Of a DNA stretch of 64,000 nucleotides, positions 1-64,000 are shown piece after piece; within the stretch, counting starts at the first letter, position 1, and every line of letters begins with the position of its first letter. A program made the position numbers and the translations under genes. Source of the stretch: Alphaproteobacteria bacterium. GTDB lineage: Bacteria > Pseudomonadota > Alphaproteobacteria > Caedimonadales > UBA9215. Under the pieces are notes generated by a model, which made no database searches, was not told the origin of the DNA, and was given only the letters and a program-made list of their open reading frames with translations. The stretch lies in NCBI GenBank assembly GCA_024281375.1, contig JAJSAD010000020.1, forward strand, positions 7,070-71,069, in the 5' to 3' direction.

Positions 1-97
1 ACATCAAATTTTTCACCCTTGATTATTTCTTCATTTCCTATAAAAAAGTCTTATGACAATATTGTCATTTTTAACCAAAATGTATGAGGACTATAAT

Positions 98-691
98 ATG
101 AAGAAAAATTTATTGCTTGTCTTGGCTTTTGCCATGGGTATCTGTCAAGTATCTGCATCAGATCTTGTTGTTGAAGAGATAGACTCCCCTTCTGTTTCTA
201 CTGCTGCTACCTTATTGACGGCTCTCAGTCTGGATGATTTGTTAGCTGTTGGACAGAGTCAGACTAAAATACTGTTCAAAGCAGAGGCTTTAATTGTAAA
301 AACTCTTCTAGACACCCAACCTGATTTGCAAAAACGCGTGGAGGTTTTGAGTGGGTTGCATGTTGAGGTAGGTTTGATAAAAAGTATTCTTTTTTCCCCC
401 CACTATATAGAGCATTGTTTTAATAGAGATGCTGATACTATTTTAGGACAACATGATGATCTCACAAGACACAGTAAATATTATAAAGAATTAATGAGCC
501 GCTCTATAACCGGTGAAACTATTACGAGTGAAATGATTCTTGATATCCAAAGGGATCGAACGCATTTAGTTTCTTTTGAGACTTGTGAAAAGTATGTACA
601 GGAGAAATTCGAAAACTTTATCACAATGCTCATTGGAGGTTCTTTAGTGGATGTTTCCATAAAAGACTCTAAAGAGGACCTTGATGAATAA
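98..691 (+). CDS. Hypothetical secreted protein
   Basis: ORF 53..691. Better start is ATG 98 after GAGGA. N-terminus MKKNLLLVLAFAMGICQVSA looks like a Sec signal peptide. Confidence 0.7.
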   Translation: MKKNLLLVLAFAMGICQVSASDLVVEEIDSPSVSTAATLLTALSLDDLLAVGQSQTKILFKAEALIVKTLLDTQPDLQKRVEVLSGLHVEVGLIKSILFSPHYIEHCFNRDADTILGQHDDLTRHSKYYKELMSRSITGETITSEMILDIQRDRTHLVSFETCEKYVQEKFENFITMLIGGSLVDVSIKDSKEDLDE

Positions 692-717
692 TTAACTTTG
701 TCATGAATTTATATTAG

Positions 718-752
718 AAAGCCTCTGGGGATATTGCCTAGAGGCTTTTTTT
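718..752 (+). terminator. Intrinsic terminator
   Basis: AAAGCCTCT...AGAGGCTTT stem followed by a T run, just after the stop at 691. Confidence 0.75.
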
Positions 753-755
753 CTT

Positions 756-786
756 TATACCCAGACGTCGAAACTGAATGGGTATA
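756..786. repeat. Short TA-bounded palindrome, possible deletion derivative of the MITE family
   Basis: TATACCCA-GACGTCGAAACTGAA-TGGGTATA. Shares CCCAGACGTCG with the MITE copy at 49630. Confidence 0.4.
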
Positions 787-788
787 TA

Positions 789-1217
789 ATGCCGTACATG
801 ATAGATTTTAATGACCTTTTCAAAGGCAAGTACGCCTTTCAACGCCAAGTAACGGGACTTTTTCCGGATGTTCTTTCATTTGAGGGGCAAGCCGTTTTTA
901 AGCAAATAAGCCCCTCACGACAGACCTATGAAGAATTTGGATCTTACCTCCATAATAACCAAGTGATTGAGTTTCAGACCTCGTATATTTATGAGATTAT
1001 CTCTCCTCAGCACTGCCAGGTTCTTTTTCCCGATGGTCGTTTGTTTTATGAGCTTTTCCAAAACCCTCAGGATATTCAACATATTTGCGGACATGATCAT
1101 TATCAGGGGTATTTTGAGGTTCTTTCACAGAATGAATGGCAACTGTCTTGGGGGATTAAAGGTCCTCGAAAGGACCTGAAAATTCTGACATCCTATCATC
1201 GCGAATCTATGCTATGA
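789..1217 (+). CDS. DUF6314-like protein
   Basis: F-P-DGR-F, H-C-D-Y-G and W-I-GPRKD pattern. Confidence 0.65.
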   Translation: MPYMIDFNDLFKGKYAFQRQVTGLFPDVLSFEGQAVFKQISPSRQTYEEFGSYLHNNQVIEFQTSYIYEIISPQHCQVLFPDGRLFYELFQNPQDIQHICGHDHYQGYFEVLSQNEWQLSWGIKGPRKDLKILTSYHRESML

Positions 1218-1224
1218 TTGTTCG

Positions 1225-2124
1225 ATGATGTCAGAAATTAATTCCATTAAAACAGAGCATATAACTCATCTATCGACCCTTGCGGATCGCTATAATGTCT
1301 TTGTTTTTCCTATTTTTGGGACCCTTCATAATGGTAAGCATCTCAGTGAAGACGCGTTTAGATGTTTGCTCAATCTGTCTGAACTCGGCAAGACCGTTAC
1401 GATTTTTTCCAATGTGCCCAAGCGCCGCCATGTGTTGATTCAAGATTTAGCCACCATTGGGATTCCACCCTCTCTTTATCAACATGTGATCACCTCTGGT
1501 GAGGAGGCCTTTCATGCGCTTCAGAGTCGTAAAGATCCTTTTCATTCAAACTTGGGAAAAAAGTGTTACATCATTGGCTCATCAAGTTCTCTCAATTTAT
1601 TAAAAGGCCTCGATCTGCACCATGTGACTTTTATTGACGAAGCTGATTTTGTCTTAGCACTGGGGGCCGATGAGTGGCATGCTGATTTGGATTACTATAA
1701 ACCGATTCTCAAGAAAGCTTATGATTTAGAGTTACCCATGGTGTGTGCGAGCCCTGATTTATATGTGAAATATCAAGGGGAAAAATCTATCCGTGCGGGT
1801 GCTCTCGCCCAGTATTATGAAGCTCTTGGGGGAGAGGTTGCTTACCATGGAAAGCCCCATAAAGCTTTCTATAAATCTCTCTTAAAAGATTTAGAGCCCT
1901 TCCAAAAAACCGATGTTCTTATCTTGGGAGATTCTTATTTAACTGATATTGCGGGTGCTATCAATATGAGCATTGATTCTCTATTATGTATTACCGATAC
2001 AACCTCTATCGATCTCAATATGACACGCCAGGAATATGAGACATTTTCCCTCGAAGACCTTGAAAAACGTATTTATTCTTTGGGGGTGGCCCCCACCTAT
2101 ATTATGAAAAAATTGTGTTGGTAG
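1225..2124 (+). CDS. HAD-superfamily class IIA hydrolase-like protein (TIGR01459 type), motif I degenerate
   Basis: G-LHNG, SN-P-R, TSGE, GKPH and GDS--TDI-GA motifs. Motif I Asp is replaced by Pro. Confidence 0.85.
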   Translation: MMSEINSIKTEHITHLSTLADRYNVFVFPIFGTLHNGKHLSEDAFRCLLNLSELGKTVTIFSNVPKRRHVLIQDLATIGIPPSLYQHVITSGEEAFHALQSRKDPFHSNLGKKCYIIGSSSSLNLLKGLDLHHVTFIDEADFVLALGADEWHADLDYYKPILKKAYDLELPMVCASPDLYVKYQGEKSIRAGALAQYYEALGGEVAYHGKPHKAFYKSLLKDLEPFQKTDVLILGDSYLTDIAGAINMSIDSLLCITDTTSIDLNMTRQEYETFSLEDLEKRIYSLGVAPTYIMKKLCW

Positions 2125-2137
2125 GTTTAGAAATTCC

Positions 2138-3448
2138 ATGACCCTAAGTCTTATTTTATCTTTGTTGGCTATAGTTGTTCTCATTCTCTTGTCGGCTATT
2201 TTTTCAGGAACAGAAGCGGCTTTTTTGGCGGCCTCTCGTGCAAAACTCCATAGCCTTAGCAAAGAGGGAAACAAAAGAGCTATCCTTGTTTCGGCCTTGA
2301 AGGAAAAAATGGAGAAGGTTATTGGGACTTTATTGATCTGTAATAATCTGGTGAATATTTTGGCCTCAGCCCTTGCAACGGGGGTTCTCATTTCCTTAGT
2401 GGGAGAAGCGGGTGTTGTGTATGCAACGGCAGTGATGACTATTCTTATAGTGGTCTTTGCAGAAGTTGTTCCTAAGTTTTATGCCATGCGTCATTCCGAG
2501 GGCTTTGCCATGGGAATTGCCCCTATTTTAAAAGGGGTGGTATCTGTTTTTAAACCTGTTACACGGCTTTTTGAGTGGATCGCGAGAGGCGTTTTGCGCG
2601 CTTTGGGTGTCAACGTGAGCTCTGGCGGAATGCTCGCGAGTACTATTGAAGAGCTGCGCGGTATCATTGACCTTCACCAAGGAGATGCAGAAACTATGGA
2701 AGAGCGTGCAATGCTTCATAGTGTGTTGGATTTGGGTGATGTGGATGTCGAAGAAGTGATGGTCCATCGTAAAGAAATCAAATTGCTTAATTTGGATGAC
2801 GCGCCTCAGAAGATTATTTCCGAAGTGGTGGAATCACACCACACACGTTTGCCTATTTATCAAAGCGATCCTGATAATATTATTGGGATTATCCATGCTA
2901 AAAAATTCTTAAAGCTTATTAAAGAGCATCAAGAAAAGCACACTGAAATGACCCAAGAGGATATTTTACAGTGTGCAAAGAAGCCTTGGTTCATACCAGA
3001 AACCACAACATTGTTTGAGCAATTGCAAGCCTTTCGAAAGCGTCGAGAACATATGGCGTTGGTGGTGGATGAATATGGAGCGTTGCAAGGTATTGTGACC
3101 CTTGAAGATATTATCGAAGAGATTGTGGGGGATATTGATGATGAGCATGACCCTAATAAAACAGGCTTTTGGAAAACATCAAATGGAGATATTTTTGCGG
3201 TGGGTGTCTCAACAATTCGAGACCTTAACCGTCACTATGATTGGGAATTACCCGATGAGGATGCGGCAACCCTTGCAGGGCTGCTCATGCATGAAGCCAG
3301 AGCCATTCCCAAAATTGGTCAAATATTTAAGATTTCAGGCTTTAAGATGAAAGTGCTGCGGCGTTTGCGTAATCAAATTACCCTGATTAAGATTGAAGTT
3401 CCTTTATTACAGGATAATCAGGAGGACGATGATGTTTCTTCAGAGTAA
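2138..3448 (+). CDS. HlyC/CorC (CNNM) family Mg2+/Co2+ transporter
   Basis: SAIFSGTEAAF, NNLVNILAS, AEVVPK, CBS pair (VVDEYG, TLEDIIEEIVGDI) and CorC C-terminal domain. Confidence 0.93.
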   Translation: MTLSLILSLLAIVVLILLSAIFSGTEAAFLAASRAKLHSLSKEGNKRAILVSALKEKMEKVIGTLLICNNLVNILASALATGVLISLVGEAGVVYATAVMTILIVVFAEVVPKFYAMRHSEGFAMGIAPILKGVVSVFKPVTRLFEWIARGVLRALGVNVSSGGMLASTIEELRGIIDLHQGDAETMEERAMLHSVLDLGDVDVEEVMVHRKEIKLLNLDDAPQKIISEVVESHHTRLPIYQSDPDNIIGIIHAKKFLKLIKEHQEKHTEMTQEDILQCAKKPWFIPETTTLFEQLQAFRKRREHMALVVDEYGALQGIVTLEDIIEEIVGDIDDEHDPNKTGFWKTSNGDIFAVGVSTIRDLNRHYDWELPDEDAATLAGLLMHEARAIPKIGQIFKISGFKMKVLRRLRNQITLIKIEVPLLQDNQEDDDVSSE

Positions 3449-3686
3449 AATCCACCAAAAACTCGACATTGAATTTTCTCCAACGATCCTTGAAGTTGTT
3501 AATGATTCCCATAAACACAAAGGTCATAAAGGGTCGCCCGGGACAGGGGAATCTCATTTCACAGTCAAAATTTCAACGGTTGCTTTTAAGGGTCTCTCTC
3601 GTATTGCGTCTCATCAATTGATCTACAAGGTCTTAGAGGATGAGTTCAAAGAAGGCCTTCACGCTTTATCCATTAAAGTTATCTAG
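3429..3686 (+). CDS. bolA: BolA family protein
   Basis: NDSHKHKGH...GESHF, F-GLSRI--HQLIY, LHALSI. Start chosen after GGAGG at 3421. Confidence 0.92.
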   Translation: MMFLQSKIHQKLDIEFSPTILEVVNDSHKHKGHKGSPGTGESHFTVKISTVAFKGLSRIASHQLIYKVLEDEFKEGLHALSIKVI

Positions 3687-4820
3687 GATCCATTGACGTT
3701 CTCGTTTTTTGAGTTCCTTGCCAAGGTCGGGACCGGGCTTAATGCCTTCGTTGAGGAGGTCTTGGCCTGTTATAGGAAAAGGCGTGTGTACCCAGTCTAA
3801 AATAGTTTGGAGGATGTCTTTATCAAGGCCTTTTTGCTCGTGAGCTGTTTTGCTCAGGAACCAAGCTAGTGTGTGTTCTTTGCCTTGAAAGTGAAGGATG
3901 ATTGCCAAGGGTTCTTTATGATGACTCATCAGGGACTCTAGCTTTAGGAGCCATTTAGACTCTTTGTTGGAAAATTTATAACGTTCGAGAATCCAATCTA
4001 GGGTTGTTTTATCTTGATTAATAAGATTATAAAGCCTCGTGAGAGGGCAGGGGGGGAGGTTAAACTGATGCTCTAAATCAATAAGAATTCTAAGGCAATC
4101 GGGCACGGTTTTTTGGTGTGTTAGGATTTCAAGAACGCCTGTGGTGGCCATGAATTGAAGAGAGTTTCTGGGATCTTCGTGGGTTAAGAGGCGTAAGAGT
4201 TCGCTGCGAATACGCTCACCTGAAATATCCTCAAGACCCTGGCGATTTTCCGTTAGCGCTTTAAGGGTTCCAGGACCAGGAGCTTGTTTTGAAAACCGGG
4301 CATAAAAGCGGAAATAACGCAAAATCCGGAGGTAATCTTCTTGGATTCTTGCATTGGGATCTCCAATAAAACGCACGATGCCATCGTGGAGATCCTGTAC
4401 ACCATTCCAAGGATCGTAAATCTCCCCATTTTGACTCAGGTAGAGTGCGTTAAAGGTAAAGTCCCGTCTCGCCGCATCCTCTTCCCAACTATCTGTAAAG
4501 GCCACAATGGCATGGCGACCGTCGGTTTCCTCATCTCGGCGCAGGGTTGTGATCTCAAAACCTTGTCCCTCAAGGACAGCCATGATGGTACCGTGAGCAA
4601 TGCCTGTTGGGATCACTTTTATATCTTTTTTCTCGAGGAATTTTGTTATTTCCTCCGGTTTATAAGAGGTTGCGAGGTCAATATCTTGAACAGGTTTTCC
4701 GATGAGAGCATCCCGTACGCACCCTCCAACGAACCGAAGGGTCCTTTGAGCATGAGGTACGGCTTCAAAGAGCCGTTTGATAGGAGCGCTAGTCATCCAA
4801 GGTTGGGGTTTAAAAATCAC
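3666..4820 (-). CDS. cca: CCA tRNA nucleotidyltransferase
   Basis: VGGCVRD, DIDLAT, EITTLRRD, DAARRDFTFNAL, RIQEDYLRILR. Confidence 0.92.
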   Translation of the reverse strand: MIFKPQPWMTSAPIKRLFEAVPHAQRTLRFVGGCVRDALIGKPVQDIDLATSYKPEEITKFLEKKDIKVIPTGIAHGTIMAVLEGQGFEITTLRRDEETDGRHAIVAFTDSWEEDAARRDFTFNALYLSQNGEIYDPWNGVQDLHDGIVRFIGDPNARIQEDYLRILRYFRFYARFSKQAPGPGTLKALTENRQGLEDISGERIRSELLRLLTHEDPRNSLQFMATTGVLEILTHQKTVPDCLRILIDLEHQFNLPPCPLTRLYNLINQDKTTLDWILERYKFSNKESKWLLKLESLMSHHKEPLAIILHFQGKEHTLAWFLSKTAHEQKGLDKDILQTILDWVHTPFPITGQDLLNEGIKPGPDLGKELKKRERQWILDNFNG

Positions 4821-4849
4821 CGCAAATCCTCTTGAAAGATTTTCAATTT

Positions 4850-6283
<1,434 letters not shown>

Positions 6284-6314
6284 TTATTCTCCTTATCATA
6301 GAAAAAGTCATTTT

Positions 6315-7202
6315 TTATACCGCATCGGCCCCTGAGATAATCTCAATAAGCTCACTGGTAATCACAGCTTGGCGGGTTCGGTTGTAAGTTAAATTCAAGT
6401 TACCAATCATATCTTCAGCATTTCGGGTGGCCCCATCCATGGCCGCCATACGAGCCCCATGTTCACTGGCTGTACTTTCCAAAAGGGCGCTAAAAATCTG
6501 GACCTTAATATTGCGAGGCAAAAGACGATCTAGAACATCTTCTTGAGAAGGCTCATATTCATAGATAGAAGCAAGAGGATTAACAGTTTCTGTCGTGTCT
6601 TCCTCAGAATTTTTCCTCTTGAAAGGGATCAGTTGCTGGGCTGTTGGTTCCTGAACAAGGGCTGAAATAAATTTATTATAAACCAAAGTACAGACGTCAA
6701 ACTCACCCTTTGCAAAGCGCTCTACAATATCGAGGGCAATGGCTTCCGCATTAAAAAAGCGGGGGTTTGTAATACAAAGGTGTTTTCCAACGATTTGAGA
6801 CTCGTACTCCGCACGTAATAAATCTACGCCTTTTCTCCCAACAACAATGATCTGGACATCTTTTCTATCGGACTCCAAGGATCGGGCGAGTTTTTTCAGT
6901 AGTCTTGTCACCGTGGTGTTAAACCCCCCACATAAACCGCGATTAGAGGTGATAATAACAATAAGATGCTTTTTGTTGCTTCCTGTACCTACCAAAAGCT
7001 TTGGTGCATTATCTGTCTCTGTTTGTTTTTCAACAAGATCAGCCATAATACGCCCCATTTCATTGGCATATGGACGGGAAGATTCAGCCGCCTCTTGTGC
7101 TTTTTTAAGCTTAGCCGCCGCAATCATTTTCATAGCCGAAGTGATTTTCTTGGTGGATTGAACACTTTTGATACGATTGCGTAAGTCTTTTAAGTTTGAC
7201 AT
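6315..7202 (-). CDS. atpG: F1 ATP synthase gamma subunit
   Basis: KITSAMKMIAAAKL, RGLCGGFN, YNRTRQAVITSELIEIISGA. Confidence 0.98.
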   Translation of the reverse strand: MSNLKDLRNRIKSVQSTKKITSAMKMIAAAKLKKAQEAAESSRPYANEMGRIMADLVEKQTETDNAPKLLVGTGSNKKHLIVIITSNRGLCGGFNTTVTRLLKKLARSLESDRKDVQIIVVGRKGVDLLRAEYESQIVGKHLCITNPRFFNAEAIALDIVERFAKGEFDVCTLVYNKFISALVQEPTAQQLIPFKRKNSEEDTTETVNPLASIYEYEPSQEDVLDRLLPRNIKVQIFSALLESTASEHGARMAAMDGATRNAEDMIGNLNLTYNRTRQAVITSELIEIISGADAV

Positions 7203-7229
7203 GGTTTTTCTAACCTTACCTTAATTACC

Positions 7230-8762
7230 TTACGCAAAAACCGTTACAAAATGGGCGCAAAATGCCCCAAGGGCTCTTTCGGTTTCCTCTGTCATTTTTC
7301 CTTCCTTGGTAAGGGAGTCCAGAATTTCAGGTTTCTCGGCCTTGATATTAGAGAGGAGCTCCTGCTCAAAACGTTGAATGTCTTTAATGTCGATTTTATC
7401 AAGATACCCACGGGTTCCCGCAAATAAACTGATCACTTGCTCACTGTTCAAAAGAGGAGAAAATTGATTTTGTTTCAAGAGTTCTGTCAATCGCGCCCCC
7501 CGGGAAAGAAGTTTCTGAGAGGCGGCATCAAGATCCGATGCAAACTGTGCAAACGCGGCCATCTCACGATATTGAGCCAACTCAAGCTTGATACTACCCG
7601 CCACTTGTTTCATGGATTTCATCTGCGCGGCGGACCCCACCCGACTCACAGACAAGCCAACGTTAATGGCCGGGCGAATACCTTTGTAGAACAATTCGCT
7701 TTCCAAGAAAATTTGTCCATCGGTGATGGAAATCACGTTGGTAGGAATATAGGCCGAGACATCACCAGCCTGGGTTTCAATAATGGGGAGGGCCGTTAAA
7801 GAACCACCACCTTCTGCGTCGCTCATTTTAGCAGCGCGCTCAAGCAAACGAGAGTGCAAATAGAAAACATCTCCGGGATAAGCTTCACGACCAGGAGGAC
7901 GGCGCAAGAGCAAAGACATTTGACGATAAGCCACCGCTTGCTTTGAGAGATCATCATAAATAATCAAGGCATGCATGCCATTATCACGGTAATACTCTCC
8001 CATGGCACAACCAGAATAGGGGGCAAGAAACTGAAGCGGGGCGGGGTCAGAGGCCGTTGCCGCAACAATCGTTGTGTATTTCATGGCCCCCGCTTCTTCA
8101 AGGGTCTTCATAATTTGAGCAACAGTGGAGCGTTTTTGCCCAATAGCTACATAGATACAATACAGTTTTTCAGCATCAGTCTTTGCCGCATCATTAATGC
8201 GCTTTTGATTAATGATAGCATCAATAGCGATGGTTGTTTTCCCGGTTTGGCGGTCTCCAATAATAAGCTCACGTTGACCCCGACCAATGGGAACCAGGGA
8301 ATCAATGGCCTTAATACCTGTCGCCATAGGCTCATCAGCGGATTTACGGGCAATAATACCCGGGGCTTTTGTCTCAACGAGGGCTCGTTTTGTTGTTTTC
8401 AAAGGACCTTTGGCATCAATAGGCTGACCCAAGCCATCAACAACGCGCCAGCAAAGCTCTTTTCCCACAGGAACATCAACGATTGTCCCCGTCCGACGAA
8501 CCGTATCTCCCTCTTTAATTTTTGTATCGTCTCCAAAAATAACGATACCCACGTTGTCGTTTTCTAAGTTCAAGGCCATGCCTTTTGTGCCATCGGCAAA
8601 CTCAAGGAGTTCGGAAGCTTGAACGTTCTCAAGACCATAAGCGCGGGCGATTCCATCACCGACCTCAAGAATTTTACCGACCTCGGCAAATTCAGCCTCG
8701 GCATTATAATTAGCGATTTGTTCTTTAATGATGCTGGAAATTTCGGCTGCACGTAATTCCAT
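7230..8762 (-). CDS. atpA: F1 ATP synthase alpha subunit
   Basis: [33 protein letters not shown]. Confidence 0.99.
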
Positions 8763-8763
8763 A

Positions 8764-9303
8764 TTAGGAAGCCCCTTTTAATATTCTACTTAGATTGGCG
8801 AGTTGTGTGAGGAGAGATGAATCAATTTGATGGGAACCGACTTGAACGCGAAAGCCCCCGAGTAAAGATTCATTGACCTTATAATGAAGAATAAGATTTG
8901 TTTTGAAGCGATCTTCCAAAAGCTCTTTAAATTTTTCCTGAAGGTCTTTCGTTAGGGCATGAGCCGTTTCAATAGAGGCCTTCGAGATATTATTTTCTAC
9001 GTGGTAAAGATCATGATAGGCCTCAATAATCTGGGGAAGGGCCCGTAAGCGACCTTCTTGAACAATATGCAATAGGAAAGAAGTGAGGTCCTCAGAAGCT
9101 TTCCCTTTTTTACAGATTGCAGCTATGGTTTTATAGGCAATTTCTTGCGGGATAAGAGGATTTTCAAGCAGCATTAAAAAGTTGCTAGATCCAATCATCC
9201 AGTTTTTAAATTGACCTAAGTCATTATAGTATTGTTCTTTTTCAACGGCCGTTTTAGCCAGTTGAAAAAGGGCTTTCGCATAGCGCTCTGATACTTGTTT
9301 CAT
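8764..9303 (-). CDS. atpH: F1 ATP synthase delta subunit
   Basis: [25 protein letters not shown]. Directly upstream of atpA. Confidence 0.93.
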
Positions 9304-9400
9304 CCCAGAACAAACCCTTGAAAGTTTTCCCTAATTTTTACCACATATATCAAGAGGCCTCAAGGGGGGAAGAGACAATTGTATAAGATTCAGAAATGTT

Positions 9401-11134
9401 TTAAATGGCGATGGTTTGATTATAAAGTATTTTTTTGCCAACAGGTTTCAAAGTCGCTTCTTCCTCTAGTTGAACGGGGTGATTATCTTTAATATAGCCC
9501 ACGGGAAAACCAAAAAATGCTGGTATTATTAAGGTTTTTGAAAATTCCAATAAAATAGACTTTACAATTTCATTATGATCTTTTTGAGGGTCAGCATGGA
9601 GAAAACTCCCAAAAATAAGTGCTTTAGCATCCTGAAATAAACCCGCATGTTTTAATTGATACAAATTTTCTGCAATCAACAGAGGTGATTTGTTAGAGTC
9701 TTCAAAAAAAATAATTTTATCTTTGGTGAGCATTTGCCAGGGTGTCCCAAGAGATCTTTGGATAAGGGTTAAGTTACCCCCTATCATTTTTCCCGTACAA
9801 GGCACTTGTAAGTGGGCAGGGACATTAAGGGGGAGTATAGGCGTTTGAATATCAACATGTTTACAGTTGACAATTTTCTCCATAATCGTTTCAACTGTCG
9901 GCATTTTTGTTCTGTTAATAAAGGTTGTTAAATTAGGTCCATAGATTGTTTTCCATCCCCATTGTTGTGTTAAAAAAAGATGAAGTTCTGTAACGTCACT
10001 AAATCCAATGAGGTTTTTTCTTTTTTTGGGAGGGGATAGTCTGAAAAGCTGTGGTAAGAGGAGAGATGTCCCAAACCCCCCCCGTAAACACCATAAAAAA
10101 TCCGACTGATCAGATTGTAACGCTGTTTTAAGATTTGAAAATCGTTGTATAGGACCACAAACATACAAAGGGTCTTTTCCAAAAAAATCTTGTGTCACAT
10201 GGGCGGCAAGATCCTTTGACGTCAGATAGGAATGCACATCGCTGAGTTCTTTTGGGCAGCAGGGTTCCCCCGTTGCAATAATCTCTATGGTCCTAGAGAC
10301 AATGGTTTTTGAGTTTTGTAAGGGCGTTAATTTTCCAAAAAGAAACCCTTGAGCATACTCAAACTTAAAAGGGGAAAGTGTTTTGACCATGTCTTCATTT
10401 TCAATATGAGACACAATGATAGATATATCATATTTTTTGCAAGTTTCTTTGAATCGTTCTATTTTTGAAACACCTTTTTTTTGTTTCAATATTTTAAGAA
10501 GAAAAGAGGCATTGATTTTTAAAAAATCACAATGTAAATCTTGAAGTTCTAGGAAATTTATGTCCAGATTTTCTATCTGATCAATAGAGAAAAGACATCC
10601 TTCGAATTTTAGTTTTCTTATATTTGATCTGATTTTTGCTAAATTATCTTTATAATTTTCTGCTGAAAATTCAAAAACAATACAGCGCGCTAACTCTGGT
10701 TTGTTACTTAAAAATCTTACAAGACTATTAAAAAAAGTTTTATCCAAAAGGGTTTGAGGAGAAATATTACAAAAAAAACGTGTGTATGTTTTTTTCTTTA
10801 TCGCATTGCGTATCATTTTGATAATATGAAAAATAACCGTATTATCAATGATATTAATGAGATTTATTTCTTCAACGAATTTTATGAATTCGGCTGCTGT
10901 GTAGGATTTTCCGTCTTTTAAAGTAAGGGAAGAATAGCACTCAAAAAAATGTTTTTTACGTTTTTCAAAACTGACAATGGGCTGTATAAATATATTGATA
11001 GAATCTTCTTGTAAGGCATGTGTGATAAGTTGAGTATGATCATCATTGAAAGAAGCAAAGGGGGAAGATTCTTGGGGAGCATAAAAATAATCCTCCTCAT
11101 TTTGAGTCACAGATGATGTTGCTGCTGCTGGCAT
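9401..11134 (-). CDS. Fusion of degenerate EAL domain (N-terminal) and S66 LD-carboxypeptidase-like domain (C-terminal)
   Basis: EAL part: IQPIVS, FFCNIS, IVFEF, FLKIN, YAQGFLFG. S66 part: WCLRGGFG, GFSDVT, GGNL--I--SLGTPW, FFED. Confidence 0.8.
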   Translation of the reverse strand: MPAAATSSVTQNEEDYFYAPQESSPFASFNDDHTQLITHALQEDSINIFIQPIVSFEKRKKHFFECYSSLTLKDGKSYTAAEFIKFVEEINLINIIDNTVIFHIIKMIRNAIKKKTYTRFFCNISPQTLLDKTFFNSLVRFLSNKPELARCIVFEFSAENYKDNLAKIRSNIRKLKFEGCLFSIDQIENLDINFLELQDLHCDFLKINASFLLKILKQKKGVSKIERFKETCKKYDISIIVSHIENEDMVKTLSPFKFEYAQGFLFGKLTPLQNSKTIVSRTIEIIATGEPCCPKELSDVHSYLTSKDLAAHVTQDFFGKDPLYVCGPIQRFSNLKTALQSDQSDFLWCLRGGFGTSLLLPQLFRLSPPKKRKNLIGFSDVTELHLFLTQQWGWKTIYGPNLTTFINRTKMPTVETIMEKIVNCKHVDIQTPILPLNVPAHLQVPCTGKMIGGNLTLIQRSLGTPWQMLTKDKIIFFEDSNKSPLLIAENLYQLKHAGLFQDAKALIFGSFLHADPQKDHNEIVKSILLEFSKTLIIPAFFGFPVGYIKDNHPVQLEEEATLKPVGKKILYNQTIAI

Positions 11135-11266
11135 TCTTTTTCCCTGGTTTGGTGAAAATCTGAGTTTAGAACTCTCGTATCAAGAAGTATTCTAGATCTT
11201 TTCTCCCTTTAAGGGTACCCTCTATAAAAAGTGTTTTTTAGAGGGAGGATATTTATTGGGACAATT

Positions 11267-11809
11267 TTACTCTCCTCTACTTTTTATATAAGCAATAAGA
11301 GCTCCAAAACCAAGGCCAGCAGCGCCAAGGCCAGCATAGGTTAGCCATTTTTGAGAAGGTGGTGGTGGTGGGGTGCCGACCTCCCCTGCATTTCCATTTT
11401 CTAAGTCGTCCTCAGGGATGTTCCATTGGTAGTGATTCCAACGCTCAATACGTTGAAGACGCGCATAAATTTCAAAAGCGTCGACTTCCTTTATGCCCAT
11501 CTCTTTTTGGAGGAGTTCTATGATCTGTCCTCCTAACAGTTGTGTTAAGTATGTGTCGTGTTTATCTTTAGGGATTCTTGAAAGATCGGCTGCTTCCTTA
11601 ACGATGTTTTTCAGATCTTCAAGATGATCTTGAACATGGGCTTGTGCTTGTTTAATTTGGAGATCAGAACTGCCTAAGTTACGGTAGTTTTCTTTGTGTA
11701 TATGTTTATCAAGATCATCAAGGATATTATCTAACGACAGGCTTCCCACAGCCTGTTTTGAAGTCATACAAGTCATTGATATAAAAAATAAAAATATTTT
11801 TATCTGCAT
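11267..11809 (-). CDS. Hypothetical exported protein with C-terminal membrane anchor
   Basis: Hydrophobic N-terminus. C-terminal PPPPP linker, Gly/Ala-rich TM segment and KSR tail. Confidence 0.7.
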   Translation of the reverse strand: MQIKIFLFFISMTCMTSKQAVGSLSLDNILDDLDKHIHKENYRNLGSSDLQIKQAQAHVQDHLEDLKNIVKEAADLSRIPKDKHDTYLTQLLGGQIIELLQKEMGIKEVDAFEIYARLQRIERWNHYQWNIPEDDLENGNAGEVGTPPPPPSQKWLTYAGLGAAGLGFGALIAYIKSRGE

Positions 11810-11960
11810 AATATTCCCCCGTTTCTTTCTTCTTTAAGTTTCTTAAAGAAAGATAAAGAAAGCGTTAATAATCCAGAAAATATCTTTTTATACGGCTCAT
11901 CTGTTTGTTTTACAAAGGCATCCATATCTGATATCCTTTGTTGGAAAACAGAGAGGTCTT

Positions 11961-12641
11961 TTGCTTATGGATTCCTTAAAACTCGCTCAGCTAATGTGTT
12001 CAAGACTTTGTCATGATTTGATTACACCCGTTGGAGCCATCTCAACAGGCTTGGAAATTATCTCTGAATCGGGGGATGATATTGATCCAGAATTGTTAAC
12101 GCTGACGGTACATAGTTCCCAGAATGCAGCCCAACGCTTGGTCTATTATCGGGCCGCTTTTGGTTACACGGCCATTAGTTCTTTAAATACCCCTGATAAG
12201 CTTGAAAAACTTCTTAAAGATTATTTGGCGACTTATAAAATTAACCTTGAATGGGGCTCTACCATAGAAGATAAAGACCTTCAAAGTGTTCAAGACCATG
12301 CCAGAATTTTAGTGAATATCGTTGGTTTAATGACAGAGTGCGCCCCCTATGGGGGGCATTTTAAAATTTCTATAACCCCCTCTGAAGAGGAAGGGGGTCT
12401 TCTTTTTTCCTTTGAATTGACAGGTGATCTCGTGAACCTAAAGTCCGAGAATAGGCAGGCTTTGACAGGACAATTGAGGGATGAGGATGTCACCCCCCAT
12501 AGTGTTCAAAGCTATTTAACACACACTTTTATTGAGCGAGAAGGGGCAGAGCTTTCCCTCGAGATATCTTCAACGGAGCTGTTTTCTCTCACCCTTAAAA
12601 CGGAAGGCGTTGGTGTGAAACAGTACGGGTCTTTATTTTAA
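11961..12641 (+). CDS. chpT: Histidine phosphotransferase ChpT
   Basis: LAQLMCSRLCHDLITPVGAI--GLE, L-YYRAAFG, P-GG, P--VQ-Y. Confidence 0.9.
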   Translation: MLMDSLKLAQLMCSRLCHDLITPVGAISTGLEIISESGDDIDPELLTLTVHSSQNAAQRLVYYRAAFGYTAISSLNTPDKLEKLLKDYLATYKINLEWGSTIEDKDLQSVQDHARILVNIVGLMTECAPYGGHFKISITPSEEEGGLLFSFELTGDLVNLKSENRQALTGQLRDEDVTPHSVQSYLTHTFIEREGAELSLEISSTELFSLTLKTEGVGVKQYGSLF

Positions 12642-12995
12642 GTTATAGGGTCTTAAGCTCTGTATTCGCTTTAGAGTATCTCCAAGACGTCTGATAATAA
12701 TTTCATCATTTCGGCCTTGAACTTCAAAAAAACCGCTTTTATTGGGTTCAAAAATTTTGACGGTATGGAGTTTTCTTCCATATGTTGTCTTCCAGGAAAG
12801 GTGACGTTTTTTTAGTAGGCTTACAGCCTCTTTGTATTTTAATGTTGGTGTTTCTTGACTGTATGTTTTTTTCATTAGGGGGATCAATAGTGAGGGGGGA
12901 GATTTTTTAAAGGGGTCAAATTCCTCTTCGAGAGTTGCATGAGAGAAGGAAAGTCCCAAGCAGGTTATAAATAAAATACTTAATAGAGTTTTCAT
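12633..12995 (-). CDS. Hypothetical secreted protein
   Basis: Probable start MKTLLSILFITCLGLSFSHA (ATG 12995) with signal peptide. The longer ORF overlaps the upstream gene. Confidence 0.65.
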   Translation of the reverse strand: MKTLLSILFITCLGLSFSHATLEEEFDPFKKSPPSLLIPLMKKTYSQETPTLKYKEAVSLLKKRHLSWKTTYGRKLHTVKIFEPNKSGFFEVQGRNDEIIIRRLGDTLKRIQSLRPYNLK

Positions 12996-13023
12996 ATGTT
13001 TAGTCCCTTTTATTTTGTCTGTT

Positions 13024-14346
13024 TTAAGGTTTGAAATGAGGCCATTTAAAAACAATTCCCAGGATTGCGATGACACCCAAGAGGGGAGAATAAATGACAT
13101 GGGTCATAATTTCAAGGGGAGAAAGCCCAGAAATAGAACTCGCGAGAAGAAGTTGTGCACTATAAGGCAACAGGCCTTGGAAGACACAGGTGAAAATATC
13201 GATCAGACAAGCGCTGCGTTCCGGGGTCACTCCATGTTTTTGAGCCAGTTTTTTGGCTATGTTCCCAGAAAGGATTATAGCAACAGTATTATTGGCCGTG
13301 CAAATATCCGCCAGGCTTGCGATGGCTGAGATGCTCATCTCTCCAATGCGAGGGCTCTCTTTTTTATTGCGGACTTTAAGGGCAAGGCTCTCAACCCCAT
13401 GAATGAGGAACTCAAGACCACCTTGTTTATTGGTCATGTAGCTTAAACCGCCAATCAAAAGAGATAAAATGAGAATTTCCTGCATGGATTCAAAGCCACC
13501 CGCAATGGCCTTGGACAATAAAATAAAAGAATAATCGGGGGCCGTCGCAAAGCCAATAAGGCCAGCACTTACAATACCAAGCACCAGCACCACAATGACA
13601 TTCATACCGGACAAGGCAAGGACAAGGATTACAGCATAAGGGATAATTTTTATCCAGTCATAATCTTGGAGGGTAAAGGCTTGTGCTGCCGGTGAATAGA
13701 AATAAAATACCGCAATCGTAAGAATCATCGCCGGAATAGCAAAGGCAGAGTTTAAAAGGAATTTTTCTTTAAATTTAGCACCTTGAGTGTTGACGGATGC
13801 AATGGTGGTATCGGAAATAAGAGACAGGTTATCCCCAAACATTGCTCCACTGACAACGGCTCCAATGCACCAAGTGCAGCTAAGGCCTGCCTGGGCTGAA
13901 ATCCCAATAGCAAGAGGGCCAACGGTCGCAATCACCCCCATAGATGTTCCCATAGCTGTTGCCATGATGGCGGCAATGATAAAAATACCCGGCAAAAGGA
14001 AAGTGGCCGGGACAAGGGAGAGGCCCCAGTTAACGGTCGCCTCGATGCTACCAATATTTTTCGTGACCATAGCAAAGGCCCCTGCCAGCAAATAGATGAG
14101 GCACATAATGATAATGTTAGGGTCCCGCACCCCTTCGATGAAGCTTTCAATACGTTTTGAAAGGGGCCCCTTGGCAATAAAAAGCGCGAGGGTAATAGCG
14201 GGTAAAATGGCGACATTTGGTGAAATTTGGTAAAAGGCGTTTTGAGTCCCGTCGAGAGAGAAGTATACACCGCTACCAACAAATATTGCCAGAAATAACA
14301 GAAGAGGCAAAAGGGCCAGGGGATTAGACAGTGTTGTTGGCGACAT
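13024..14346 (-). CDS. NhaC-family transporter (MetT-like, possible methionine transporter)
   Basis: GTSMG, GAMFGDNLSLISDTTIA--QG, ANNTVAI, QGLLPYSAQLL. Polytopic membrane protein. Confidence 0.85.
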   Translation of the reverse strand: MSPTTLSNPLALLPLLLFLAIFVGSGVYFSLDGTQNAFYQISPNVAILPAITLALFIAKGPLSKRIESFIEGVRDPNIIIMCLIYLLAGAFAMVTKNIGSIEATVNWGLSLVPATFLLPGIFIIAAIMATAMGTSMGVIATVGPLAIGISAQAGLSCTWCIGAVVSGAMFGDNLSLISDTTIASVNTQGAKFKEKFLLNSAFAIPAMILTIAVFYFYSPAAQAFTLQDYDWIKIIPYAVILVLALSGMNVIVVLVLGIVSAGLIGFATAPDYSFILLSKAIAGGFESMQEILILSLLIGGLSYMTNKQGGLEFLIHGVESLALKVRNKKESPRIGEMSISAIASLADICTANNTVAIILSGNIAKKLAQKHGVTPERSACLIDIFTCVFQGLLPYSAQLLLASSISGLSPLEIMTHVIYSPLLGVIAILGIVFKWPHFKP

Positions 14347-14414
14347 GGCGTTGGCATTGAAAAATGATTATATTATTATTGTAGCTTATTAAGGTTTTTT
14401 GTCACCCTGCAAAC

Positions 14415-14517
14415 TATAGCCGATCCAATAAAGTCCCAGACGTTGTTCCTGCGCTCCTTGTATGACGTATAGTCGTCGTCGCTGGCGCCTAGACCGGAAC
14501 TTATTGAATCGGCTATA
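14415..14517. mobile_element. Correia-like MITE, copy A (103 bp)
   Basis: Terminal inverted repeats TATAGCCGATCCAATAA / TTATTGAATCGGCTATA. Homologous to 49630 and 59231. Confidence 0.8.
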
Positions 14518-14624
14518 TACTTCATACGTGAGGACATTATGACTTTGGGATGTGTTGCCGTTTTGCCAATAAAGAGACTTGGCCACAGGTTGAAAGAGGA
14601 GGGGTATATATATGATAACGTCAC

Positions 14625-14653
14625 AAAAAATGCCCCCTGGGGGTGGGGGCATT
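14625..14653 (-). terminator. Intrinsic terminator of the chemoreceptor gene
   Basis: Minus strand reads AATGCCCCC-ACCCCCA-GGGGGCATT followed by a T run. Confidence 0.8.
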
Positions 14654-14675
14654 GTCTTAAAAATCTTATGAATTA

Positions 14676-16310
14676 TTAGGCTGCAGATGCAGCACCAGTA
14701 GCAGAATCGCCCCCTAGTTTCTCGATAGCGGTTTTTTGCTCATTAGAGAAGTTCAGGGCCACACCAACAAACTGTCCACTTTGAATCTGAGCAACCGTAC
14801 CGCTGACGCTTCCAACGTTCGGAATATTAAGACTGACGGCAGCACCGAGTTTAAAGCCACTAGCGTAACGCAAACGCGCACCGGAGGCACTAATATCCAT
14901 AATGTTTGTGTTGATGGTCGCTCCCTCACAGGTCGCAGAGCAAGGCAAGTTAACTTTTTTACGGGGGTCTTGGCGTTGATCGATGCCTTTAGCTTGGGCG
15001 ACGATGTCTCCTAAGGTGTTCTGGAGGACAGCGAACTGATCTTTAACGTTTGTTGCTGCGTCGGCAATTTCAACGGCGTATTCTTTTGTGCGACCGGCTT
15101 CCGCATTAATAGAAACAGCCCGTTCTTTTGCAGAATCAGATTCTGTTGAGACAATTTCAATGTTAGAGGCAATATCAGCAGTTGCTGCATTTTGTTCCTC
15201 AACGGCTCCAGAGATAATGGTTGAAATTTCATTCATTTCATTCACCGTCCCCCCAACAGAGTTAAAGAGATCAACGGTTTCATTAATGGTGCCTTGAATC
15301 ACGGTCACTTGGTTTGTGATTTCTTCCGTGGCTTTTTCCGTTTGATTTGCGAGGTTTTTAACTTCGGAGGCCACAACAGCAAAGCCCTTACCGGCATCTC
15401 CCGCACGAGCCGCTTCGATTGTCGCATTCAAAGCCAACAAGTTGGTTTGAGACGCAATTTTATTAATCATTTGGATGACATCACCAATGGTTGTGGCACA
15501 CGTGACCAACTCATCAATTTTACCTTGGGCCATCTGTGTTTTATCAACGGCTTCGGCTGTGATGGTTGACGAACGCGTCACCTGATCACTGATCTCCTTA
15601 ATAGCAGAGCTCAGTTCGCGAGATGTATTCACGACGGAGGAAATTTTTTCAGCATTTCCTTCGGCAGCTTCAACGTTTTTGCTGGATTCATCTTCAACGT
15701 TCGTAACAGCTGCCGATACTTTTTCCGCAACGTCATCTAGTTTCTGTGTACTTCCTGAAATTTGGGATGTTGCATAGTCAAAGGCATCTTCAATGGCTGT
15801 TGTCATATTGGAAACTTGTTCGCGCATTTCACCAACAGCATTCGCTTCAATATAAGTTGTTAAGGCCAGATCCATATCCAATAAAGAAGCTCGGATCATG
15901 GACTTAATAGCCATTTTAAGGTCTTCTGGCCTCTTACGGAATTCGTCCACAAAGGCATCGACAACAGCACACATAGCATAAGCATATCCCCCTATATACC
16001 ATTGAGGTTGGAGTTGAACTTTATAGTGCACGGAACCAATGTGCTTGACCGTCGTGAAATATTGTTGGGAAAATTCACCGGAAAAAAGGGTGCGCCAGTG
16101 ATTCTTTTGTTTGTTTTTTACGGGCTCGACATCCCCACCAAATTTTTCAGCAAGATTCGGATAACTGCCAACGTGATCATAAAATCCTGTTAGGATGGCG
16201 TCAAAATTTTTCTCTAGGATAGGAAGAGACCCTTTAAGGGCTGCTCTAGCATTATCATCCAGTTGTAAGAATTTTAGTCTATCTTTTAGTTCTTCGGTCA
16301 TTTTTCCCAT
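14676..16310 (-). CDS. Soluble globin-coupled chemoreceptor (HemAT-like) with C-terminal PilZ domain
   Basis: Sensor globin ([18 protein letters not shown]), MCP hairpin [29 protein letters not shown], PilZ RQDPR and DISASG. Confidence 0.9.
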
Positions 16311-16402
16311 CTCTCTATTGTAAATTGCGCTACAGTTTAAATCATAGAGATGAAAACATTAACAAAACCTTACTAAAAGAAAGAAAGTTGGAAAATAATT
16401 TT

Positions 16403-17320
16403 TTAATGTGCTTTGGCTGGGAAAGAAGGCCTAGCCAAAGGTTTTCGGGCAACCGCTCCCACTAGCTCACGGCCATCTAATGCCCAGGTGATTGATTTAA
16501 AACCAAGGGCGAATTCAAATGCTTTATCGACAACAAAACCAGTCTTAGAAAGAAAAAAATGCATAAATTGAGCATCAAAAAACATAAAGGATTTATCATG
16601 CATTTGGTTGAGTTGTTCAGGCGTTGTGACCTCAGGGTTTGCAAAATATTTTAAGTTTTTCACATGTCCAGGATAGCGATGCTTCAAAAGAAGGCGTTGT
16701 TTATACTGGGGGATAAAGCTCTCAAAGCGTCTGACATAAGGCGTAATCGCTACAATAAAAACTTTCCCCCCAGGTTTAAGAATACGTAAGGTTTCTTTGA
16801 TTGCTTTTGTGACTTGATCTGGAGTGTAAAAATGTAGAACACGGTCCAACAGAATGACATCAAAACTATTATCCGCAAATTCTTTGAATGAATTTGGAAA
16901 AGATCCATGGAATAGTTTTAATGCCTTTAAATTTTTTGTCGGAATCAGTTTGTTGGCGCGCTTTGCAATAACGGCGAGGTGGCGCTTATCAGAATCTGTT
17001 GCCACATATTCCGCAACGTTACTTTTAAGAACATCAAGGGCGATATGTCCAAACTGCGCATCCACATGGAGAATATGTTTATTGTCTTGAGAGGCATAGG
17101 CAATGAATTCATCAGTGATAATATTGGTAACGGGAAGGGCGGCCCCTTTTTTGTTCAAGGTTTGGTAACGGCCATCGAATTGGGGTTTGGGGAGGGCGAG
17201 GTTTTCTTTTTTTGCCTTTTTCAGGAGAGTCTCAAAAGCAGTATAATCAGCCCATAAAGAGAAGGAGGTGGATGAAAAAAAGGTAGCCGCCGTCAAGAAG
17301 AGGGCGAAAAAAAATTTCAT
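16403..17320 (-). CDS. Class I SAM-dependent methyltransferase-like protein with signal peptide
   Basis: SFDVILLDRVLHF and RILKPGGKVFI. Motif I appears as HVDAQFG. N-terminus MKFFFALFLTAATFFSS. Confidence 0.75.
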   Translation of the reverse strand: MKFFFALFLTAATFFSSTSFSLWADYTAFETLLKKAKKENLALPKPQFDGRYQTLNKKGAALPVTNIITDEFIAYASQDNKHILHVDAQFGHIALDVLKSNVAEYVATDSDKRHLAVIAKRANKLIPTKNLKALKLFHGSFPNSFKEFADNSFDVILLDRVLHFYTPDQVTKAIKETLRILKPGGKVFIVAITPYVRRFESFIPQYKQRLLLKHRYPGHVKNLKYFANPEVTTPEQLNQMHDKSFMFFDAQFMHFFLSKTGFVVDKAFEFALGFKSITWALDGRELVGAVARKPLARPSFPAKAH

Positions 17321-17327
17321 AATAAAC

Positions 17328-18656
17328 CTATAGTAACATTTTGATGGGATTTTGAATAAAGCCTTTAAAGGCTTTTAGAAAGAGGGAGCCAACAGCCCCA
17401 TCCACGACACGGTGATCAACGGAGAGCGTACAAGACATAATCGTTGCGACTTTAAGGTCTCCCGAGTCACTAACAATGGCTCGTTTTTCGCCGGCACCAA
17501 CGGCAAGGATACATCCTTGGGGAGGACTGATCACCGCCGAAAATTCTTTAATACCAAACATACCGAGATTAGAAAGAGAGACTGTTCCGCCTTGAAATTC
17601 CTCGGGGCGAAGCTTGCCATCACGGGCGCGTTTTGCGAGATCTTTCATTTCTGTTGAGATCGTACGAAGAGGCTTGTTTTCAGCTCCTTTAACGATGGGG
17701 GTGATGAGACCTCCTTCAATAGCAACGGCCACAGAGATATCAACAGTTTGATAGATTTTGACATGGTCACCCGCCCAAGACGCATTAGCCTCAGGCACGG
17801 TAGTCATCGCGCAAGCCATGGCCTTGATGACAAAGTCATTTACCGAGAGACGCTCGTGTTTTTCAAGGTCCTCATTAAAGGCCTTGCGCGCTTCTAAGAG
17901 GGCATCGATTTGACAGTCAACGGTGAGGTAAAAATGAGGAACGGTTTGTTTGGATTCACTAAGGCGCTTGGCGATCACCTTGCGTATGTTATTGACTTTA
18001 ACTTTTTCATAGGCTGGGAAGAGCTCATCGGCGGGGATGATTTCTCCTTGAGGAATCCGGGCTGGCTGTTTCTTAAGGGCTGTGTTTCCGGAGGTCATAG
18101 CACCCGTAGAAGCAGGAGAAGAAAGAGCTTGTTCGACATCAGCCTTAATGACACGTCCCCTAGGCCCAGACCCTACAATAGAGACAACATCAAGATTATT
18201 TTGAGCCGCTATGCGTTTTGCAACGGGAGTGGCAAAGACTTTTCCTGAAGGTGAGGGGGCAGGTTGGGGGAGGGGAGCTGGTGGTGGTGGAGCAACTACT
18301 TCTAATTTAGAAACAGCCGCTTTTTCTTTAGGGAATTTATCAGAAGCTTTGGGGGTAGCAACAGAGCTCTCAACGCTTGTTGTTCCCATACCGTCAAGGG
18401 CAGAAGTGTCTTCGCCTTCTTCTAAAAGGGCGGCAATTAATGTATTAACAGCAACATCATCGGTGCCTTCTTGAACAAAAATTTTCCCTAAGGTGCCTTC
18501 TTCCACAGACTCCACTTCCATGGTGGCTTTGTCAGTCTCAATTTCGGCGAGGATATCGCCAATTTCAACGTTATCTCCTTCTTTTTTATGCCACTTGACC
18601 AAGTTTCCTTCAGTCATTGTGGGAGACAGGGCAGGCATTAGAATTTGAATGGGCAT
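17328..18656 (-). CDS. pdhC: Pyruvate dehydrogenase E2
   Basis: Lipoyl ETDKATMEVE, E3-binding GSGPRGRV-K-DV, catalytic DHRVVDG. Confidence 0.98.
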   Translation of the reverse strand: MPIQILMPALSPTMTEGNLVKWHKKEGDNVEIGDILAEIETDKATMEVESVEEGTLGKIFVQEGTDDVAVNTLIAALLEEGEDTSALDGMGTTSVESSVATPKASDKFPKEKAAVSKLEVVAPPPPAPLPQPAPSPSGKVFATPVAKRIAAQNNLDVVSIVGSGPRGRVIKADVEQALSSPASTGAMTSGNTALKKQPARIPQGEIIPADELFPAYEKVKVNNIRKVIAKRLSESKQTVPHFYLTVDCQIDALLEARKAFNEDLEKHERLSVNDFVIKAMACAMTTVPEANASWAGDHVKIYQTVDISVAVAIEGGLITPIVKGAENKPLRTISTEMKDLAKRARDGKLRPEEFQGGTVSLSNLGMFGIKEFSAVISPPQGCILAVGAGEKRAIVSDSGDLKVATIMSCTLSVDHRVVDGAVGSLFLKAFKGFIQNPIKMLL

Positions 18657-18697
18657 GATAGAGTGCTCTTATATTATTATTAGGTAGTATATAGAAG

Positions 18698-19696
18698 TTA
18701 CTTTTTATAGCAAACATCTTTAGCTGCTTTCACGATACGCGCTACTTGGGGGAGGGCAAGCTCTTCAAGATTTTTTGCATAAGGCATAGGGACATCTTCC
18801 CCCGTTACGCTGGTAATTGGCGCATCCAAATAATCAAAGGCTTCTTCCATCGCAAGAGCCGCAAGCTCTGACCCGACACCGGCAAAGGGCCATCCTTCTT
18901 CCACACTGACCAACCGATTGGTTTTCTTAAGGGAGGTGATAATCGTATCCCGGTCAAGGGGGCGAATGGTGCGAAGGTCAATGACCTCGGCGTCGATACC
19001 TTGTGTGGCGAGGTCTTCAGCGGCTTTGAGAGCTTTTCCAACCATTAAAGAAAAAGCCGTGATCGTGACATCTTTTCCTTCACGGAGAATGGCGGCTTTT
19101 CCAATGGGTACAATGTGATCATCCCCGTCTGGCACGTCGAAAGCTTCCCCATAAAGGAGCTCATTTTCCAGGAAAATAATGGGGTTGGGGTCACGGATAG
19201 CGGCTTTGAGGAGGCCTTTGGCATCCGCCGCAGAGTAAGGGGCAATAACCTTCAAGCCCGGGCAATGAGCATACCAGCTTGCAAAACACTGAGAATGTTG
19301 GGCTCCCACGCGAGCAGCAGCCCCATTGGGCCCTCGAAAGACGATAGGACATCCCATCTGCCCACCTGACATATAAAGGGTTTTGGAGGCACTATTAATA
19401 ATGTGATCAATGGCCTGCATAGCAAAGTTGAAGGTCATAAATTCCACGATGGGTTTCAGGCCTGCATAAGCCGCCCCCACGCCAATGCCTGAAAAACCAT
19501 ACTCTGTAATCGGCGTATCGATGACACGCTTGGGACCGAACTCATCTAAAAGACCTTGGCTAACTTTATAAGCTCCATTGTATTCAGCGACTTCTTCGCC
19601 CATCAAAAACACATCTTTATTGGCGCGCATTTCTTCGGCCATTGCCTCGCGGAGGGCTTCACGTACGGTTACTGTTGCCATATTTTTATCACTCAC
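18698..19696 (-). CDS. pdhB: Pyruvate dehydrogenase E1 beta (no lipoyl domain)
   Basis: [29 protein letters not shown]. Confidence 0.98.
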
Positions 19697-20800
19697 TTAC
19701 CAATTAATATCATTTTTAGTTGACGGGTCTGTAGATTTTGCTGCGGCTTTAGGTTTTTTTTTCTCACTCTCTGTTTCAATAAGAATGTCTGTATAAAGCT
19801 CTTTTGCTTCTGGAAGAGGGCTTGCTCGGGCGAATTCCGCAGCTTGCTTGCAAATTTCTCGAGTTTCTTTATCCATGGCTTTGAGGTCCTCAGCCTTGAT
19901 CCCATGGTTGGATTCGAGAAGATTTTTCACAAATTCAATGGGATCACGATTAGACTTAACACCCTCAACCTCATCCTTGGAACGATAAGTCGCTGGGTCA
20001 GACATGGAGTGACCGCGGTAACGATAGGTGTTCATTTCAAGAAGGATAGGACCTTTGCCAGAACGCACATGATCAACGGCTAGTTGGCCTGCTGCTTTGA
20101 CGGCCAAGACATCCATGCCGTCCACTTTATGGCCTGTAATACCGTAGGCTTCTCCGCGTTTTGAGAGATCGCCTCCCGCCGCATGGCGATTAAGGGACGT
20201 TCCCATGGCATAGCCATTGTTTTCGAGAATAAAGATAATCGGAAGTTTCCAGAGAGAGGCCATGTTAAAGGCCTCATAAACCTGTCCTTGATTGGCGGAG
20301 CCATCTCCAAAGTAGGTCGCACATAACCCGCCGTCTTCACGATACTGGTGGGCAAAAGCCAATCCAGCGCCTAAAGGGATTTGAGCTCCCACAATACCAT
20401 GGCCCCCATAGAAATTCTTTTCCGCGGAGAACATATGCATGGAACCGCCTTTGCCTCTCGAATAGCCGCCCCTGCGCCCCGTCAGTTCAGCCATCACGCC
20501 CTTTGGATCCATGCCACAGGCTAGCATATGGCCATGATCCCGGTAGGCTGTGATGACACTGTCTTTCTTGGAGAGAACGGATTGCATGCCGACAACAATG
20601 GCCTCTTGACCAATGTAAAGGTGACAAAATCCTGCAATTTCTCCCGTCCCATAGAGTTGCCCGGTGCGTTCTTCAAAACGACGAATGAGGAGCATATCTC
20701 GATAGTACTGCATCAACTCTTTTTTGGAGGTCTTAAGGGAAGGCATCTGTTTCATGGTGGTGTCGTCCATTTCTGGTGATCGTTTTTTGGCTAAGCTCAA
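19697..20800 (-). CDS. pdhA: Pyruvate dehydrogenase E1 alpha
   Basis: GFCHLYIGQEA, GKGGSMH, GDGSANQGQ, YRYRGHSMSDP. Confidence 0.98.
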   Translation of the reverse strand: MSLAKKRSPEMDDTTMKQMPSLKTSKKELMQYYRDMLLIRRFEERTGQLYGTGEIAGFCHLYIGQEAIVVGMQSVLSKKDSVITAYRDHGHMLACGMDPKGVMAELTGRRGGYSRGKGGSMHMFSAEKNFYGGHGIVGAQIPLGAGLAFAHQYREDGGLCATYFGDGSANQGQVYEAFNMASLWKLPIIFILENNGYAMGTSLNRHAAGGDLSKRGEAYGITGHKVDGMDVLAVKAAGQLAVDHVRSGKGPILLEMNTYRYRGHSMSDPATYRSKDEVEGVKSNRDPIEFVKNLLESNHGIKAEDLKAMDKETREICKQAAEFARASPLPEAKELYTDILIETESEKKKPKAAAKSTDPSTKNDINW

Positions 20801-21184
20801 GGGGTCTCTCCAGAGGGGTTACGTTGCGATTAAAATATTCTTCTGGCATTTTATATGACACGGAATAGATAAACAAACAATTAATTTCACGGAAAAATTA
20901 TTTTTTCAAAAATGATGGAGAGTGTATGTTCGGCGTCAGAATTTTCAACATTATTTTTTGAGGGGGAAAAGTGACGGGTAACGTAGAAAGCTACATATCC
21001 TTTTTTATTATCTTATCCTTTTTTATTATTAAACTTATTATTCAAAAAAACATTTTTATAAGTAATTTTTTCCTTGGGTTTGTCTTGTGAATAATATTTT
21101 CAAAGCTACAGCTCTAACATATTGATAATTCTATGTAAGCCTTTGTTTGTCTCTGTTTTGACCCTTTTAACTTCTCTATCAGCT

Positions 21185-21193
21185 TGTGGATAA
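21185..21193 (-). promoter_or_regulatory. DnaA box upstream of mraZ
   Basis: TGTGGATAA is the reverse complement of the consensus TTATCCACA. Confidence 0.6.
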
Positions 21194-21213
21194 GTCTGTT
21201 GAAAACATGATTT

Positions 21214-21249
21214 TCCCATAAAATCCCACTTGTACTCCATGTGATCCCA
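21214..21249 (-). promoter_or_regulatory. Putative MraZ operator (four TGGGA-like repeats)
   Basis: TCCCA at 21214, 21224 and 21245 and CTCCA at 21235, spaced 10-11 bp, upstream of mraZ. Confidence 0.75.
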
Positions 21250-21360
21250 TGGTATACCTTAATTAACCATAGACAAATTTTGCCTAAAATTATTGTGTGG
21301 TTATTATGATTTTTACTTAAAAGAGGGCAAGATTTTCTCAGAAGTCTTGTCGAGAGAGAT

Positions 21361-21846
21361 GTGATGGCTTTGTTTCTATCAACGTTCGTGAATAAGGTGG
21401 ATAAGAAAGGACGGGTTTCCGTGCCGGCTCCTTTTCGCGCGGCGTTGTCAGGAGAGTCTTATCAGGGATTTGTTGCCTTTCGATCCCACAAACATGATGC
21501 CATTGAATGCTGTAGTTATTCTCGTATGGAGCAACTGAGCCAAAGTGTTGATACCCTAGACATGTTTTCCCAAGAGCAAGATGATTTCACAGCAGCTATT
21601 TTTGCAGATTCTTTGCAGGTGCCCTTTGATGGGGATGGTCGTATTGTGCTGCCCAAGAAACTTTTGGACTATATTGGTGTTGCCGGTGAGGTTTCTTTTG
21701 TCGGCCGCGGAGCGACTTTCCAAATGTGGTTGCCTGAGAAATTCGACGCTGCTCAAGTTGCGTCTCGTGCTCGCATTAAAGAAGCTCAGTCGACCTTGAA
21801 ATTGTCTCCCCAGGCGTCTTCCTCTGATAAGGGGGAGAGCTCATGA
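21361..21846 (+). CDS. mraZ: Transcriptional regulator MraZ
   Basis: DKKGRVSVPAPFR, DGDGRIVLP, VGRG--FQMW. Confidence 0.97.
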   Translation: MMALFLSTFVNKVDKKGRVSVPAPFRAALSGESYQGFVAFRSHKHDAIECCSYSRMEQLSQSVDTLDMFSQEQDDFTAAIFADSLQVPFDGDGRIVLPKKLLDYIGVAGEVSFVGRGATFQMWLPEKFDAAQVASRARIKEAQSTLKLSPQASSSDKGESS

Positions 21847-22790
21847 GTCAAGATCGCTTAGAGCGCCACAATCCCCTTCATTATTCCGTTATGTTGGACG
21901 AGGTCCTCGAGTCTCTCAATCTTCAGGATACAGGCCTTTATGCTGATTGTACCTTTGGGCGGGGGGGGTATACCCGCGCTATTCTTGAGGCTAAAAAAGG
22001 GTCACATGTTATGGCGTTGGATCGTGATATCACTGCCCTTGAAACAGCCAAAGAGTTCCAGAAAGAATACGGAGACCGCTTTGTCTTTCATCAGGTTTGT
22101 TTTGATGCGTTGTCGACTGTTGTGCCTGAGGGGCAAAAGGTCGACGGCATCGTTTTTGATTTGGGGGTTTCTTCTCCTCAATTAGATCGCCCAGAGCGTG
22201 GTTTTTCCTTTCGTTTTGAGGGGCCTCTTGATATGCGTATGAGCCCAGAGGGGATTACCGCTGCTGAGGTGGTGAATACCTATGGTGAAGAGGACCTTGC
22301 CAATCTTATTTACAAATATGGGGAGGAAAAGAAATCTCGTGTCGTGGCGAAAGCCATTGTGATGGATCGCAAAACCAAGCCTTTTGAGACCACAACAGAT
22401 TTAGCAGAGCTTTTGCGGCGTATTGTACCGAAATCAAAGGATGGTCTTGATCCCGCGACGCGGACATTTCAGGCCCTTCGTATTCATGTGAATGATGAGT
22501 TGGGGCAACTTGAGCGTGCCCTTGACAATTCTTTGACCCTCTTGAATCCTGGGGGACGTTTAGTTGTGGTGAGTTTTCATAGCCTTGAAGACCGTATCGT
22601 GAAGCACTTTATGGTAAAGCATGGCAAGAAAATAGCGGTGAATCGTTATCGTCCTGATGTTGGGGCCCCTGAAAAACCTCTTTTTAAACTTATAAGCCGT
22701 AAGGCGTTGGTCCCAAGTCCTGATGAAATTAAGGAAAATCCTCGTTCCCGTAGTGCTAAGCTGCGTGTGGCCGAGTATTTAGGATTATAA
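21843..22790 (+). CDS. rsmH: 16S rRNA m4C1402 methyltransferase
   Basis: DCTFGRGGY, DLGVSSPQLD, FQALRI-VNDEL, FHSLEDRIVK, NPRSRSAKLR. Confidence 0.98.
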   Translation: MSQDRLERHNPLHYSVMLDEVLESLNLQDTGLYADCTFGRGGYTRAILEAKKGSHVMALDRDITALETAKEFQKEYGDRFVFHQVCFDALSTVVPEGQKVDGIVFDLGVSSPQLDRPERGFSFRFEGPLDMRMSPEGITAAEVVNTYGEEDLANLIYKYGEEKKSRVVAKAIVMDRKTKPFETTTDLAELLRRIVPKSKDGLDPATRTFQALRIHVNDELGQLERALDNSLTLLNPGGRLVVVSFHSLEDRIVKHFMVKHGKKIAVNRYRPDVGAPEKPLFKLISRKALVPSPDEIKENPRSRSAKLRVAEYLGL

Positions 22791-22791
22791 A

Positions 22792-23133
22792 ATGCTCAAT
22801 AAGTCGACCTTTGTGACGTTGTTGGCCTTGTTTCTTTTGGGGAGCTTGACCTATGCCATTAAGCAAAAAGTGATTGAATTGGATGGAGAGCTTTCTCAGG
22901 TTCATCGCACGATGGCTCAGTATCAAGAATCTATGCATATCTTAAATGCAGAATGGGCCTATTTGACCAGGCCTTCCCGGCTTCAAGCATTAGTTGAAGA
23001 ACATACACGGTTGCATCAGTCCCAGGGGGTTGCGTTGGTGAGCTATGATGATGTCTTTAATCCTCAACAATCAAGGGAGTCTTATGAAGACAATACATCG
23101 GGTATGCGTCTTGCAAGTTTAAAGGATCGTTAA
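22792..23133 (+). CDS. ftsL: Cell division protein FtsL
   Basis: Single TM, coiled coil, L-AEWAYLT-P-RL. Lies between rsmH and ftsI. Confidence 0.85.
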   Translation: MLNKSTFVTLLALFLLGSLTYAIKQKVIELDGELSQVHRTMAQYQESMHILNAEWAYLTRPSRLQALVEEHTRLHQSQGVALVSYDDVFNPQQSRESYEDNTSGMRLASLKDR

Positions 23134-23140
23134 GTTAGTC

Positions 23141-24862
23141 ATGCAGAAACCTTGGGAACAAAGCGCATCAGATTTTCTTCCAGGATCGCGTCCCCAGGGA
23201 CGTCACTATCGTCAAGCCCTTGATATGGCTCATAACCGTCTCGTTATTGCGAGTATTTTGTTTGTTTTTATTCTTGTTGGCATTGCGGGGCGTCTTGTGT
23301 TTATAGGGGTTAATCAAGATATGGGAGAGCCTCTTTTTGTCCATGATGCCGTGCACTCTAAATTTCATCAAGGGCGCTCTGATATTGTGGATCGTAATGG
23401 CGTTGTGTTGGCAACAACGGTGACGACATCGTCGCTGTATGCCAATGCGAAAAAGGTTTTGGATGCAGAGATTGCGGCAAAGATGTTGGCGAAAGCTCTC
23501 CCAGGTTACTCTGAGAAAAAGCTCTTCAAAAAATTAACATCCAACCGCCCTTTTATCTGGCTAGCCCGCCACTTAACCCCAAAGCAACGGGATCGTATTA
23601 TGCATCTTGGGATTCCTGGGGTGAGTTTTCGTAAAGATTCAAAGCGATTATATCCCCACGGACGTTTGGTTTCTCACGTTGTGGGCTTAACGAATATCGA
23701 CGATCATGGTATTGCAGGTCTTGAGAAAAGTAATGAACAGTTTTTGCTAACGGAAGGAAAAGAGTTAGCCTTAAGTCTTGATGTTCGCGTCCAACATGCC
23801 ATTCGGGACGAGCTCCAAAAAGGTATCGAGGAATTCAGCGCTGCGGGGGCAACAGCTATTGTCATGGACTTAGAAAATTCTGAGATTCTTGGGATGGTTT
23901 CTCTGCCAGATTTTAATCCTAATAAAAACGTGAAATTAACGGACCCAGCTTATTTTAACAAAGCCACCGTTGGAATGTATGAAATGGGATCGACTTTTAA
24001 GATTCTGAACACAGCGATGATTCTTGAGTCAGGGAAAGCAGATTTGTCGACAACCTATGATACATCAGAAGAGATTAAGATTGGTCGTTTTTCCATTACG
24101 GATTATCGGGCCAAGCACGGTATTATTAATGTGGCTCAGATATTTGTGCATTCTTCAAATAAGGGTTCTATTAAGATGGCCCTTGATGTGGGCACCGAAG
24201 GTCAGCAAGAATTTATGCGCAAAGTTGGGTGTTTGAGTCGGTGTAATATTGAGATTCCAGAGCGAGGGCGCCCCCTTATTCCACGTCATTGGCGGGAAGC
24301 CAATACCATGACAATTTCTTATGGATATGGACTGGCCATTAGTCCTCTTCATCTTTTAAATAGCGTAGCGAGTCTTTTGGGGGGAGGGTGTCGCAAGGAA
24401 GCGACGCTCCTTAAAGGAGGGGCTCAAGATCGCCCCTGTGATCGCGTTATTAAAGCAGATGTGTCCAGCAAGATGCGTCAGTTGCTTCGTTTGGTTGTTG
24501 TAAAGGGCACCAGTAAAAAAGCGGATGTGCCAGGATATTTTATTGCGGCTAAGACAGGGACACGGAATATGTTGAGCAAAAGTGGTCAGTATAATAAGGA
24601 TCGCGTGGCAACTTCTTTTGTGGGTATTGTTGGAGAATCCGTTGATAAACCTCGATATATCGTGGTGGCTCTCTTGGAAGATCCTAAGGGTTTGAAAAAA
24701 ACTTTTGGATTTACGGCTGCGGGCTGGAATGTCGCGCCAATTGGCGGTAGGATACTAGGACGGGTTGCCCCTCTTTTGGGACTGAGGCCTCATCCGGATA
24801 GGCTAAATAAAGGTTTTGACCCCTTTTTACAAACAGTAGATTTTACAAAGAATAAAAAATAG
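23141..24862 (+). CDS. ftsI: Penicillin-binding protein 3
   Basis: R-DIVDRNG, YEMGSTFK, SSN, KTGT. Confidence 0.95.
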   Translation: MQKPWEQSASDFLPGSRPQGRHYRQALDMAHNRLVIASILFVFILVGIAGRLVFIGVNQDMGEPLFVHDAVHSKFHQGRSDIVDRNGVVLATTVTTSSLYANAKKVLDAEIAAKMLAKALPGYSEKKLFKKLTSNRPFIWLARHLTPKQRDRIMHLGIPGVSFRKDSKRLYPHGRLVSHVVGLTNIDDHGIAGLEKSNEQFLLTEGKELALSLDVRVQHAIRDELQKGIEEFSAAGATAIVMDLENSEILGMVSLPDFNPNKNVKLTDPAYFNKATVGMYEMGSTFKILNTAMILESGKADLSTTYDTSEEIKIGRFSITDYRAKHGIINVAQIFVHSSNKGSIKMALDVGTEGQQEFMRKVGCLSRCNIEIPERGRPLIPRHWREANTMTISYGYGLAISPLHLLNSVASLLGGGCRKEATLLKGGAQDRPCDRVIKADVSSKMRQLLRLVVVKGTSKKADVPGYFIAAKTGTRNMLSKSGQYNKDRVATSFVGIVGESVDKPRYIVVALLEDPKGLKKTFGFTAAGWNVAPIGGRILGRVAPLLGLRPHPDRLNKGFDPFLQTVDFTKNKK

Positions 24863-24887
24863 ATAAAACAGGTTTAATGAAAGTATA

Positions 24888-26414
24888 ATGATGACAGTAA
24901 TTGACTTAGAAGGTAAGGGCTTAAAACTCCGTGATTTGCTTAAGCAAGATGAGGTGTTAATGCCTCAAAATTGGCCCGGTGATGAAGACATTACCCGTGT
25001 GACCTTGAACTCAAATGACGTAAGGGGGGGGGATGTCTTTTTAGCGATTCCGCCACTGGATAATCCGGTGGTTGGCCTTGACTATATTACTCAAGCTGTG
25101 AATCAAAATGCTAAAATTATCATTAAAGAAAGCCAAACACCCACGCCTGTTAATATGAAGGGAGCTTTGCTCATTGATATTGCCAACACGCGTCATTTAA
25201 AGGCGATGATTGCCAAGCGTGTTTACAAAGGACAGCCTAAAGTTGTTGTGGGTATAACGGGTACCAATGGGAAGACATCCGTTGCAGAATTCATGCGCCA
25301 ATTGTGGGAGCAAATGGGGTATAAGGCGGCAACTCTTGGGACTCTTGGTATTCAAAGTTCTGTGAAGCTGACGGGGATGCCTGATGTGACACAGACCTCT
25401 CCCGATCCTTTTGTGCTCCATAAGGCCCTTTCTATGATGAGAGAGCAGGGTATTACCCATTTAGCCATTGAGGCATCTTCCCATGGTATTCATCAAAATC
25501 GTTTGGATGGTGTGGATTTTACAAGTTGTGGTTTCACGAATCTAAGCCATGATCATTTGGATTATCATGGCAGCATGGATCGTTATTTTGATGCCAAAAA
25601 ACGTTTGTTCGAGACGCTGATGGATGCAGGAGATACGGCTGTTTTAAATGCGGATACCAACTATTTTGATGCCTTGGCCCATGTGTGTAAAGCCCGGGAT
25701 ATTCAAGTGATTCCCTATGGCAAACGAGCTGAGGGAGGCATTCAGCTTGAGAACCTGCTCATTGAGGGGCCCAAGCAAATCGCAACGGTTTTTGTACAAC
25801 ATGAGAAGCACACTATTGACTTTAATTTCATCGGCAAATTTCAAGTTTTAAATGCCTTGTGTGCTATGGGATTGATTATGGGGAGCGGGGAATCCCATTT
25901 GAAAATCCTCCCCCTTTTGAAAAATTTAAAACCTATTTCGGGACGTCTTGAGCTGATGGGGATGACAAAATCCGGCGGCGCTGTTTATGTGGATTATGCT
26001 CATACCCCCGATGCATTGTCCGAAGCGCTTTTGTCCGTACGTCCTTATGTCACGGGGATGTTAACCCTTGTCTTTGGATGCGGGGGAGATCGTGACGTTA
26101 AAAAACGTCCTTTCATGGGAAAGATTGCCTCTGAATATAGCGATGCCCAAATAATCACGGATGATAATCCACGTCAGGAAGACCCGGCGAAAATTCGCTA
26201 TGAGGTGATGAGTTTTTGTAGCAATCCCATAGAAATTGCGGACCGTGAAAAGGCCATTACCAAAGCCATTACACGTCTCACGAATCATGATGCGTGTTTT
26301 ATTGCGGGCAAAGGTCATGAAACCACACAGATTACGGGGGACAAAGTGCTCCCTTTTGATGATCGTGAGCTTGCCCGTGAGGTTATTCAACTCAACGGAG
26401 GCACTGTTTTTTAG
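24888..26414 (+). CDS. murE: UDP-MurNAc-tripeptide synthetase
   Basis: GTNGKTS, EASSHG, DHLDYH, DYAHTPD, DNPR, AGKGHE. Confidence 0.97.
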   Translation: MMTVIDLEGKGLKLRDLLKQDEVLMPQNWPGDEDITRVTLNSNDVRGGDVFLAIPPLDNPVVGLDYITQAVNQNAKIIIKESQTPTPVNMKGALLIDIANTRHLKAMIAKRVYKGQPKVVVGITGTNGKTSVAEFMRQLWEQMGYKAATLGTLGIQSSVKLTGMPDVTQTSPDPFVLHKALSMMREQGITHLAIEASSHGIHQNRLDGVDFTSCGFTNLSHDHLDYHGSMDRYFDAKKRLFETLMDAGDTAVLNADTNYFDALAHVCKARDIQVIPYGKRAEGGIQLENLLIEGPKQIATVFVQHEKHTIDFNFIGKFQVLNALCAMGLIMGSGESHLKILPLLKNLKPISGRLELMGMTKSGGAVYVDYAHTPDALSEALLSVRPYVTGMLTLVFGCGGDRDVKKRPFMGKIASEYSDAQIITDDNPRQEDPAKIRYEVMSFCSNPIEIADREKAITKAITRLTNHDACFIAGKGHETTQITGDKVLPFDDRELAREVIQLNGGTVF

Positions 26415-26415
26415 G

Positions 26416-27900
26416 ATGGTCCAAGAGCGCGTATCCAACTCTTTTTCTCGTTTTACACCAACAATCCCTTTGTGGACTTCTCAAGACATTCAGCAAGCAA
26501 CCCAGGGGAAGGTGCTATCAGCATTTAAAGCAACAAACGTTGTGATTGATTCACGGGAAATTAAGGGAGGAGAGCTATTTGTTGCCTTGAAAGGCCCTCA
26601 GTTTGATGGTCATGATTATGTAAAGCAAGCCCTTGAGGCCGGGGCTGCTGGAGCTCTTGTGACTCATATTCCAGAGGATGTTTCCAAGGAGGCGCCGTTG
26701 GTGATAGTGCCCGATGTTTTGAAAGCATTGGGTGATCTGGCTGTCGTGGCTCGAGGGCGTTCAACAGCAAAAATTATTGGTATTACGGGAAGCTTTGGGA
26801 AGACCAGTCTCAAAGAAGCTTTGCGTTATGTGTTGGAACAAGAAGGATACACTCTTGCAACGGAGCGTAGTTTTAATAATCATTGGGGGCTTCCATTAAC
26901 TTTATCGAGGCTTCATCCTGAACATAAGTATGCTGTTATTGAAATGGGCATGAATAACCCCGGTGAAATTTCGAGTTATTCTCAGTTGGTGAAACCTCAT
27001 ATTGCCCTTATTACGAATACGGGAGACGCTCATATTGGGAAGATGGGGACCGTCGAGGCGATCGCTAAAGCTAAGGCGGAGATTTTTGAAGGTGTTGTGA
27101 AGGGGGGGACGGTTGTTTTGTGGGCGCAAGATGCCGCTTTTGAAACTCACCATGCTCAGTTGAAAAGACAAAATATTCCTTGTGTGACTTTCGGGAAAAA
27201 GAAAGCCGATTTTGAAGCTCGCTCAGAAATGACATCCGAAGGATTAAAGGTTTCTATAGCCCATCGTGGAAAAGAACAATCGTTAACCTTGCCAACATTT
27301 TCAGAACATTGGGCTCGGAATTGTGCAGCCCTGGCGGCAGTTTTGAATGTGCTGGGTCTTGAGAGATTGCATTTTGCGGACACTATGAAAAATATTACTT
27401 TTCCTCCAGGACGAGGGAATATCATCACAACCGATGCAGGGATAACGATTCTGGATGAGAGTTATAATGCAGCTCCCATGACCATGGCTTATGCGTTGAA
27501 GGCTCTTGAGGAAATGGGAAAGATCATGGAGAAACGTACCCTTGCGATCCTTGGAGATATGTTGGAATTGGGTGAGGAGAGTGCTCAATACCATAAAGAC
27601 CTTTTAAAGGTGCCGGGCTTTCAGATGATATCAAAAGTTTATTGTTGTGGAGCTGAGATGAAACATCTTTATGATGTGTTGCCGGTGTCTCAAAAAGGCG
27701 GATGGGCCAAAGACTCTCAAGACCTTATTTCCTCTGTTTTGAGTGAGGCACAAGGGGGGGATATTTATCTCGTCAAAGGATCGCGGGGACAGTGGGCAGC
27801 CCGGGGCCGTATGTCTGCTTTTGTAGATGCCCTTGAAAAATATACACTGCAATCCCAATCTCAATCTCGATGTCACTCTCAGAAAAGTGAGGCCCTTTAA
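26416..27900 (+). CDS. murF: UDP-MurNAc-pentapeptide synthetase
   Basis: FDGHDY, GS-GKTS, SFNNHWGLP, EMGMN-PGEI, ESYNA, GDMLELG, KGSRG. Start moved to the ATG just after the murE stop. Confidence 0.95.
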   Translation: MVQERVSNSFSRFTPTIPLWTSQDIQQATQGKVLSAFKATNVVIDSREIKGGELFVALKGPQFDGHDYVKQALEAGAAGALVTHIPEDVSKEAPLVIVPDVLKALGDLAVVARGRSTAKIIGITGSFGKTSLKEALRYVLEQEGYTLATERSFNNHWGLPLTLSRLHPEHKYAVIEMGMNNPGEISSYSQLVKPHIALITNTGDAHIGKMGTVEAIAKAKAEIFEGVVKGGTVVLWAQDAAFETHHAQLKRQNIPCVTFGKKKADFEARSEMTSEGLKVSIAHRGKEQSLTLPTFSEHWARNCAALAAVLNVLGLERLHFADTMKNITFPPGRGNIITTDAGITILDESYNAAPMTMAYALKALEEMGKIMEKRTLAILGDMLELGEESAQYHKDLLKVPGFQMISKVYCCGAEMKHLYDVLPVSQKGGWAKDSQDLISSVLSEAQGGDIYLVKGSRGQWAARGRMSAFVDALEKYTLQSQSQSRCHSQKSEAL

Positions 27901-28989
27901 ATGTTGTATTGGTTTTTATACCCTCTTGCCCCTGACTTTCCGCTTTTTAATGTTCTGCGTTATATTACCTTCCGGACAGCAGGGGCCACTCTTACAGCCC
28001 TATTGGTTTGTTTTCTGATGGGCCCTTGTGTGATTCGTTGGTTGAAGAAAAAACAAAAAGAAGGCCAGCCTATCAGAGAAGATGGTCCTGAAAGTCATTT
28101 GCTGACAAAGCAAGGAACCCCGACCATGGGGGGAGGCTTGATTTTAGGATCCATGGTTATCAGTATTTTTCTATGGGGGAACTTAGCCGATCCTTATATT
28201 TGGATTATTTTATTTGTAATAACAGGCTTTGGTATTGTTGGCGGATGTGATGATTATATGAAGCTAAAAAGCCGGAGTTCCAAGGGGGTGTCCGCAAAGC
28301 TGCGCTTGCTTGCTCAAATTACGATTTCTGGAATTGCGACCTATTTCATTATGCAGCTTGCTCCTGAAAACCACGCGACAACGTTGTCTGTTCCCTTCTT
28401 TAAAGACTTCTTTTTAGACCTTGGGTGGTTCTTTGTGCCCTTTGCCATTACGGTGGTGGTGGGTAGTGCGAATGCTGTCAATCTGACCGATGGGTTGGAT
28501 GGCCTTGCCATTGTGCCGGTGATGATTACGGCTGTGTGTTTTAGCATTATTTCTTATGTTGTGGGACATGCCCTTTTCTCGGAATATCTTCAATTGCAAT
28601 ATGTCGCAGGTGCTGGGGAGATTGCTGTTATTTGTGGGGCTATTATTGGCGCGAGTCTCGGATTTTTATGGTTTAATGCCCCACCCGCTATGGTCTTTAT
28701 GGGAGACACGGGTTCCCTTCCTCTGGGAGGGGCATTGGGCTCTATTGCGGTCATTACGAAACATGAACTGGTTCTCTTTATTATTGGAGGGCTTTTTGTC
28801 ATTGAAACTGTTTCTGTGATTATTCAGGTCGCTTATTTTAAAATGACGGGGAAACGGATTTTCCTGATGGCCCCCATTCATCATCATTTCGAGAAAAAAG
28901 GGTGGGCAGAACCGACCATTGTTATTCGCTTTTGGATCATCTCTATTGTCTTGGCGCTCATTGGCATGACCACCTTGAAATTAAGATAA
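27901..28989 (+). CDS. mraY: Phospho-MurNAc-pentapeptide transferase
   Basis: [35 protein letters not shown]. Confidence 0.99.
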
Positions 28990-28993
28990 GAAC

Positions 28994-30304
28994 ATGATTC
29001 CTTTAACCGCCCTCAAAGGTAAAAAATACTATGTTGTTGGCCTTGCACGATCGGGTTTAGCAACGGTGGCTGCTTTAGAAAAAGCGGGGGCAATAGTCTA
29101 TGTCTTTGATGACTCAAAACAGGGAGGGGTCTCTCCTGAGGAGATAGAGTGGTCCAGTCTTGAGGCTCTTGTACTCAGTCCTGGCATTCCCCATAGGTAT
29201 CCAAAACCTCACAAGGCCGCTGAGCTTGCTCGCCTGCATCATGTGCCGATTATTTGTGATGTGGATTTGTTAGCTGAGACTTGTCCTGGTGCAACCTTTG
29301 TTTGGGTTACGGGTACCAATGGAAAATCTACCACAACAGCTCTCTTGCAGCACCTTTTGCCAGAGGCTCAGATGGGGGGAAATATCGGTGTTCCTGTTTT
29401 AGAGTTAGAACCCTTTGAAAATAAAGAAGGTGTGTATCTCCTTGAGCTATCTTCTTATCAATTAGAACGGGTTCCTCATTTAAAGGCTGATAGTGCCGTG
29501 TGGCTTAATGTGACACCAGATCATATCGATCGTCATGGAGATTTAGCAGGTTATGTGGCTGCTAAGAAAAATATCTTCACAGCTTTTGGAGAATCTCAAA
29601 ATGTGATCATTGGCATTGATGATCCCGAATCTGAGGCTGTTTACCACGAGCTTTTAAAGGATAAGGCAAAAAAGGTGGTTCCTTTGTCGATCCATAAGAT
29701 TTTGGAAAAAGGCCTGTCTGTTCAGGAGGGGATTTTTTATGACAATGCTCAGAAAGTGTGTTATTTAAAAGGATTAATAAATCTTCCAGGGATTCATAAT
29801 TATCAAAATATTGCAGCGGCTTATGGCGTGTTGAAATTTTTAAACAAGCCTTTTGACTTAGAAGAAGTTATCCAATTTTCGGGGCTTCCCCACCGCCAAG
29901 AAGACGTTGGGTCCTTAGGAAAAGTGATCTTTGTCAATGATAGCAAGGCAACCAATATTGAGTCAACCTTGCGGGCCCTTGCCTGTTACGAGTGTGTTCA
30001 TTTAATTTTAGGAGGTATTGCAAAGGATTCTGGTTTGCGCGGTCTAGAAAACTATAAAGACATTATTGAACATGTTTATGTTTTTGGCAGAGCGGCCCAA
30101 CAATTTTCAACAGAGCTGTCACATGATTCTATCCCTCATTCTGTTTTTGAGACCTTAGAAGAGGCAACCGATGCCGCAGCCTCTAAAGCTCAACAGGGCG
30201 TGGTGCTTTTATCGCCCGCTTGTGCAAGTTTTGATCAGTACAAAGATTTTGAAGAACGGGGAGAGGATTTTAAAACCATTGTAAGCAAGTTTTGCTCTGG
30301 TTAA
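28994..30304 (+). CDS. murD: UDP-MurNAc-L-Ala:D-Glu ligase
   Basis: GLARSG, TGTNGKSTTT, ELSSYQL, DHIDRH, NDSKATN, SPACASFDQY. Confidence 0.97.
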   Translation: MIPLTALKGKKYYVVGLARSGLATVAALEKAGAIVYVFDDSKQGGVSPEEIEWSSLEALVLSPGIPHRYPKPHKAAELARLHHVPIICDVDLLAETCPGATFVWVTGTNGKSTTTALLQHLLPEAQMGGNIGVPVLELEPFENKEGVYLLELSSYQLERVPHLKADSAVWLNVTPDHIDRHGDLAGYVAAKKNIFTAFGESQNVIIGIDDPESEAVYHELLKDKAKKVVPLSIHKILEKGLSVQEGIFYDNAQKVCYLKGLINLPGIHNYQNIAAAYGVLKFLNKPFDLEEVIQFSGLPHRQEDVGSLGKVIFVNDSKATNIESTLRALACYECVHLILGGIAKDSGLRGLENYKDIIEHVYVFGRAAQQFSTELSHDSIPHSVFETLEEATDAAASKAQQGVVLLSPACASFDQYKDFEERGEDFKTIVSKFCSG

Positions 30305-30368
30305 AATATATTGTCAATTAAGACACAATCAGTTGAGTTAACCCTTAAAAACAACAAAGGAAATTATC

Positions 30369-31133
30369 ATGTTAAAAATAAAAAACACCCTCATTGGAGG
30401 AATTTGTGCGATTGCAATCATTCTATTTTCTTGTGAGAGCCAGGCTGCTTTTGTTGAGGAAGAAGAGGCTATAAAAATTCCGATGACATTGCAATTGTGT
30501 GCAGCATGGAGTGCTATTGAAGTACAGGATAAAGAGAAAATCTTACACAAGCTACAGAACCTAAGGTCTTATAATTTTACACCAATTGTGGAAGCCCTTG
30601 TTCCTTTGGTTAAGGACTTCGCACCGGACTTTAAAAATACTCTGTACATTAGTTGGATGATTGAATTGCTTGACTCAATAGAGTCCGAGGATATTTCTGG
30701 GTATCTGGATATTGTAACAACTCTTGTGCCCAAGTCAAAAAATGCTGATAGTGTCCATACACTTTTGAAGGTTCTCGTAAGTCAAAAATCTATTTCTGCA
30801 GCTCAAACACTCGTAGATGACGCAAAACCTCTAACTGATTTTTTAACAAACAAGGATGGTTTTCAAAATCTTTTTGAGTATCTTTCTCCTGTTCCTCCTA
30901 AAAAGCGCAAGCTAATTGTGGAAGCCCTTGTTCCTTTGGTTAAGGAATTCGTACCGGACTATTGCAATGCTCTGTTCACTGGTTTGATGATTGAATTGCT
31001 TGGTAAAGTTGATCCAGGTCATATCCCTGGGTATATTGATTTACTTCACAAGAGAAAATTTGATCAAGAAAGTTCTAAAGAAACCTATAATACTTTAAAG
31101 GTTATAATAAAAAGATTGCCATTCTATGGCTAG
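30369..31133 (+). CDS. Hypothetical secreted protein with internal duplication, inserted in the dcw cluster
   Basis: Signal-like N-terminus. IVEALVPLVK...MIELL...GY-D occurs twice, 110 aa apart. Confidence 0.75.
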   Translation: MLKIKNTLIGGICAIAIILFSCESQAAFVEEEEAIKIPMTLQLCAAWSAIEVQDKEKILHKLQNLRSYNFTPIVEALVPLVKDFAPDFKNTLYISWMIELLDSIESEDISGYLDIVTTLVPKSKNADSVHTLLKVLVSQKSISAAQTLVDDAKPLTDFLTNKDGFQNLFEYLSPVPPKKRKLIVEALVPLVKEFVPDYCNALFTGLMIELLGKVDPGHIPGYIDLLHKRKFDQESSKETYNTLKVIIKRLPFYG

Positions 31134-32265
31134 AGTGGCCTTTGTGCGGACCGATAACAGTGTTTTAACCCAGTGGTGGTTAAGCATTGATCGCTGGCTT
31201 TTCTTTGTGATTTCACTCCTTGTTGCCATCGGTGTTTTGCTGGTAATGGCGGCGAGCCCTTCCGTTGCAGAGCGCATTGGTCTTGAATCTTTTTACTTTG
31301 TGAAGCGCCATTTGGTTTACGTAGCTGGTTTTTTTGTGTTGATGGTTGGGGTGTCGCAATTATCTCAACAAAATGTGCGCCGCGCCGCTTTGTTGCTTTA
31401 TTTTGGCGCTCTTTTTTTGTTGGTGTTAGTGCCTTTTATGGGGAATGAGATTAAGGGCGCGCGGCGTTGGATTAGTTTGGGTGGCTTTTCCATACAACCG
31501 TCTGAATTTATGAAGCCTGCCCTGGTTGTGATGACTGCTTGGATGCTTGCTGAAAAGAAAAAAAATGTTGATATCCCTGGTAATATTTTTGCTATTATCT
31601 TTTATGGTTTTGCCGTTGGGTTGTTGTTGTTGCAACCAGACATGGGGATGGTGTTTTTAATGACAGCCATTTTCTTTGTGCAATTTTTCTTGGCGGGTTT
31701 GCCGTTGCTGTTGATTGTTTTGGCATCGGCCACGGGGGTTGTGGGGATGGTGTCGGCCTACTTTTTATTCCCCCATGTCCAAGCCCGTGTGGATCGTTTT
31801 TTAACGCCGAGTTCTGAGGATCGATTTTCAGAACGGTATCAAATTACCCAATCTTTGGAAGCTTTTACCAGTGGGGGGTTTTGGGGACTGGGTCCGGGGG
31901 AGGGTATTGTAAAAAAGCACCTCCCCGATGCCCATGCCGATTTTATTTTCTCTGTTGCGGGTGAAGAATATGGGGCCTTTTTATGTCTTATTATCGCTTT
32001 TATGTTTGGTTTTTTTGTGATCCGGAGTCTTTTTAAAGTGATGCAAGAGCAGAATTTGTTTGTGCTCCTTGCTGTTGCGGGTTTGGTGCTTGAGGTTGGT
32101 CTTCAAGCAGGGATTAATATGGCCTCGACGTTGGATTTGATCCCAACAAAGGGGATGACGCTGCCCTTTATGAGTTTTGGGGGGTCGTCTATGTTGGCCA
32201 TTGCCATTACGTGCGGTTTTGTGTTAGCTCTGACACGCCGTCAAGTACAAGGGAGGATTCGGTGA
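31126..32265 (+). CDS. ftsW: SEDS peptidoglycan polymerase FtsW
   Basis: GARRWI, QPSEF-K, QPD-G, LPDAHADFIF, P-KGMTLPF-S-GGSS. Confidence 0.98.
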   Translation: MARVAFVRTDNSVLTQWWLSIDRWLFFVISLLVAIGVLLVMAASPSVAERIGLESFYFVKRHLVYVAGFFVLMVGVSQLSQQNVRRAALLLYFGALFLLVLVPFMGNEIKGARRWISLGGFSIQPSEFMKPALVVMTAWMLAEKKKNVDIPGNIFAIIFYGFAVGLLLLQPDMGMVFLMTAIFFVQFFLAGLPLLLIVLASATGVVGMVSAYFLFPHVQARVDRFLTPSSEDRFSERYQITQSLEAFTSGGFWGLGPGEGIVKKHLPDAHADFIFSVAGEEYGAFLCLIIAFMFGFFVIRSLFKVMQEQNLFVLLAVAGLVLEVGLQAGINMASTLDLIPTKGMTLPFMSFGGSSMLAIAITCGFVLALTRRQVQGRIR

Positions 32266-32266
32266 G

Positions 32267-33331
32267 ATGAAACCATTATTGATTGTTGCTGGCGGAACGG
32301 GTGGTCATGTGTATCCTGCTTTATCTTTGGCCTTAGAGTTGATTCAAGAAGGCCGAGACGTTTTGTTTTTAACGGATCGCCGGGGTGTGAGATATCTTGA
32401 AAATCATTTAGATGTTTTAAAACCTGTTGTGTTACCTCTAGACCGCAAAGGGGTGGGAGTAGGGGGGCTCCTTAAACTAATTTTTCAGTTTATTCACAGT
32501 TTTTTTGTCTCTTTAAAATATGTTTTAAAGACGAAAAGCATCATTGGTTTTAGTGGTTTTCCAACTTTTGCAACCTTGGTAGCAGGCCTTGTGACAGGAC
32601 GCGCCTTATTTGTGCACGAGCAAAATGCTGTGCTGGGTAAGGTTAACCGTTGGCTCTCTCCTTTTCTTAAAAAGATTTTTACATCGACCAAAACGATCTC
32701 AAAAGTTCCGCCTAAAGCGCGCCTAAAAATTCAGATCGTTGGGATTCCCGTGCGCTCTGATATTGCCGCTTTATTAGAGGCACCCTATGAGATGCCAACG
32801 GATAAAATTCATCTCCTCATGACGGGAGGAAGCCAAGGCGCTCAGTCTTTTTCCAATGTGATTCCCAAGGCTATTTCTCTTTTACCCCAGTCTCTTCAAC
32901 AGCGTTTGGTCATTACCCATCAAGTGCGGGAAGCAGACCAATCCCATGCTAAAACTCTTTATGCTCAAACAAAAGTAGGTACTTTGAAAATCGTCTCTTT
33001 TGTGGAAGATATGGCAGGGGAACTCAGGAAGGCTCATTTGGCTATTGTGCGCTCAGGGGCGTCAACTATAGCGGAACTTTGTGCAGCAGGGCGGCCATCT
33101 ATAATGATTCCCTATCCCTTTGCAACGGATGATCATCAGACGTTTAATGCCCATGACGTCACACGCTTGGGAGGAGGGTGGTTGATTGCCCCTCAAGATT
33201 TTAATCCAGAGCGGTTATGTGTTCTTCTTTTGGACCTTTTGGAGCATCCTAAAAAACTTTTGGTTGCCTCACAATGTGTTAAGGGTGGATATCTAAAAAG
33301 CAGTATAAAAGTCCTGGCGCAGAGCCTATGA
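32267..33331 (+). CDS. murG: Lipid II GlcNAc transferase
   Basis: GGTGGHVYP, HEQN, GGSQGA, RSGAST, DHQ--NA. Confidence 0.97.
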   Translation: MKPLLIVAGGTGGHVYPALSLALELIQEGRDVLFLTDRRGVRYLENHLDVLKPVVLPLDRKGVGVGGLLKLIFQFIHSFFVSLKYVLKTKSIIGFSGFPTFATLVAGLVTGRALFVHEQNAVLGKVNRWLSPFLKKIFTSTKTISKVPPKARLKIQIVGIPVRSDIAALLEAPYEMPTDKIHLLMTGGSQGAQSFSNVIPKAISLLPQSLQQRLVITHQVREADQSHAKTLYAQTKVGTLKIVSFVEDMAGELRKAHLAIVRSGASTIAELCAAGRPSIMIPYPFATDDHQTFNAHDVTRLGGGWLIAPQDFNPERLCVLLLDLLEHPKKLLVASQCVKGGYLKSSIKVLAQSL

Positions 33332-33368
33332 AGTGTGTATTTTTTAAAGAGTAAAAAGTAGAGTTTTA

Positions 33369-34877
33369 ATGAGAGTATCTTGTCAGTCCCTTGGTGTTAT
33401 TCACTTTGTCGGTATCGGTGGTATCGGCATGAGTGGTATTGCTGAAATTTTAAATTCCCTTGGGTATTCTGTGAGGGGGAGTGACCTTTCTGAAAATGCC
33501 AATGTCAAACGCCTTCGGGGTCTTGGGATTCCTGTTGTCATGGGTCAAAAGACAGAGAATATTGACGGCGCTTCTGTTGTGGTGGTCTCGTCGGCTATTC
33601 AATCCAGCAATGCAGAATTAAATGCAGCCCGGGCCCATATAATTCCTGTGGTTAAGCGGGCGGAGATGTTGGCTGAAATTATGCGCCTTCATCCGTCGAT
33701 TTCTGTTGCCGGCACCCATGGCAAGACAACGACAACATCCATAGGTGCGTGTGTTCTTGATCGAGGAGGTCTGGACCCAACGGTTATCAGTGGCGGGATT
33801 ATTAATGCCTATGGAACCAATGCGCGTTTAGGGTCGGGGGCATGGACCATTGTTGAGGCCGATGAATCTGATGGGACCTTTTCAAAGCTTCCTGCGACCA
33901 TTGCCATTGTGACCAATATCGATCCTGAGCATATGGAGCATTATGGCTCTTATGATGTATTGAAACAGGCTTTCCGAACTTATTTAGAAAATATCCCTTT
34001 TTATGGACTCGCTATTTTATGTGCGGATCATGAAGCCACATTGGAAATTGCAAAGAGTATTCAAGATCGCCGTGTATTGACTTATGGGATTCAGAATCAA
34101 CAGGCTGATGTGCGGGCTGTGAACTTAAAAGCGGATGCGTCTGGTATTTTCTTTGACCTTGTGTTTTCTGATCGTGTTCATCAAACCTTAAAACAGACAC
34201 TTGATCTTGATAAAACCATAGGATTTTTCCTTCCCATGATGGGAGAGCACAATGTTGCGAATGCTTTGTCTATTGTTGTGTGTGCTTTAGAGCTTGGGAT
34301 GGACCTGTCGATGATTAAAGAAGGGCTGGCTGAATTTGCCGGCGTGAAGCGTCGCTTTACAGTGGTTGGCGAAGCACAGGGTATGTGTTTTATAGACGAC
34401 TATGCTCACCATCCCATCGAGATTTCAGCGACCTTATCGGCTGCAAAACAAGTGTGTCACCATAAGGTCATAGCTATTGTCCAGCCTCACCGTTATTCAA
34501 GGTTAGCGGATTTATTTGAGGACTTTACCCTGTGTTTTAAGGATGCTGATGAAGTGATCCTAACCCCTGTTTATGCAGCGGGAGAACAACCCAATGTGCT
34601 AGCGACTCATCATACGTTGGCCCAGACTTTAAAAGATAAAGGCATGAGTGTTCATACAGTGAATTCTCAGGAAGAGTTACCCGCCTTGCTCAAAGAGCTC
34701 GGCATGCCCCACGATATGTGTGTGTTTATGGGGGCGGGTGATATTACAGCGTGGTGTTCCAGCGTTGTCATGTCTATGAAAGGAACATTAATAGGACCGA
34801 GTTTGTGCCTAAAACATCAAAAGAAAGAAACGGCTGCACAGTCTCAAATCGATAAGGAAAGATTAAACACAACTTAA
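33369..34877 (+). CDS. murC: UDP-MurNAc:L-Ala ligase
   Basis: GIGGIGMSG, GTHGKTTT, EADESDG, DDYAHHP, QPHRYSR. Confidence 0.98.
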   Translation: MRVSCQSLGVIHFVGIGGIGMSGIAEILNSLGYSVRGSDLSENANVKRLRGLGIPVVMGQKTENIDGASVVVVSSAIQSSNAELNAARAHIIPVVKRAEMLAEIMRLHPSISVAGTHGKTTTTSIGACVLDRGGLDPTVISGGIINAYGTNARLGSGAWTIVEADESDGTFSKLPATIAIVTNIDPEHMEHYGSYDVLKQAFRTYLENIPFYGLAILCADHEATLEIAKSIQDRRVLTYGIQNQQADVRAVNLKADASGIFFDLVFSDRVHQTLKQTLDLDKTIGFFLPMMGEHNVANALSIVVCALELGMDLSMIKEGLAEFAGVKRRFTVVGEAQGMCFIDDYAHHPIEISATLSAAKQVCHHKVIAIVQPHRYSRLADLFEDFTLCFKDADEVILTPVYAAGEQPNVLATHHTLAQTLKDKGMSVHTVNSQEELPALLKELGMPHDMCVFMGAGDITAWCSSVVMSMKGTLIGPSLCLKHQKKETAAQSQIDKERLNTT

Positions 34878-34898
34878 GATTAGTACAGGGATAATCCG

Positions 34899-35840
34899 AT
34901 GAAAAGTAGTAAGCGTAAGACCTCGATTTGTGAAAAATTGCCCACCGTCAGGGGGCAATATCGTGAAAAAGTCTCCCTTGCTCCTACCACGTGGTTTCGA
35001 GTGGGCGGAGAAGCTGAGACATTGTTTCGACCGGCTGATTATGAAGATTTAGGTGATTTTTTAAAGAATAAATCCAGCGACATATCCGTGATCACTATTG
35101 GGGTTGGCTCTAATCTGTTAGTGCGGGATGCGGGTATTCCTGGTGTTATTGTGCGTCTTGGGAGAGGCTTTACCAATATGGCAATCCATGACGGTTTCTT
35201 AGATGTGGGTGCCGGTGTTCTTGATAACACCATTGCTAAGATTGCGGCGGAAGAAGGACTCAAAGGCCTTGATTTTTTCTGTGGTATTCCGGGGACCATT
35301 GGAGGGGCTTTGCGTATGAATGCCGGATGTTATGGCACAGAGGTTAAAGATATTCTTGAAGCAGCCTTTGTCCTTGATCCAAAAGGGAAGCTCCATAGGT
35401 TGACGACAGAAGACCTTGGGTATACCTATCGTCATTGTGGTTTGCCTGCGGATTGGACTTTTATTGGGGCTCGTTTTAAGGCGCCGTCCGGGAATAAGCG
35501 GATGATTCAGGAATCTATCAGGAGACTTTTGAGGCAACGGGAAGAAACTCAGCCCATTCGAGAACGTACAGGGGGAAGTACCTTTGCGAATCCAACGGGT
35601 CATAAGGCTTGGGAGTTGATTGATCAGGCAGGATGCCGTGGTTTGAAAATTGGTGGCGCACAAATATCCGAAAAACATTGCAATTTTCTCATTAATTTTG
35701 ACAATGCAACTGCTTTTGATCTTGAAGAATTGGGAGAAATCGTTAAAAAGAGAGTAAAGGATAAAAGTGGTATAGAGTTACGTTGGGAAATCCAACGGGT
35801 CGGCCGTTTTTTAGACCAAGAACTTAAAAAGGCTGCTTGA
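34899..35840 (+). CDS. murB: UDP-N-acetylenolpyruvoylglucosamine reductase
   Basis: GSNLLVRD, IPGTIGGALRMNAG, GGSTFANP, SEKHCNF. Confidence 0.98.
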   Translation: MKSSKRKTSICEKLPTVRGQYREKVSLAPTTWFRVGGEAETLFRPADYEDLGDFLKNKSSDISVITIGVGSNLLVRDAGIPGVIVRLGRGFTNMAIHDGFLDVGAGVLDNTIAKIAAEEGLKGLDFFCGIPGTIGGALRMNAGCYGTEVKDILEAAFVLDPKGKLHRLTTEDLGYTYRHCGLPADWTFIGARFKAPSGNKRMIQESIRRLLRQREETQPIRERTGGSTFANPTGHKAWELIDQAGCRGLKIGGAQISEKHCNFLINFDNATAFDLEELGEIVKKRVKDKSGIELRWEIQRVGRFLDQELKKAA

Positions 35841-35879
35841 TTTATATTAAGGAGTCTTCAAAAGAAGTAACGAAAAATA

Positions 35880-36908
35880 ATGTTGTCAAACAATATTAAA
35901 AAAGTAGCCCTCTTAAAAGGGGGCTGGAATTCAGAGCGAGACGTCTCCTTGAGCAGTGCCAAGGGGATTTTTCCCGCTTTGTGTGGGGCTGGGTTTGAGG
36001 TGCTTGAGATTGATGTGACGCGAGATATTCAGAAATTGATCAAACACCTTAAGGATTTTGAGCCCGATGTTGTGTGCCTTAATGCGCTTCATGGGCGGTA
36101 TGTTGAAGACGGGATGATGCAAGGCCTTCTAGAAATGTTAGGCTATCCCTACACGGGGTCCGATGTTTTATCGTCAGCTATTGCTTTTGATAAAGCGCGC
36201 TCTAAGTCTTTATTCGAGGCAAACGGTGTTCTCACTCCTAAAGGCCAAACCTTTGTGGCCGTTGATTTTTTTGCTCAACGGGCACCTAGTATGCGGGCAC
36301 CTGGTGTAGACTATCCTTTTGTGGCAAAGCCCTTGAATGAAGGGTCCAGTGTTGGCGTTTTTTTGATTCATACCCTTGAAGATTTTCAACGGGCTGCAAA
36401 GAAATGGTGTTATGGAAAGACTGTTCTTGTTGAAGATTACATTCCAGGGCGGGAACTTTCTATTGCCTTGATGAATAATAAGGCATTGGGTATTCTTGAA
36501 CTGTGCCCTAAAGAAGGATTTTATGATTACGCAGCTAAATATACCGATGGGTTAACTGATCACATTATGCCCGCGAATTTGTCTCCTGAGGACTATGCGG
36601 GTGTGATGGAGATGGCTCAGAATGCGGTGAAGGCTTTGGGTGTTTCAGGGATTTTACGGGCGGACATTCGCTTCGATGATACCCGCCCCCCCGGACAGAG
36701 GGCTTTTGTATTAGAGATTAATACACTGCCCGGTATGACGACTTTGTCTATTGTTCCGGAGGTCGCTGATTTTGCTGGATTTAGTTATGAACAACTTTGT
36801 AAATGGATGGTAGAGAACCCTATATGGCCCCAAGAAAAGCCCCGTCAAAAAAGAGCTCCCCAAGACGCAGAAAACCCACTCGTAAAAACGGTTTATTCGT
36901 CACATTAA
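35880..36908 (+). CDS. ddl: D-Ala-D-Ala ligase
   Basis: GG--SERDVSL-S, LHG---EDG, EGSSVG, YDYAAKY, EINTLPGMT. Confidence 0.97.
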   Translation: MLSNNIKKVALLKGGWNSERDVSLSSAKGIFPALCGAGFEVLEIDVTRDIQKLIKHLKDFEPDVVCLNALHGRYVEDGMMQGLLEMLGYPYTGSDVLSSAIAFDKARSKSLFEANGVLTPKGQTFVAVDFFAQRAPSMRAPGVDYPFVAKPLNEGSSVGVFLIHTLEDFQRAAKKWCYGKTVLVEDYIPGRELSIALMNNKALGILELCPKEGFYDYAAKYTDGLTDHIMPANLSPEDYAGVMEMAQNAVKALGVSGILRADIRFDDTRPPGQRAFVLEINTLPGMTTLSIVPEVADFAGFSYEQLCKWMVENPIWPQEKPRQKRAPQDAENPLVKTVYSSH

Positions 36909-37684
36909 AGCGTTTTCTTTTAGTTTTAACCCTGGCTGTCGTTTTAGGGAGTGGGTCTCTTGTGTATTGGTTTTTTTCCAGCGGGAAGGCAATACGTCTT
37001 TTTCAGAAGACTCAGCATGGTTTTGAAAAGCGTCTTAGTCGTCTTGGTTTTACCTTGCAACATATTGTGGTAGATGGCCGTATTCGTACCAATACTCAGA
37101 AGTTGATGTATGAGCTTAATCTTCAAAAAGGTCACTATATCTATGACCTTGATTTATCTCAAACCCTAGAGCGTTTGCAGAAACTTCCCTGGGTTCATAG
37201 TGCAAGATTAGAGCGCCGTCTGCCGGATACGTTGTTTGTCAAACTTGTCGAGAAGCATCCTGTTGCTTTTTGGCAGCATAAGAAAAAACATTATTTGGTG
37301 GATACCTATGGTACTCTAATTGGAGAATTTCCTTTGAAAGATTATCCAGGGTATTTGGTGGCGACCGGTGAGGGAGCTGCTGAAAAGCTTCCCTGGCTTG
37401 TGCAAAAAATTGGAGCCTACGAAAGCGTTTTTGCCAAAACAACGGGAGCCGTATTTGTAAGTAAGCGCCGTTGGGATTTGGTCCTGAATAATGTTGTGAC
37501 CATTAAGCTTCCTGAGGATAATATTGACGAGGCTTTAGAGCGTATCGCAGAGCTTGATCGAGAGAATAGGTTGTCTTCTTCGGAAGTTGATACCATTGAT
37601 TTAAGATCTCCTGGAAAGGTGTATTTTTACCTCTCGAAGGAAGGCCTGAAGCGTCAAAAAGATAGTCATGGCAAGGCCGTTTAA
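36803..37684 (+). CDS. ftsQ: Cell division protein FtsQ
   Basis: Basic N-tail, TM, POTRA (LPWV--A--RRLPD-L), RRWDL, IDLR. Start uncertain, perhaps MAPRK. Confidence 0.9.
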   Translation: MDGREPYMAPRKAPSKKSSPRRRKPTRKNGLFVTLKRFLLVLTLAVVLGSGSLVYWFFSSGKAIRLFQKTQHGFEKRLSRLGFTLQHIVVDGRIRTNTQKLMYELNLQKGHYIYDLDLSQTLERLQKLPWVHSARLERRLPDTLFVKLVEKHPVAFWQHKKKHYLVDTYGTLIGEFPLKDYPGYLVATGEGAAEKLPWLVQKIGAYESVFAKTTGAVFVSKRRWDLVLNNVVTIKLPEDNIDEALERIAELDRENRLSSSEVDTIDLRSPGKVYFYLSKEGLKRQKDSHGKAV

Positions 37685-37709
37685 TAGACTTATAAAAAGA
37701 GAAAGCAAA

Positions 37710-38981
37710 ATGGCTTTTAAGTTAATTCGACATCGTTTTTCAAAGACCAATGAGACCATTGTGGCGGGTCTTGATATTGGCACCAGCAAGGTGTGTTGCT
37801 CTGTTGCACGCATTGAGTCTTCTGGTGAGCTAACGGTTTTGGGCTATGGTTTTTATGGGTCTCGAGGTCTTCGTGGTGGCATGATTGTTGATATGGAAGC
37901 CCTCCAAGAGGCCGTGGCTCATGCGGTTCATGGTGCTGAAGAAATGGCGGGAGAGACCCTTCATGAAGTGTATGTTTCCGTTTCAGCAGCTTTGTGCCAC
38001 TCAAAGGCCGTTCGAGTTGATTTGCCCATTTCATCCCATGCTGTGGATGATGATGACATCAAGAAGATTATTCAACAGGCTGTTGGATCTGTTCAAAAAC
38101 ATCAAGCCGTTGTAATTCACAATATTCCTTTAAATTATGACATCGATGGCGTGCCGGGTATTCGAGATCCCCGGGGGATGTTTGGCGAGCTTTTAAAGGC
38201 AAAAATTCATTTGATGCTTTGTCCCAGGACGCCGCTGCGGAACTTATCGGCTTGTGTTGAGCGATCTCACTTAGATGTCTCAGGATTTGTTTCTTCGGTT
38301 TATGCGTCTGGTATGGCAACATTGGTTGATGATGAACTTGATCTTGGGGTGACCCTCATTGATATGGGGGCGGGGTCTACAACCATAGGCCTCTTTTTTA
38401 ATGGCAAGCTTTCCCATGTGGATTATGTCCCTATTGGGGGCGCTCATGTCACGTCAGATATTGCCCGCTGTTTTTCAACGCCACCCATTCAGGCCGAGCG
38501 TTTAAAGACGCTTCATGGGTCTGCTCTTGTGTCGCCGTCCGATGGTCGGGAAAGCATTGTGGTGCCTCAAATCGGGGATGAAGAGAACGCTAAGGGTCAT
38601 CAAGTGACAAAGACCGAATTAACGGAAGTTATTCGCCCCCGTGTTGAGGAAATTTTTGAAAAAGTAAAAGCAAAAATTAACCAGAACCCAGCCCATAAAT
38701 ATGTGGGGCGTCGCCTTGTTTTAACGGGGGGAGGAAGCTTGCTGAGTGGGGTGCCCGAGATTGCAGGTATGGTGCTAGATAAGCAAACACGTCTTGCGAA
38801 ACCTTTGCATATTTCTGGTTTAAGCGAGATTGCTCGGGTGCCTAGTTTTTCGACCTGTGCCGGTTTAATGGTTTATGGTCAAAAGCAAAAGGGTCCCTAT
38901 GCGATGTTAGCTTCTAGGCGTCAGGGAGACGCCCCCACAAAGTTTGGTCGCCTAGGAGGTTGGCTTAAGGAAAATTTCTAA
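37710..38981 (+). CDS. ftsA: Cell division protein FtsA
   Basis: LDIGTSKV, DMGAGSTT, GG-HVT-DIA, VLTGGG, C-terminal WLKENF. Start uncertain (37668 or 37710). Confidence 0.97.
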   Translation: MAFKLIRHRFSKTNETIVAGLDIGTSKVCCSVARIESSGELTVLGYGFYGSRGLRGGMIVDMEALQEAVAHAVHGAEEMAGETLHEVYVSVSAALCHSKAVRVDLPISSHAVDDDDIKKIIQQAVGSVQKHQAVVIHNIPLNYDIDGVPGIRDPRGMFGELLKAKIHLMLCPRTPLRNLSACVERSHLDVSGFVSSVYASGMATLVDDELDLGVTLIDMGAGSTTIGLFFNGKLSHVDYVPIGGAHVTSDIARCFSTPPIQAERLKTLHGSALVSPSDGRESIVVPQIGDEENAKGHQVTKTELTEVIRPRVEEIFEKVKAKINQNPAHKYVGRRLVLTGGGSLLSGVPEIAGMVLDKQTRLAKPLHISGLSEIARVPSFSTCAGLMVYGQKQKGPYAMLASRRQGDAPTKFGRLGGWLKENF

Positions 38982-39015
38982 AGATCTCTCTCTCACGACT
39001 ACATCATTTTAATGA

Positions 39016-39372
39016 CTACCTTCCCAATAACCAGAAAACGAAATAGAGAATTTGAATGCCGAACAATAATAACGCTATAATACTCCACCTTTTTTGATTT
39101 TTCAAATAATGATCAAGATTTTTCCAATTTCTGTTTTTCCATCCCCATGCTTTCGCTTTAAACCCAATATAAATTTGTAAACCCAATAATATCAAGGACG
39201 TCGCTGGTATCAGCACACTCAAAAATAGCAATAAAATATAAGATGCAAGTGCTATCCATGACTTGTGGAATAGACACCAAATAGGCGTTAATATATAGGC
39301 ACCCCAATGAAAGCTAAAGATGGCTTCTGGTAGGGGATTTGTTTTACTTTCTTTTACATTATTCAACTTCAT
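39016..39372 (-). CDS. Small membrane protein (F-WGA...IW motif, DUF2628-like)
   Basis: FHWGAYILTPIWCLFHK and QKRW. About three hydrophobic segments. Convergent with ftsA. Confidence 0.7.
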   Translation of the reverse strand: MKLNNVKESKTNPLPEAIFSFHWGAYILTPIWCLFHKSWIALASYILLLFLSVLIPATSLILLGLQIYIGFKAKAWGWKNRNWKNLDHYLKNQKRWSIIALLLFGIQILYFVFWLLGR

Positions 39373-39982
39373 TTTTCCTTCATTTTTCCATCAAGTCTAT
39401 GTTCGGAATTGATAGTAATTTTTCAATATTTGGGACTCTGTTGTATATAAATTACCCGTCATAAAAGGTACAGATATTTTTTGGTAACCGAATGATGCGA
39501 AAAGAAAAAAGCGCAAGGGGGTAAAAGAGGTTTATGCACAATCATTGTCCCAAAAATATTAACGTAAAAATACAATATAAAAATAAATTTTAAAAGTCAA
39601 ATTTTTTCGTATTTCCTTATAAGGGTAGTTCTATATAATAATTAAAAAATGTTATTAGGATTGATAAATTTTTTGTAATAAATTCCTTGTTTTAGCAAAT
39701 TTTTGACTAATGATCAAAAATATCTATATGGTAAAAGTTACACTGTAGGAGGTAGAAGGTGGGGGGTTTAGAGAGGAGAGAGGTGAGAGTTTGGAAAGAA
39801 AAGAAAGACTGAAATTTGAAGGAATGAGGGGAAAAGGAAGTGTGAGAGATAAGAAAAATTCTTAAAAATTTCTGAGTTTTTATAAGGAATAAAAATAAAG
39901 TGACAGATAGTGTGAAAAGAGACTTAAAAAATAATCAAATAAAGCATACAATAAAGCATACATCGTTTTTTGGAGAATAATA

Positions 39983-41464
39983 ATGACAACTGCCCCCACC
40001 AATTTATCTGATACGAAATCCCCAGGCCCCAAGATCACCGTTGTTGGTGTGGGGGGTGCTGGTAATAATGCGGTAAATAATATGATTCGCTATAGTCTTC
40101 AGGGAGTGGAATATCTTGCGTGCAATACGGATGCTCAACACCTTGACCAATCTCTTGTCCCAACGGATCGTCGCATCCAATTGGGTCCTGATGTAACTCA
40201 AGGATTGGGAGCAGGTTCCCACCCTGAGGTTGGTCGTGCGTCTGCTGAGTAAAGCTTGGATGAGGTTATCCGTCATCTTAAGGGTAGCAATATGGTTTTT
40301 ATCACGGCTGGTATGGGTGGGGGGACTGGAACCGGAGCAGCTCCTGTGATTGCTCAGGCTGCCCGTGAAATGGGGATTCTAACCGTTGGCGTCGTGACGC
40401 GCCCCTTTAATTTTGAAGGGCCTCATCGGATGCGTATGGCCGACAGTGGTATTGGGGAGATGGAACAATATGTTGATACGCTTATCATTATTCCGAACCA
40501 AAATCTTTTCCTGGTTGCAACCGATAAAACCACCTTTGCCGATGCCTTTAAAATGGCCGATGATGTGTTGTATTCTGGTGTTCGAGGGGTGACGGATTTG
40601 ATGATTATGCCAGGGCTTGTGAACCTTGACTTTGCGGATATCAGAGCCGTTATGACCGAGATGGGTAAAGCCATGATGGGAACGGGCGAAGCTTCTGGTG
40701 AGGAGCGTGCCATTACGGCTGCGGAGGCGGCGATTTCTAATCCCTTGTTGGATGATGTGTCCATGCGAGGGGCTAAGGGTGTTTTGATTAATATCACCGG
40801 TGGCATGGATATGACGTTGTTTGAAGTGGATGCGGCTGCGAATCGTATCCGTGAAGAAATTGATGCGGATATCACCATCGAGACAAACATTATTTTTGGA
40901 TCAACCTTTGATGAAACTCTTGATGGGAAAATGCGTATTTCCGTTGTGGCAACGGGTATTGATTCCGAAGAAATTAAGCGTCGTTTAGCTGAAAATGTTG
41001 TTGAAAAACAAAGAGAAGCGGCGGCTCAAGAGCATGCTGAAACACAGTTGAATATGGATAATGAACTCAGCATTGCGGGGCACTCTGCCCCTGATAGCTA
41101 CACAGATCCAGCAGATTTTGCGGGAGACAGGGTCTCTGGCGATACAACGTCCTATGAATTCGACACGGTTCAAGTGGGAACGGGTGTGGGGGATAGTGAC
41201 GATTTTGAGCCCGCTAATGACGAGAGTGGTTATGAAGAAGACATGCCCTCTCAGTCTTTGCCAATGCCCAAAAAGAAAGGGTTCTTTGGTCGTTTTATGT
41301 CAACACTTTCTGGTAATAATGACGAGATTCAAGACGCAAATCGTAAGGGACATGCTTCTGTTCATGCCGAAGAACCCTCTTTAAACGAAGACTACCTTGA
41401 GGATGATTTTGAAACAACGGATGTTCAAGATATTCCGGCGTATTTGCGTCGTAAATCAAAGTAG
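39983..41464 (+). pseudogene. ftsZ: FtsZ with a single in-frame TAA at 40250-40252 (probable base-call error rather than a true pseudogene)
   Basis: [11 protein letters not shown]...GRASAE*SLDE...[16 protein letters not shown]-terminal DIPAYLRR. Both ORFs are in the same frame. Confidence 0.9.
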
Positions 41465-41477
41465 ATTTCTCTAGGAT

Positions 41478-41543
41478 GGTTTACCACCCGTCAGTTTTCT
41501 TCTAAGAAGAAAGGGGCTCGGTATTCCTCCTTTCTCTCCCTCT
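41478..41543 (+). repeat. 3'-UTR repeat family B, copy 1
   Basis: TTACCACCCGTCAGTTTTCTTCTAAGAAG followed by a pyrimidine tract. Near-identical to the reverse complement of 62219-62248. Confidence 0.65.
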
Positions 41544-41696
41544 TTATCCGCATAAATCATGCCGTCTTTTGGAGATACATTTTTTTCAAGCCCTCCCCAT
41601 CGGTCGTATTGGCCGGTGTGAGGGCAACCTTGTTGATGAAACCATGCTTCATATCAACGCTGGCGTGTTTTTTATAGCCATACCAGAACTTCTTTT
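41541..41696 (-). mobile_element. IS5-family transposase remnant (frameshifted fragment)
   Basis: Minus strand translates KKFWYGYKKHASVDMKHGFINKVALTPANTTDGEGLK, then shifts frame in an A7 run to VSPKDGMIYADK. GYK-H--VD, TPAN--D and YADK are IS5 DDE motifs. Confidence 0.85.
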
Positions 41697-41718
41697 CTTA
41701 TGAACTGCCTAAACTCCT

Positions 41719-42576
41719 TTAGCTCTTAACTTCGAAGGCATCCACTGTCCTCCCATCAATAGTCACAAATTTAAATTTTAAGGATTCTTGTCCGATGGTA
41801 AGAAACAAAGCGCCAAACTGATCATTATAGCGAACAACACTTCCTCGTGCTTCCTTTTTAAAACCTCGAATATAGGGTGTCCCTCCCAGACCATTCACCA
41901 CGTAACTCACACCATCCCTATTGATTCTCTCATAGTTATGCTCATGACCACTCATCACAACATCCACACCCCACTTCTTAAAGGGCCATTGCATATGTTC
42001 TGAGGGACCATGGTATCCTGATGAATAAGGAGGATGGTGAAAATAAACAACCTTGAATTTTGCTGTGGAGGCCTCCAGTTTTTTCTTCAACCATTTAGCC
42101 TGCTGAGAATGACTGCTCGTTCCATCTTGTTCAAGGGAGTCACTATTAAGGGAGAAAAAATGAACAGGGCCACACACAAAATCATAGTAACGTCCATTTC
42201 CAGGAGGCTTAAAATAGGAAAGATAGGTTGGCAATTTTCCGTTTTCTACATCATGATTACCAATGCTGGGATAGAAGTTACCTTGGGAAAGGTATTTTGA
42301 ATAGTAACGCCCCACAACATTATCAACAGCTTTCATTGTCTTGGCAGCTGGGTAAATATTATCTCCAAGGGTAATAATGAAATTTGGGTCGATGCTTTTC
42401 ACAAGTTTAGAAACAGCGGCATTGCCATTGTCTTCTCCATCATGACCATAATCTCCGATTACAGCAACACGCCTTGGGTGATCGCTGGAATTCTCTGAAC
42501 AAAATTCTTGAGCCTTTAAGTTGAATGTGAAGAATAAAAATACAGCCAATAATAAGGGTATATAATTTAAATTCAT
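41719..42576 (-). CDS. Secreted calcineurin-like metallophosphoesterase (acid phosphatase-like)
   Basis: GDYG, GDNIY, GNHD, HHPPYSSG-HG, SGHEH-YER. Signal peptide. Confidence 0.92.
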   Translation of the reverse strand: MNLNYIPLLLAVFLFFTFNLKAQEFCSENSSDHPRRVAVIGDYGHDGEDNGNAAVSKLVKSIDPNFIITLGDNIYPAAKTMKAVDNVVGRYYSKYLSQGNFYPSIGNHDVENGKLPTYLSYFKPPGNGRYYDFVCGPVHFFSLNSDSLEQDGTSSHSQQAKWLKKKLEASTAKFKVVYFHHPPYSSGYHGPSEHMQWPFKKWGVDVVMSGHEHNYERINRDGVSYVVNGLGGTPYIRGFKKEARGSVVRYNDQFGALFLTIGQESLKFKFVTIDGRTVDAFEVKS

Positions 42577-42635
42577 TAAAATTTACCTTTTTAATTTAAC
42601 AATGAAATCCTCGATTTAAATAATAAACTAAAAAA

Positions 42636-42651
42636 GTTAATATTTCTTTAA
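42636..42651 (-). promoter_or_regulatory. Putative CtrA box
   Basis: Minus strand TTAA-AGAAATA-TTAAC, 60 bp upstream of the phosphatase start. Confidence 0.4.
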
Positions 42652-42714
42652 AGGGGAAGAAAAAGAGAATGAAAAATATGTCAGGGGATCCTGTCACTTA
42701 CCAACCACCCGTTT

Positions 42715-42752
42715 AGAAGAGAAGAGGAAGAGAGGCCCCTTTTACAGCTCCT
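42715..42752 (-). repeat. 3'-UTR repeat family B, partial copy
   Basis: AGCTGTAAAAGGGGCCTCTCTTCCTCTTCTCTTCT resembles AGCTGTAAAGGGAGCTTCCTTTCCCTTCTCTTCT (minus strand, 62188-62221). Confidence 0.55.
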
Positions 42753-44226
42753 ACAGGGGATGCGAGTCAACATAATCAAGGAGTTCTTTGCAGGTCGTCA
42801 CTTTTTTATTAAGAACCATCCAAGCGATATTCTTAAAAATGCCATACTCATTCACATCTAAAACAGGTTCGGATTTCATAATATTTTTGTCAAAATCAAG
42901 CAAGTCTTTATTGTATAATTCCCAGCACACATTTAGAAATTCCGCTAGTAAAATATCACTTACGGGCCTCACAGGTGTCCGACTTCTTTCTGCCGACTTT
43001 GTCCATTTATCCACCCAACCATACATACTTATCTGTCGTCTTGTGTCATCTTTTGCGGCCCGTGCAAAATCAATAACGGTCACCTCTCCTGTGTTAAGGT
43101 GATACAGGAGATTTCGAACAGACATATCATGATGTGTCAGGCCATTTTCTTCAAAGTTAACAAGGGTTTTTAAAAGGGAACGAATGATAGTATATTGATT
43201 TTTTTTGCTTAGGTCAGAGAGTTTTCTTTGGAGACTGACTGTATTTTTAATAAAAGGTATAACAAGTTGAATAGAATTTTTTGTTACTTGTGAGAAGATA
43301 TGGTGGGTGACTTTTCCATAATCATGCCCCTCAAATGATTTCATAATAGCAATTTCATTCAGCATTTCTCGTTCAAGCCATGGAATTTTATAGCGTCCTG
43401 TATCAAGGAGCTGTTCTTTTAAAAGATAATTGTCTTTTCTATAAAGCACTCGAAAAGAAGCAGGACGGAACTCAATAATTTTATCAAAAATCACTTGTTT
43501 GCCTTGGATATTCACTGCTTTTGTGATTAAGACAAAATAGAGGGAGTTATTGCCATAAGTGCTTATCTTTTTGACGGAAATATGAGGAGAACATTTTTTA
43601 AATATTAAAAGAGGGTCAGGAATAAGATGATGAATAGGAGAAGATTTCTCCGGAAGCTCTATAAAAAACATCTTTGTTTTTGACACGAGACTTTCCATAA
43701 GATTTTGTAAATCTTGAAGTTTAATTCCTCTGCGGAGTAAACTTTCTATGTTTGTTAAAAAAATAATATCAAACTGATTGTCATGAAGATTTTGAACATA
43801 GGGGGGGTCAAAGGAAGCGAGCTCAAATTTTTGAACAGGTCTAAAGATGTCTTTTGCATTTCCCCCGCTCTTGAGGTGTATTAATGAGACCTCTTTATTT
43901 GTTAAACTGTTGTGTTTTGTAAAGGTTTCAAAAGCATTTTGTACATCTGTGCTTGTCCCAAGGGCTGTTGCAAGGGAACCATTCCTTGCAAAGAAATGAG
44001 TCAAGGTTACGCCATCCACCTCTAAGGTTCTTAAATGCTCCGGAAAGATACAAGATTCTTGTAAGATAGTAATAATACTAGTTTTATAGTGAGTCTCTTT
44101 AGGATTATAAGTTATATTATTAAGGGGGATATAGTTATGCTGACAGGCAAAACTTTTTAAAGCTATACATGGGAAAATCAGGAGGAGGAAGAGATTTTTT
44201 ATATATAATAACATGACTTTGTGCAT
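42751..44226 (-). CDS. Protein with C-terminal protein-kinase-like domain (possibly WbdD-like MTase-fold/kinase)
   Basis: LLKE, NEIAIM, HHDMSVRNLL, VIDFAR. Central FDIIFL...MFFIELP. Hydrophobic N-terminus. Confidence 0.7.
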   Translation of the reverse strand: MHKVMLLYIKNLFLLLIFPCIALKSFACQHNYIPLNNITYNPKETHYKTSIITILQESCIFPEHLRTLEVDGVTLTHFFARNGSLATALGTSTDVQNAFETFTKHNSLTNKEVSLIHLKSGGNAKDIFRPVQKFELASFDPPYVQNLHDNQFDIIFLTNIESLLRRGIKLQDLQNLMESLVSKTKMFFIELPEKSSPIHHLIPDPLLIFKKCSPHISVKKISTYGNNSLYFVLITKAVNIQGKQVIFDKIIEFRPASFRVLYRKDNYLLKEQLLDTGRYKIPWLEREMLNEIAIMKSFEGHDYGKVTHHIFSQVTKNSIQLVIPFIKNTVSLQRKLSDLSKKNQYTIIRSLLKTLVNFEENGLTHHDMSVRNLLYHLNTGEVTVIDFARAAKDDTRRQISMYGWVDKWTKSAERSRTPVRPVSDILLAEFLNVCWELYNKDLLDFDKNIMKSEPVLDVNEYGIFKNIAWMVLNKKVTTCKELLDYVDSHPL

Positions 44227-44351
44227 GAGGGTTTTCCCAATTTTTTTTAAATGCTAACACGTTAAAGGGGAATTAGCATTTAAAAGGGACTTCCCCTTTT
44301 CCTTTATTTTTGGCTTAATAAGATAGGAAGAAAACAGGGAAAAAAAGAAGA

Positions 44352-46619
44352 ATGTCAGCGTCCTTACAAAGACATCAACAATTTGAAAAACGTCGCCCCA
44401 TCCGCCTCGTGGCTGGTATCCTTTTTTTTATTTTATATGGCATTTACCTTCTATGGCGTATCAAAATTTTTAATTTAGACTCTATTTTCCTGTCGTCTCT
44501 TTTTTATATAATGGACCTTATTGGTTTTATTTTAGGCCTTATTATAATTTTTACAGCTTATACAGGGCGTCCCGATTATCCAGATGGACCAGCACCTGAG
44601 GGATTAAATGTTGATATTTTTCTCCCAACTTATAAAGAGCCAGTGGATATTATTAGGAAAACCATTGAAGCCGCCATTGCCATTGATTATCCGCATAAAA
44701 CCTTTGTTTTGGATGATGGAAAACGTCCTGAGATAAAAGAAATCGCGGAATCATTAGGGGCTATATACCGATCTAGAGAGAAGAATACTCACGCCAAAGC
44801 TGGTAATTTGAACTATGGCCTTACCCATAGCACAGCGGATTTTATTGCCGTTTTTGATGCAGATCATATTCCCCAGCGTGAAGCCCTTGATAAGCTTTTG
44901 GCCTTTATGGGGGATAGTCATGTCGCGATGGTTCAAACACCCCAAGATTTCTATAACATTAATGCCTTGCAGTTCATTGATGGTAAAAAAGACAGAACCC
45001 TTTGGAGCGAGCAAAGTTTTTTTTATAGTACTGTTCAAGTCTGTAATAATAAAGTTAATAGCACTACTGGTTTAGGAACAGGTGTTGCTTATCGACGTCA
45101 AGCCATTGATGAAATTGGCGGCATTCCAGAAGAAACCATCACGGAAGATTTACACACATCACTTCGTCTTCAAAAAGCAGGGTGGCTTACAAAATATATC
45201 AGTGAGGCTGTTGCCTATGGGTTAGCCGCTGTAGATGTTACAGAATTTTATACAACACGCAAACGGTGGTGCCATGGAAATCTTGATGCTATTTGTCAAG
45301 AAAATGTTCTTTTTTGCAAGGAACTAACCTGGCGACAAAAAATGGCTTACATGCGTGTTGCTCTAGCTAGTTTAGAGGGTTTTCAGCAACTCCTTATGGG
45401 AATTATTCCTCCCATCGCCCTTATATTTGGTTTGCAACCTTTTGAAATTACTTCTTTTAATGTCCTGATCGTTTTATTTTTTCCTCTCCTGGCCCACGTT
45501 TTATTACAAGAATTTTGTGGGGGCCGGTTTTGGCCGAGTACTCTTTTGTCTAAACTTTTTTTCCCCATTCATATTGTGTCGTGTGCGGCGGCCTTTGGCC
45601 GTAAAATGTTATGGACATCCTCTAGTAAGAATATAAAAGCACGCCATAATTACAGGCTTTTGGTTCCCCAAATCTCTATGGGAGTTATCAATTTGTTGGC
45701 TGTTATTTTTGGTGTTTGGCGCCTTTATCCTGACTTCAAAACCGGCCCGATTCTTGAAGCCTTTTTACATGTTTTTACGGGAGGGTACGTTGGATCTTCC
45801 TTTAAAGAGATTAATTTCTTTGCCGTTTTAAAGGATGGATATACCGTTGATCTTGTGATGGTTGCGGGTTTTTGGGCTCTCTTTAACGCGCTTAGCATTG
45901 CGATGTTAGTTTATCGAAGTCAGAAAAAAGTTTGGAATTCTGAAGAAGATTACCTGTTTCAAGTTGAACTTCCTCTAGAATTCCAGGTGGGTGAGTCGGC
46001 TAAAATTTATGCCATAACAAAACGGTGTTCTGTGAATTCTATAGAGTTCGACCTTGTGGGCAATAGTGATGATAGATATTCATTGGACAGCATTTTTGAA
46101 GTGACACTCTATACACCCTCAGGAAATTTTCCTATTATATTATCCTCTATTAAAAAAAGACAAAAAGGGGGGTATAAAGCTGAAATTGACTGGGTGAATA
46201 AGCAAGATAAAAAACATTTTGAGGATAATTTATATTCTATCTCCTGGCATCATGATCTTTATCATTACCAGGGATCTTATGAAACACCCTTAGAAAATTT
46301 CACGTCATTTTTTAAGTCTAAGAAAGAAAAAAAGATACCCCTTGTCAAACCTTTGTTGCTTGGAGCTAAAAATGTTGCAAAAAAATCACAGAAATTTGCT
46401 GCCTTAAAGCCCTCTATTGAAGACTTAAATACGTATACCCTTATAAGCTTTAATACTTTGAATGTAGGGGATAAAATAGAATTTGAAGAACTTACACAGG
46501 AGGGTGTGAAATACAGAAGAGCAGAAGTCGTAAATGAAATTCCCAAAGAAAAAACATCTTTTCTTAAAAAAAATCTAGACGGCACAATAGTACAGCACTA
46601 CACTATAGCTATTAGGTAG
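44352..46619 (+). CDS. Cellulose-synthase-like processive GT2 glycosyltransferase
   Basis: DIFLPTYKEP, LDDG, HAKAGNLN, FDADH, QTPQDFYN, TED, TRKRW (QxxRW variant). TM helices on both sides. Confidence 0.9.
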   Translation: MSASLQRHQQFEKRRPIRLVAGILFFILYGIYLLWRIKIFNLDSIFLSSLFYIMDLIGFILGLIIIFTAYTGRPDYPDGPAPEGLNVDIFLPTYKEPVDIIRKTIEAAIAIDYPHKTFVLDDGKRPEIKEIAESLGAIYRSREKNTHAKAGNLNYGLTHSTADFIAVFDADHIPQREALDKLLAFMGDSHVAMVQTPQDFYNINALQFIDGKKDRTLWSEQSFFYSTVQVCNNKVNSTTGLGTGVAYRRQAIDEIGGIPEETITEDLHTSLRLQKAGWLTKYISEAVAYGLAAVDVTEFYTTRKRWCHGNLDAICQENVLFCKELTWRQKMAYMRVALASLEGFQQLLMGIIPPIALIFGLQPFEITSFNVLIVLFFPLLAHVLLQEFCGGRFWPSTLLSKLFFPIHIVSCAAAFGRKMLWTSSSKNIKARHNYRLLVPQISMGVINLLAVIFGVWRLYPDFKTGPILEAFLHVFTGGYVGSSFKEINFFAVLKDGYTVDLVMVAGFWALFNALSIAMLVYRSQKKVWNSEEDYLFQVELPLEFQVGESAKIYAITKRCSVNSIEFDLVGNSDDRYSLDSIFEVTLYTPSGNFPIILSSIKKRQKGGYKAEIDWVNKQDKKHFEDNLYSISWHHDLYHYQGSYETPLENFTSFFKSKKEKKIPLVKPLLLGAKNVAKKSQKFAALKPSIEDLNTYTLISFNTLNVGDKIEFEELTQEGVKYRRAEVVNEIPKEKTSFLKKNLDGTIVQHYTIAIR

Positions 46620-46642
46620 AATAAAAAAAACAGGAATATCTC

Positions 46643-47398
46643 ATGAAAATAATAAATTTAAACAATTTTCTAGCCTCTCTCCTTCTCACAACGTCACTAA
46701 CAGCGACAGCGGCCTTAGCTGATGCTGCTCCCGATGGGCAAAACGATCTTGGTGTTGTTTTTGTTGGGGGCGAAGGACGGGCAAATTTGCTTTATGGTTA
46801 TATCGGAACGGTTATTTCCATTGATAGACATGACTTAGGCTCAGACGGTTGGCTTGTAAAAGCTGTTGCTGGGTATGGAGAATATAAATATTCAAAAGCA
46901 TCCGCAATTGATGGGAAGGGGCATCTACATGGTAAGGTAACGAATGCTGAAATAGAGATTGGTTATGAGTGGAAGTACAATCAACATCTTTTAAGTGTCT
47001 TCCTTGGTCCTGATTACCAACGCAATACGACGAATCACCATGATCCAGGCAATCTATCTCGTGGCACCAAGTGGGGTGGTCAAGCTGGTTTTGAATTTAT
47101 CACGGATCCGTCACAGTTCTTTAATGCTGAATTTGATTCATCCTACTCAACGGCTAATCGACACTTCCACGTCCGTCTTCGCCCTGGGTTTAAATTTTGG
47201 GACAGGGTTCGCTTTGGTCCTGAGGTAAGTTTTTCTGGAAGTCGCTCTTATAATGAACAACATGTTGGTGGATTTGTAACCGTTCTTATGGATGGCTGGA
47301 GTGCCTCAATTCATGGTGGTAATGCTTGGCATAAAGGTTTCCGTGCTAGAAGGAATAACGATGCTTACGTTGGTTTCTCCCTTGGTTTGATGTACTAG
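46643..47398 (+). CDS. bcsS: BcsS-like outer-membrane beta-barrel protein
   Basis: Signal peptide. DGW-V----GYG-Y-Y, DPGN--RG, YST----VRLRPG, GPE---G---Y. Terminal aromatic residue. Adjacent to the GT2. Confidence 0.7.
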   Translation: MKIINLNNFLASLLLTTSLTATAALADAAPDGQNDLGVVFVGGEGRANLLYGYIGTVISIDRHDLGSDGWLVKAVAGYGEYKYSKASAIDGKGHLHGKVTNAEIEIGYEWKYNQHLLSVFLGPDYQRNTTNHHDPGNLSRGTKWGGQAGFEFITDPSQFFNAEFDSSYSTANRHFHVRLRPGFKFWDRVRFGPEVSFSGSRSYNEQHVGGFVTVLMDGWSASIHGGNAWHKGFRARRNNDAYVGFSLGLMY

Positions 47399-47423
47399 GG
47401 CTCACTGAGTCGTCTTTTAAAAA

Positions 47424-47452
47424 ACAATCGGTTTGATCCGGTTGTCTTTTTT
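47424..47452 (+). terminator. Possible intrinsic terminator or attenuator
   Basis: ACAATCGG-TTTGAT-CCGGTTGT followed by CTTTTTT. Confidence 0.5.
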
Positions 47453-47487
47453 ATCAAATTTCTTTTTTGTTTATTGGGAGAAGATAA

Positions 47488-48045
47488 ATCCAAGTTCGTG
47501 TTTCTAGGCGTCAACTTTTAAAGACCCTTGGTGTCGTTGGTCTTGGTGTGTATGTGTACAAGTACGTTGATACATTTTTTTTCACAGATCAGAAATTATC
47601 CTTTGACCTTCCTGAGATTGACGATCTTGAATATCCCTCCCTTGAAATTTTTATAGCCCTCTCTCAGCTCGTTACATTTCATAACAACCTTGATGAAATA
47701 AGTGCTCAAAAACTTTTTAAGATTTTTCTAGAAGAACCGGGCGGGGCGGATAATATCATAAAAACGTATGGTTCCCTTAAAAATTTAATAGGAGAAGGAA
47801 CAAAGCAAGGTCACCTATTAGAGGGTATTAAAACAGGGAATATTGGAAAAACTGAGAAGTGGTTCGCGCAACATCTTCTAACAACTTGGTATACGGGAAT
47901 ATATTATGCTGAAGGTCAAGAGCCCGTACGTCTTCTTCATGAAGACGCTCTCGTTTGGAAGCCTCTTAAAGGGCTTTTGCCTATTCCCTTTGTTGAAAAT
48001 ATAGACTTTGGCCTTTGGGCCAAACATCCTAGGGATCTTGCGTAA
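47488..48045 (+). CDS. Sugar dehydrogenase small subunit (FAD-SLDH-like, Tat substrate), apparent ATC start
   Basis: F--LSQLVT, WYTG, AL-W, G-WA--P. In-frame upstream SRRQLLK Tat motif. GGGAG RBS at 47476. Confidence 0.75.
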   Translation: MQVRVSRRQLLKTLGVVGLGVYVYKYVDTFFFTDQKLSFDLPEIDDLEYPSLEIFIALSQLVTFHNNLDEISAQKLFKIFLEEPGGADNIIKTYGSLKNLIGEGTKQGHLLEGIKTGNIGKTEKWFAQHLLTTWYTGIYYAEGQEPVRLLHEDALVWKPLKGLLPIPFVENIDFGLWAKHPRDLA

Positions 48046-48050
48046 ATAAA

Positions 48051-49634
48051 ATGAAAGAAATCCAATCTGATATTGTGGTTATTGGTTCTGGTATAGCGGG
48101 AGCAGTCGTAGCTTATAAGCTTGCTTTAAAAGGACTAGATGTTCTGATTATAGAAGCAGGTCCTCGTATTGATACCGAAGACGTCAGGAAAAAGTTTGCA
48201 ACAAGTCCCCATATGCATCATAACGCAGGTTATCCTGATGAGGTCCATGCGCCTATTCCAACTTGGACCAAGCGTGATACTTTCTTAGCAATGGGGTCTT
48301 CAAAATTATTGGTTCCTGAATATCTTCGCTGTGTCGGCGGAACAACATGGCATTGGGATGGTGTGACCCATCGTTTTTCTCAAAGTGATCTCTCCTTGAA
48401 AACAACCCATGGGGTTGGTGTAGATTGGCCGCTGACTTATGAGGATTTGTCGCCTTATTATGATGAGGCAGAAAAAGAACTAGGGGTTGCGGGGCATAGT
48501 GAGGGAGAAAGTGCAACATTCCCAATGAAACCAACACCAGCCTCTTATTTAGAAAACTGGGTTCATAACAAACTCAAAGGATCATCTCATGCTCTATCTG
48601 TTTGTCCTATGGCGAGAAACTCAAAGGACTACGATGGGCGTTCTCAATGTCAAGGTTTCAGCACCTGTTCATTAGTTTGTCCCTCAAAAGCCAAATATAC
48701 AGGCGTTGTTCATGTTGAAAAAGCCGAAGAAAAAGGGGCGCATCTTCTTGCTAATACCCGTGTCGATCAGATTATTGTGGGAAAGGATCAAAAAATATCA
48801 CACCTTATTGCAAGAAAACCAGACGGCGCGCCTTTTAAAATCAAAGGGAATCAATTTATCCTTGCGGCTAATGCCCTTGAATCTCCCCGGCTTCTTTTGA
48901 ATTCGGCGACAGAACAGCATCCCCATGGTGTGGCAAATTCTTCTGGATATGTTGGTCGCAATTTAATGCTTCATCCTTCTATTATTGCAAATTATGTTGT
49001 GAAGGAAGATGTTTTCCCCGGGCGAGGCCCTAACATTCATTTTGTGTTAGATAAATATCGAGAGACTCCTTCTCGTACTTCCTACAGTGGTTTTCTTATT
49101 CATTTGTTAAACACCTTTAATGTATATGCTGATTATCATACTCATTTTTTGGATAAAATTTATCCTCCGGCTTTAGATCTGGAAATTGCTGAGCGTTATC
49201 GTAAAAAAATAGAGTTTAATAGTTGTATGGAAATGCTTCCAAATCCAGAAAACATTTTAACGCTTAACACGTCGGAAAAAGATTCTGCTGGGGTGCCAAA
49301 AATGCATATTAAACTGTCTTATTCTGATTATGAGAAAAGATCATTCATAGCCTGTCAAAGTATTTATCAAGACATTGGGGTGCATCTTGAGGCTACTCGA
49401 ACTGAAATATCCGATATTTCTACCAATCATTCTCATCTCATGGGGACTCTTACTATGGGAGATGATTCTAAAAAATCTGTTGTCGATAAATACGGCAGAA
49501 GCCATGATCACCCAAATCTCTTTGTAGTGGGGTATTCTCTTTTCCCAACATCAACACCCGTTAATCCGACGTTGACTATCGCTGCCTTAAGTCTTCGAAC
49601 AGCTTCGGAAATTATTAAAGAGTTGAAAATATAG
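48051..49634 (+). CDS. GMC-family FAD sugar dehydrogenase large subunit
   Basis: GSGIAG, VGGTTWHW, WP--YEDL-PYY--AE-ELGVAG, C-G---C---CP, VGRNLM-H, H-MGT--MG, NPTLTIAAL. Confidence 0.92.
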   Translation: MKEIQSDIVVIGSGIAGAVVAYKLALKGLDVLIIEAGPRIDTEDVRKKFATSPHMHHNAGYPDEVHAPIPTWTKRDTFLAMGSSKLLVPEYLRCVGGTTWHWDGVTHRFSQSDLSLKTTHGVGVDWPLTYEDLSPYYDEAEKELGVAGHSEGESATFPMKPTPASYLENWVHNKLKGSSHALSVCPMARNSKDYDGRSQCQGFSTCSLVCPSKAKYTGVVHVEKAEEKGAHLLANTRVDQIIVGKDQKISHLIARKPDGAPFKIKGNQFILAANALESPRLLLNSATEQHPHGVANSSGYVGRNLMLHPSIIANYVVKEDVFPGRGPNIHFVLDKYRETPSRTSYSGFLIHLLNTFNVYADYHTHFLDKIYPPALDLEIAERYRKKIEFNSCMEMLPNPENILTLNTSEKDSAGVPKMHIKLSYSDYEKRSFIACQSIYQDIGVHLEATRTEISDISTNHSHLMGTLTMGDDSKKSVVDKYGRSHDHPNLFVVGYSLFPTSTPVNPTLTIAALSLRTASEIIKELKI

Positions 49635-49735
49635 CCCTTCCCAAAAAGTCCCAGACGTCGTTATTGCGCTCCTCACCTATAAAAGATAGGCGTCGTCGCT
49701 GATGCCTAGACTGGAACCTTTTTGAAACGACTATA
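49630..49735. mobile_element. Correia-like MITE, copy B (106 bp)
   Basis: TATAG...CTATA ends. Core CCCAGACGTCG...GCGCTCCT...GTCGTCGCT...GCCTAGACTGGAAC shared with copies A and C. Confidence 0.8.
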
Positions 49736-50600
49736 TAACTTGGGCAATGATGTCACTGGTATCAATGGCATTAGAGGCATGGGGAATGGTGTTGCAGGTG
49801 ACAACGCTCTCTACTCCGGATTCAAGGAGCGCTTCATAAGCACCCTTGGCAAAGACAGCATGAACACCGATGCAAATGGGCGGTTTCATTCCTGATTTTT
49901 TGAGGTGAGTTATGGTTTCAATCATGGTCCTTGCCGTTGAGATAATGTCATCAATGAGCACCGGTGTATGGTCTTTATAGAGCTCAACATCGGGAACAGA
50001 AACCTCAACATCTTGATCTCCATGGCGAATTTTCTTGAGGACAATAAAGGGAGCATTAGCTTGTTGAGCCACATCAGAAACCCATTGTTCACTTTCTTCG
50101 TCAGGCCCAATAAGGACGGGGTGGTCAATATTTTTATTAACCCACGTGGCGATGCTATGGGCTGCATGCAAAGCCTTTGCGGGGATTTTATAAATTTCAT
50201 CAAGGGTTTTATGGCGATGAAGGTGAGGGTCGATGGTGATCAGCCAATCAATATGCTGGGATAAAAAGGCTGCAAAAATAGTCGAGGTAATAGCTTCTCC
50301 CCCATGGAACCGTTTATCTTGACGCATGTAGCCGAGGTAAGGAGCCACAAGACCAACGCTTTTTGCCCCGAGTTCTTTTGCTACTTTTGTAAAGAACAAC
50401 AGAGCCATCGCTTTTTTGTCAGGATGATCCAATCCACACAGGAGGATGACTTCATGATTTTTTACATCTGTGTTGAGTTTGACAAAGGATTCTCCATCAG
50501 GAAAATGTCGAATGGTAACATCACCCTGGGTGCATTTTAATTTCCCCGCGAGGTTTTTGGCAAGCTCTTCATAGCCGGGAAAAGTGAATAAAAGAGTCAT
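49731..50600 (-). CDS. Ribose-phosphate pyrophosphokinase-like protein (short type found beside NMP phosphorylase)
   Basis: FPDGE, PYLGYMRQD, DPHLH, GPD, IDDIIST--T. Confidence 0.92.
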   Translation of the reverse strand: MTLLFTFPGYEELAKNLAGKLKCTQGDVTIRHFPDGESFVKLNTDVKNHEVILLCGLDHPDKKAMALLFFTKVAKELGAKSVGLVAPYLGYMRQDKRFHGGEAITSTIFAAFLSQHIDWLITIDPHLHRHKTLDEIYKIPAKALHAAHSIATWVNKNIDHPVLIGPDEESEQWVSDVAQQANAPFIVLKKIRHGDQDVEVSVPDVELYKDHTPVLIDDIISTARTMIETITHLKKSGMKPPICIGVHAVFAKGAYEALLESGVESVVTCNTIPHASNAIDTSDIIAQVI

Positions 50601-50604
50601 AAAG

Positions 50605-52110
50605 CTACTCCTGAATTGTTATAATTTCATCATTATGGTTTAAATAATCAAGGGCATAATCGAGTTCCCCGGGGGAATTTGCGTGAATGGTGAAAAGGGG
50701 GGTATCTTGTGCAACTTTTGACCCAAGGGTGATGTGTAGATCGAGACCAGCAACTTTTGCAAAAGGGGCCCCAGCTAATTTTGCAAGGCGGGCGATTTCT
50801 CGGTTATCTATATGGGTCACACATCCCTTTTTCTCAGCTTTACAAATATGCGTAAAAGGAGCTTTTGGAATGTCTCTCATACCGCCCTGAGCTTTGCAAA
50901 TACGTTGGAATTTATCCCAGGCTTGCCCCTTATCGAGTATTTCAGTTGCGATTTTGAGGCCCTTACCCTTTTGAATATCAGGGGAGAACTCGATGATTTG
51001 CCCTGCAAGGAGAAGAGCGCGTTCTCGTAAATCTTGGGGGGCCTGTGCCTCATTTTTTAAGACTGAAACAATGTCACGGGCCTCAAGGGCGGGCCCTATA
51101 CCTCGCCCAACGGGTTGAGTTCCATCACTAAAAATGACTTTCACAACAATGTCAAGATTGTTTCCAACGGACTCAAGGTATTCTTTTAAGAGATTACCCA
51201 TTTCCGTTGATCTAACTTTCGCTGTGGGACCAATGGGAATATCAATCAAAACGTGGGTAGAGCCTGCGGCTATTTTCTTGGACAGAACAGAAGCAACCAA
51301 TTGTCCTTCGCTGTCAAGGTCGAGGGCTTTTTCTACCCGTATTAAAATATCATCAGCAGGACTCAGCGCAACGGACCCTCCCCATGCAATACAGCCCTTT
51401 TCTTGTTGAACAATATGTTGCATTGTAGCGATATCTAATTTAACAGGGGCCAGAACTTCCATGGTATCTGCCGTTCCTGCAGGGGAGGTGATGGCTCGTG
51501 AAGAGGTTTTGGGCATGGTGAGTCCAAAGGCGGCTACAATAGAAACAAGAATAGGCGTGGTTCTGTTGCCTGGCAGACCGCCAACACAATGTTTATCAAC
51601 AACAATATCAGAGGGCCACTCAAGGCGATCGCCCGCCTCTACCATGGTTCTCGTTAAAGAAACGATTTCTTGAGTGTCAAGGCGCCCCCCGGCACAGGCC
51701 GTTAGAAAAGAGGAGATGTGAATATCAGAGTAACGTCCTTTCGTAATATCTTTAATAATAGAAGAAAATTCTTTTTCTGAGAGGGTGTTGCCATAAATTT
51801 TTGATCGTACAAAGCTTAAAGAATGGATGGGTCTTGCATGGGTGACTTGGATTTCATCCCCTTCATGGGCAGCCAAGAGGCACCACGCATGTTCAGAAAG
51901 AGACGCTTTCCCAGGTGGTAAAATTGATGAGTCAATAATATTCAGGGTCGCGATAATAGAGCGCTCTCCCAGGGTGACGCGCACGCGGGCATGGACTTCA
52001 AAACCTTCTGCCAAACAGATATGGCAATCTTTTCGCATATAAACAACGGATTCTTTATACGTATCAATACCAAGATATCGTAGATGAAGGGGGGAGTGCT
52101 CAAAGGTCAT
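50605..52110 (-). CDS. AMP phosphorylase-like thymidine phosphorylase family protein
   Basis: N-terminal extension (LGIDT...), DKHCVGGLPGNRTT, KTSSRAITSPAGTADTME, ASVLSKK, QPVGRGIGPALEA. ATG 52110 overlaps the upstream TGA. Confidence 0.93.
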   Translation of the reverse strand: MTFEHSPLHLRYLGIDTYKESVVYMRKDCHICLAEGFEVHARVRVTLGERSIIATLNIIDSSILPPGKASLSEHAWCLLAAHEGDEIQVTHARPIHSLSFVRSKIYGNTLSEKEFSSIIKDITKGRYSDIHISSFLTACAGGRLDTQEIVSLTRTMVEAGDRLEWPSDIVVDKHCVGGLPGNRTTPILVSIVAAFGLTMPKTSSRAITSPAGTADTMEVLAPVKLDIATMQHIVQQEKGCIAWGGSVALSPADDILIRVEKALDLDSEGQLVASVLSKKIAAGSTHVLIDIPIGPTAKVRSTEMGNLLKEYLESVGNNLDIVVKVIFSDGTQPVGRGIGPALEARDIVSVLKNEAQAPQDLRERALLLAGQIIEFSPDIQKGKGLKIATEILDKGQAWDKFQRICKAQGGMRDIPKAPFTHICKAEKKGCVTHIDNREIARLAKLAGAPFAKVAGLDLHITLGSKVAQDTPLFTIHANSPGELDYALDYLNHNDEIITIQE

Positions 52111-53465
52111 GGCAGTTCCTCTGATTGCAAATATTCTGGAATAACAACATGCCATCCAAATTCTTCTTTAATCTTTTCTTTCAGAGAAAGAGCAGCGTCG
52201 TGTTCGCCATGGGTGATAAAAACTTTTGTCGGCGCTTTCTGAAAATTTCTAAGCCATGTCAGGATTTCACCATAGTCAGCATGGGCGGATAAGGTGTTGA
52301 GATTTTCAACGCGCGCACGTACGGGGTGAAATTGACCATGGATTTTTATTTCTTTTTCTCCTTTAACAATGCGGTCGCCTCTCGTGCCACCGGCCTGATA
52401 ACCTGTGAAAAGAATCGTGTGCTTAGGGTCTGTGATAAAATGTTTGAGGTGATGGAGGACGCGGCCTCCTGTTGCCATACCACTTGCTGAGATAATAACG
52501 CTCGGCATGGGGGAGGTGTCTAAGCGTTTGGAGTCTTCAACGGTTCGAACGTAAGTTACAGAATCACAAACGTCTCGGCATTTGTCTTTAGAAAGTCGCT
52601 GTTCATTTTTAAAGCGACATAGAAGTTTTGTGGCACTGACTGCCATGGGGCTATCTAGGAAAATAGGGAGATCAGGAATGCTACCGGATTTTTTAAGTTC
52701 CTGGATATAATACAGCATCAATTGGGCGCGACCAACGGCAAAAGCAGGCACAACAACGGTTCCTCCTTTGGCGGCTGTGCTGCGAATAACCTCGCCAATT
52801 TCTTCGAGGGGATCTTTGGTACTGTGGAGACGATCTCCGTAAGTGGATTCAATGAGGAGGTAATCGGTATGTTGGAGCTGAGCCGGGGTTTGCATAATGG
52901 GGTCATATTGGCGACCTAAATCCCCTGAAAAGGTAACGGTGCGATTGCCGCCAGAAAGGGCAATGAAGGCTGATCCTAAAATATGGCCGGCTCGGCTCAT
53001 GGTGAAATGCAGATCGTCATTCAAGTAAAAGGGTTGGCCGAATTCGAGGGTGTAGAATTGAGCAAGGGAAAGACGCGCTTCTTTTTCTGTGTAAAGAGGA
53101 AAGGCAGGTTTATGTTTGGTGTAACCATATTTATTCGCGCGCCTGGCATCTTCTTCTTGGAGATAACCACTGTCAGGTAAGAGGATTTTGCAAAGCTCAT
53201 AGGTCGCTTCAGAGCAATAAATTTTTCCTTTGAAGCCTTGTTTAACCAACAAAGGAACATAGCCGCTATGGTCGATATGAGCATGGGTTAGAATCACAGC
53301 ATCAATGTCTTGAGGATCAAAGGGAAGGGCGTTCCAGTTTCGCAAGCGTAGCTCTTTATATCCTTGAAAAAGGCCACAATCTACGAGAACCTTCATGCCG
53401 TCATGGTCAATGAGGTATTTGGATCCCGTAACTGTTCCTGTTGCTCCTAAAAAGCTAATTTTCAT
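52107..53465 (-). CDS. MBL-fold beta-CASP nuclease
   Basis: TVTGSK, DCGLFQG, THAHIDH, AGHILG, SGDLG, ESTYG, FAVGR, SGMATGGR, SAHAD, HGE. Confidence 0.95.
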   Translation of the reverse strand: MKISFLGATGTVTGSKYLIDHDGMKVLVDCGLFQGYKELRLRNWNALPFDPQDIDAVILTHAHIDHSGYVPLLVKQGFKGKIYCSEATYELCKILLPDSGYLQEEDARRANKYGYTKHKPAFPLYTEKEARLSLAQFYTLEFGQPFYLNDDLHFTMSRAGHILGSAFIALSGGNRTVTFSGDLGRQYDPIMQTPAQLQHTDYLLIESTYGDRLHSTKDPLEEIGEVIRSTAAKGGTVVVPAFAVGRAQLMLYYIQELKKSGSIPDLPIFLDSPMAVSATKLLCRFKNEQRLSKDKCRDVCDSVTYVRTVEDSKRLDTSPMPSVIISASGMATGGRVLHHLKHFITDPKHTILFTGYQAGGTRGDRIVKGEKEIKIHGQFHPVRARVENLNTLSAHADYGEILTWLRNFQKAPTKVFITHGEHDAALSLKEKIKEEFGWHVVIPEYLQSEELP

Positions 53466-53481
53466 AATAAGATGTCCTTTT

Positions 53482-55677
53482 TTATAACTTAACCTTCTTA
53501 AGGCGGCTGGCATTTAGAATGACTGATAAGGAGCTAAAAACCATGGCAGCGCTGGCAATAATGGGGTTGAGGAGAATCCCGAAGAAAGGATATAAAATAC
53601 CCGCTGCAATGGGGACGCCCGTTGCATTATAAATAAAAGCGAAAAAGAGGTTCTGGCGAATGTTTGTCATAGTTGCTTGGCTGAGACGCCTTGCCCGCAC
53701 AATACCGGTGAGGTCTCCTTTAACGAGGGTTACTTCTGCACTTTCCATGGCAATATCAGCACCCGTTCCCATGGCAATACCCACATCGGCTTGAGCTAAG
53801 GCTGGCGCATCATTCACGCCATCTCCCGCCATGGCAACCTTATAGCCTTCGCTTTGCAAACGTTTTACCACTTCGCTTTTTCGTTCTGGGAGGACGCCCG
53901 CTTCGATTTCGTCAATTTCGAGTTTTCCTGCAACAGCGTTGGCAGTTTTTTCATTATCTCCCGTCAGCATTACCAGACGAAGACCACTTTTACGGAGGTC
54001 ATGGAGGGCCTGGGGAGTTGTTTTCTTAATGGGATCGGCAACGCCAATGAGACCCGCCAGTTTATGCTCGATCATTACCAGCATCACCGTTTGTCCTTGG
54101 GCTCTGAGGTCATCAGCTTGTTTGCTGAGGTCTGAGGTTGCAATTTTAAGGGTCTCGAGGAGCTTATCATTTCCCAAAGCGACATGTTTGCCCTCAACAA
54201 ATCCTGCAACACCTTTCCCTGTAAAAGACTCAAAGTCTTTTGTTTTTGATAAGGTGAGTTTCTTGTCTTTTGCTCCCTTAACAATGGCATCGGCTAGAGG
54301 GTGTTCACTGCCTTGCTCTAAGGAAGCAGCGAGTTGCAAAAGCTCATCGGCATCTTGTTCTTTTTCTGTAATGACCGAGGTGAGTTTAGGTTTGCCTTCA
54401 GTGAGCGTCCCTGTTTTATCGATGACAAGAACATTAATTTTCTCAAGGATTTCGAGGCTCTCGGCATTTTTAATCAGGATACCTGCTTGGGCACCTCGAC
54501 CAGTGCCAACCATGATAGACATCGGTGTTGCAAGTCCAACGGCGCACGGGCACGCAATAATTAAAACAGCCACCGCATTAATAAGGGCATAGGATAAGGC
54601 CGGTTCTGGTCCCCAAATGCCCCAAATGATTGCTGTTGCAATAGAAATAGCGACGACAACGGGAACAAAGTAGCCAGCAACCATATCCGCCAGCTTTTGG
54701 ATGGGGGCTCGGCTGCGTTGAGCTTCCGCCACCATATGGACGATTTGCGAGAGGAGAGTTTCGCTTCCCACTTTTTGAGCCTCCATAATAAAGCTACCGG
54801 TTTGATTAAGAGTACCTCCCGTCACAGGGTCTCCAGTGGATTTTGATGTGGGCATGGATTCACCGGTGATCATTGATTCATCGATGCTACTTGATCCTTC
54901 AAGGATAATACCATCGAGGGGAACGGAGTCTCCTGGGCGTACGCGCAAATGATCTCCGGGGACGACGTCATCAAGGGGCACCTCTTCTTCGCTCCCATCT
55001 TTTCGAATGACGCGCGCTGTTTTGGGGGCGAGATCTAAGAGGGCTCGAATGGCATTATTGGTCTGAGAGCGAGCTCGAAGCTCCATGACTTGTCCCAACA
55101 TCACAAGGGTGATAATCACGGCGGCTGCTTCAAAATACACATCAACCAAGCCATTGTTCATACGCATGGCATCGGGAAAAAGCCCTGGAAAAAGGGCGGC
55201 GATCACACTATATAAGTAGGCAACACCCGTTCCAAGGGCAATGAGCGTGAACATATTGAGATTTCTGGTCACCACAGAAGACCAGGCTTTTTTGAAAAAG
55301 GGAATAGCGCCCCACAGCATCACGGGGGTTGCCAGGGCAAATTCAATCCACAGAGCCATCGTTGAAGAAATATAAGGCTCAAGAGGTTTTCCGGGAAGAT
55401 GATCGAGCATGACCAGTAAAAGGGTCGGAAAGGATAAAAAGCTACAAATCCAAAAACGCCGCGTCATATCAATGAGTTCTGTTTTATCCTCTTCGGCACT
55501 CACCCCTTTAGGTTCAAGAGCCATGCCACAAATAGGACAGTCCCCGGGCCCGATTTGTTCGATTTCGGGGTGCATAGGACAGGTATAGATTGTATCGGCG
55601 GGAAGGTCATCATCAACCTTAGTTTTTGAAGGGTGAGGGTGGGGGGGAGAGGAGTGGCAGGCACTGTGATCTGTCAT
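53482..55677 (-). CDS. copA: Copper-translocating P1B-type ATPase
   Basis: YTCPMHPEI...[34 protein letters not shown]. Confidence 0.95.
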
Positions 55678-55926
55678 GGTTATGAGCTTCCTGTTTAAGT
55701 TCCTCTTTCATAATACCATAAATGTTAGAATTATAGTTGGAAGTGTCTCTTAAATTTTTGTAATAGAGCCCTTATGGTAATCGCCCCCCCTTTCAGGGTT
55801 CGTGATAAAAATACAACATTCCTCTTAGAATGGATAATTTATTTTTTTTCTATTCCTTCAATCAGTAGACTTGTCAAAAACAATTGTCCTCTTTTTTGGA
55901 GCAAGCACCAACTATATATCAGCATT

Positions 55927-56215
55927 TATTTCGGAAAAATTGGATATCAGCGTCGCTTTATTGAAGCCGGCCTGACGGCTTTTTCCATTGATTATGGTCA
56001 TTATGAAAATCTGTTTTTTGATACACGCCCTGGTTTCGAAAAAGATAAATACAGAGGCAGAACCGTTGGTATTGCTCTTATTCAATATTTGGACCGTATT
56101 GCAACAGAACTCTATGTTGGCTTTAGAAATTATGAACTTAAACACCCCGCTCTAAGAGAAGCTCGCTATAAAGATGTGAAAGCTGTCATGGGAGGGATTG
56201 CGCGTCAGATTCTAA
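55927..56215 (+). pseudogene. C-terminal remnant of a porin-like beta-barrel gene
   Basis: YFGKIGYQ...AFSIDYG...IQYLDRIATELYVGFRNYEL...KAVMGG, then a frameshift to LRVRF* (TAA 56213). No signal peptide or N-terminal part. Confidence 0.6.
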
Positions 56216-56326
56216 CTCCTGACGCCTCTTTTAAACTGTGGCCAAAGAGCTTTTATGGCAAAACTGAATAGGTATAGTTGTTTTCTTAAAATAAGGTAGA
56301 CTGAAGAAAACGATTTTTAAGAGTAT

Positions 56327-57160
56327 ATGAGGATGATAAAAGAACAGAATGTGTCTATGACATTGGTTGGATGTGGTGCTATGGGGGGTGCCTTGTTGGA
56401 AGGATGGATGAAAGCGAAGGGTCTTTTTTCACAGGTAACCGTTGTGACACCTGAGCCTCATACTGTTGGGTCCTTTCTAAAACGTTACGATACTATTAAT
56501 TGCCTTGAAACCCCTGATCAGTTAACGGAAATCAGCGATGTTTTAATCTTTGCCGTAAAGCCCCAAATCATGCCTCAGGTTATTCGATCTTATGCAGCCC
56601 GCACGACAGATCAGACCCTCGTGATGAGTATAGCCGCCGGCCTCGATCTCTCTTTTTATGAGCGAGCCTTAGGAGATAACAAACAAATTGTGCGCTTGAT
56701 GCCCAATACCCCTGCGACGATTTCAAAAGCTATGAGTGGGCTACTGGCGAATTCCCTCGTGACACCTCAGAATAAAAAGCTGGCAATGGCTATTTCTGAT
56801 GCCGTTGGGAAATCCCTTTGGGTAGAGAATGACGAGCGTTTGGATCGTTTGACGGCAATTTCTGGATGTGGGCCGGCTTATGTCTTTGCCATGGTCGAGG
56901 CTCTGGAGAAAGCAGCAGAGGCCCTTGGGTTTTCAGAGGAAGAAGCGACACTTTTAGCCCGGGAAACTGTTATTGGGAGCGCACACTATTTAGCTCAAAC
57001 CCCTGAAAAAAGTGCAACGGACTTGCGGGTTCAAGTCACAAGTCCAGGGGGCATGACCGCAGCAGGCCTTGAAAAGTTACAACATAATGAGACTTTTAAC
57101 ACCCTTATGAAAGAGGTCACTCAGGCTGCTTTTAAACGGGCTGAGGAGTTAAAGGCTTAG
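56327..57160 (+). CDS. proC: Pyrroline-5-carboxylate reductase
   Basis: GCGAMG, AVKPQ, SIAAG, RLMPNTP, SGCGPAY, VTSPGG-T. Confidence 0.97.
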   Translation: MRMIKEQNVSMTLVGCGAMGGALLEGWMKAKGLFSQVTVVTPEPHTVGSFLKRYDTINCLETPDQLTEISDVLIFAVKPQIMPQVIRSYAARTTDQTLVMSIAAGLDLSFYERALGDNKQIVRLMPNTPATISKAMSGLLANSLVTPQNKKLAMAISDAVGKSLWVENDERLDRLTAISGCGPAYVFAMVEALEKAAEALGFSEEEATLLARETVIGSAHYLAQTPEKSATDLRVQVTSPGGMTAAGLEKLQHNETFNTLMKEVTQAAFKRAEELKA

Positions 57161-57162
57161 AA

Positions 57163-57732
57163 ATGTCTAATCAACATCCCATTGCCAAAGCGATTTTTGA
57201 GGCCCTTGAAACCAAAGGGTGGATTCATCTGACTCTGCATGATGTTGCCGAAAAAGCTGACATAAGCCTTGAGGAACTCCATAAATGTGCGACCTCAAAA
57301 GAAGACCTGATGGCTGTGATGATCTCCTACCTAGAAGAACAAACTCTGATCCACGTGGATCAGAGCGGAGAAGGGACTGCTGAAGACCATTTGTTTGAGG
57401 GGTTGTTCGCACGTTTTGAAGCAGCCGACCCTTATAAAAAAGCCATCGCACGATTATGGCAGGACTTTAAGGGCTCACCAACTCTCGTGCGCCCTTTTAT
57501 TCCTCAATTTCTTGACGCCTTAAAAACAATGGGCAAAGAGGGGGGGCTTGAGTTTGAGGGGCCTTTGGGAGCGATTCAATTGCGAGCCTTTGGGTTTATT
57601 TATTTAAGGCTTCTTTATGTGTGGTTGGCGGACGAGTCCCCTGATCTTGCAAAAACGATGTCTGAAACCAATAGGGTTGTCACAAAATACATCCCCTGTC
57701 TCTTTAATCCCTGCAAGATTCTTGACGTATAG
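57163..57732 (+). CDS. TetR/AcrR-like alphaproteobacterial protein
   Basis: N-terminal HTH (GW--LTL-DVA--A-ISL-EL), RFEA--PYK, W--D-SPDLAKTM. Confidence 0.7.
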   Translation: MSNQHPIAKAIFEALETKGWIHLTLHDVAEKADISLEELHKCATSKEDLMAVMISYLEEQTLIHVDQSGEGTAEDHLFEGLFARFEAADPYKKAIARLWQDFKGSPTLVRPFIPQFLDALKTMGKEGGLEFEGPLGAIQLRAFGFIYLRLLYVWLADESPDLAKTMSETNRVVTKYIPCLFNPCKILDV

Positions 57733-57786
57733 AACACTCTGCAGAAAGGGGTGAAATGAAAAAAGGGACTCTTTATTTTTAGGCGC

Positions 57787-57802
57787 GTTAACCTTTAATT
57801 AA
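57787..57802 (-). promoter_or_regulatory. Putative CtrA box
   Basis: GTTAA-CCTTTAA-TTAA reads TTAA-N7-TTAAC on the minus strand, 60 bp upstream of the ATG at 57862. Confidence 0.45.
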
Positions 57803-57861
57803 TATTTTTATGGTTATAATGTCCTTGAAGATATTGTTAAACTAGACGAAGGTAAAGAAAC

Positions 57862-59145
57862 ATGAAGAATATAAGTATAATAGCATTACTAACGGCACTT
57901 GTGTTTGTACCACAAGAGACAAGGGCTCTGAGTGATGCCGGTGTCGCTACAGCAGATGCAAATGTCGCCCGCCAAGTAGAAGCGAGAGCAGCGGCCGTGG
58001 AAGTCACCGCCATTGATGCCCATTTAACAAGAATAAACCTTCCCCTGAACGATAAAAACCGTGCGGCGGTAGCAGATACCGGCGGTTCTGCTAGGGGAGT
58101 GCCTGCAGAAGTGGTTCTTTTAAAAGTTTTGCAAACGGATGGGGTACCTGGTATTGACGCTACTGATGATGATCAGCAAGGGGATGCGCGTGCGCTCATA
58201 GGCAATATTGATGTCGCAGCCGTCACAGCCGAGAATCTTCCCTTGGCTGCTGCTCTTATAGATCATGCTGGGGGTGTCGCAGCCGTCACAGCCGAGAATC
58301 TTCCCCGCGCTGCTGCTATTCTTGGTGCTGGCTTGAATCCAGTACACATAACAGACGCCAACCTGGAGTTAGCTGGTGCTCTTATAGATCATGCTGGGGG
58401 TGTCGCAGCCGTCACAGCCGAGAATCTTCCCTTGGCTGCTGCTCTTATAGATCATGCTGGGGGTGCAGCAGCCGTCACAGCCGAGAATCTTCCCTTGGCT
58501 GCTGCTCTTATAGATCATGCTGGGGGTGTCGCAGCCGTCACAGCCGAGAATCTTCCCCGCGCTGCTGCTATTCTTGGTGCTGACTTAGATGTAGGAGAAG
58601 TCACAGCCGAGAATCTGGAGTTAGCTGGTGCTCTTATAGATCATGCTGGGGGTGCAGCAGCCGTCACAGCCGCCAATCTCCGCCTTGCTTCTGTTATGGC
58701 TGATGCTGGCTTGAATCCAGTACACATAACAGCCGCCAACCTCACTGCTGCTGCGCTATTACAGCCTATGATTAATTTAGGTTTTTTCAATAGAGATAAG
58801 TTGGGTGCTGTTTTGAATGCGACTAGAGTCAGTGATGAGGTTCGAGATGCTGTAGTTTGGGCCATTAACACTGGATTTAGAGGGCAGCCCCCTGGAACGA
58901 TTCCATCAGGAGTTGCCATTTATGATAGCAATACAGGGGGTGGGAATCCTCGCTTTATTGTAGAATTAGGTGCTGTTCCCTTTAGTGCGACTGCTGGACG
59001 ATTTAATGCTGCAAATCGATTCCTTGTGGAACGAGCAGGCGTAGCAGGTATGGAATTGAACATTGGGGATCGCATTGTTTTTACTGATCTAACGGATAGT
59101 GCAGCCCCCTTTATCACTCTTGTGAATGGTGCAAAAGTTCCTTAA
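57862..59145 (+). CDS. Secreted Ala-rich protein with 21-aa tandem repeats
   Basis: Signal peptide MKNISIIALLTALVFVPQETRA. About 9 repeats of AAVTAENLPLAAALIDHAGGV type. Confidence 0.85.
   Translation: MKNISIIALLTALVFVPQETRALSDAGVATADANVARQVEARAAAVEVTAIDAHLTRINLPLNDKNRAAVADTGGSARGVPAEVVLLKVLQTDGVPGIDATDDDQQGDARALIGNIDVAAVTAENLPLAAALIDHAGGVAAVTAENLPRAAAILGAGLNPVHITDANLELAGALIDHAGGVAAVTAENLPLAAALIDHAGGAAAVTAENLPLAAALIDHAGGVAAVTAENLPRAAAILGADLDVGEVTAENLELAGALIDHAGGAAAVTAANLRLASVMADAGLNPVHITAANLTAAALLQPMINLGFFNRDKLGAVLNATRVSDEVRDAVVWAINTGFRGQPPGTIPSGVAIYDSNTGGGNPRFIVELGAVPFSATAGRFNAANRFLVERAGVAGMELNIGDRIVFTDLTDSAAPFITLVNGAKVP
58216..58760 (+). repeat. 63-bp coding tandem repeat array
   Basis: GCAGCCGTCACAGCCGAGAATCT and TGCTCTTATAGATCATGCTGGGGGTG recur with a 63-bp period. 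Confidence 0.92.
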
Positions 59146-59165
59146 AAATTTATTATCTTCTTTGC

Positions 59166-59196
59166 AAAATCCCCGGATCATCCCGGGGATTTTTTT
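59166..59196 (+). terminator. Intrinsic terminator
   Basis: AAAATCCCCGG-ATCATC-CCGGGGATTTT followed by TTT. Confidence 0.88.
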
Positions 59197-59230
59197 GATG
59201 TGCTTAAAATTGATTTCGCGCGATTTTTGA

Positions 59231-59336
59231 TATAGTCGATTCAATAAAGTCCTAGACGTCGTCATTCGCTCCTAAACTATAAGGCATAGTCGTTGATCAC
59301 TCTTTCCTAGACTGAAACCTTTTTGGAATGACTATA
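59231..59336. mobile_element. Correia-like MITE, copy C (106 bp)
   Basis: TATAGTCGATTCAATAAAGTCCTAGACGTCG...CCTAGACTGAAACCTTTTTGGAATGACTATA. Confidence 0.8.
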
Positions 59337-59460
59337 GTACCCGCTCCTTTTTAAAAAATAAGGACAAAGATGAGCTAAACTCTCCCTATCCTATGGCAAT
59401 CTCTTCATTTTTGAGGAGATTACCGAAGGAGAAGACTTTCTGGTGGTGAAATTAGGGGGG

Positions 59461-61179
59461 CTAGGCTGGTTTTTGGATATCTTCTGCTGTCTCTGTCACA
59501 GTCTGCCCTGTGTAAGAGCGACGAAAGGCATCAATGATTTGGCTGACTTCGGCTTCGTTGGTCCCAACATCTTTTAAAACACTCGAGGCGAGTTGCAGAC
59601 TTGGTTCAAAGTTTTCAGGCTTCACAACACTTGCCCCTGCTTGAGTCAACTTTGCTTCATAAGCATCATCATTAATACGCACAGATACATTAATATTTGG
59701 GAACTTACGGCGCACCATCAACGATGCTCGTAATGTTATTTTAGGCACCTCAAGACTAATCACAGCCGACGAAGCCTTCTCAGCCCCCAGGCTCCGCCAC
59801 ACAACGTCTCTTGTCGCATCGCCGTAATAAACAGGTAGTCCGCGCGCGCGCCCTTCAAGAACACGATTCATATTATTATCGATGGCTACAAAAGGAATCA
59901 TACGATCCGCCAACAAACGACAAATCATTTTTCCAATACGCCCAAAACCAGCTACAATCACGTGGTTTCGAAGATCATCGATTTCATCTTGGCTCGACGC
60001 AAGCTTAGTATCGCTTTCTTTCAAATCGAGGCGTTCGCTGAGCCACTTTCCAAAGCTATTGAGGAAAGGCGTTAGGGCCATAGAAATTGCAACGCTGAGG
60101 TAAATCACTTGAGCCGTTTCCGGCAAAACAAGTTTTTGATCCACAGCGGGGCCCAAGACCACAAAGGCAAATTCTCCGCCAGCCGCCAACAAAAATGTCG
60201 TTCGTAAGGCCGAGGCTGTCGCAATTTTAAACGCCTTACAAAGCCCAAAAATAATCAAAGCCTTCACTAATAGCATTGCCCCCAGTAAACTTGCAATTTC
60301 CGTGGCTTTATCGACAATAATACGCACATCAATGTTCATACCTACGGTCATAAAGAACAATCCCAATAACAGTCCATAGAAGGGTTGAATATCCGCTTCT
60401 ACCTGATGGCGATATTCAGTTTCACTCAGCAAAAGCCCCGCCAAAAAAGCCCCTAATTCCTTTGAAAGACCCGCCGCATCCGTTGCAAGGCTCGTCACCA
60501 GCACAATAAGAATACTGACTGCCATAAAAATTTCAGCTTTTTGGGAGGCCACAATACGGAACAGGGGTCTCAAGATTAATTGACCAAACAAAACAATCAG
60601 AATCAACACAACGGCAGCCTTTAATCCCGCTGCACTTAAGGCTTCTACCAGGTCTTGGTCCGGTGTTGAAATGGTCGTGAGCAAAACCAAAAGCACCACA
60701 ACAGCCAGGTCTTGAAAAAGCAAAACAGCAAAGGAAACACGGCCATATTTTTGTGTCAAATCCCCATGTTCAGAAAGGAGTTGAAGCCCCACAGCCGTTG
60801 AAGACAAAGCAAGGGCACTGCCCACCAACACAGCGGAAGCAGGTGCAAAATTAAAGGAATACGCAATCACAGAAATCACAGAAATGGTTACGAATACCTG
60901 CATCAGCCCCAAGCCAAAAACATAGCGTCGCAAGACCTGAAACCGCCGCATGGGCATCTTAAGGCCAATAGTAAAGAGCAAAAAGACAACACCGAATTCC
61001 CCAAGGAGCTCGATGGTTTCAGTGTCTGTAATAAAGCCTAAAGACTGAGGACCAATCAAAAGACCCGCAATTAAATACCCCACAACTGCACTGACATTCA
61101 ACGCACGAAAAAGGGACACCACAAACACTGCGGAGACAAGAATAATAATAACATTCGCAATGTACGCTTCGTGACCCAT
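59461..61179 (-). CDS. CPA2-family cation:proton antiporter with KTN domain (KefB/KefC-like)
   Basis: EFGVVFLLF-IGL, LSSTA, LLFQD, LGAFLAG, GEFAFV, GFGRIG, YGDATR. Confidence 0.93.
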   Translation of the reverse strand: MGHEAYIANVIIILVSAVFVVSLFRALNVSAVVGYLIAGLLIGPQSLGFITDTETIELLGEFGVVFLLFTIGLKMPMRRFQVLRRYVFGLGLMQVFVTISVISVIAYSFNFAPASAVLVGSALALSSTAVGLQLLSEHGDLTQKYGRVSFAVLLFQDLAVVVLLVLLTTISTPDQDLVEALSAAGLKAAVVLILIVLFGQLILRPLFRIVASQKAEIFMAVSILIVLVTSLATDAAGLSKELGAFLAGLLLSETEYRHQVEADIQPFYGLLLGLFFMTVGMNIDVRIIVDKATEIASLLGAMLLVKALIIFGLCKAFKIATASALRTTFLLAAGGEFAFVVLGPAVDQKLVLPETAQVIYLSVAISMALTPFLNSFGKWLSERLDLKESDTKLASSQDEIDDLRNHVIVAGFGRIGKMICRLLADRMIPFVAIDNNMNRVLEGRARGLPVYYGDATRDVVWRSLGAEKASSAVISLEVPKITLRASLMVRRKFPNINVSVRINDDAYEAKLTQAGASVVKPENFEPSLQLASSVLKDVGTNEAEVSQIIDAFRRSYTGQTVTETAEDIQKPA

Positions 61180-61403
61180 CTAATTTTTTCTGAAAGCAAC
61201 TTTTAAAAGTCACCTTACGCCTTTCCCTGAAAGCTATTTATAAAAATTACACCCCTTCATTTATAACTTTTTTTTCACTTTTAGGCAATAAGATTGATAG
61301 GAATTTCAACGGATTACCAAAGCGCTTTTTTAATTATTTTTTTTCTTTACCATTTGTTAAAAAAATACTCGACATAATAAAGATACTAACAGGAGGGAAA
61401 ACA

Positions 61404-62048
61404 ATGAAAAAATCAAACAAGAAGCTTTTCGCATTTGCCATTTTGGCAATTTTTATCACAACAAATAGTGTGGCCAGCAAAACGTCTGATCCCCTAGAAG
61501 ACTTCTCTTATTTCAGTAAACATAAATTTTCAGTCAGTGTTAATGTGGGGCTGTATTTTGACGACCCTGCAACTCTTACTGTGAGCCTTGAGAATGATCC
61601 AACTCAAAAACAGGATGGCAGCCTCCCTTATTTTGCCGGTAGTTTTGAGGGAAGTGAGGATTTCCTAGAAAATCTTTTTAACTCTTTTATGTTTCAAATC
61701 ACCCATGGTAAAGATAAAGCCACTCTTCCTGAGGTCCTAGAATCTAAAGAAAAAGAAGGATCTCTTCAGCTATCTGAAGAGGGAAAACCTATTCTTAATA
61801 CAACTGAAATTTATGCTTTTCTTATCAGGAAAGCCTATCATTTCGAGAGATTCTACGCGACAGGTCATAATCAAGGTCGTGTAAAACTATCTCTCACAGC
61901 ACACCCTGATAGAGAGCCCAGCGAACATTGGACTTTCTTTTCCCCTCACCTTGATGGCAAAAATGTTGGGCTACAGGTCTTGAGAACCCTTATGTGTCAA
62001 GCCCATGACTCACACTCAGAAACATCACGAGCAAGGGGATATTTATAA
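61404..62048 (+). CDS. Hypothetical secreted protein
   Basis: Strong RBS AGGAGG. Signal peptide MKKSNKKLFAFAILAIFITTNSVA. Confidence 0.75.
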   Translation: MKKSNKKLFAFAILAIFITTNSVASKTSDPLEDFSYFSKHKFSVSVNVGLYFDDPATLTVSLENDPTQKQDGSLPYFAGSFEGSEDFLENLFNSFMFQITHGKDKATLPEVLESKEKEGSLQLSEEGKPILNTTEIYAFLIRKAYHFERFYATGHNQGRVKLSLTAHPDREPSEHWTFFSPHLDGKNVGLQVLRTLMCQAHDSHSETSRARGYL

Positions 62049-62185
62049 AAACGCCCTTTCAACGCCCTCTACACTTCTCCCTCTTTCCCTAACTTTATTT
62101 TGCCGTATTTTTGACTAGTTGTCCACAATATCGATATAAAATGTCTATTTGTCAAAAATCATGCGGGACAGAAAGGGGTTTTAAG

Positions 62186-62251
62186 GGAGAAGAGAAGGGA
62201 AAGGAAGCTCCCTTTACAGCTTCTTAAAAGAAAACTGAGGGGTGGTAAGCC
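62186..62251 (-). repeat. 3'-UTR repeat family B, copy 2
   Basis: Minus strand TTACCACCCCTCAGTTTTCTTTTAAGAAGCTGTAAAGGGAGC followed by a pyrimidine tract. Confidence 0.65.
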
Positions 62252-62296
62252 TATAGCCCGTCTTAATGACATTTGGGATTTTTTAGAAGGGCTATT
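62252..62296 (-). mobile_element. Internally deleted Correia-like MITE, copy D (~45 bp)
   Basis: Minus strand ATAGCCCTTCTAAAAAATCCCAAATGTCATTA aligns with the copy B left end ATAGCCCTTCCCAAAAAGTCCCAGACGTCGTTA, then closes with GGGCTATA. Confidence 0.65.
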
Positions 62297-62312
62297 AAGA
62301 AACAGGGGGAGC

Positions 62313-62615
62313 TTATGCGGCTTCACTTACGGCTTCGGGTGTTTCTTCTGCTGTTGGTTGGGTAACCTTGGAGGTCATGTTAAGGGCTTGGAGGTAGGTA
62401 TCAAGAATGGCTTCTTGCTCGCGCAATTCATCTTGATCCATTTTACGCATTTTTAATATTTGACGAATAACCTTAACATCAAAGCCCGCTGATTTTGCTT
62501 CGGCAAAGACTTCTCGTGTATCAGAGGCAATGGCTGCTTTTTGTTCTTCAAGGTATTCGACTTGTTCGATGAATTGACGGAGACGTGCGCCTGAAACGCC
62601 AGCAAAAGTAGTCAT
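62313..62615 (-). CDS. gapR: DUF2312 / GapR nucleoid-associated protein
   Basis: LRQFIE-VE-LEE-K--I--D--EVFAEAK--GFD-K-IR-I--MRK. Confidence 0.9.
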   Translation of the reverse strand: MTTFAGVSGARLRQFIEQVEYLEEQKAAIASDTREVFAEAKSAGFDVKVIRQILKMRKMDQDELREQEAILDTYLQALNMTSKVTQPTAEETPEAVSEAA

Positions 62616-62725
62616 GTGTTTGTCCTTTAAAATGAGGTGTTGGTTATGAAAATAATATGTGAGATAACGTTACTCATATATATTAAAAACAGCAAGATAA
62701 AAATTAAAAAGGAGACATCCCCCTT

Positions 62726-63661
62726 ATGTCTTTGAAATCTAAAATAAACCAGATTTTCACCCATTCGCCGACCTTGGCTATTGCGGCGGCTCTTTTTGGC
62801 TCCTCTTTTATTGCGTTGTCTCCTCTGTTTGTGCGTTTAAGTGAAGTCGGCTCAACGGCGACGGCGTTTTATCGCTTCTTTTTTGCCCTTCCTATTGTGT
62901 GGACATGGATGATCTTTGATAACCTTCAACCTGAAAAACATAGGACCCCTCGAACGGTTCGAGAATATGTGCTGTTGGTGGCGGCTGGCATTTTCCTAGG
63001 GTGTGACATTGGTCTATGGCATTTAGCGATGGTCAATACATCCATTGTGAATGCTGTCATTTTAAACGCCATAACGCCTGTGTTTGTTGTCTTTGCTGCT
63101 TGGATTTTCTTTAAGGAGAAAATTACTCTGCCCCTTGGGTTTGGGATTGCCCTGGCGTTGTTGGGTTCTTTTGTTCTCGTGATGGCCAGTGGGACTACTC
63201 AGGAAAGTAATTTCTTAGGGGATATGTATGCTTTGGGATCGGCCGTCTTTTATGCCGCATTTATGATTTGCTTGAAAGAGTTGCGGAAGTCTTTTTCAGC
63301 GCCCACCATTATGTTCTGGGTTGCCTTGGTGGGGATGTATGTATTGGGTGTTAATGCGCATTTGATGAATGAAGTTGTTGTGCCCAGAACTGCGGAAGGG
63401 TGGTGGCTTCTTGTGGCTTTAGCCTTGATTGTGCATGTTTTTGGCGGGGGGCTTATTTCCTATTCCGTGGGGCACCTGACAGCAACGTTTTCCTCGCTGA
63501 CTATTCTTGTGGGACCTTTTGTCGCGGGGCTGTTGGGCTGGCTTGTCTTTCAGGAGGCGATGTCTTGGCAACAAGGCCTTGGCGGCTTGATTATTATCAT
63601 TGGGATTGTTTTATCGCGCCAGAAACGGTTGACTTTACGACGAAAAAAGACCAAAGATTAA
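62726..63661 (+). CDS. DMT/EamA family transporter
   Basis: About ten TM segments, SPLFVR, AFYR, P-FV-------FKE, GD-YAL-SA-FYA. Confidence 0.92.
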   Translation: MSLKSKINQIFTHSPTLAIAAALFGSSFIALSPLFVRLSEVGSTATAFYRFFFALPIVWTWMIFDNLQPEKHRTPRTVREYVLLVAAGIFLGCDIGLWHLAMVNTSIVNAVILNAITPVFVVFAAWIFFKEKITLPLGFGIALALLGSFVLVMASGTTQESNFLGDMYALGSAVFYAAFMICLKELRKSFSAPTIMFWVALVGMYVLGVNAHLMNEVVVPRTAEGWWLLVALALIVHVFGGGLISYSVGHLTATFSSLTILVGPFVAGLLGWLVFQEAMSWQQGLGGLIIIIGIVLSRQKRLTLRRKKTKD

Positions 63662-63688
63662 TGTATTGTCATAAGTTAAGGATTATCC

Positions 63689-64000
63689 ATGAGACGTTAT
63701 CGCGCCACAAAGATTGTTGCAACTTTAGGCCCGTCAAGTTCAACGGCCGATATTATTGAAGAGCTCTTTATGAGTGGGGTAGATGTTTTTCGGTTGAATT
63801 TTTCCCATGGTACCCATGATACTCATCAAAAAAATTATGATTCTATTCGCCTTTTAGAGGAAAAATACCGCCGTCCTGTTTCTATTATGCAGGACCTTCA
63901 AGGCCCTAAGCTGCGTATTGGTAAGTTCGAAAAGGGAGCTGTAACCCTTTGTGAGGGGCAACAGTTTACCTTGGATTTAAAAGAAGAGCTTCTGGGGAAT
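63689..64000 (+). CDS. pyk: Pyruvate kinase, 5' part (runs off the window)
   Basis: Not in the ORF track. Translates MRRYRATKIVATLGPSSS...DVFRLNFSHG...DLQGPKLRIG. Confidence 0.96.
   Translation, partial: MRRYRATKIVATLGPSSSTADIIEELFMSGVDVFRLNFSHGTHDTHQKNYDSIRLLEEKYRRPVSIMQDLQGPKLRIGKFEKGAVTLCEGQQFTLDLKEELLGN

Follow-up and report, generated by a model that had tools for sequence, protein, structure and literature searches.

Four genes on the minus strand of the window (the whole 64,000-nucleotide stretch of alphaproteobacterial DNA that was analyzed), between positions 55677 and 49731, encode a copper-exporting ATPase, CopA, followed by a beta-CASP nuclease, an AMP-phosphorylase-like protein and a ribose-phosphate diphosphokinase (Prs)-like protein. 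The last three form a real, mobile stress module, which is found on plasmids and stress islands of many bacteria. Its conserved unit is the pair of phosphorylase and Prs genes, whereas the nuclease is an addition that is mainly typical of the window's clade. The features of the region, read from ORF coordinates and translations, are:

55678..55773, minus strand: presumed promoter region, by position only; 96-nt intergenic stretch upstream of copA, shared with a divergent 165-aa ORF
53482..55677, minus strand: CopA, Cu(I)-exporting P1B-type ATPase, 731 aa; N-terminal HMBD motif, CPC, DKTGT and GDGVNDAP; Pfam, NCBIfam and PDB matches
52107..53465, minus strand: beta-CASP metallo-beta-lactamase ribonuclease-like protein, 452 aa from the ATG at 53465; Pfam and PDB matches, translation motifs
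50605..52110, minus strand: AMP/NMP-phosphorylase-like "thymidine phosphorylase family" protein, 501 aa; NCBIfam and PDB matches
49731..50600, minus strand: second, archaeal-type (class III-like) ribose-phosphate diphosphokinase paralogue, 289 aa; NCBIfam and PDB matches
49635..49730, no strand assigned: presumed operon end, 96 nt between the convergent ends of the prs-like and GMC oxidoreductase genes

The co-orientation and tight coupling of the four genes agree with the original prediction. Sixteen nucleotides separate the copA stop codon TAA (53484-53482) from the ATG of the beta-CASP gene, the beta-CASP and phosphorylase genes have a junction of -4 nt with a common ATGA at 52110-52107, and 4 nt lie between the phosphorylase TAG and the ATG of the prs-like gene. 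The mechanical ORF list also contains longer starts at 53513 and 52155, but the short starts are preferred, because the genes of congeners align from residue 1 and because one congener, G002, keeps the 16-nt CopA/beta-CASP spacing. The arrangement is far beyond chance, since genes in the identical order are found in different phyla and on plasmids. A scan of the operon, including 55678-55773, for consensus promoters and terminators found nothing above shuffled controls, and it reported no terminator-like hairpin in 49635-49730. As the scan did no better than shuffles, it is only the spacing that suggests co-transcription of the triad with copA. No MerR-type regulator gene lies next to copA, and its upstream region yielded neither a Cu-responsive regulator nor an operator of this kind.

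The identity of CopA is clear. The protein has the Pfam domains E1-E2_ATPase, Hydrolase and HMBD, passes TIGR01511 (599.1 bits, cut-off 397), and carries the CPC and DKTGT motifs in its translation. Its best solved relative in the PDB comparison is the copper efflux ATPase 3RFU (911 bits), and by these matches it is a CopA of the Legionella type. Orthologues with 81-89% identity are present in three of four congeners.

The phosphorylase-like protein had been placed on the AMP/NMP-phosphorylase branch rather than with DeoA, and this assignment holds. It passes NF003338 (PRK04350; 694.6 bits, cut-off 434) and TIGR02645 (598.3 bits, cut-off 434.6), but reaches only 143.6 bits against a cut-off of 570.7 with the DeoA model TIGR02643, so that DeoA was rejected. 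With the equivalog model TIGR03327 (AMP_phos) it scores 469.4 bits, under the curated cut-off of 535. The best solved relative is Thermococcus 4GA5 (336 bits, versus 150 bits for PyNP). The 4GA5 alignment covers query residues 43-490, and the Pfam Glycos_trans_3N bundle begins at residue 100; part of the N-terminal extra domain of AMP phosphorylase is, by this alignment, present in the window protein. Its KTSSRAITSPAGTAD motif aligns with KTSSRAITSAAGTAD of 4GA5, and the AMP/NMP phosphorylase of Thermococcus kodakarensis (PDB 4GA4-4GA6) has in common with it both the N-terminal extra domain and near-identical motifs, for example KTSSRAITS-AGTAD. Passages in PMC9700705 and PMC8376864 describe how the archaeal enzyme cleaves AMP, CMP and UMP to the base and ribose-1,5-bisphosphate (R15P). 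The archaeal NMP shunt continues via R15P isomerase and type III RuBisCO, whereas the 97.6%-complete genome of the window has no match to either (PF01008 and PF00016); their absence from the window, noted earlier, thus extends to the genome. Unlike its archaeal counterpart, the bacterial phosphorylase gene is closely linked to the gene of a Prs paralogue and often also to that of a beta-CASP nuclease. Our literature search found no assayed enzyme of this bacterial phosphorylase/Prs-like family.

The Prs-like protein contains both Prs domains of Pfam (Pribosyltran_N and Pribosyltran) and passes two curated Prs models, NF005537 (PRK07199; 403.7 bits, cut-off 322) and TIGR01251 (207.1 bits, cut-off 113). 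Its best solved relatives are the archaeal Prs structures 4TWB (131 bits) and 1U9Y (122 bits), with class I enzymes at about 93 bits, and it has the motifs FPDGE, RQD..F..GEA and DD..ST..T in common with these class III enzymes. All sequence tests agree on a ribose-phosphate diphosphokinase of class III type. It differs from the archaeal enzymes in having an NCBIfam subfamily of its own, PRK07199, and in always coexisting with a canonical Prs. Four residues, H128 and R129 (both directly after the conserved His126), E169 and W173, are invariant in 47/47 sequences of the Prs-like family and missing from the two aligned archaeal Prs sequences. One finding that the original prediction named as speaking against it, an ordinary Prs that is the only one of its genome, does not apply: a separate housekeeping Prs (293.7 bits, 26.8% identity to the Prs-like protein) is encoded on another contig, C8. 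A canonical, high-scoring Prs was also kept in all 48 carrier genomes checked. A role as the cell's housekeeping PRPP synthase is ruled out by these findings.

In the original prediction, the nuclease makes NMPs, the phosphorylase converts them to R15P, and the Prs-like protein turns R15P into PRPP. For this, a protein with the Prs fold would have to carry out the reaction of PhnN, phosphorylation at the 1-phosphate, and the resulting PRPP supply would bypass canonical Prs. No result directly supported this last step, and we regard the chain as improbable. R15P would otherwise be a dead end in this genome, in which PhnN is likewise lacking over cut-off (best match 40.4 bits versus 156), and a route from R15P to PRPP does exist in E. 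coli, where PhnN is named in a passage of PMC9700705 as the sole known enzymatic link between the two. PhnN, however, belongs to another protein family than the Prs-like protein. The co-inheritance of the phosphorylase and Prs-like genes, the fact that the Prs-like protein never replaces canonical Prs (48/48 genomes), and the family-specific residues all speak for the chain. Against it, the Prs-like protein keeps all Prs hallmarks, so that an ordinary R5P diphosphokinase is the simplest reading, and the chemistry differs: phosphoryl transfer releases ADP, whereas diphosphoryl transfer releases AMP. To our knowledge, no Prs-fold enzyme phosphorylates R15P to PRPP.

The pair could also be anabolic, with the Prs-like protein making PRPP and the phosphorylase-like protein acting as a phosphoribosyltransferase, or in reverse from base and R15P to NMP, in a nucleotide-importing bacterium. 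The phosphorylase-like protein belongs to the fold family of anthranilate phosphoribosyltransferase and has weak TrpD model matches over its N-terminal half, and a passage of PMC9700705 considers NMP phosphorylase running in reverse in Thermococcus. The host genome encodes three TLC nucleotide transporters, and none of its proteins reaches the cut-off for PurF. Of its four type I PRTase-domain matches, two are the Prs genes themselves, which leaves few other clients for a second Prs. However, the TrpD score of 45.8 bits is far below the cut-off of 199, the ligand-binding motifs closely follow the AMP phosphorylase sequence, and a nuclease partner suits degradation better than synthesis, which makes the anabolic reading quite improbable.

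The neighbourhood survey agrees with the claim that the triad recurs elsewhere, often on plasmids and beside metal or other P-type ATPases. Among 400 genomes sampled evenly across the phylum, 48 places with the phosphorylase gene were found. Phosphorylase and Prs-like genes were adjacent (gap of at most 400 bp) at 37 of these and within 10 kb of each other at 39, while a beta-CASP gene lay within 1.5 kb at 16. The proposed unit of three therefore stands for the phosphorylase-Prs pair, but not for the nuclease. In ten close loci taken from genome contigs, the pair was adjacent in eight and the nuclease in seven; five of the 48 carrier genomes had the phosphorylase without any Prs-like gene. The trees of the phosphorylase and the Prs-like protein have the same deep split (100 and 99, respectively) and the same nearest neighbours of the window protein, and their pairwise identities are correlated (r = 0.87). 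The phosphorylase is present in 127 plasmid records. Within the window's order, the module was found only in the window's own genus (three of four congeners versus none of 18 other genomes of the order). No paper assigning the triad a function was found in the literature search.

The only expression data that this search found for the triad come from Bradyrhizobium diazoefficiens. Passages of PMC6515984 and PMC9104804 give bll3117-bll3116-bll3115, annotated as phosphorylase, Prs and MBL hydrolase, as a single operon that carries a FixK2 box; its expression rises in microoxia and falls in fixK2 mutants. The papers propose no function for these genes. By annotation names, these are the same three families as in the window, but their order is different and no CopA is named in the passages.

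It is conceivable, though unlikely, that the triad is a low-oxygen energy module, in which RNA and nucleotides would be burnt for ATP, with ribose passing through pentose phosphates, phosphoketolase and acetate kinase, and that CopA is a mere co-resident of the stress island. What speaks for this is the FixK2-dependent induction in Bradyrhizobium, where the table also lists an operon for phosphoketolase and acetate kinase, as well as the neighbours: phosphoketolase, acetate kinase, universal stress proteins, alcohol dehydrogenases and PPK2 adjoin the module in Criblamydia, Sphingobium, Agrobacterium and Ralstonia plasmids, acetate kinase occurs three times among 98 neighbours, and P2-type (non-copper) ATPases are likewise frequent. 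In B. cenocepacia, according to passages of PMC3721108, the low-oxygen lxa locus includes a "metal-dependent RNase" with 30-fold induction, which is likened to the nuclease by name only. However, it is hard to see what a biosynthetic Prs would do in catabolism other than run in reverse, neither phosphoketolase nor acetate kinase was found near the triad within the window, and no FNR-type box was found upstream of copA or the nuclease gene.

The nuclease itself is, by its MBL, Beta-Casp and RMMBL domains (Pfam: Lactamase_B 60 bits, Beta-Casp 123 bits, RMMBL 71 bits) and its metal-binding motifs, a member of the beta-CASP ribonuclease family. HAHIDH (HxHxDH) and the other His/Asp motifs of metal binding are present in the translation. 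Among solved relatives, the ribonuclease TTHA0252 of Thermus thermophilus (266 bits) ranks before Cas14 of type VII CRISPR (240 bits) and archaeal CPSF (198 bits). The window nuclease resembles TTHA0252 and Cas14 in the beta-CASP core of about 430 residues, but lacks a KH domain and any further domains, and it does not sit in a CRISPR context. Identity with Cas14 (NF045584) was rejected at 391.7 bits versus a cut-off of 800, the match covering only profile positions 1-425 of 612 and missing the C-terminal part. The likeness to the Cas14 nuclease core, together with the mobile, plasmid-borne and patchy distribution, might suggest a role in defence against phages or in competition between plasmids, by depletion of nucleotides or cleavage of nucleic acids. 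We consider this extremely improbable. Apart from the Cas14 score, which is under half of the cut-off, a search of PADLOC-DB with the three proteins gave no convincing match (the best were LmuA, E = 5e-4, and PRTase_III-A, E = 5e-3, over short stretches), the module is surrounded by genes for metal, ion and low-oxygen stress rather than for defence, and FixK2 regulation in Bradyrhizobium, as tabulated, points to physiology.

The link to P-type ATPases is recurrent. At 20 loci of the window's clade, they are the commonest neighbour family (9 of 165 flanking ORFs) and the top of both neighbour lists, and a copper or heavy-metal ATPase adjoins the module in four of seven annotated plasmid loci. 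A gene for a CopA-like protein of at least 550 aa and at least 40% identity, on the same strand and no more than 10 kb away, was present at 5 of the 18 places with a phosphorylase at least 50% identical to that of the window, and at none of the other 30 (5/48 overall). CopA does lead the operon at the window locus, as proposed, but its leadership is local: three congeners have a paralogous triad behind a DASS transporter, without CopA there, and only one of the three also has CopA and then beta-CASP. As CopA linkage is a minority trait and the triads of congeners are DASS-led, the link may be hitch-hiking on stress islands. In G002, a beta-CASP copy with 90% identity directly follows CopA, and this locus has no intact phosphorylase or Prs-like gene; CopA may thus have a tie to the nuclease alone, if to any of the three. 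A rationale for a copper link of the triad comes from S. aureus, where 2 uM Cu(I) lowered the activity of purified Prs 7-fold, PRPP fell by about half under copper, and higher prs expression reduced copper sensitivity, as reported in passages of PMC10249872. This rationale comes from a single, distantly related organism, whose Prs is of class I.

Taken as a whole, the original prediction was right about the gene identities, the AMP-phosphorylase branch and the recurrence of the triad, whereas no result supports the step from R15P to PRPP or damaged RNA as the substrate of the module. We tentatively favour, as a reading that may well be correct, a stress operon with a metal-export arm, CopA, and a metabolic arm, the mobile module for RNA and nucleotide salvage. 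The pathway as written has a gap, because the genome yielded no consumer of R15P, be it R15P isomerase, RuBisCO or a PhnN over cut-off. In this stress operon, CopA would pump Cu(I) out of the cytoplasm, and the beta-CASP enzyme would break RNA down towards 5'-NMPs. The archaeal-type phosphorylase would convert NMP and phosphate to the free base and R15P, or the reverse, and the class III-like Prs would provide PRPP for renewed base salvage. The module would then serve the cell, and might protect it under copper, when the supply of ribose phosphates and PRPP fails, be it at low oxygen or under copper stress, Cu(I) being a known inhibitor of a canonical Prs.

Four genes on the minus strand of the window, led by CopA, follow each other at short distances:

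55677-53482, minus strand, gene 1, CopA, ORF of 731 aa
53465-52107, minus strand, gene 2, beta-CASP nuclease, ORF of 452 aa
52110-50605, minus strand, gene 3, phosphorylase-like, ORF of 501 aa
50600-49731, minus strand, gene 4, Prs-like, ORF of 289 aa

The ORF coordinates bear out the tight coupling that the original prediction had described at all three junctions: 16 nt lie between the copA stop and the ATG of gene 2, genes 2 and 3 have an ATGA in common (52110-52107), and 4 nt separate gene 3 from gene 4. For genes 2 and 3 a mechanical ORF list contains longer alternative starts, yet alignment with the genes of congeners, i.e. other genomes of the window's genus, begins at residue 1 with the short ones. 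As scans for consensus promoters and terminators found nothing exceeding shuffled sequence, we infer the operon from spacing and conserved order. A search of public sequencing runs listed none that contain the operon, RNA runs included. With a GC content of 46.6% the operon ranks among the top 0.6% of 6-kb windows; its GC3, in contrast, is ordinary (49th to 89th percentile), so that composition is weak evidence of recent transfer and we do not claim a recent arrival. The surroundings contain a small-subunit-like gene (FAD-SLDH family) and a GMC oxidoreductase gene (47548-49634, plus strand), convergent with the operon end, and, at the other side, a 165-aa ORF (55774-56271, plus strand) that is divergent from copA across a 96-nt spacer. 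Neither this ORF nor those of 189 aa (57163-57732) and 427 aa (57862-59145) on the same strand have a Pfam match.

By its sequence, gene 1 is a Cu(I) P1B-type ATPase, with 599 bits against TIGR01511 (cut-off 397), an HMBD motif according to Pfam, and the copper efflux ATPase 3RFU as best solved relative (911 bits). Gene 2 is assigned to the beta-CASP metallo-beta-lactamase proteins with an RNA-specificity domain, its nearest solved relative being the ribonuclease TTHA0252 (266 bits), followed by Cas14 and archaeal CPSF; identification as Cas14 itself was rejected, as the score is well under the Cas14 cut-off. Gene 3 exceeds the cut-offs of PRK04350 and TIGR02645, and remains under the AMP-phosphorylase equivalog cut-off (469 bits versus 535). 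DeoA was discarded as an identity for this gene (144 bits versus 571). Among solved structures, the Thermococcus AMP phosphorylase is its best relative (336 bits, versus 150 for pyrimidine nucleoside phosphorylase), in an alignment that covers part of the N-terminal extra domain and has near-identical ligand-site motifs. Gene 4 satisfies the general Prs model and its own subfamily model, PRK07199, and has archaeal Prs enzymes as nearest solved relatives. A prediction of a complex between the phosphorylase and the Prs-like protein, each supplied as a 47-row alignment, scored 0.00 against a mark of 0.32, which is no verdict on binding.

Among known systems, the archaeal NMP shunt, in which AMP/NMP phosphorylase, ribose-1,5-bisphosphate (R15P) isomerase and RuBisCO act in sequence, appears closest to the module in the window, namely in its first step. 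The module nevertheless lies outside this pathway, because gene 3 falls short of the curated equivalog cut-off and the pathway context is missing. In the host genome (1.85 Mb, 97.6% complete), neither RuBisCO nor a member of the IF-2B/R15P isomerase family was found, PhnN and PurF are absent above their cut-offs, and there is no second gene of the thymidine phosphorylase family. R15P is thus left without a recognisable consumer in this genome, which is a gap in the proposed pathway. RpiB and transketolase are present. Only four type I phosphoribosyltransferase-domain matches occur, and two of them are the Prs genes. Gene 4 is not the genome's only prs, a situation that the original prediction had counted against itself: the housekeeping Prs is separate, on contig C8 (293.7 bits), and only 26.8% identical to gene 4.

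The genome carries three TLC nucleotide transporter genes (contigs C14 and C40, 537-592 bits), among named homologues those closest to gene 3 bear the labels Holosporales and Alphaproteobacteria, and the host looks like a nucleotide-importing intracellular bacterium, an obligate nucleotide parasite. Two further loci of the window may be mentioned here. A 491-aa ORF (42751-44226, minus strand) has weak C-terminal matches to eukaryotic-type protein kinase, RIO and Kdo-kinase domains, below the Pfam cut-off for Pkinase and marginally above those for RIO1 and Kdo; eukaryotic-type kinases are frequent effectors in intracellular bacteria. At 44352-47398 (plus strand), a 755-aa glycosyltransferase of family 2 and, after it, a BcsS-like protein (cellulose biosynthesis protein S) are encoded; they form a small exopolysaccharide locus, in what is a reduced genome.

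Gene 3 has homologues of 62-78% identity in widely separated lineages. The idea that the triad of genes 2-4 recurs elsewhere held up in the neighbourhood survey: at the close loci, from which an eleventh with 27% identity was excluded, the Prs-like gene adjoins the phosphorylase gene in 8 of 10, and the nuclease gene does so as well in 7 of 10. In an even sample of 400 genomes of the window's phylum plus the window's own, the phosphorylase family cut-off was passed in 46 of the 401 genomes (about one in nine) and 32 of 212 genera. Neighbourhoods of about 10 kb on each side were fetched for all 48 places outside the window's genome. The Prs-like gene is adjacent (gap of at most 400 bp) at 37 of these and within 10 kb at 39, and the nuclease gene lies within 1.5 kb at 16, all counts being lower bounds since some contigs end close by. 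The phosphorylase can occur without its usual partner, since five carrier genomes (G104, G176, G260, G357 and G392, with loci L092, L098, L111, L091 and L112) lack any Prs-like gene at E <= 1e-20.

The phosphorylase tree divides into two halves with good support. The window's half (23 rows, 19 with a nuclease gene, mostly in the order nuclease-phosphorylase-Prs) contains all CopA-linked rows; in the other half, 20 of 24 rows are without nuclease. That the phosphorylase-Prs pair is inherited and transferred as a unit is shown, at the level of phylogeny, by the Prs-like tree, which has the identical split (99*) and the same nearest neighbours of the window, and by the correlation of pairwise identities between the two proteins (r = 0.87). 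Outside the genus, both trees place a Vampirovibrionales genome, from another phylum, closest to the window.

In the order to which the window belongs, members of the phosphorylase family turned up only in the window's genus (3 of 4 congeners versus 0 of 18 other genomes of the order). The triads of the three congeners (L029:7113-13142, L030 and L031) are 71-79% identical to the window's and lie 44 nt behind a gene of the DASS-type Na+/sulfate-symporter family, followed by a gene for a YgjP-like metallopeptidase, among housekeeping genes that include rRNA-modification and lipoate-ligase genes. There is no CopA near these DASS-linked triads; CopA orthologues of 81-89% identity are encoded elsewhere, in three congeners. 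In one of them, G002 (L117:8937-12620), a CopA 89% identical to the window's precedes, by the same 16 nt, a nuclease with 90% identity to the window's nuclease; for the nuclease of G002's own triad the identity is 77%. By this comparison, the CopA/nuclease junction predates the split of the window's genome from G002. Given the DASS-linked triads, the G002 junction and the difference in nuclease identity, the genus thus contains paralogous copies of two kinds, linked to CopA in one case and to DASS in the other, which were lost differentially; the window's genome retains one copy each of the three triad genes. Behind the CopA-linked nuclease of G002, an intact phosphorylase gene is absent. There, only the common ATGA is kept, with a 38-codon frame that starts with MTFE as the window's phosphorylase does; the four first codons match, with 9 of 20 residues identical (45%, E = 7), and a membrane protein with repeated G-S-LPE motifs lies beyond. 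The frame may be what is left of a phosphorylase-Prs pair after its deletion, for which this similarity is suggestive only.

The phosphorylase gene is found in at least 127 plasmid records, from Sphingobium, Variovorax, Ralstonia, Cupriavidus, Legionella, Criblamydia, Pontibacter and others. Of seven annotated plasmid loci, four (Legionella, Ralstonia, Methylophaga, Agrobacterium) have a copper or heavy-metal P-type ATPase next to the module and two (Criblamydia, Sphingobium) a different P-type ATPase, while one (Pontibacter) has neither. P-type ATPase also ranks first in both lists of a Pfam tally (9 ORFs, three of them of P2 type), which took in 165 flanking ORFs within 5 kb at 20 loci from the clade of the window after omission of two near-duplicates among the three congener loci. 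A CopA-like gene (at least 40% identity and 550 aa, within 10 kb and invariably on the same strand) occurs near 5 of the 18 places where the phosphorylase has 50% or more identity to that of the window, and near none of the 30 remaining places of the phylum sample. The association with metal-resistance genes in the original prediction therefore stands as a tendency, but not as a rule. Further recurrent neighbours are phosphoketolase, acetate kinase, phosphate acetyltransferase, universal stress proteins, alcohol dehydrogenases, ATP-cone proteins and PPK2. A defence system, as another explanation of the module, found no support in a comparison with PADLOC-DB. On the Agrobacterium plasmid (L037:2192-10488), the order is rearranged to heavy-metal ATPase, Prs-like, a 790-aa gene, MBL hydrolase and phosphorylase, within an island of copper-oxidase and cytochrome genes; the 790-aa gene is annotated as 'xylulose 5-phosphate 3-epimerase', and we take it for a phosphoketolase from its size and position.

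Published expression data concern the main reading given below as well as a rival explanation, namely a low-oxygen energy module whose linkage to CopA is merely incidental. A table of PMC6515984 has bll3117 (thymidine phosphorylase family), bll3116 (Prs) and bll3115 (MBL hydrolase) of B. diazoefficiens together as induced by microoxia, in protein and in transcript. In a table of PMC9104804, bll3117-bll3116-bll3115 form a single operon, which has a FixK2 box at -74 and is less expressed in fixK2 mutants. Neither table passage suggests a function for bll3115-bll3117. The low-oxygen lxa locus of B. cenocepacia includes a cation ATPase and a 'metal-dependent RNase' (30-fold induced), a possible homologue (PMC3721108). 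The window has 10 matches to FNR/FixK-type boxes (TTGAT-N4-ATCAA, one mismatch) versus 5.1 expected, one of them within the phosphorylase gene and none upstream of copA. A search of the genome for a MerR-type regulator with a Methylophaga plasmid protein gave a sole match, 25% identical and on a different contig. For copper, PMC10249872 reports that purified Prs of S. aureus is 7-fold less active at 2 uM Cu(I) and inactive at 5 uM, that PRPP falls to about half under copper, and that higher prs expression reduces copper sensitivity. Literature searches on the triad with copA, with phosphoketolase, USP or acetate kinase, with metallo-beta-lactamase and with Legionella copper found nothing relevant.

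We consider it most likely that the triad is a stress-time salvage module for RNA ribose and bases. By analogy with the nearest characterised relatives, the nuclease would release 5'-NMPs, the phosphorylase would convert NMP and phosphate reversibly to base and R15P, and the private Prs would supply PRPP. The module's position behind CopA in this genome would reflect that copper endangers the supply of PRPP, as oxygen limitation does. A rival explanation that reads the chemistry differently has an anabolic pair, with the phosphorylase-like protein consuming PRPP. The Prs-like enzyme may be more than a spare Prs, as two findings hint: canonical Prs is retained in 48 of 48 carrier genomes, those of 1.2-3 Mb included, and H128, R129, E169 and W173 are invariant in the Prs-like family and absent from two aligned archaeal Prs sequences. 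(A Gly-to-Arg change in the PRPP loop of gene 4, DDIISTART, was dropped as an oddity, the position being variable within the family.) These hints keep alive the original idea of a conversion of R15P to PRPP, in which the Prs-like enzyme would act on the bisphosphate. A much bolder version, which we think improbable, is that the pair forms a self-contained route from NMP via R15P to PRPP, independent of canonical Prs, and that bacteria living inside amoebae and other hosts have coupled it to CopA as the metabolic side of their copper resistance, the normal PRPP synthase being poisoned by Cu(I).

What is new here is that CopA directly leads the module in a genome of endosymbiont-like, nucleotide-importing type, that the genus has two paralogous copies, and that the published effect of Cu(I) on Prs offers a rationale for the copper link. 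As many carriers are host-associated bacteria (Holosporales-like, Coxiellaceae, Legionella, Criblamydia, Dependentiae, Vampirovibrionales), the module may matter for life in phagocytic hosts. If the pair handles R15P without RuBisCO, it would be a new branch of bacterial pentose bisphosphate metabolism. If its placement beside copper and other P-type ATPases is functional, metal-resistance islands would carry metabolic repair genes in addition to pumps, and the finding that Cu(I) targets PRPP synthesis would extend beyond the single organism in which it was made.
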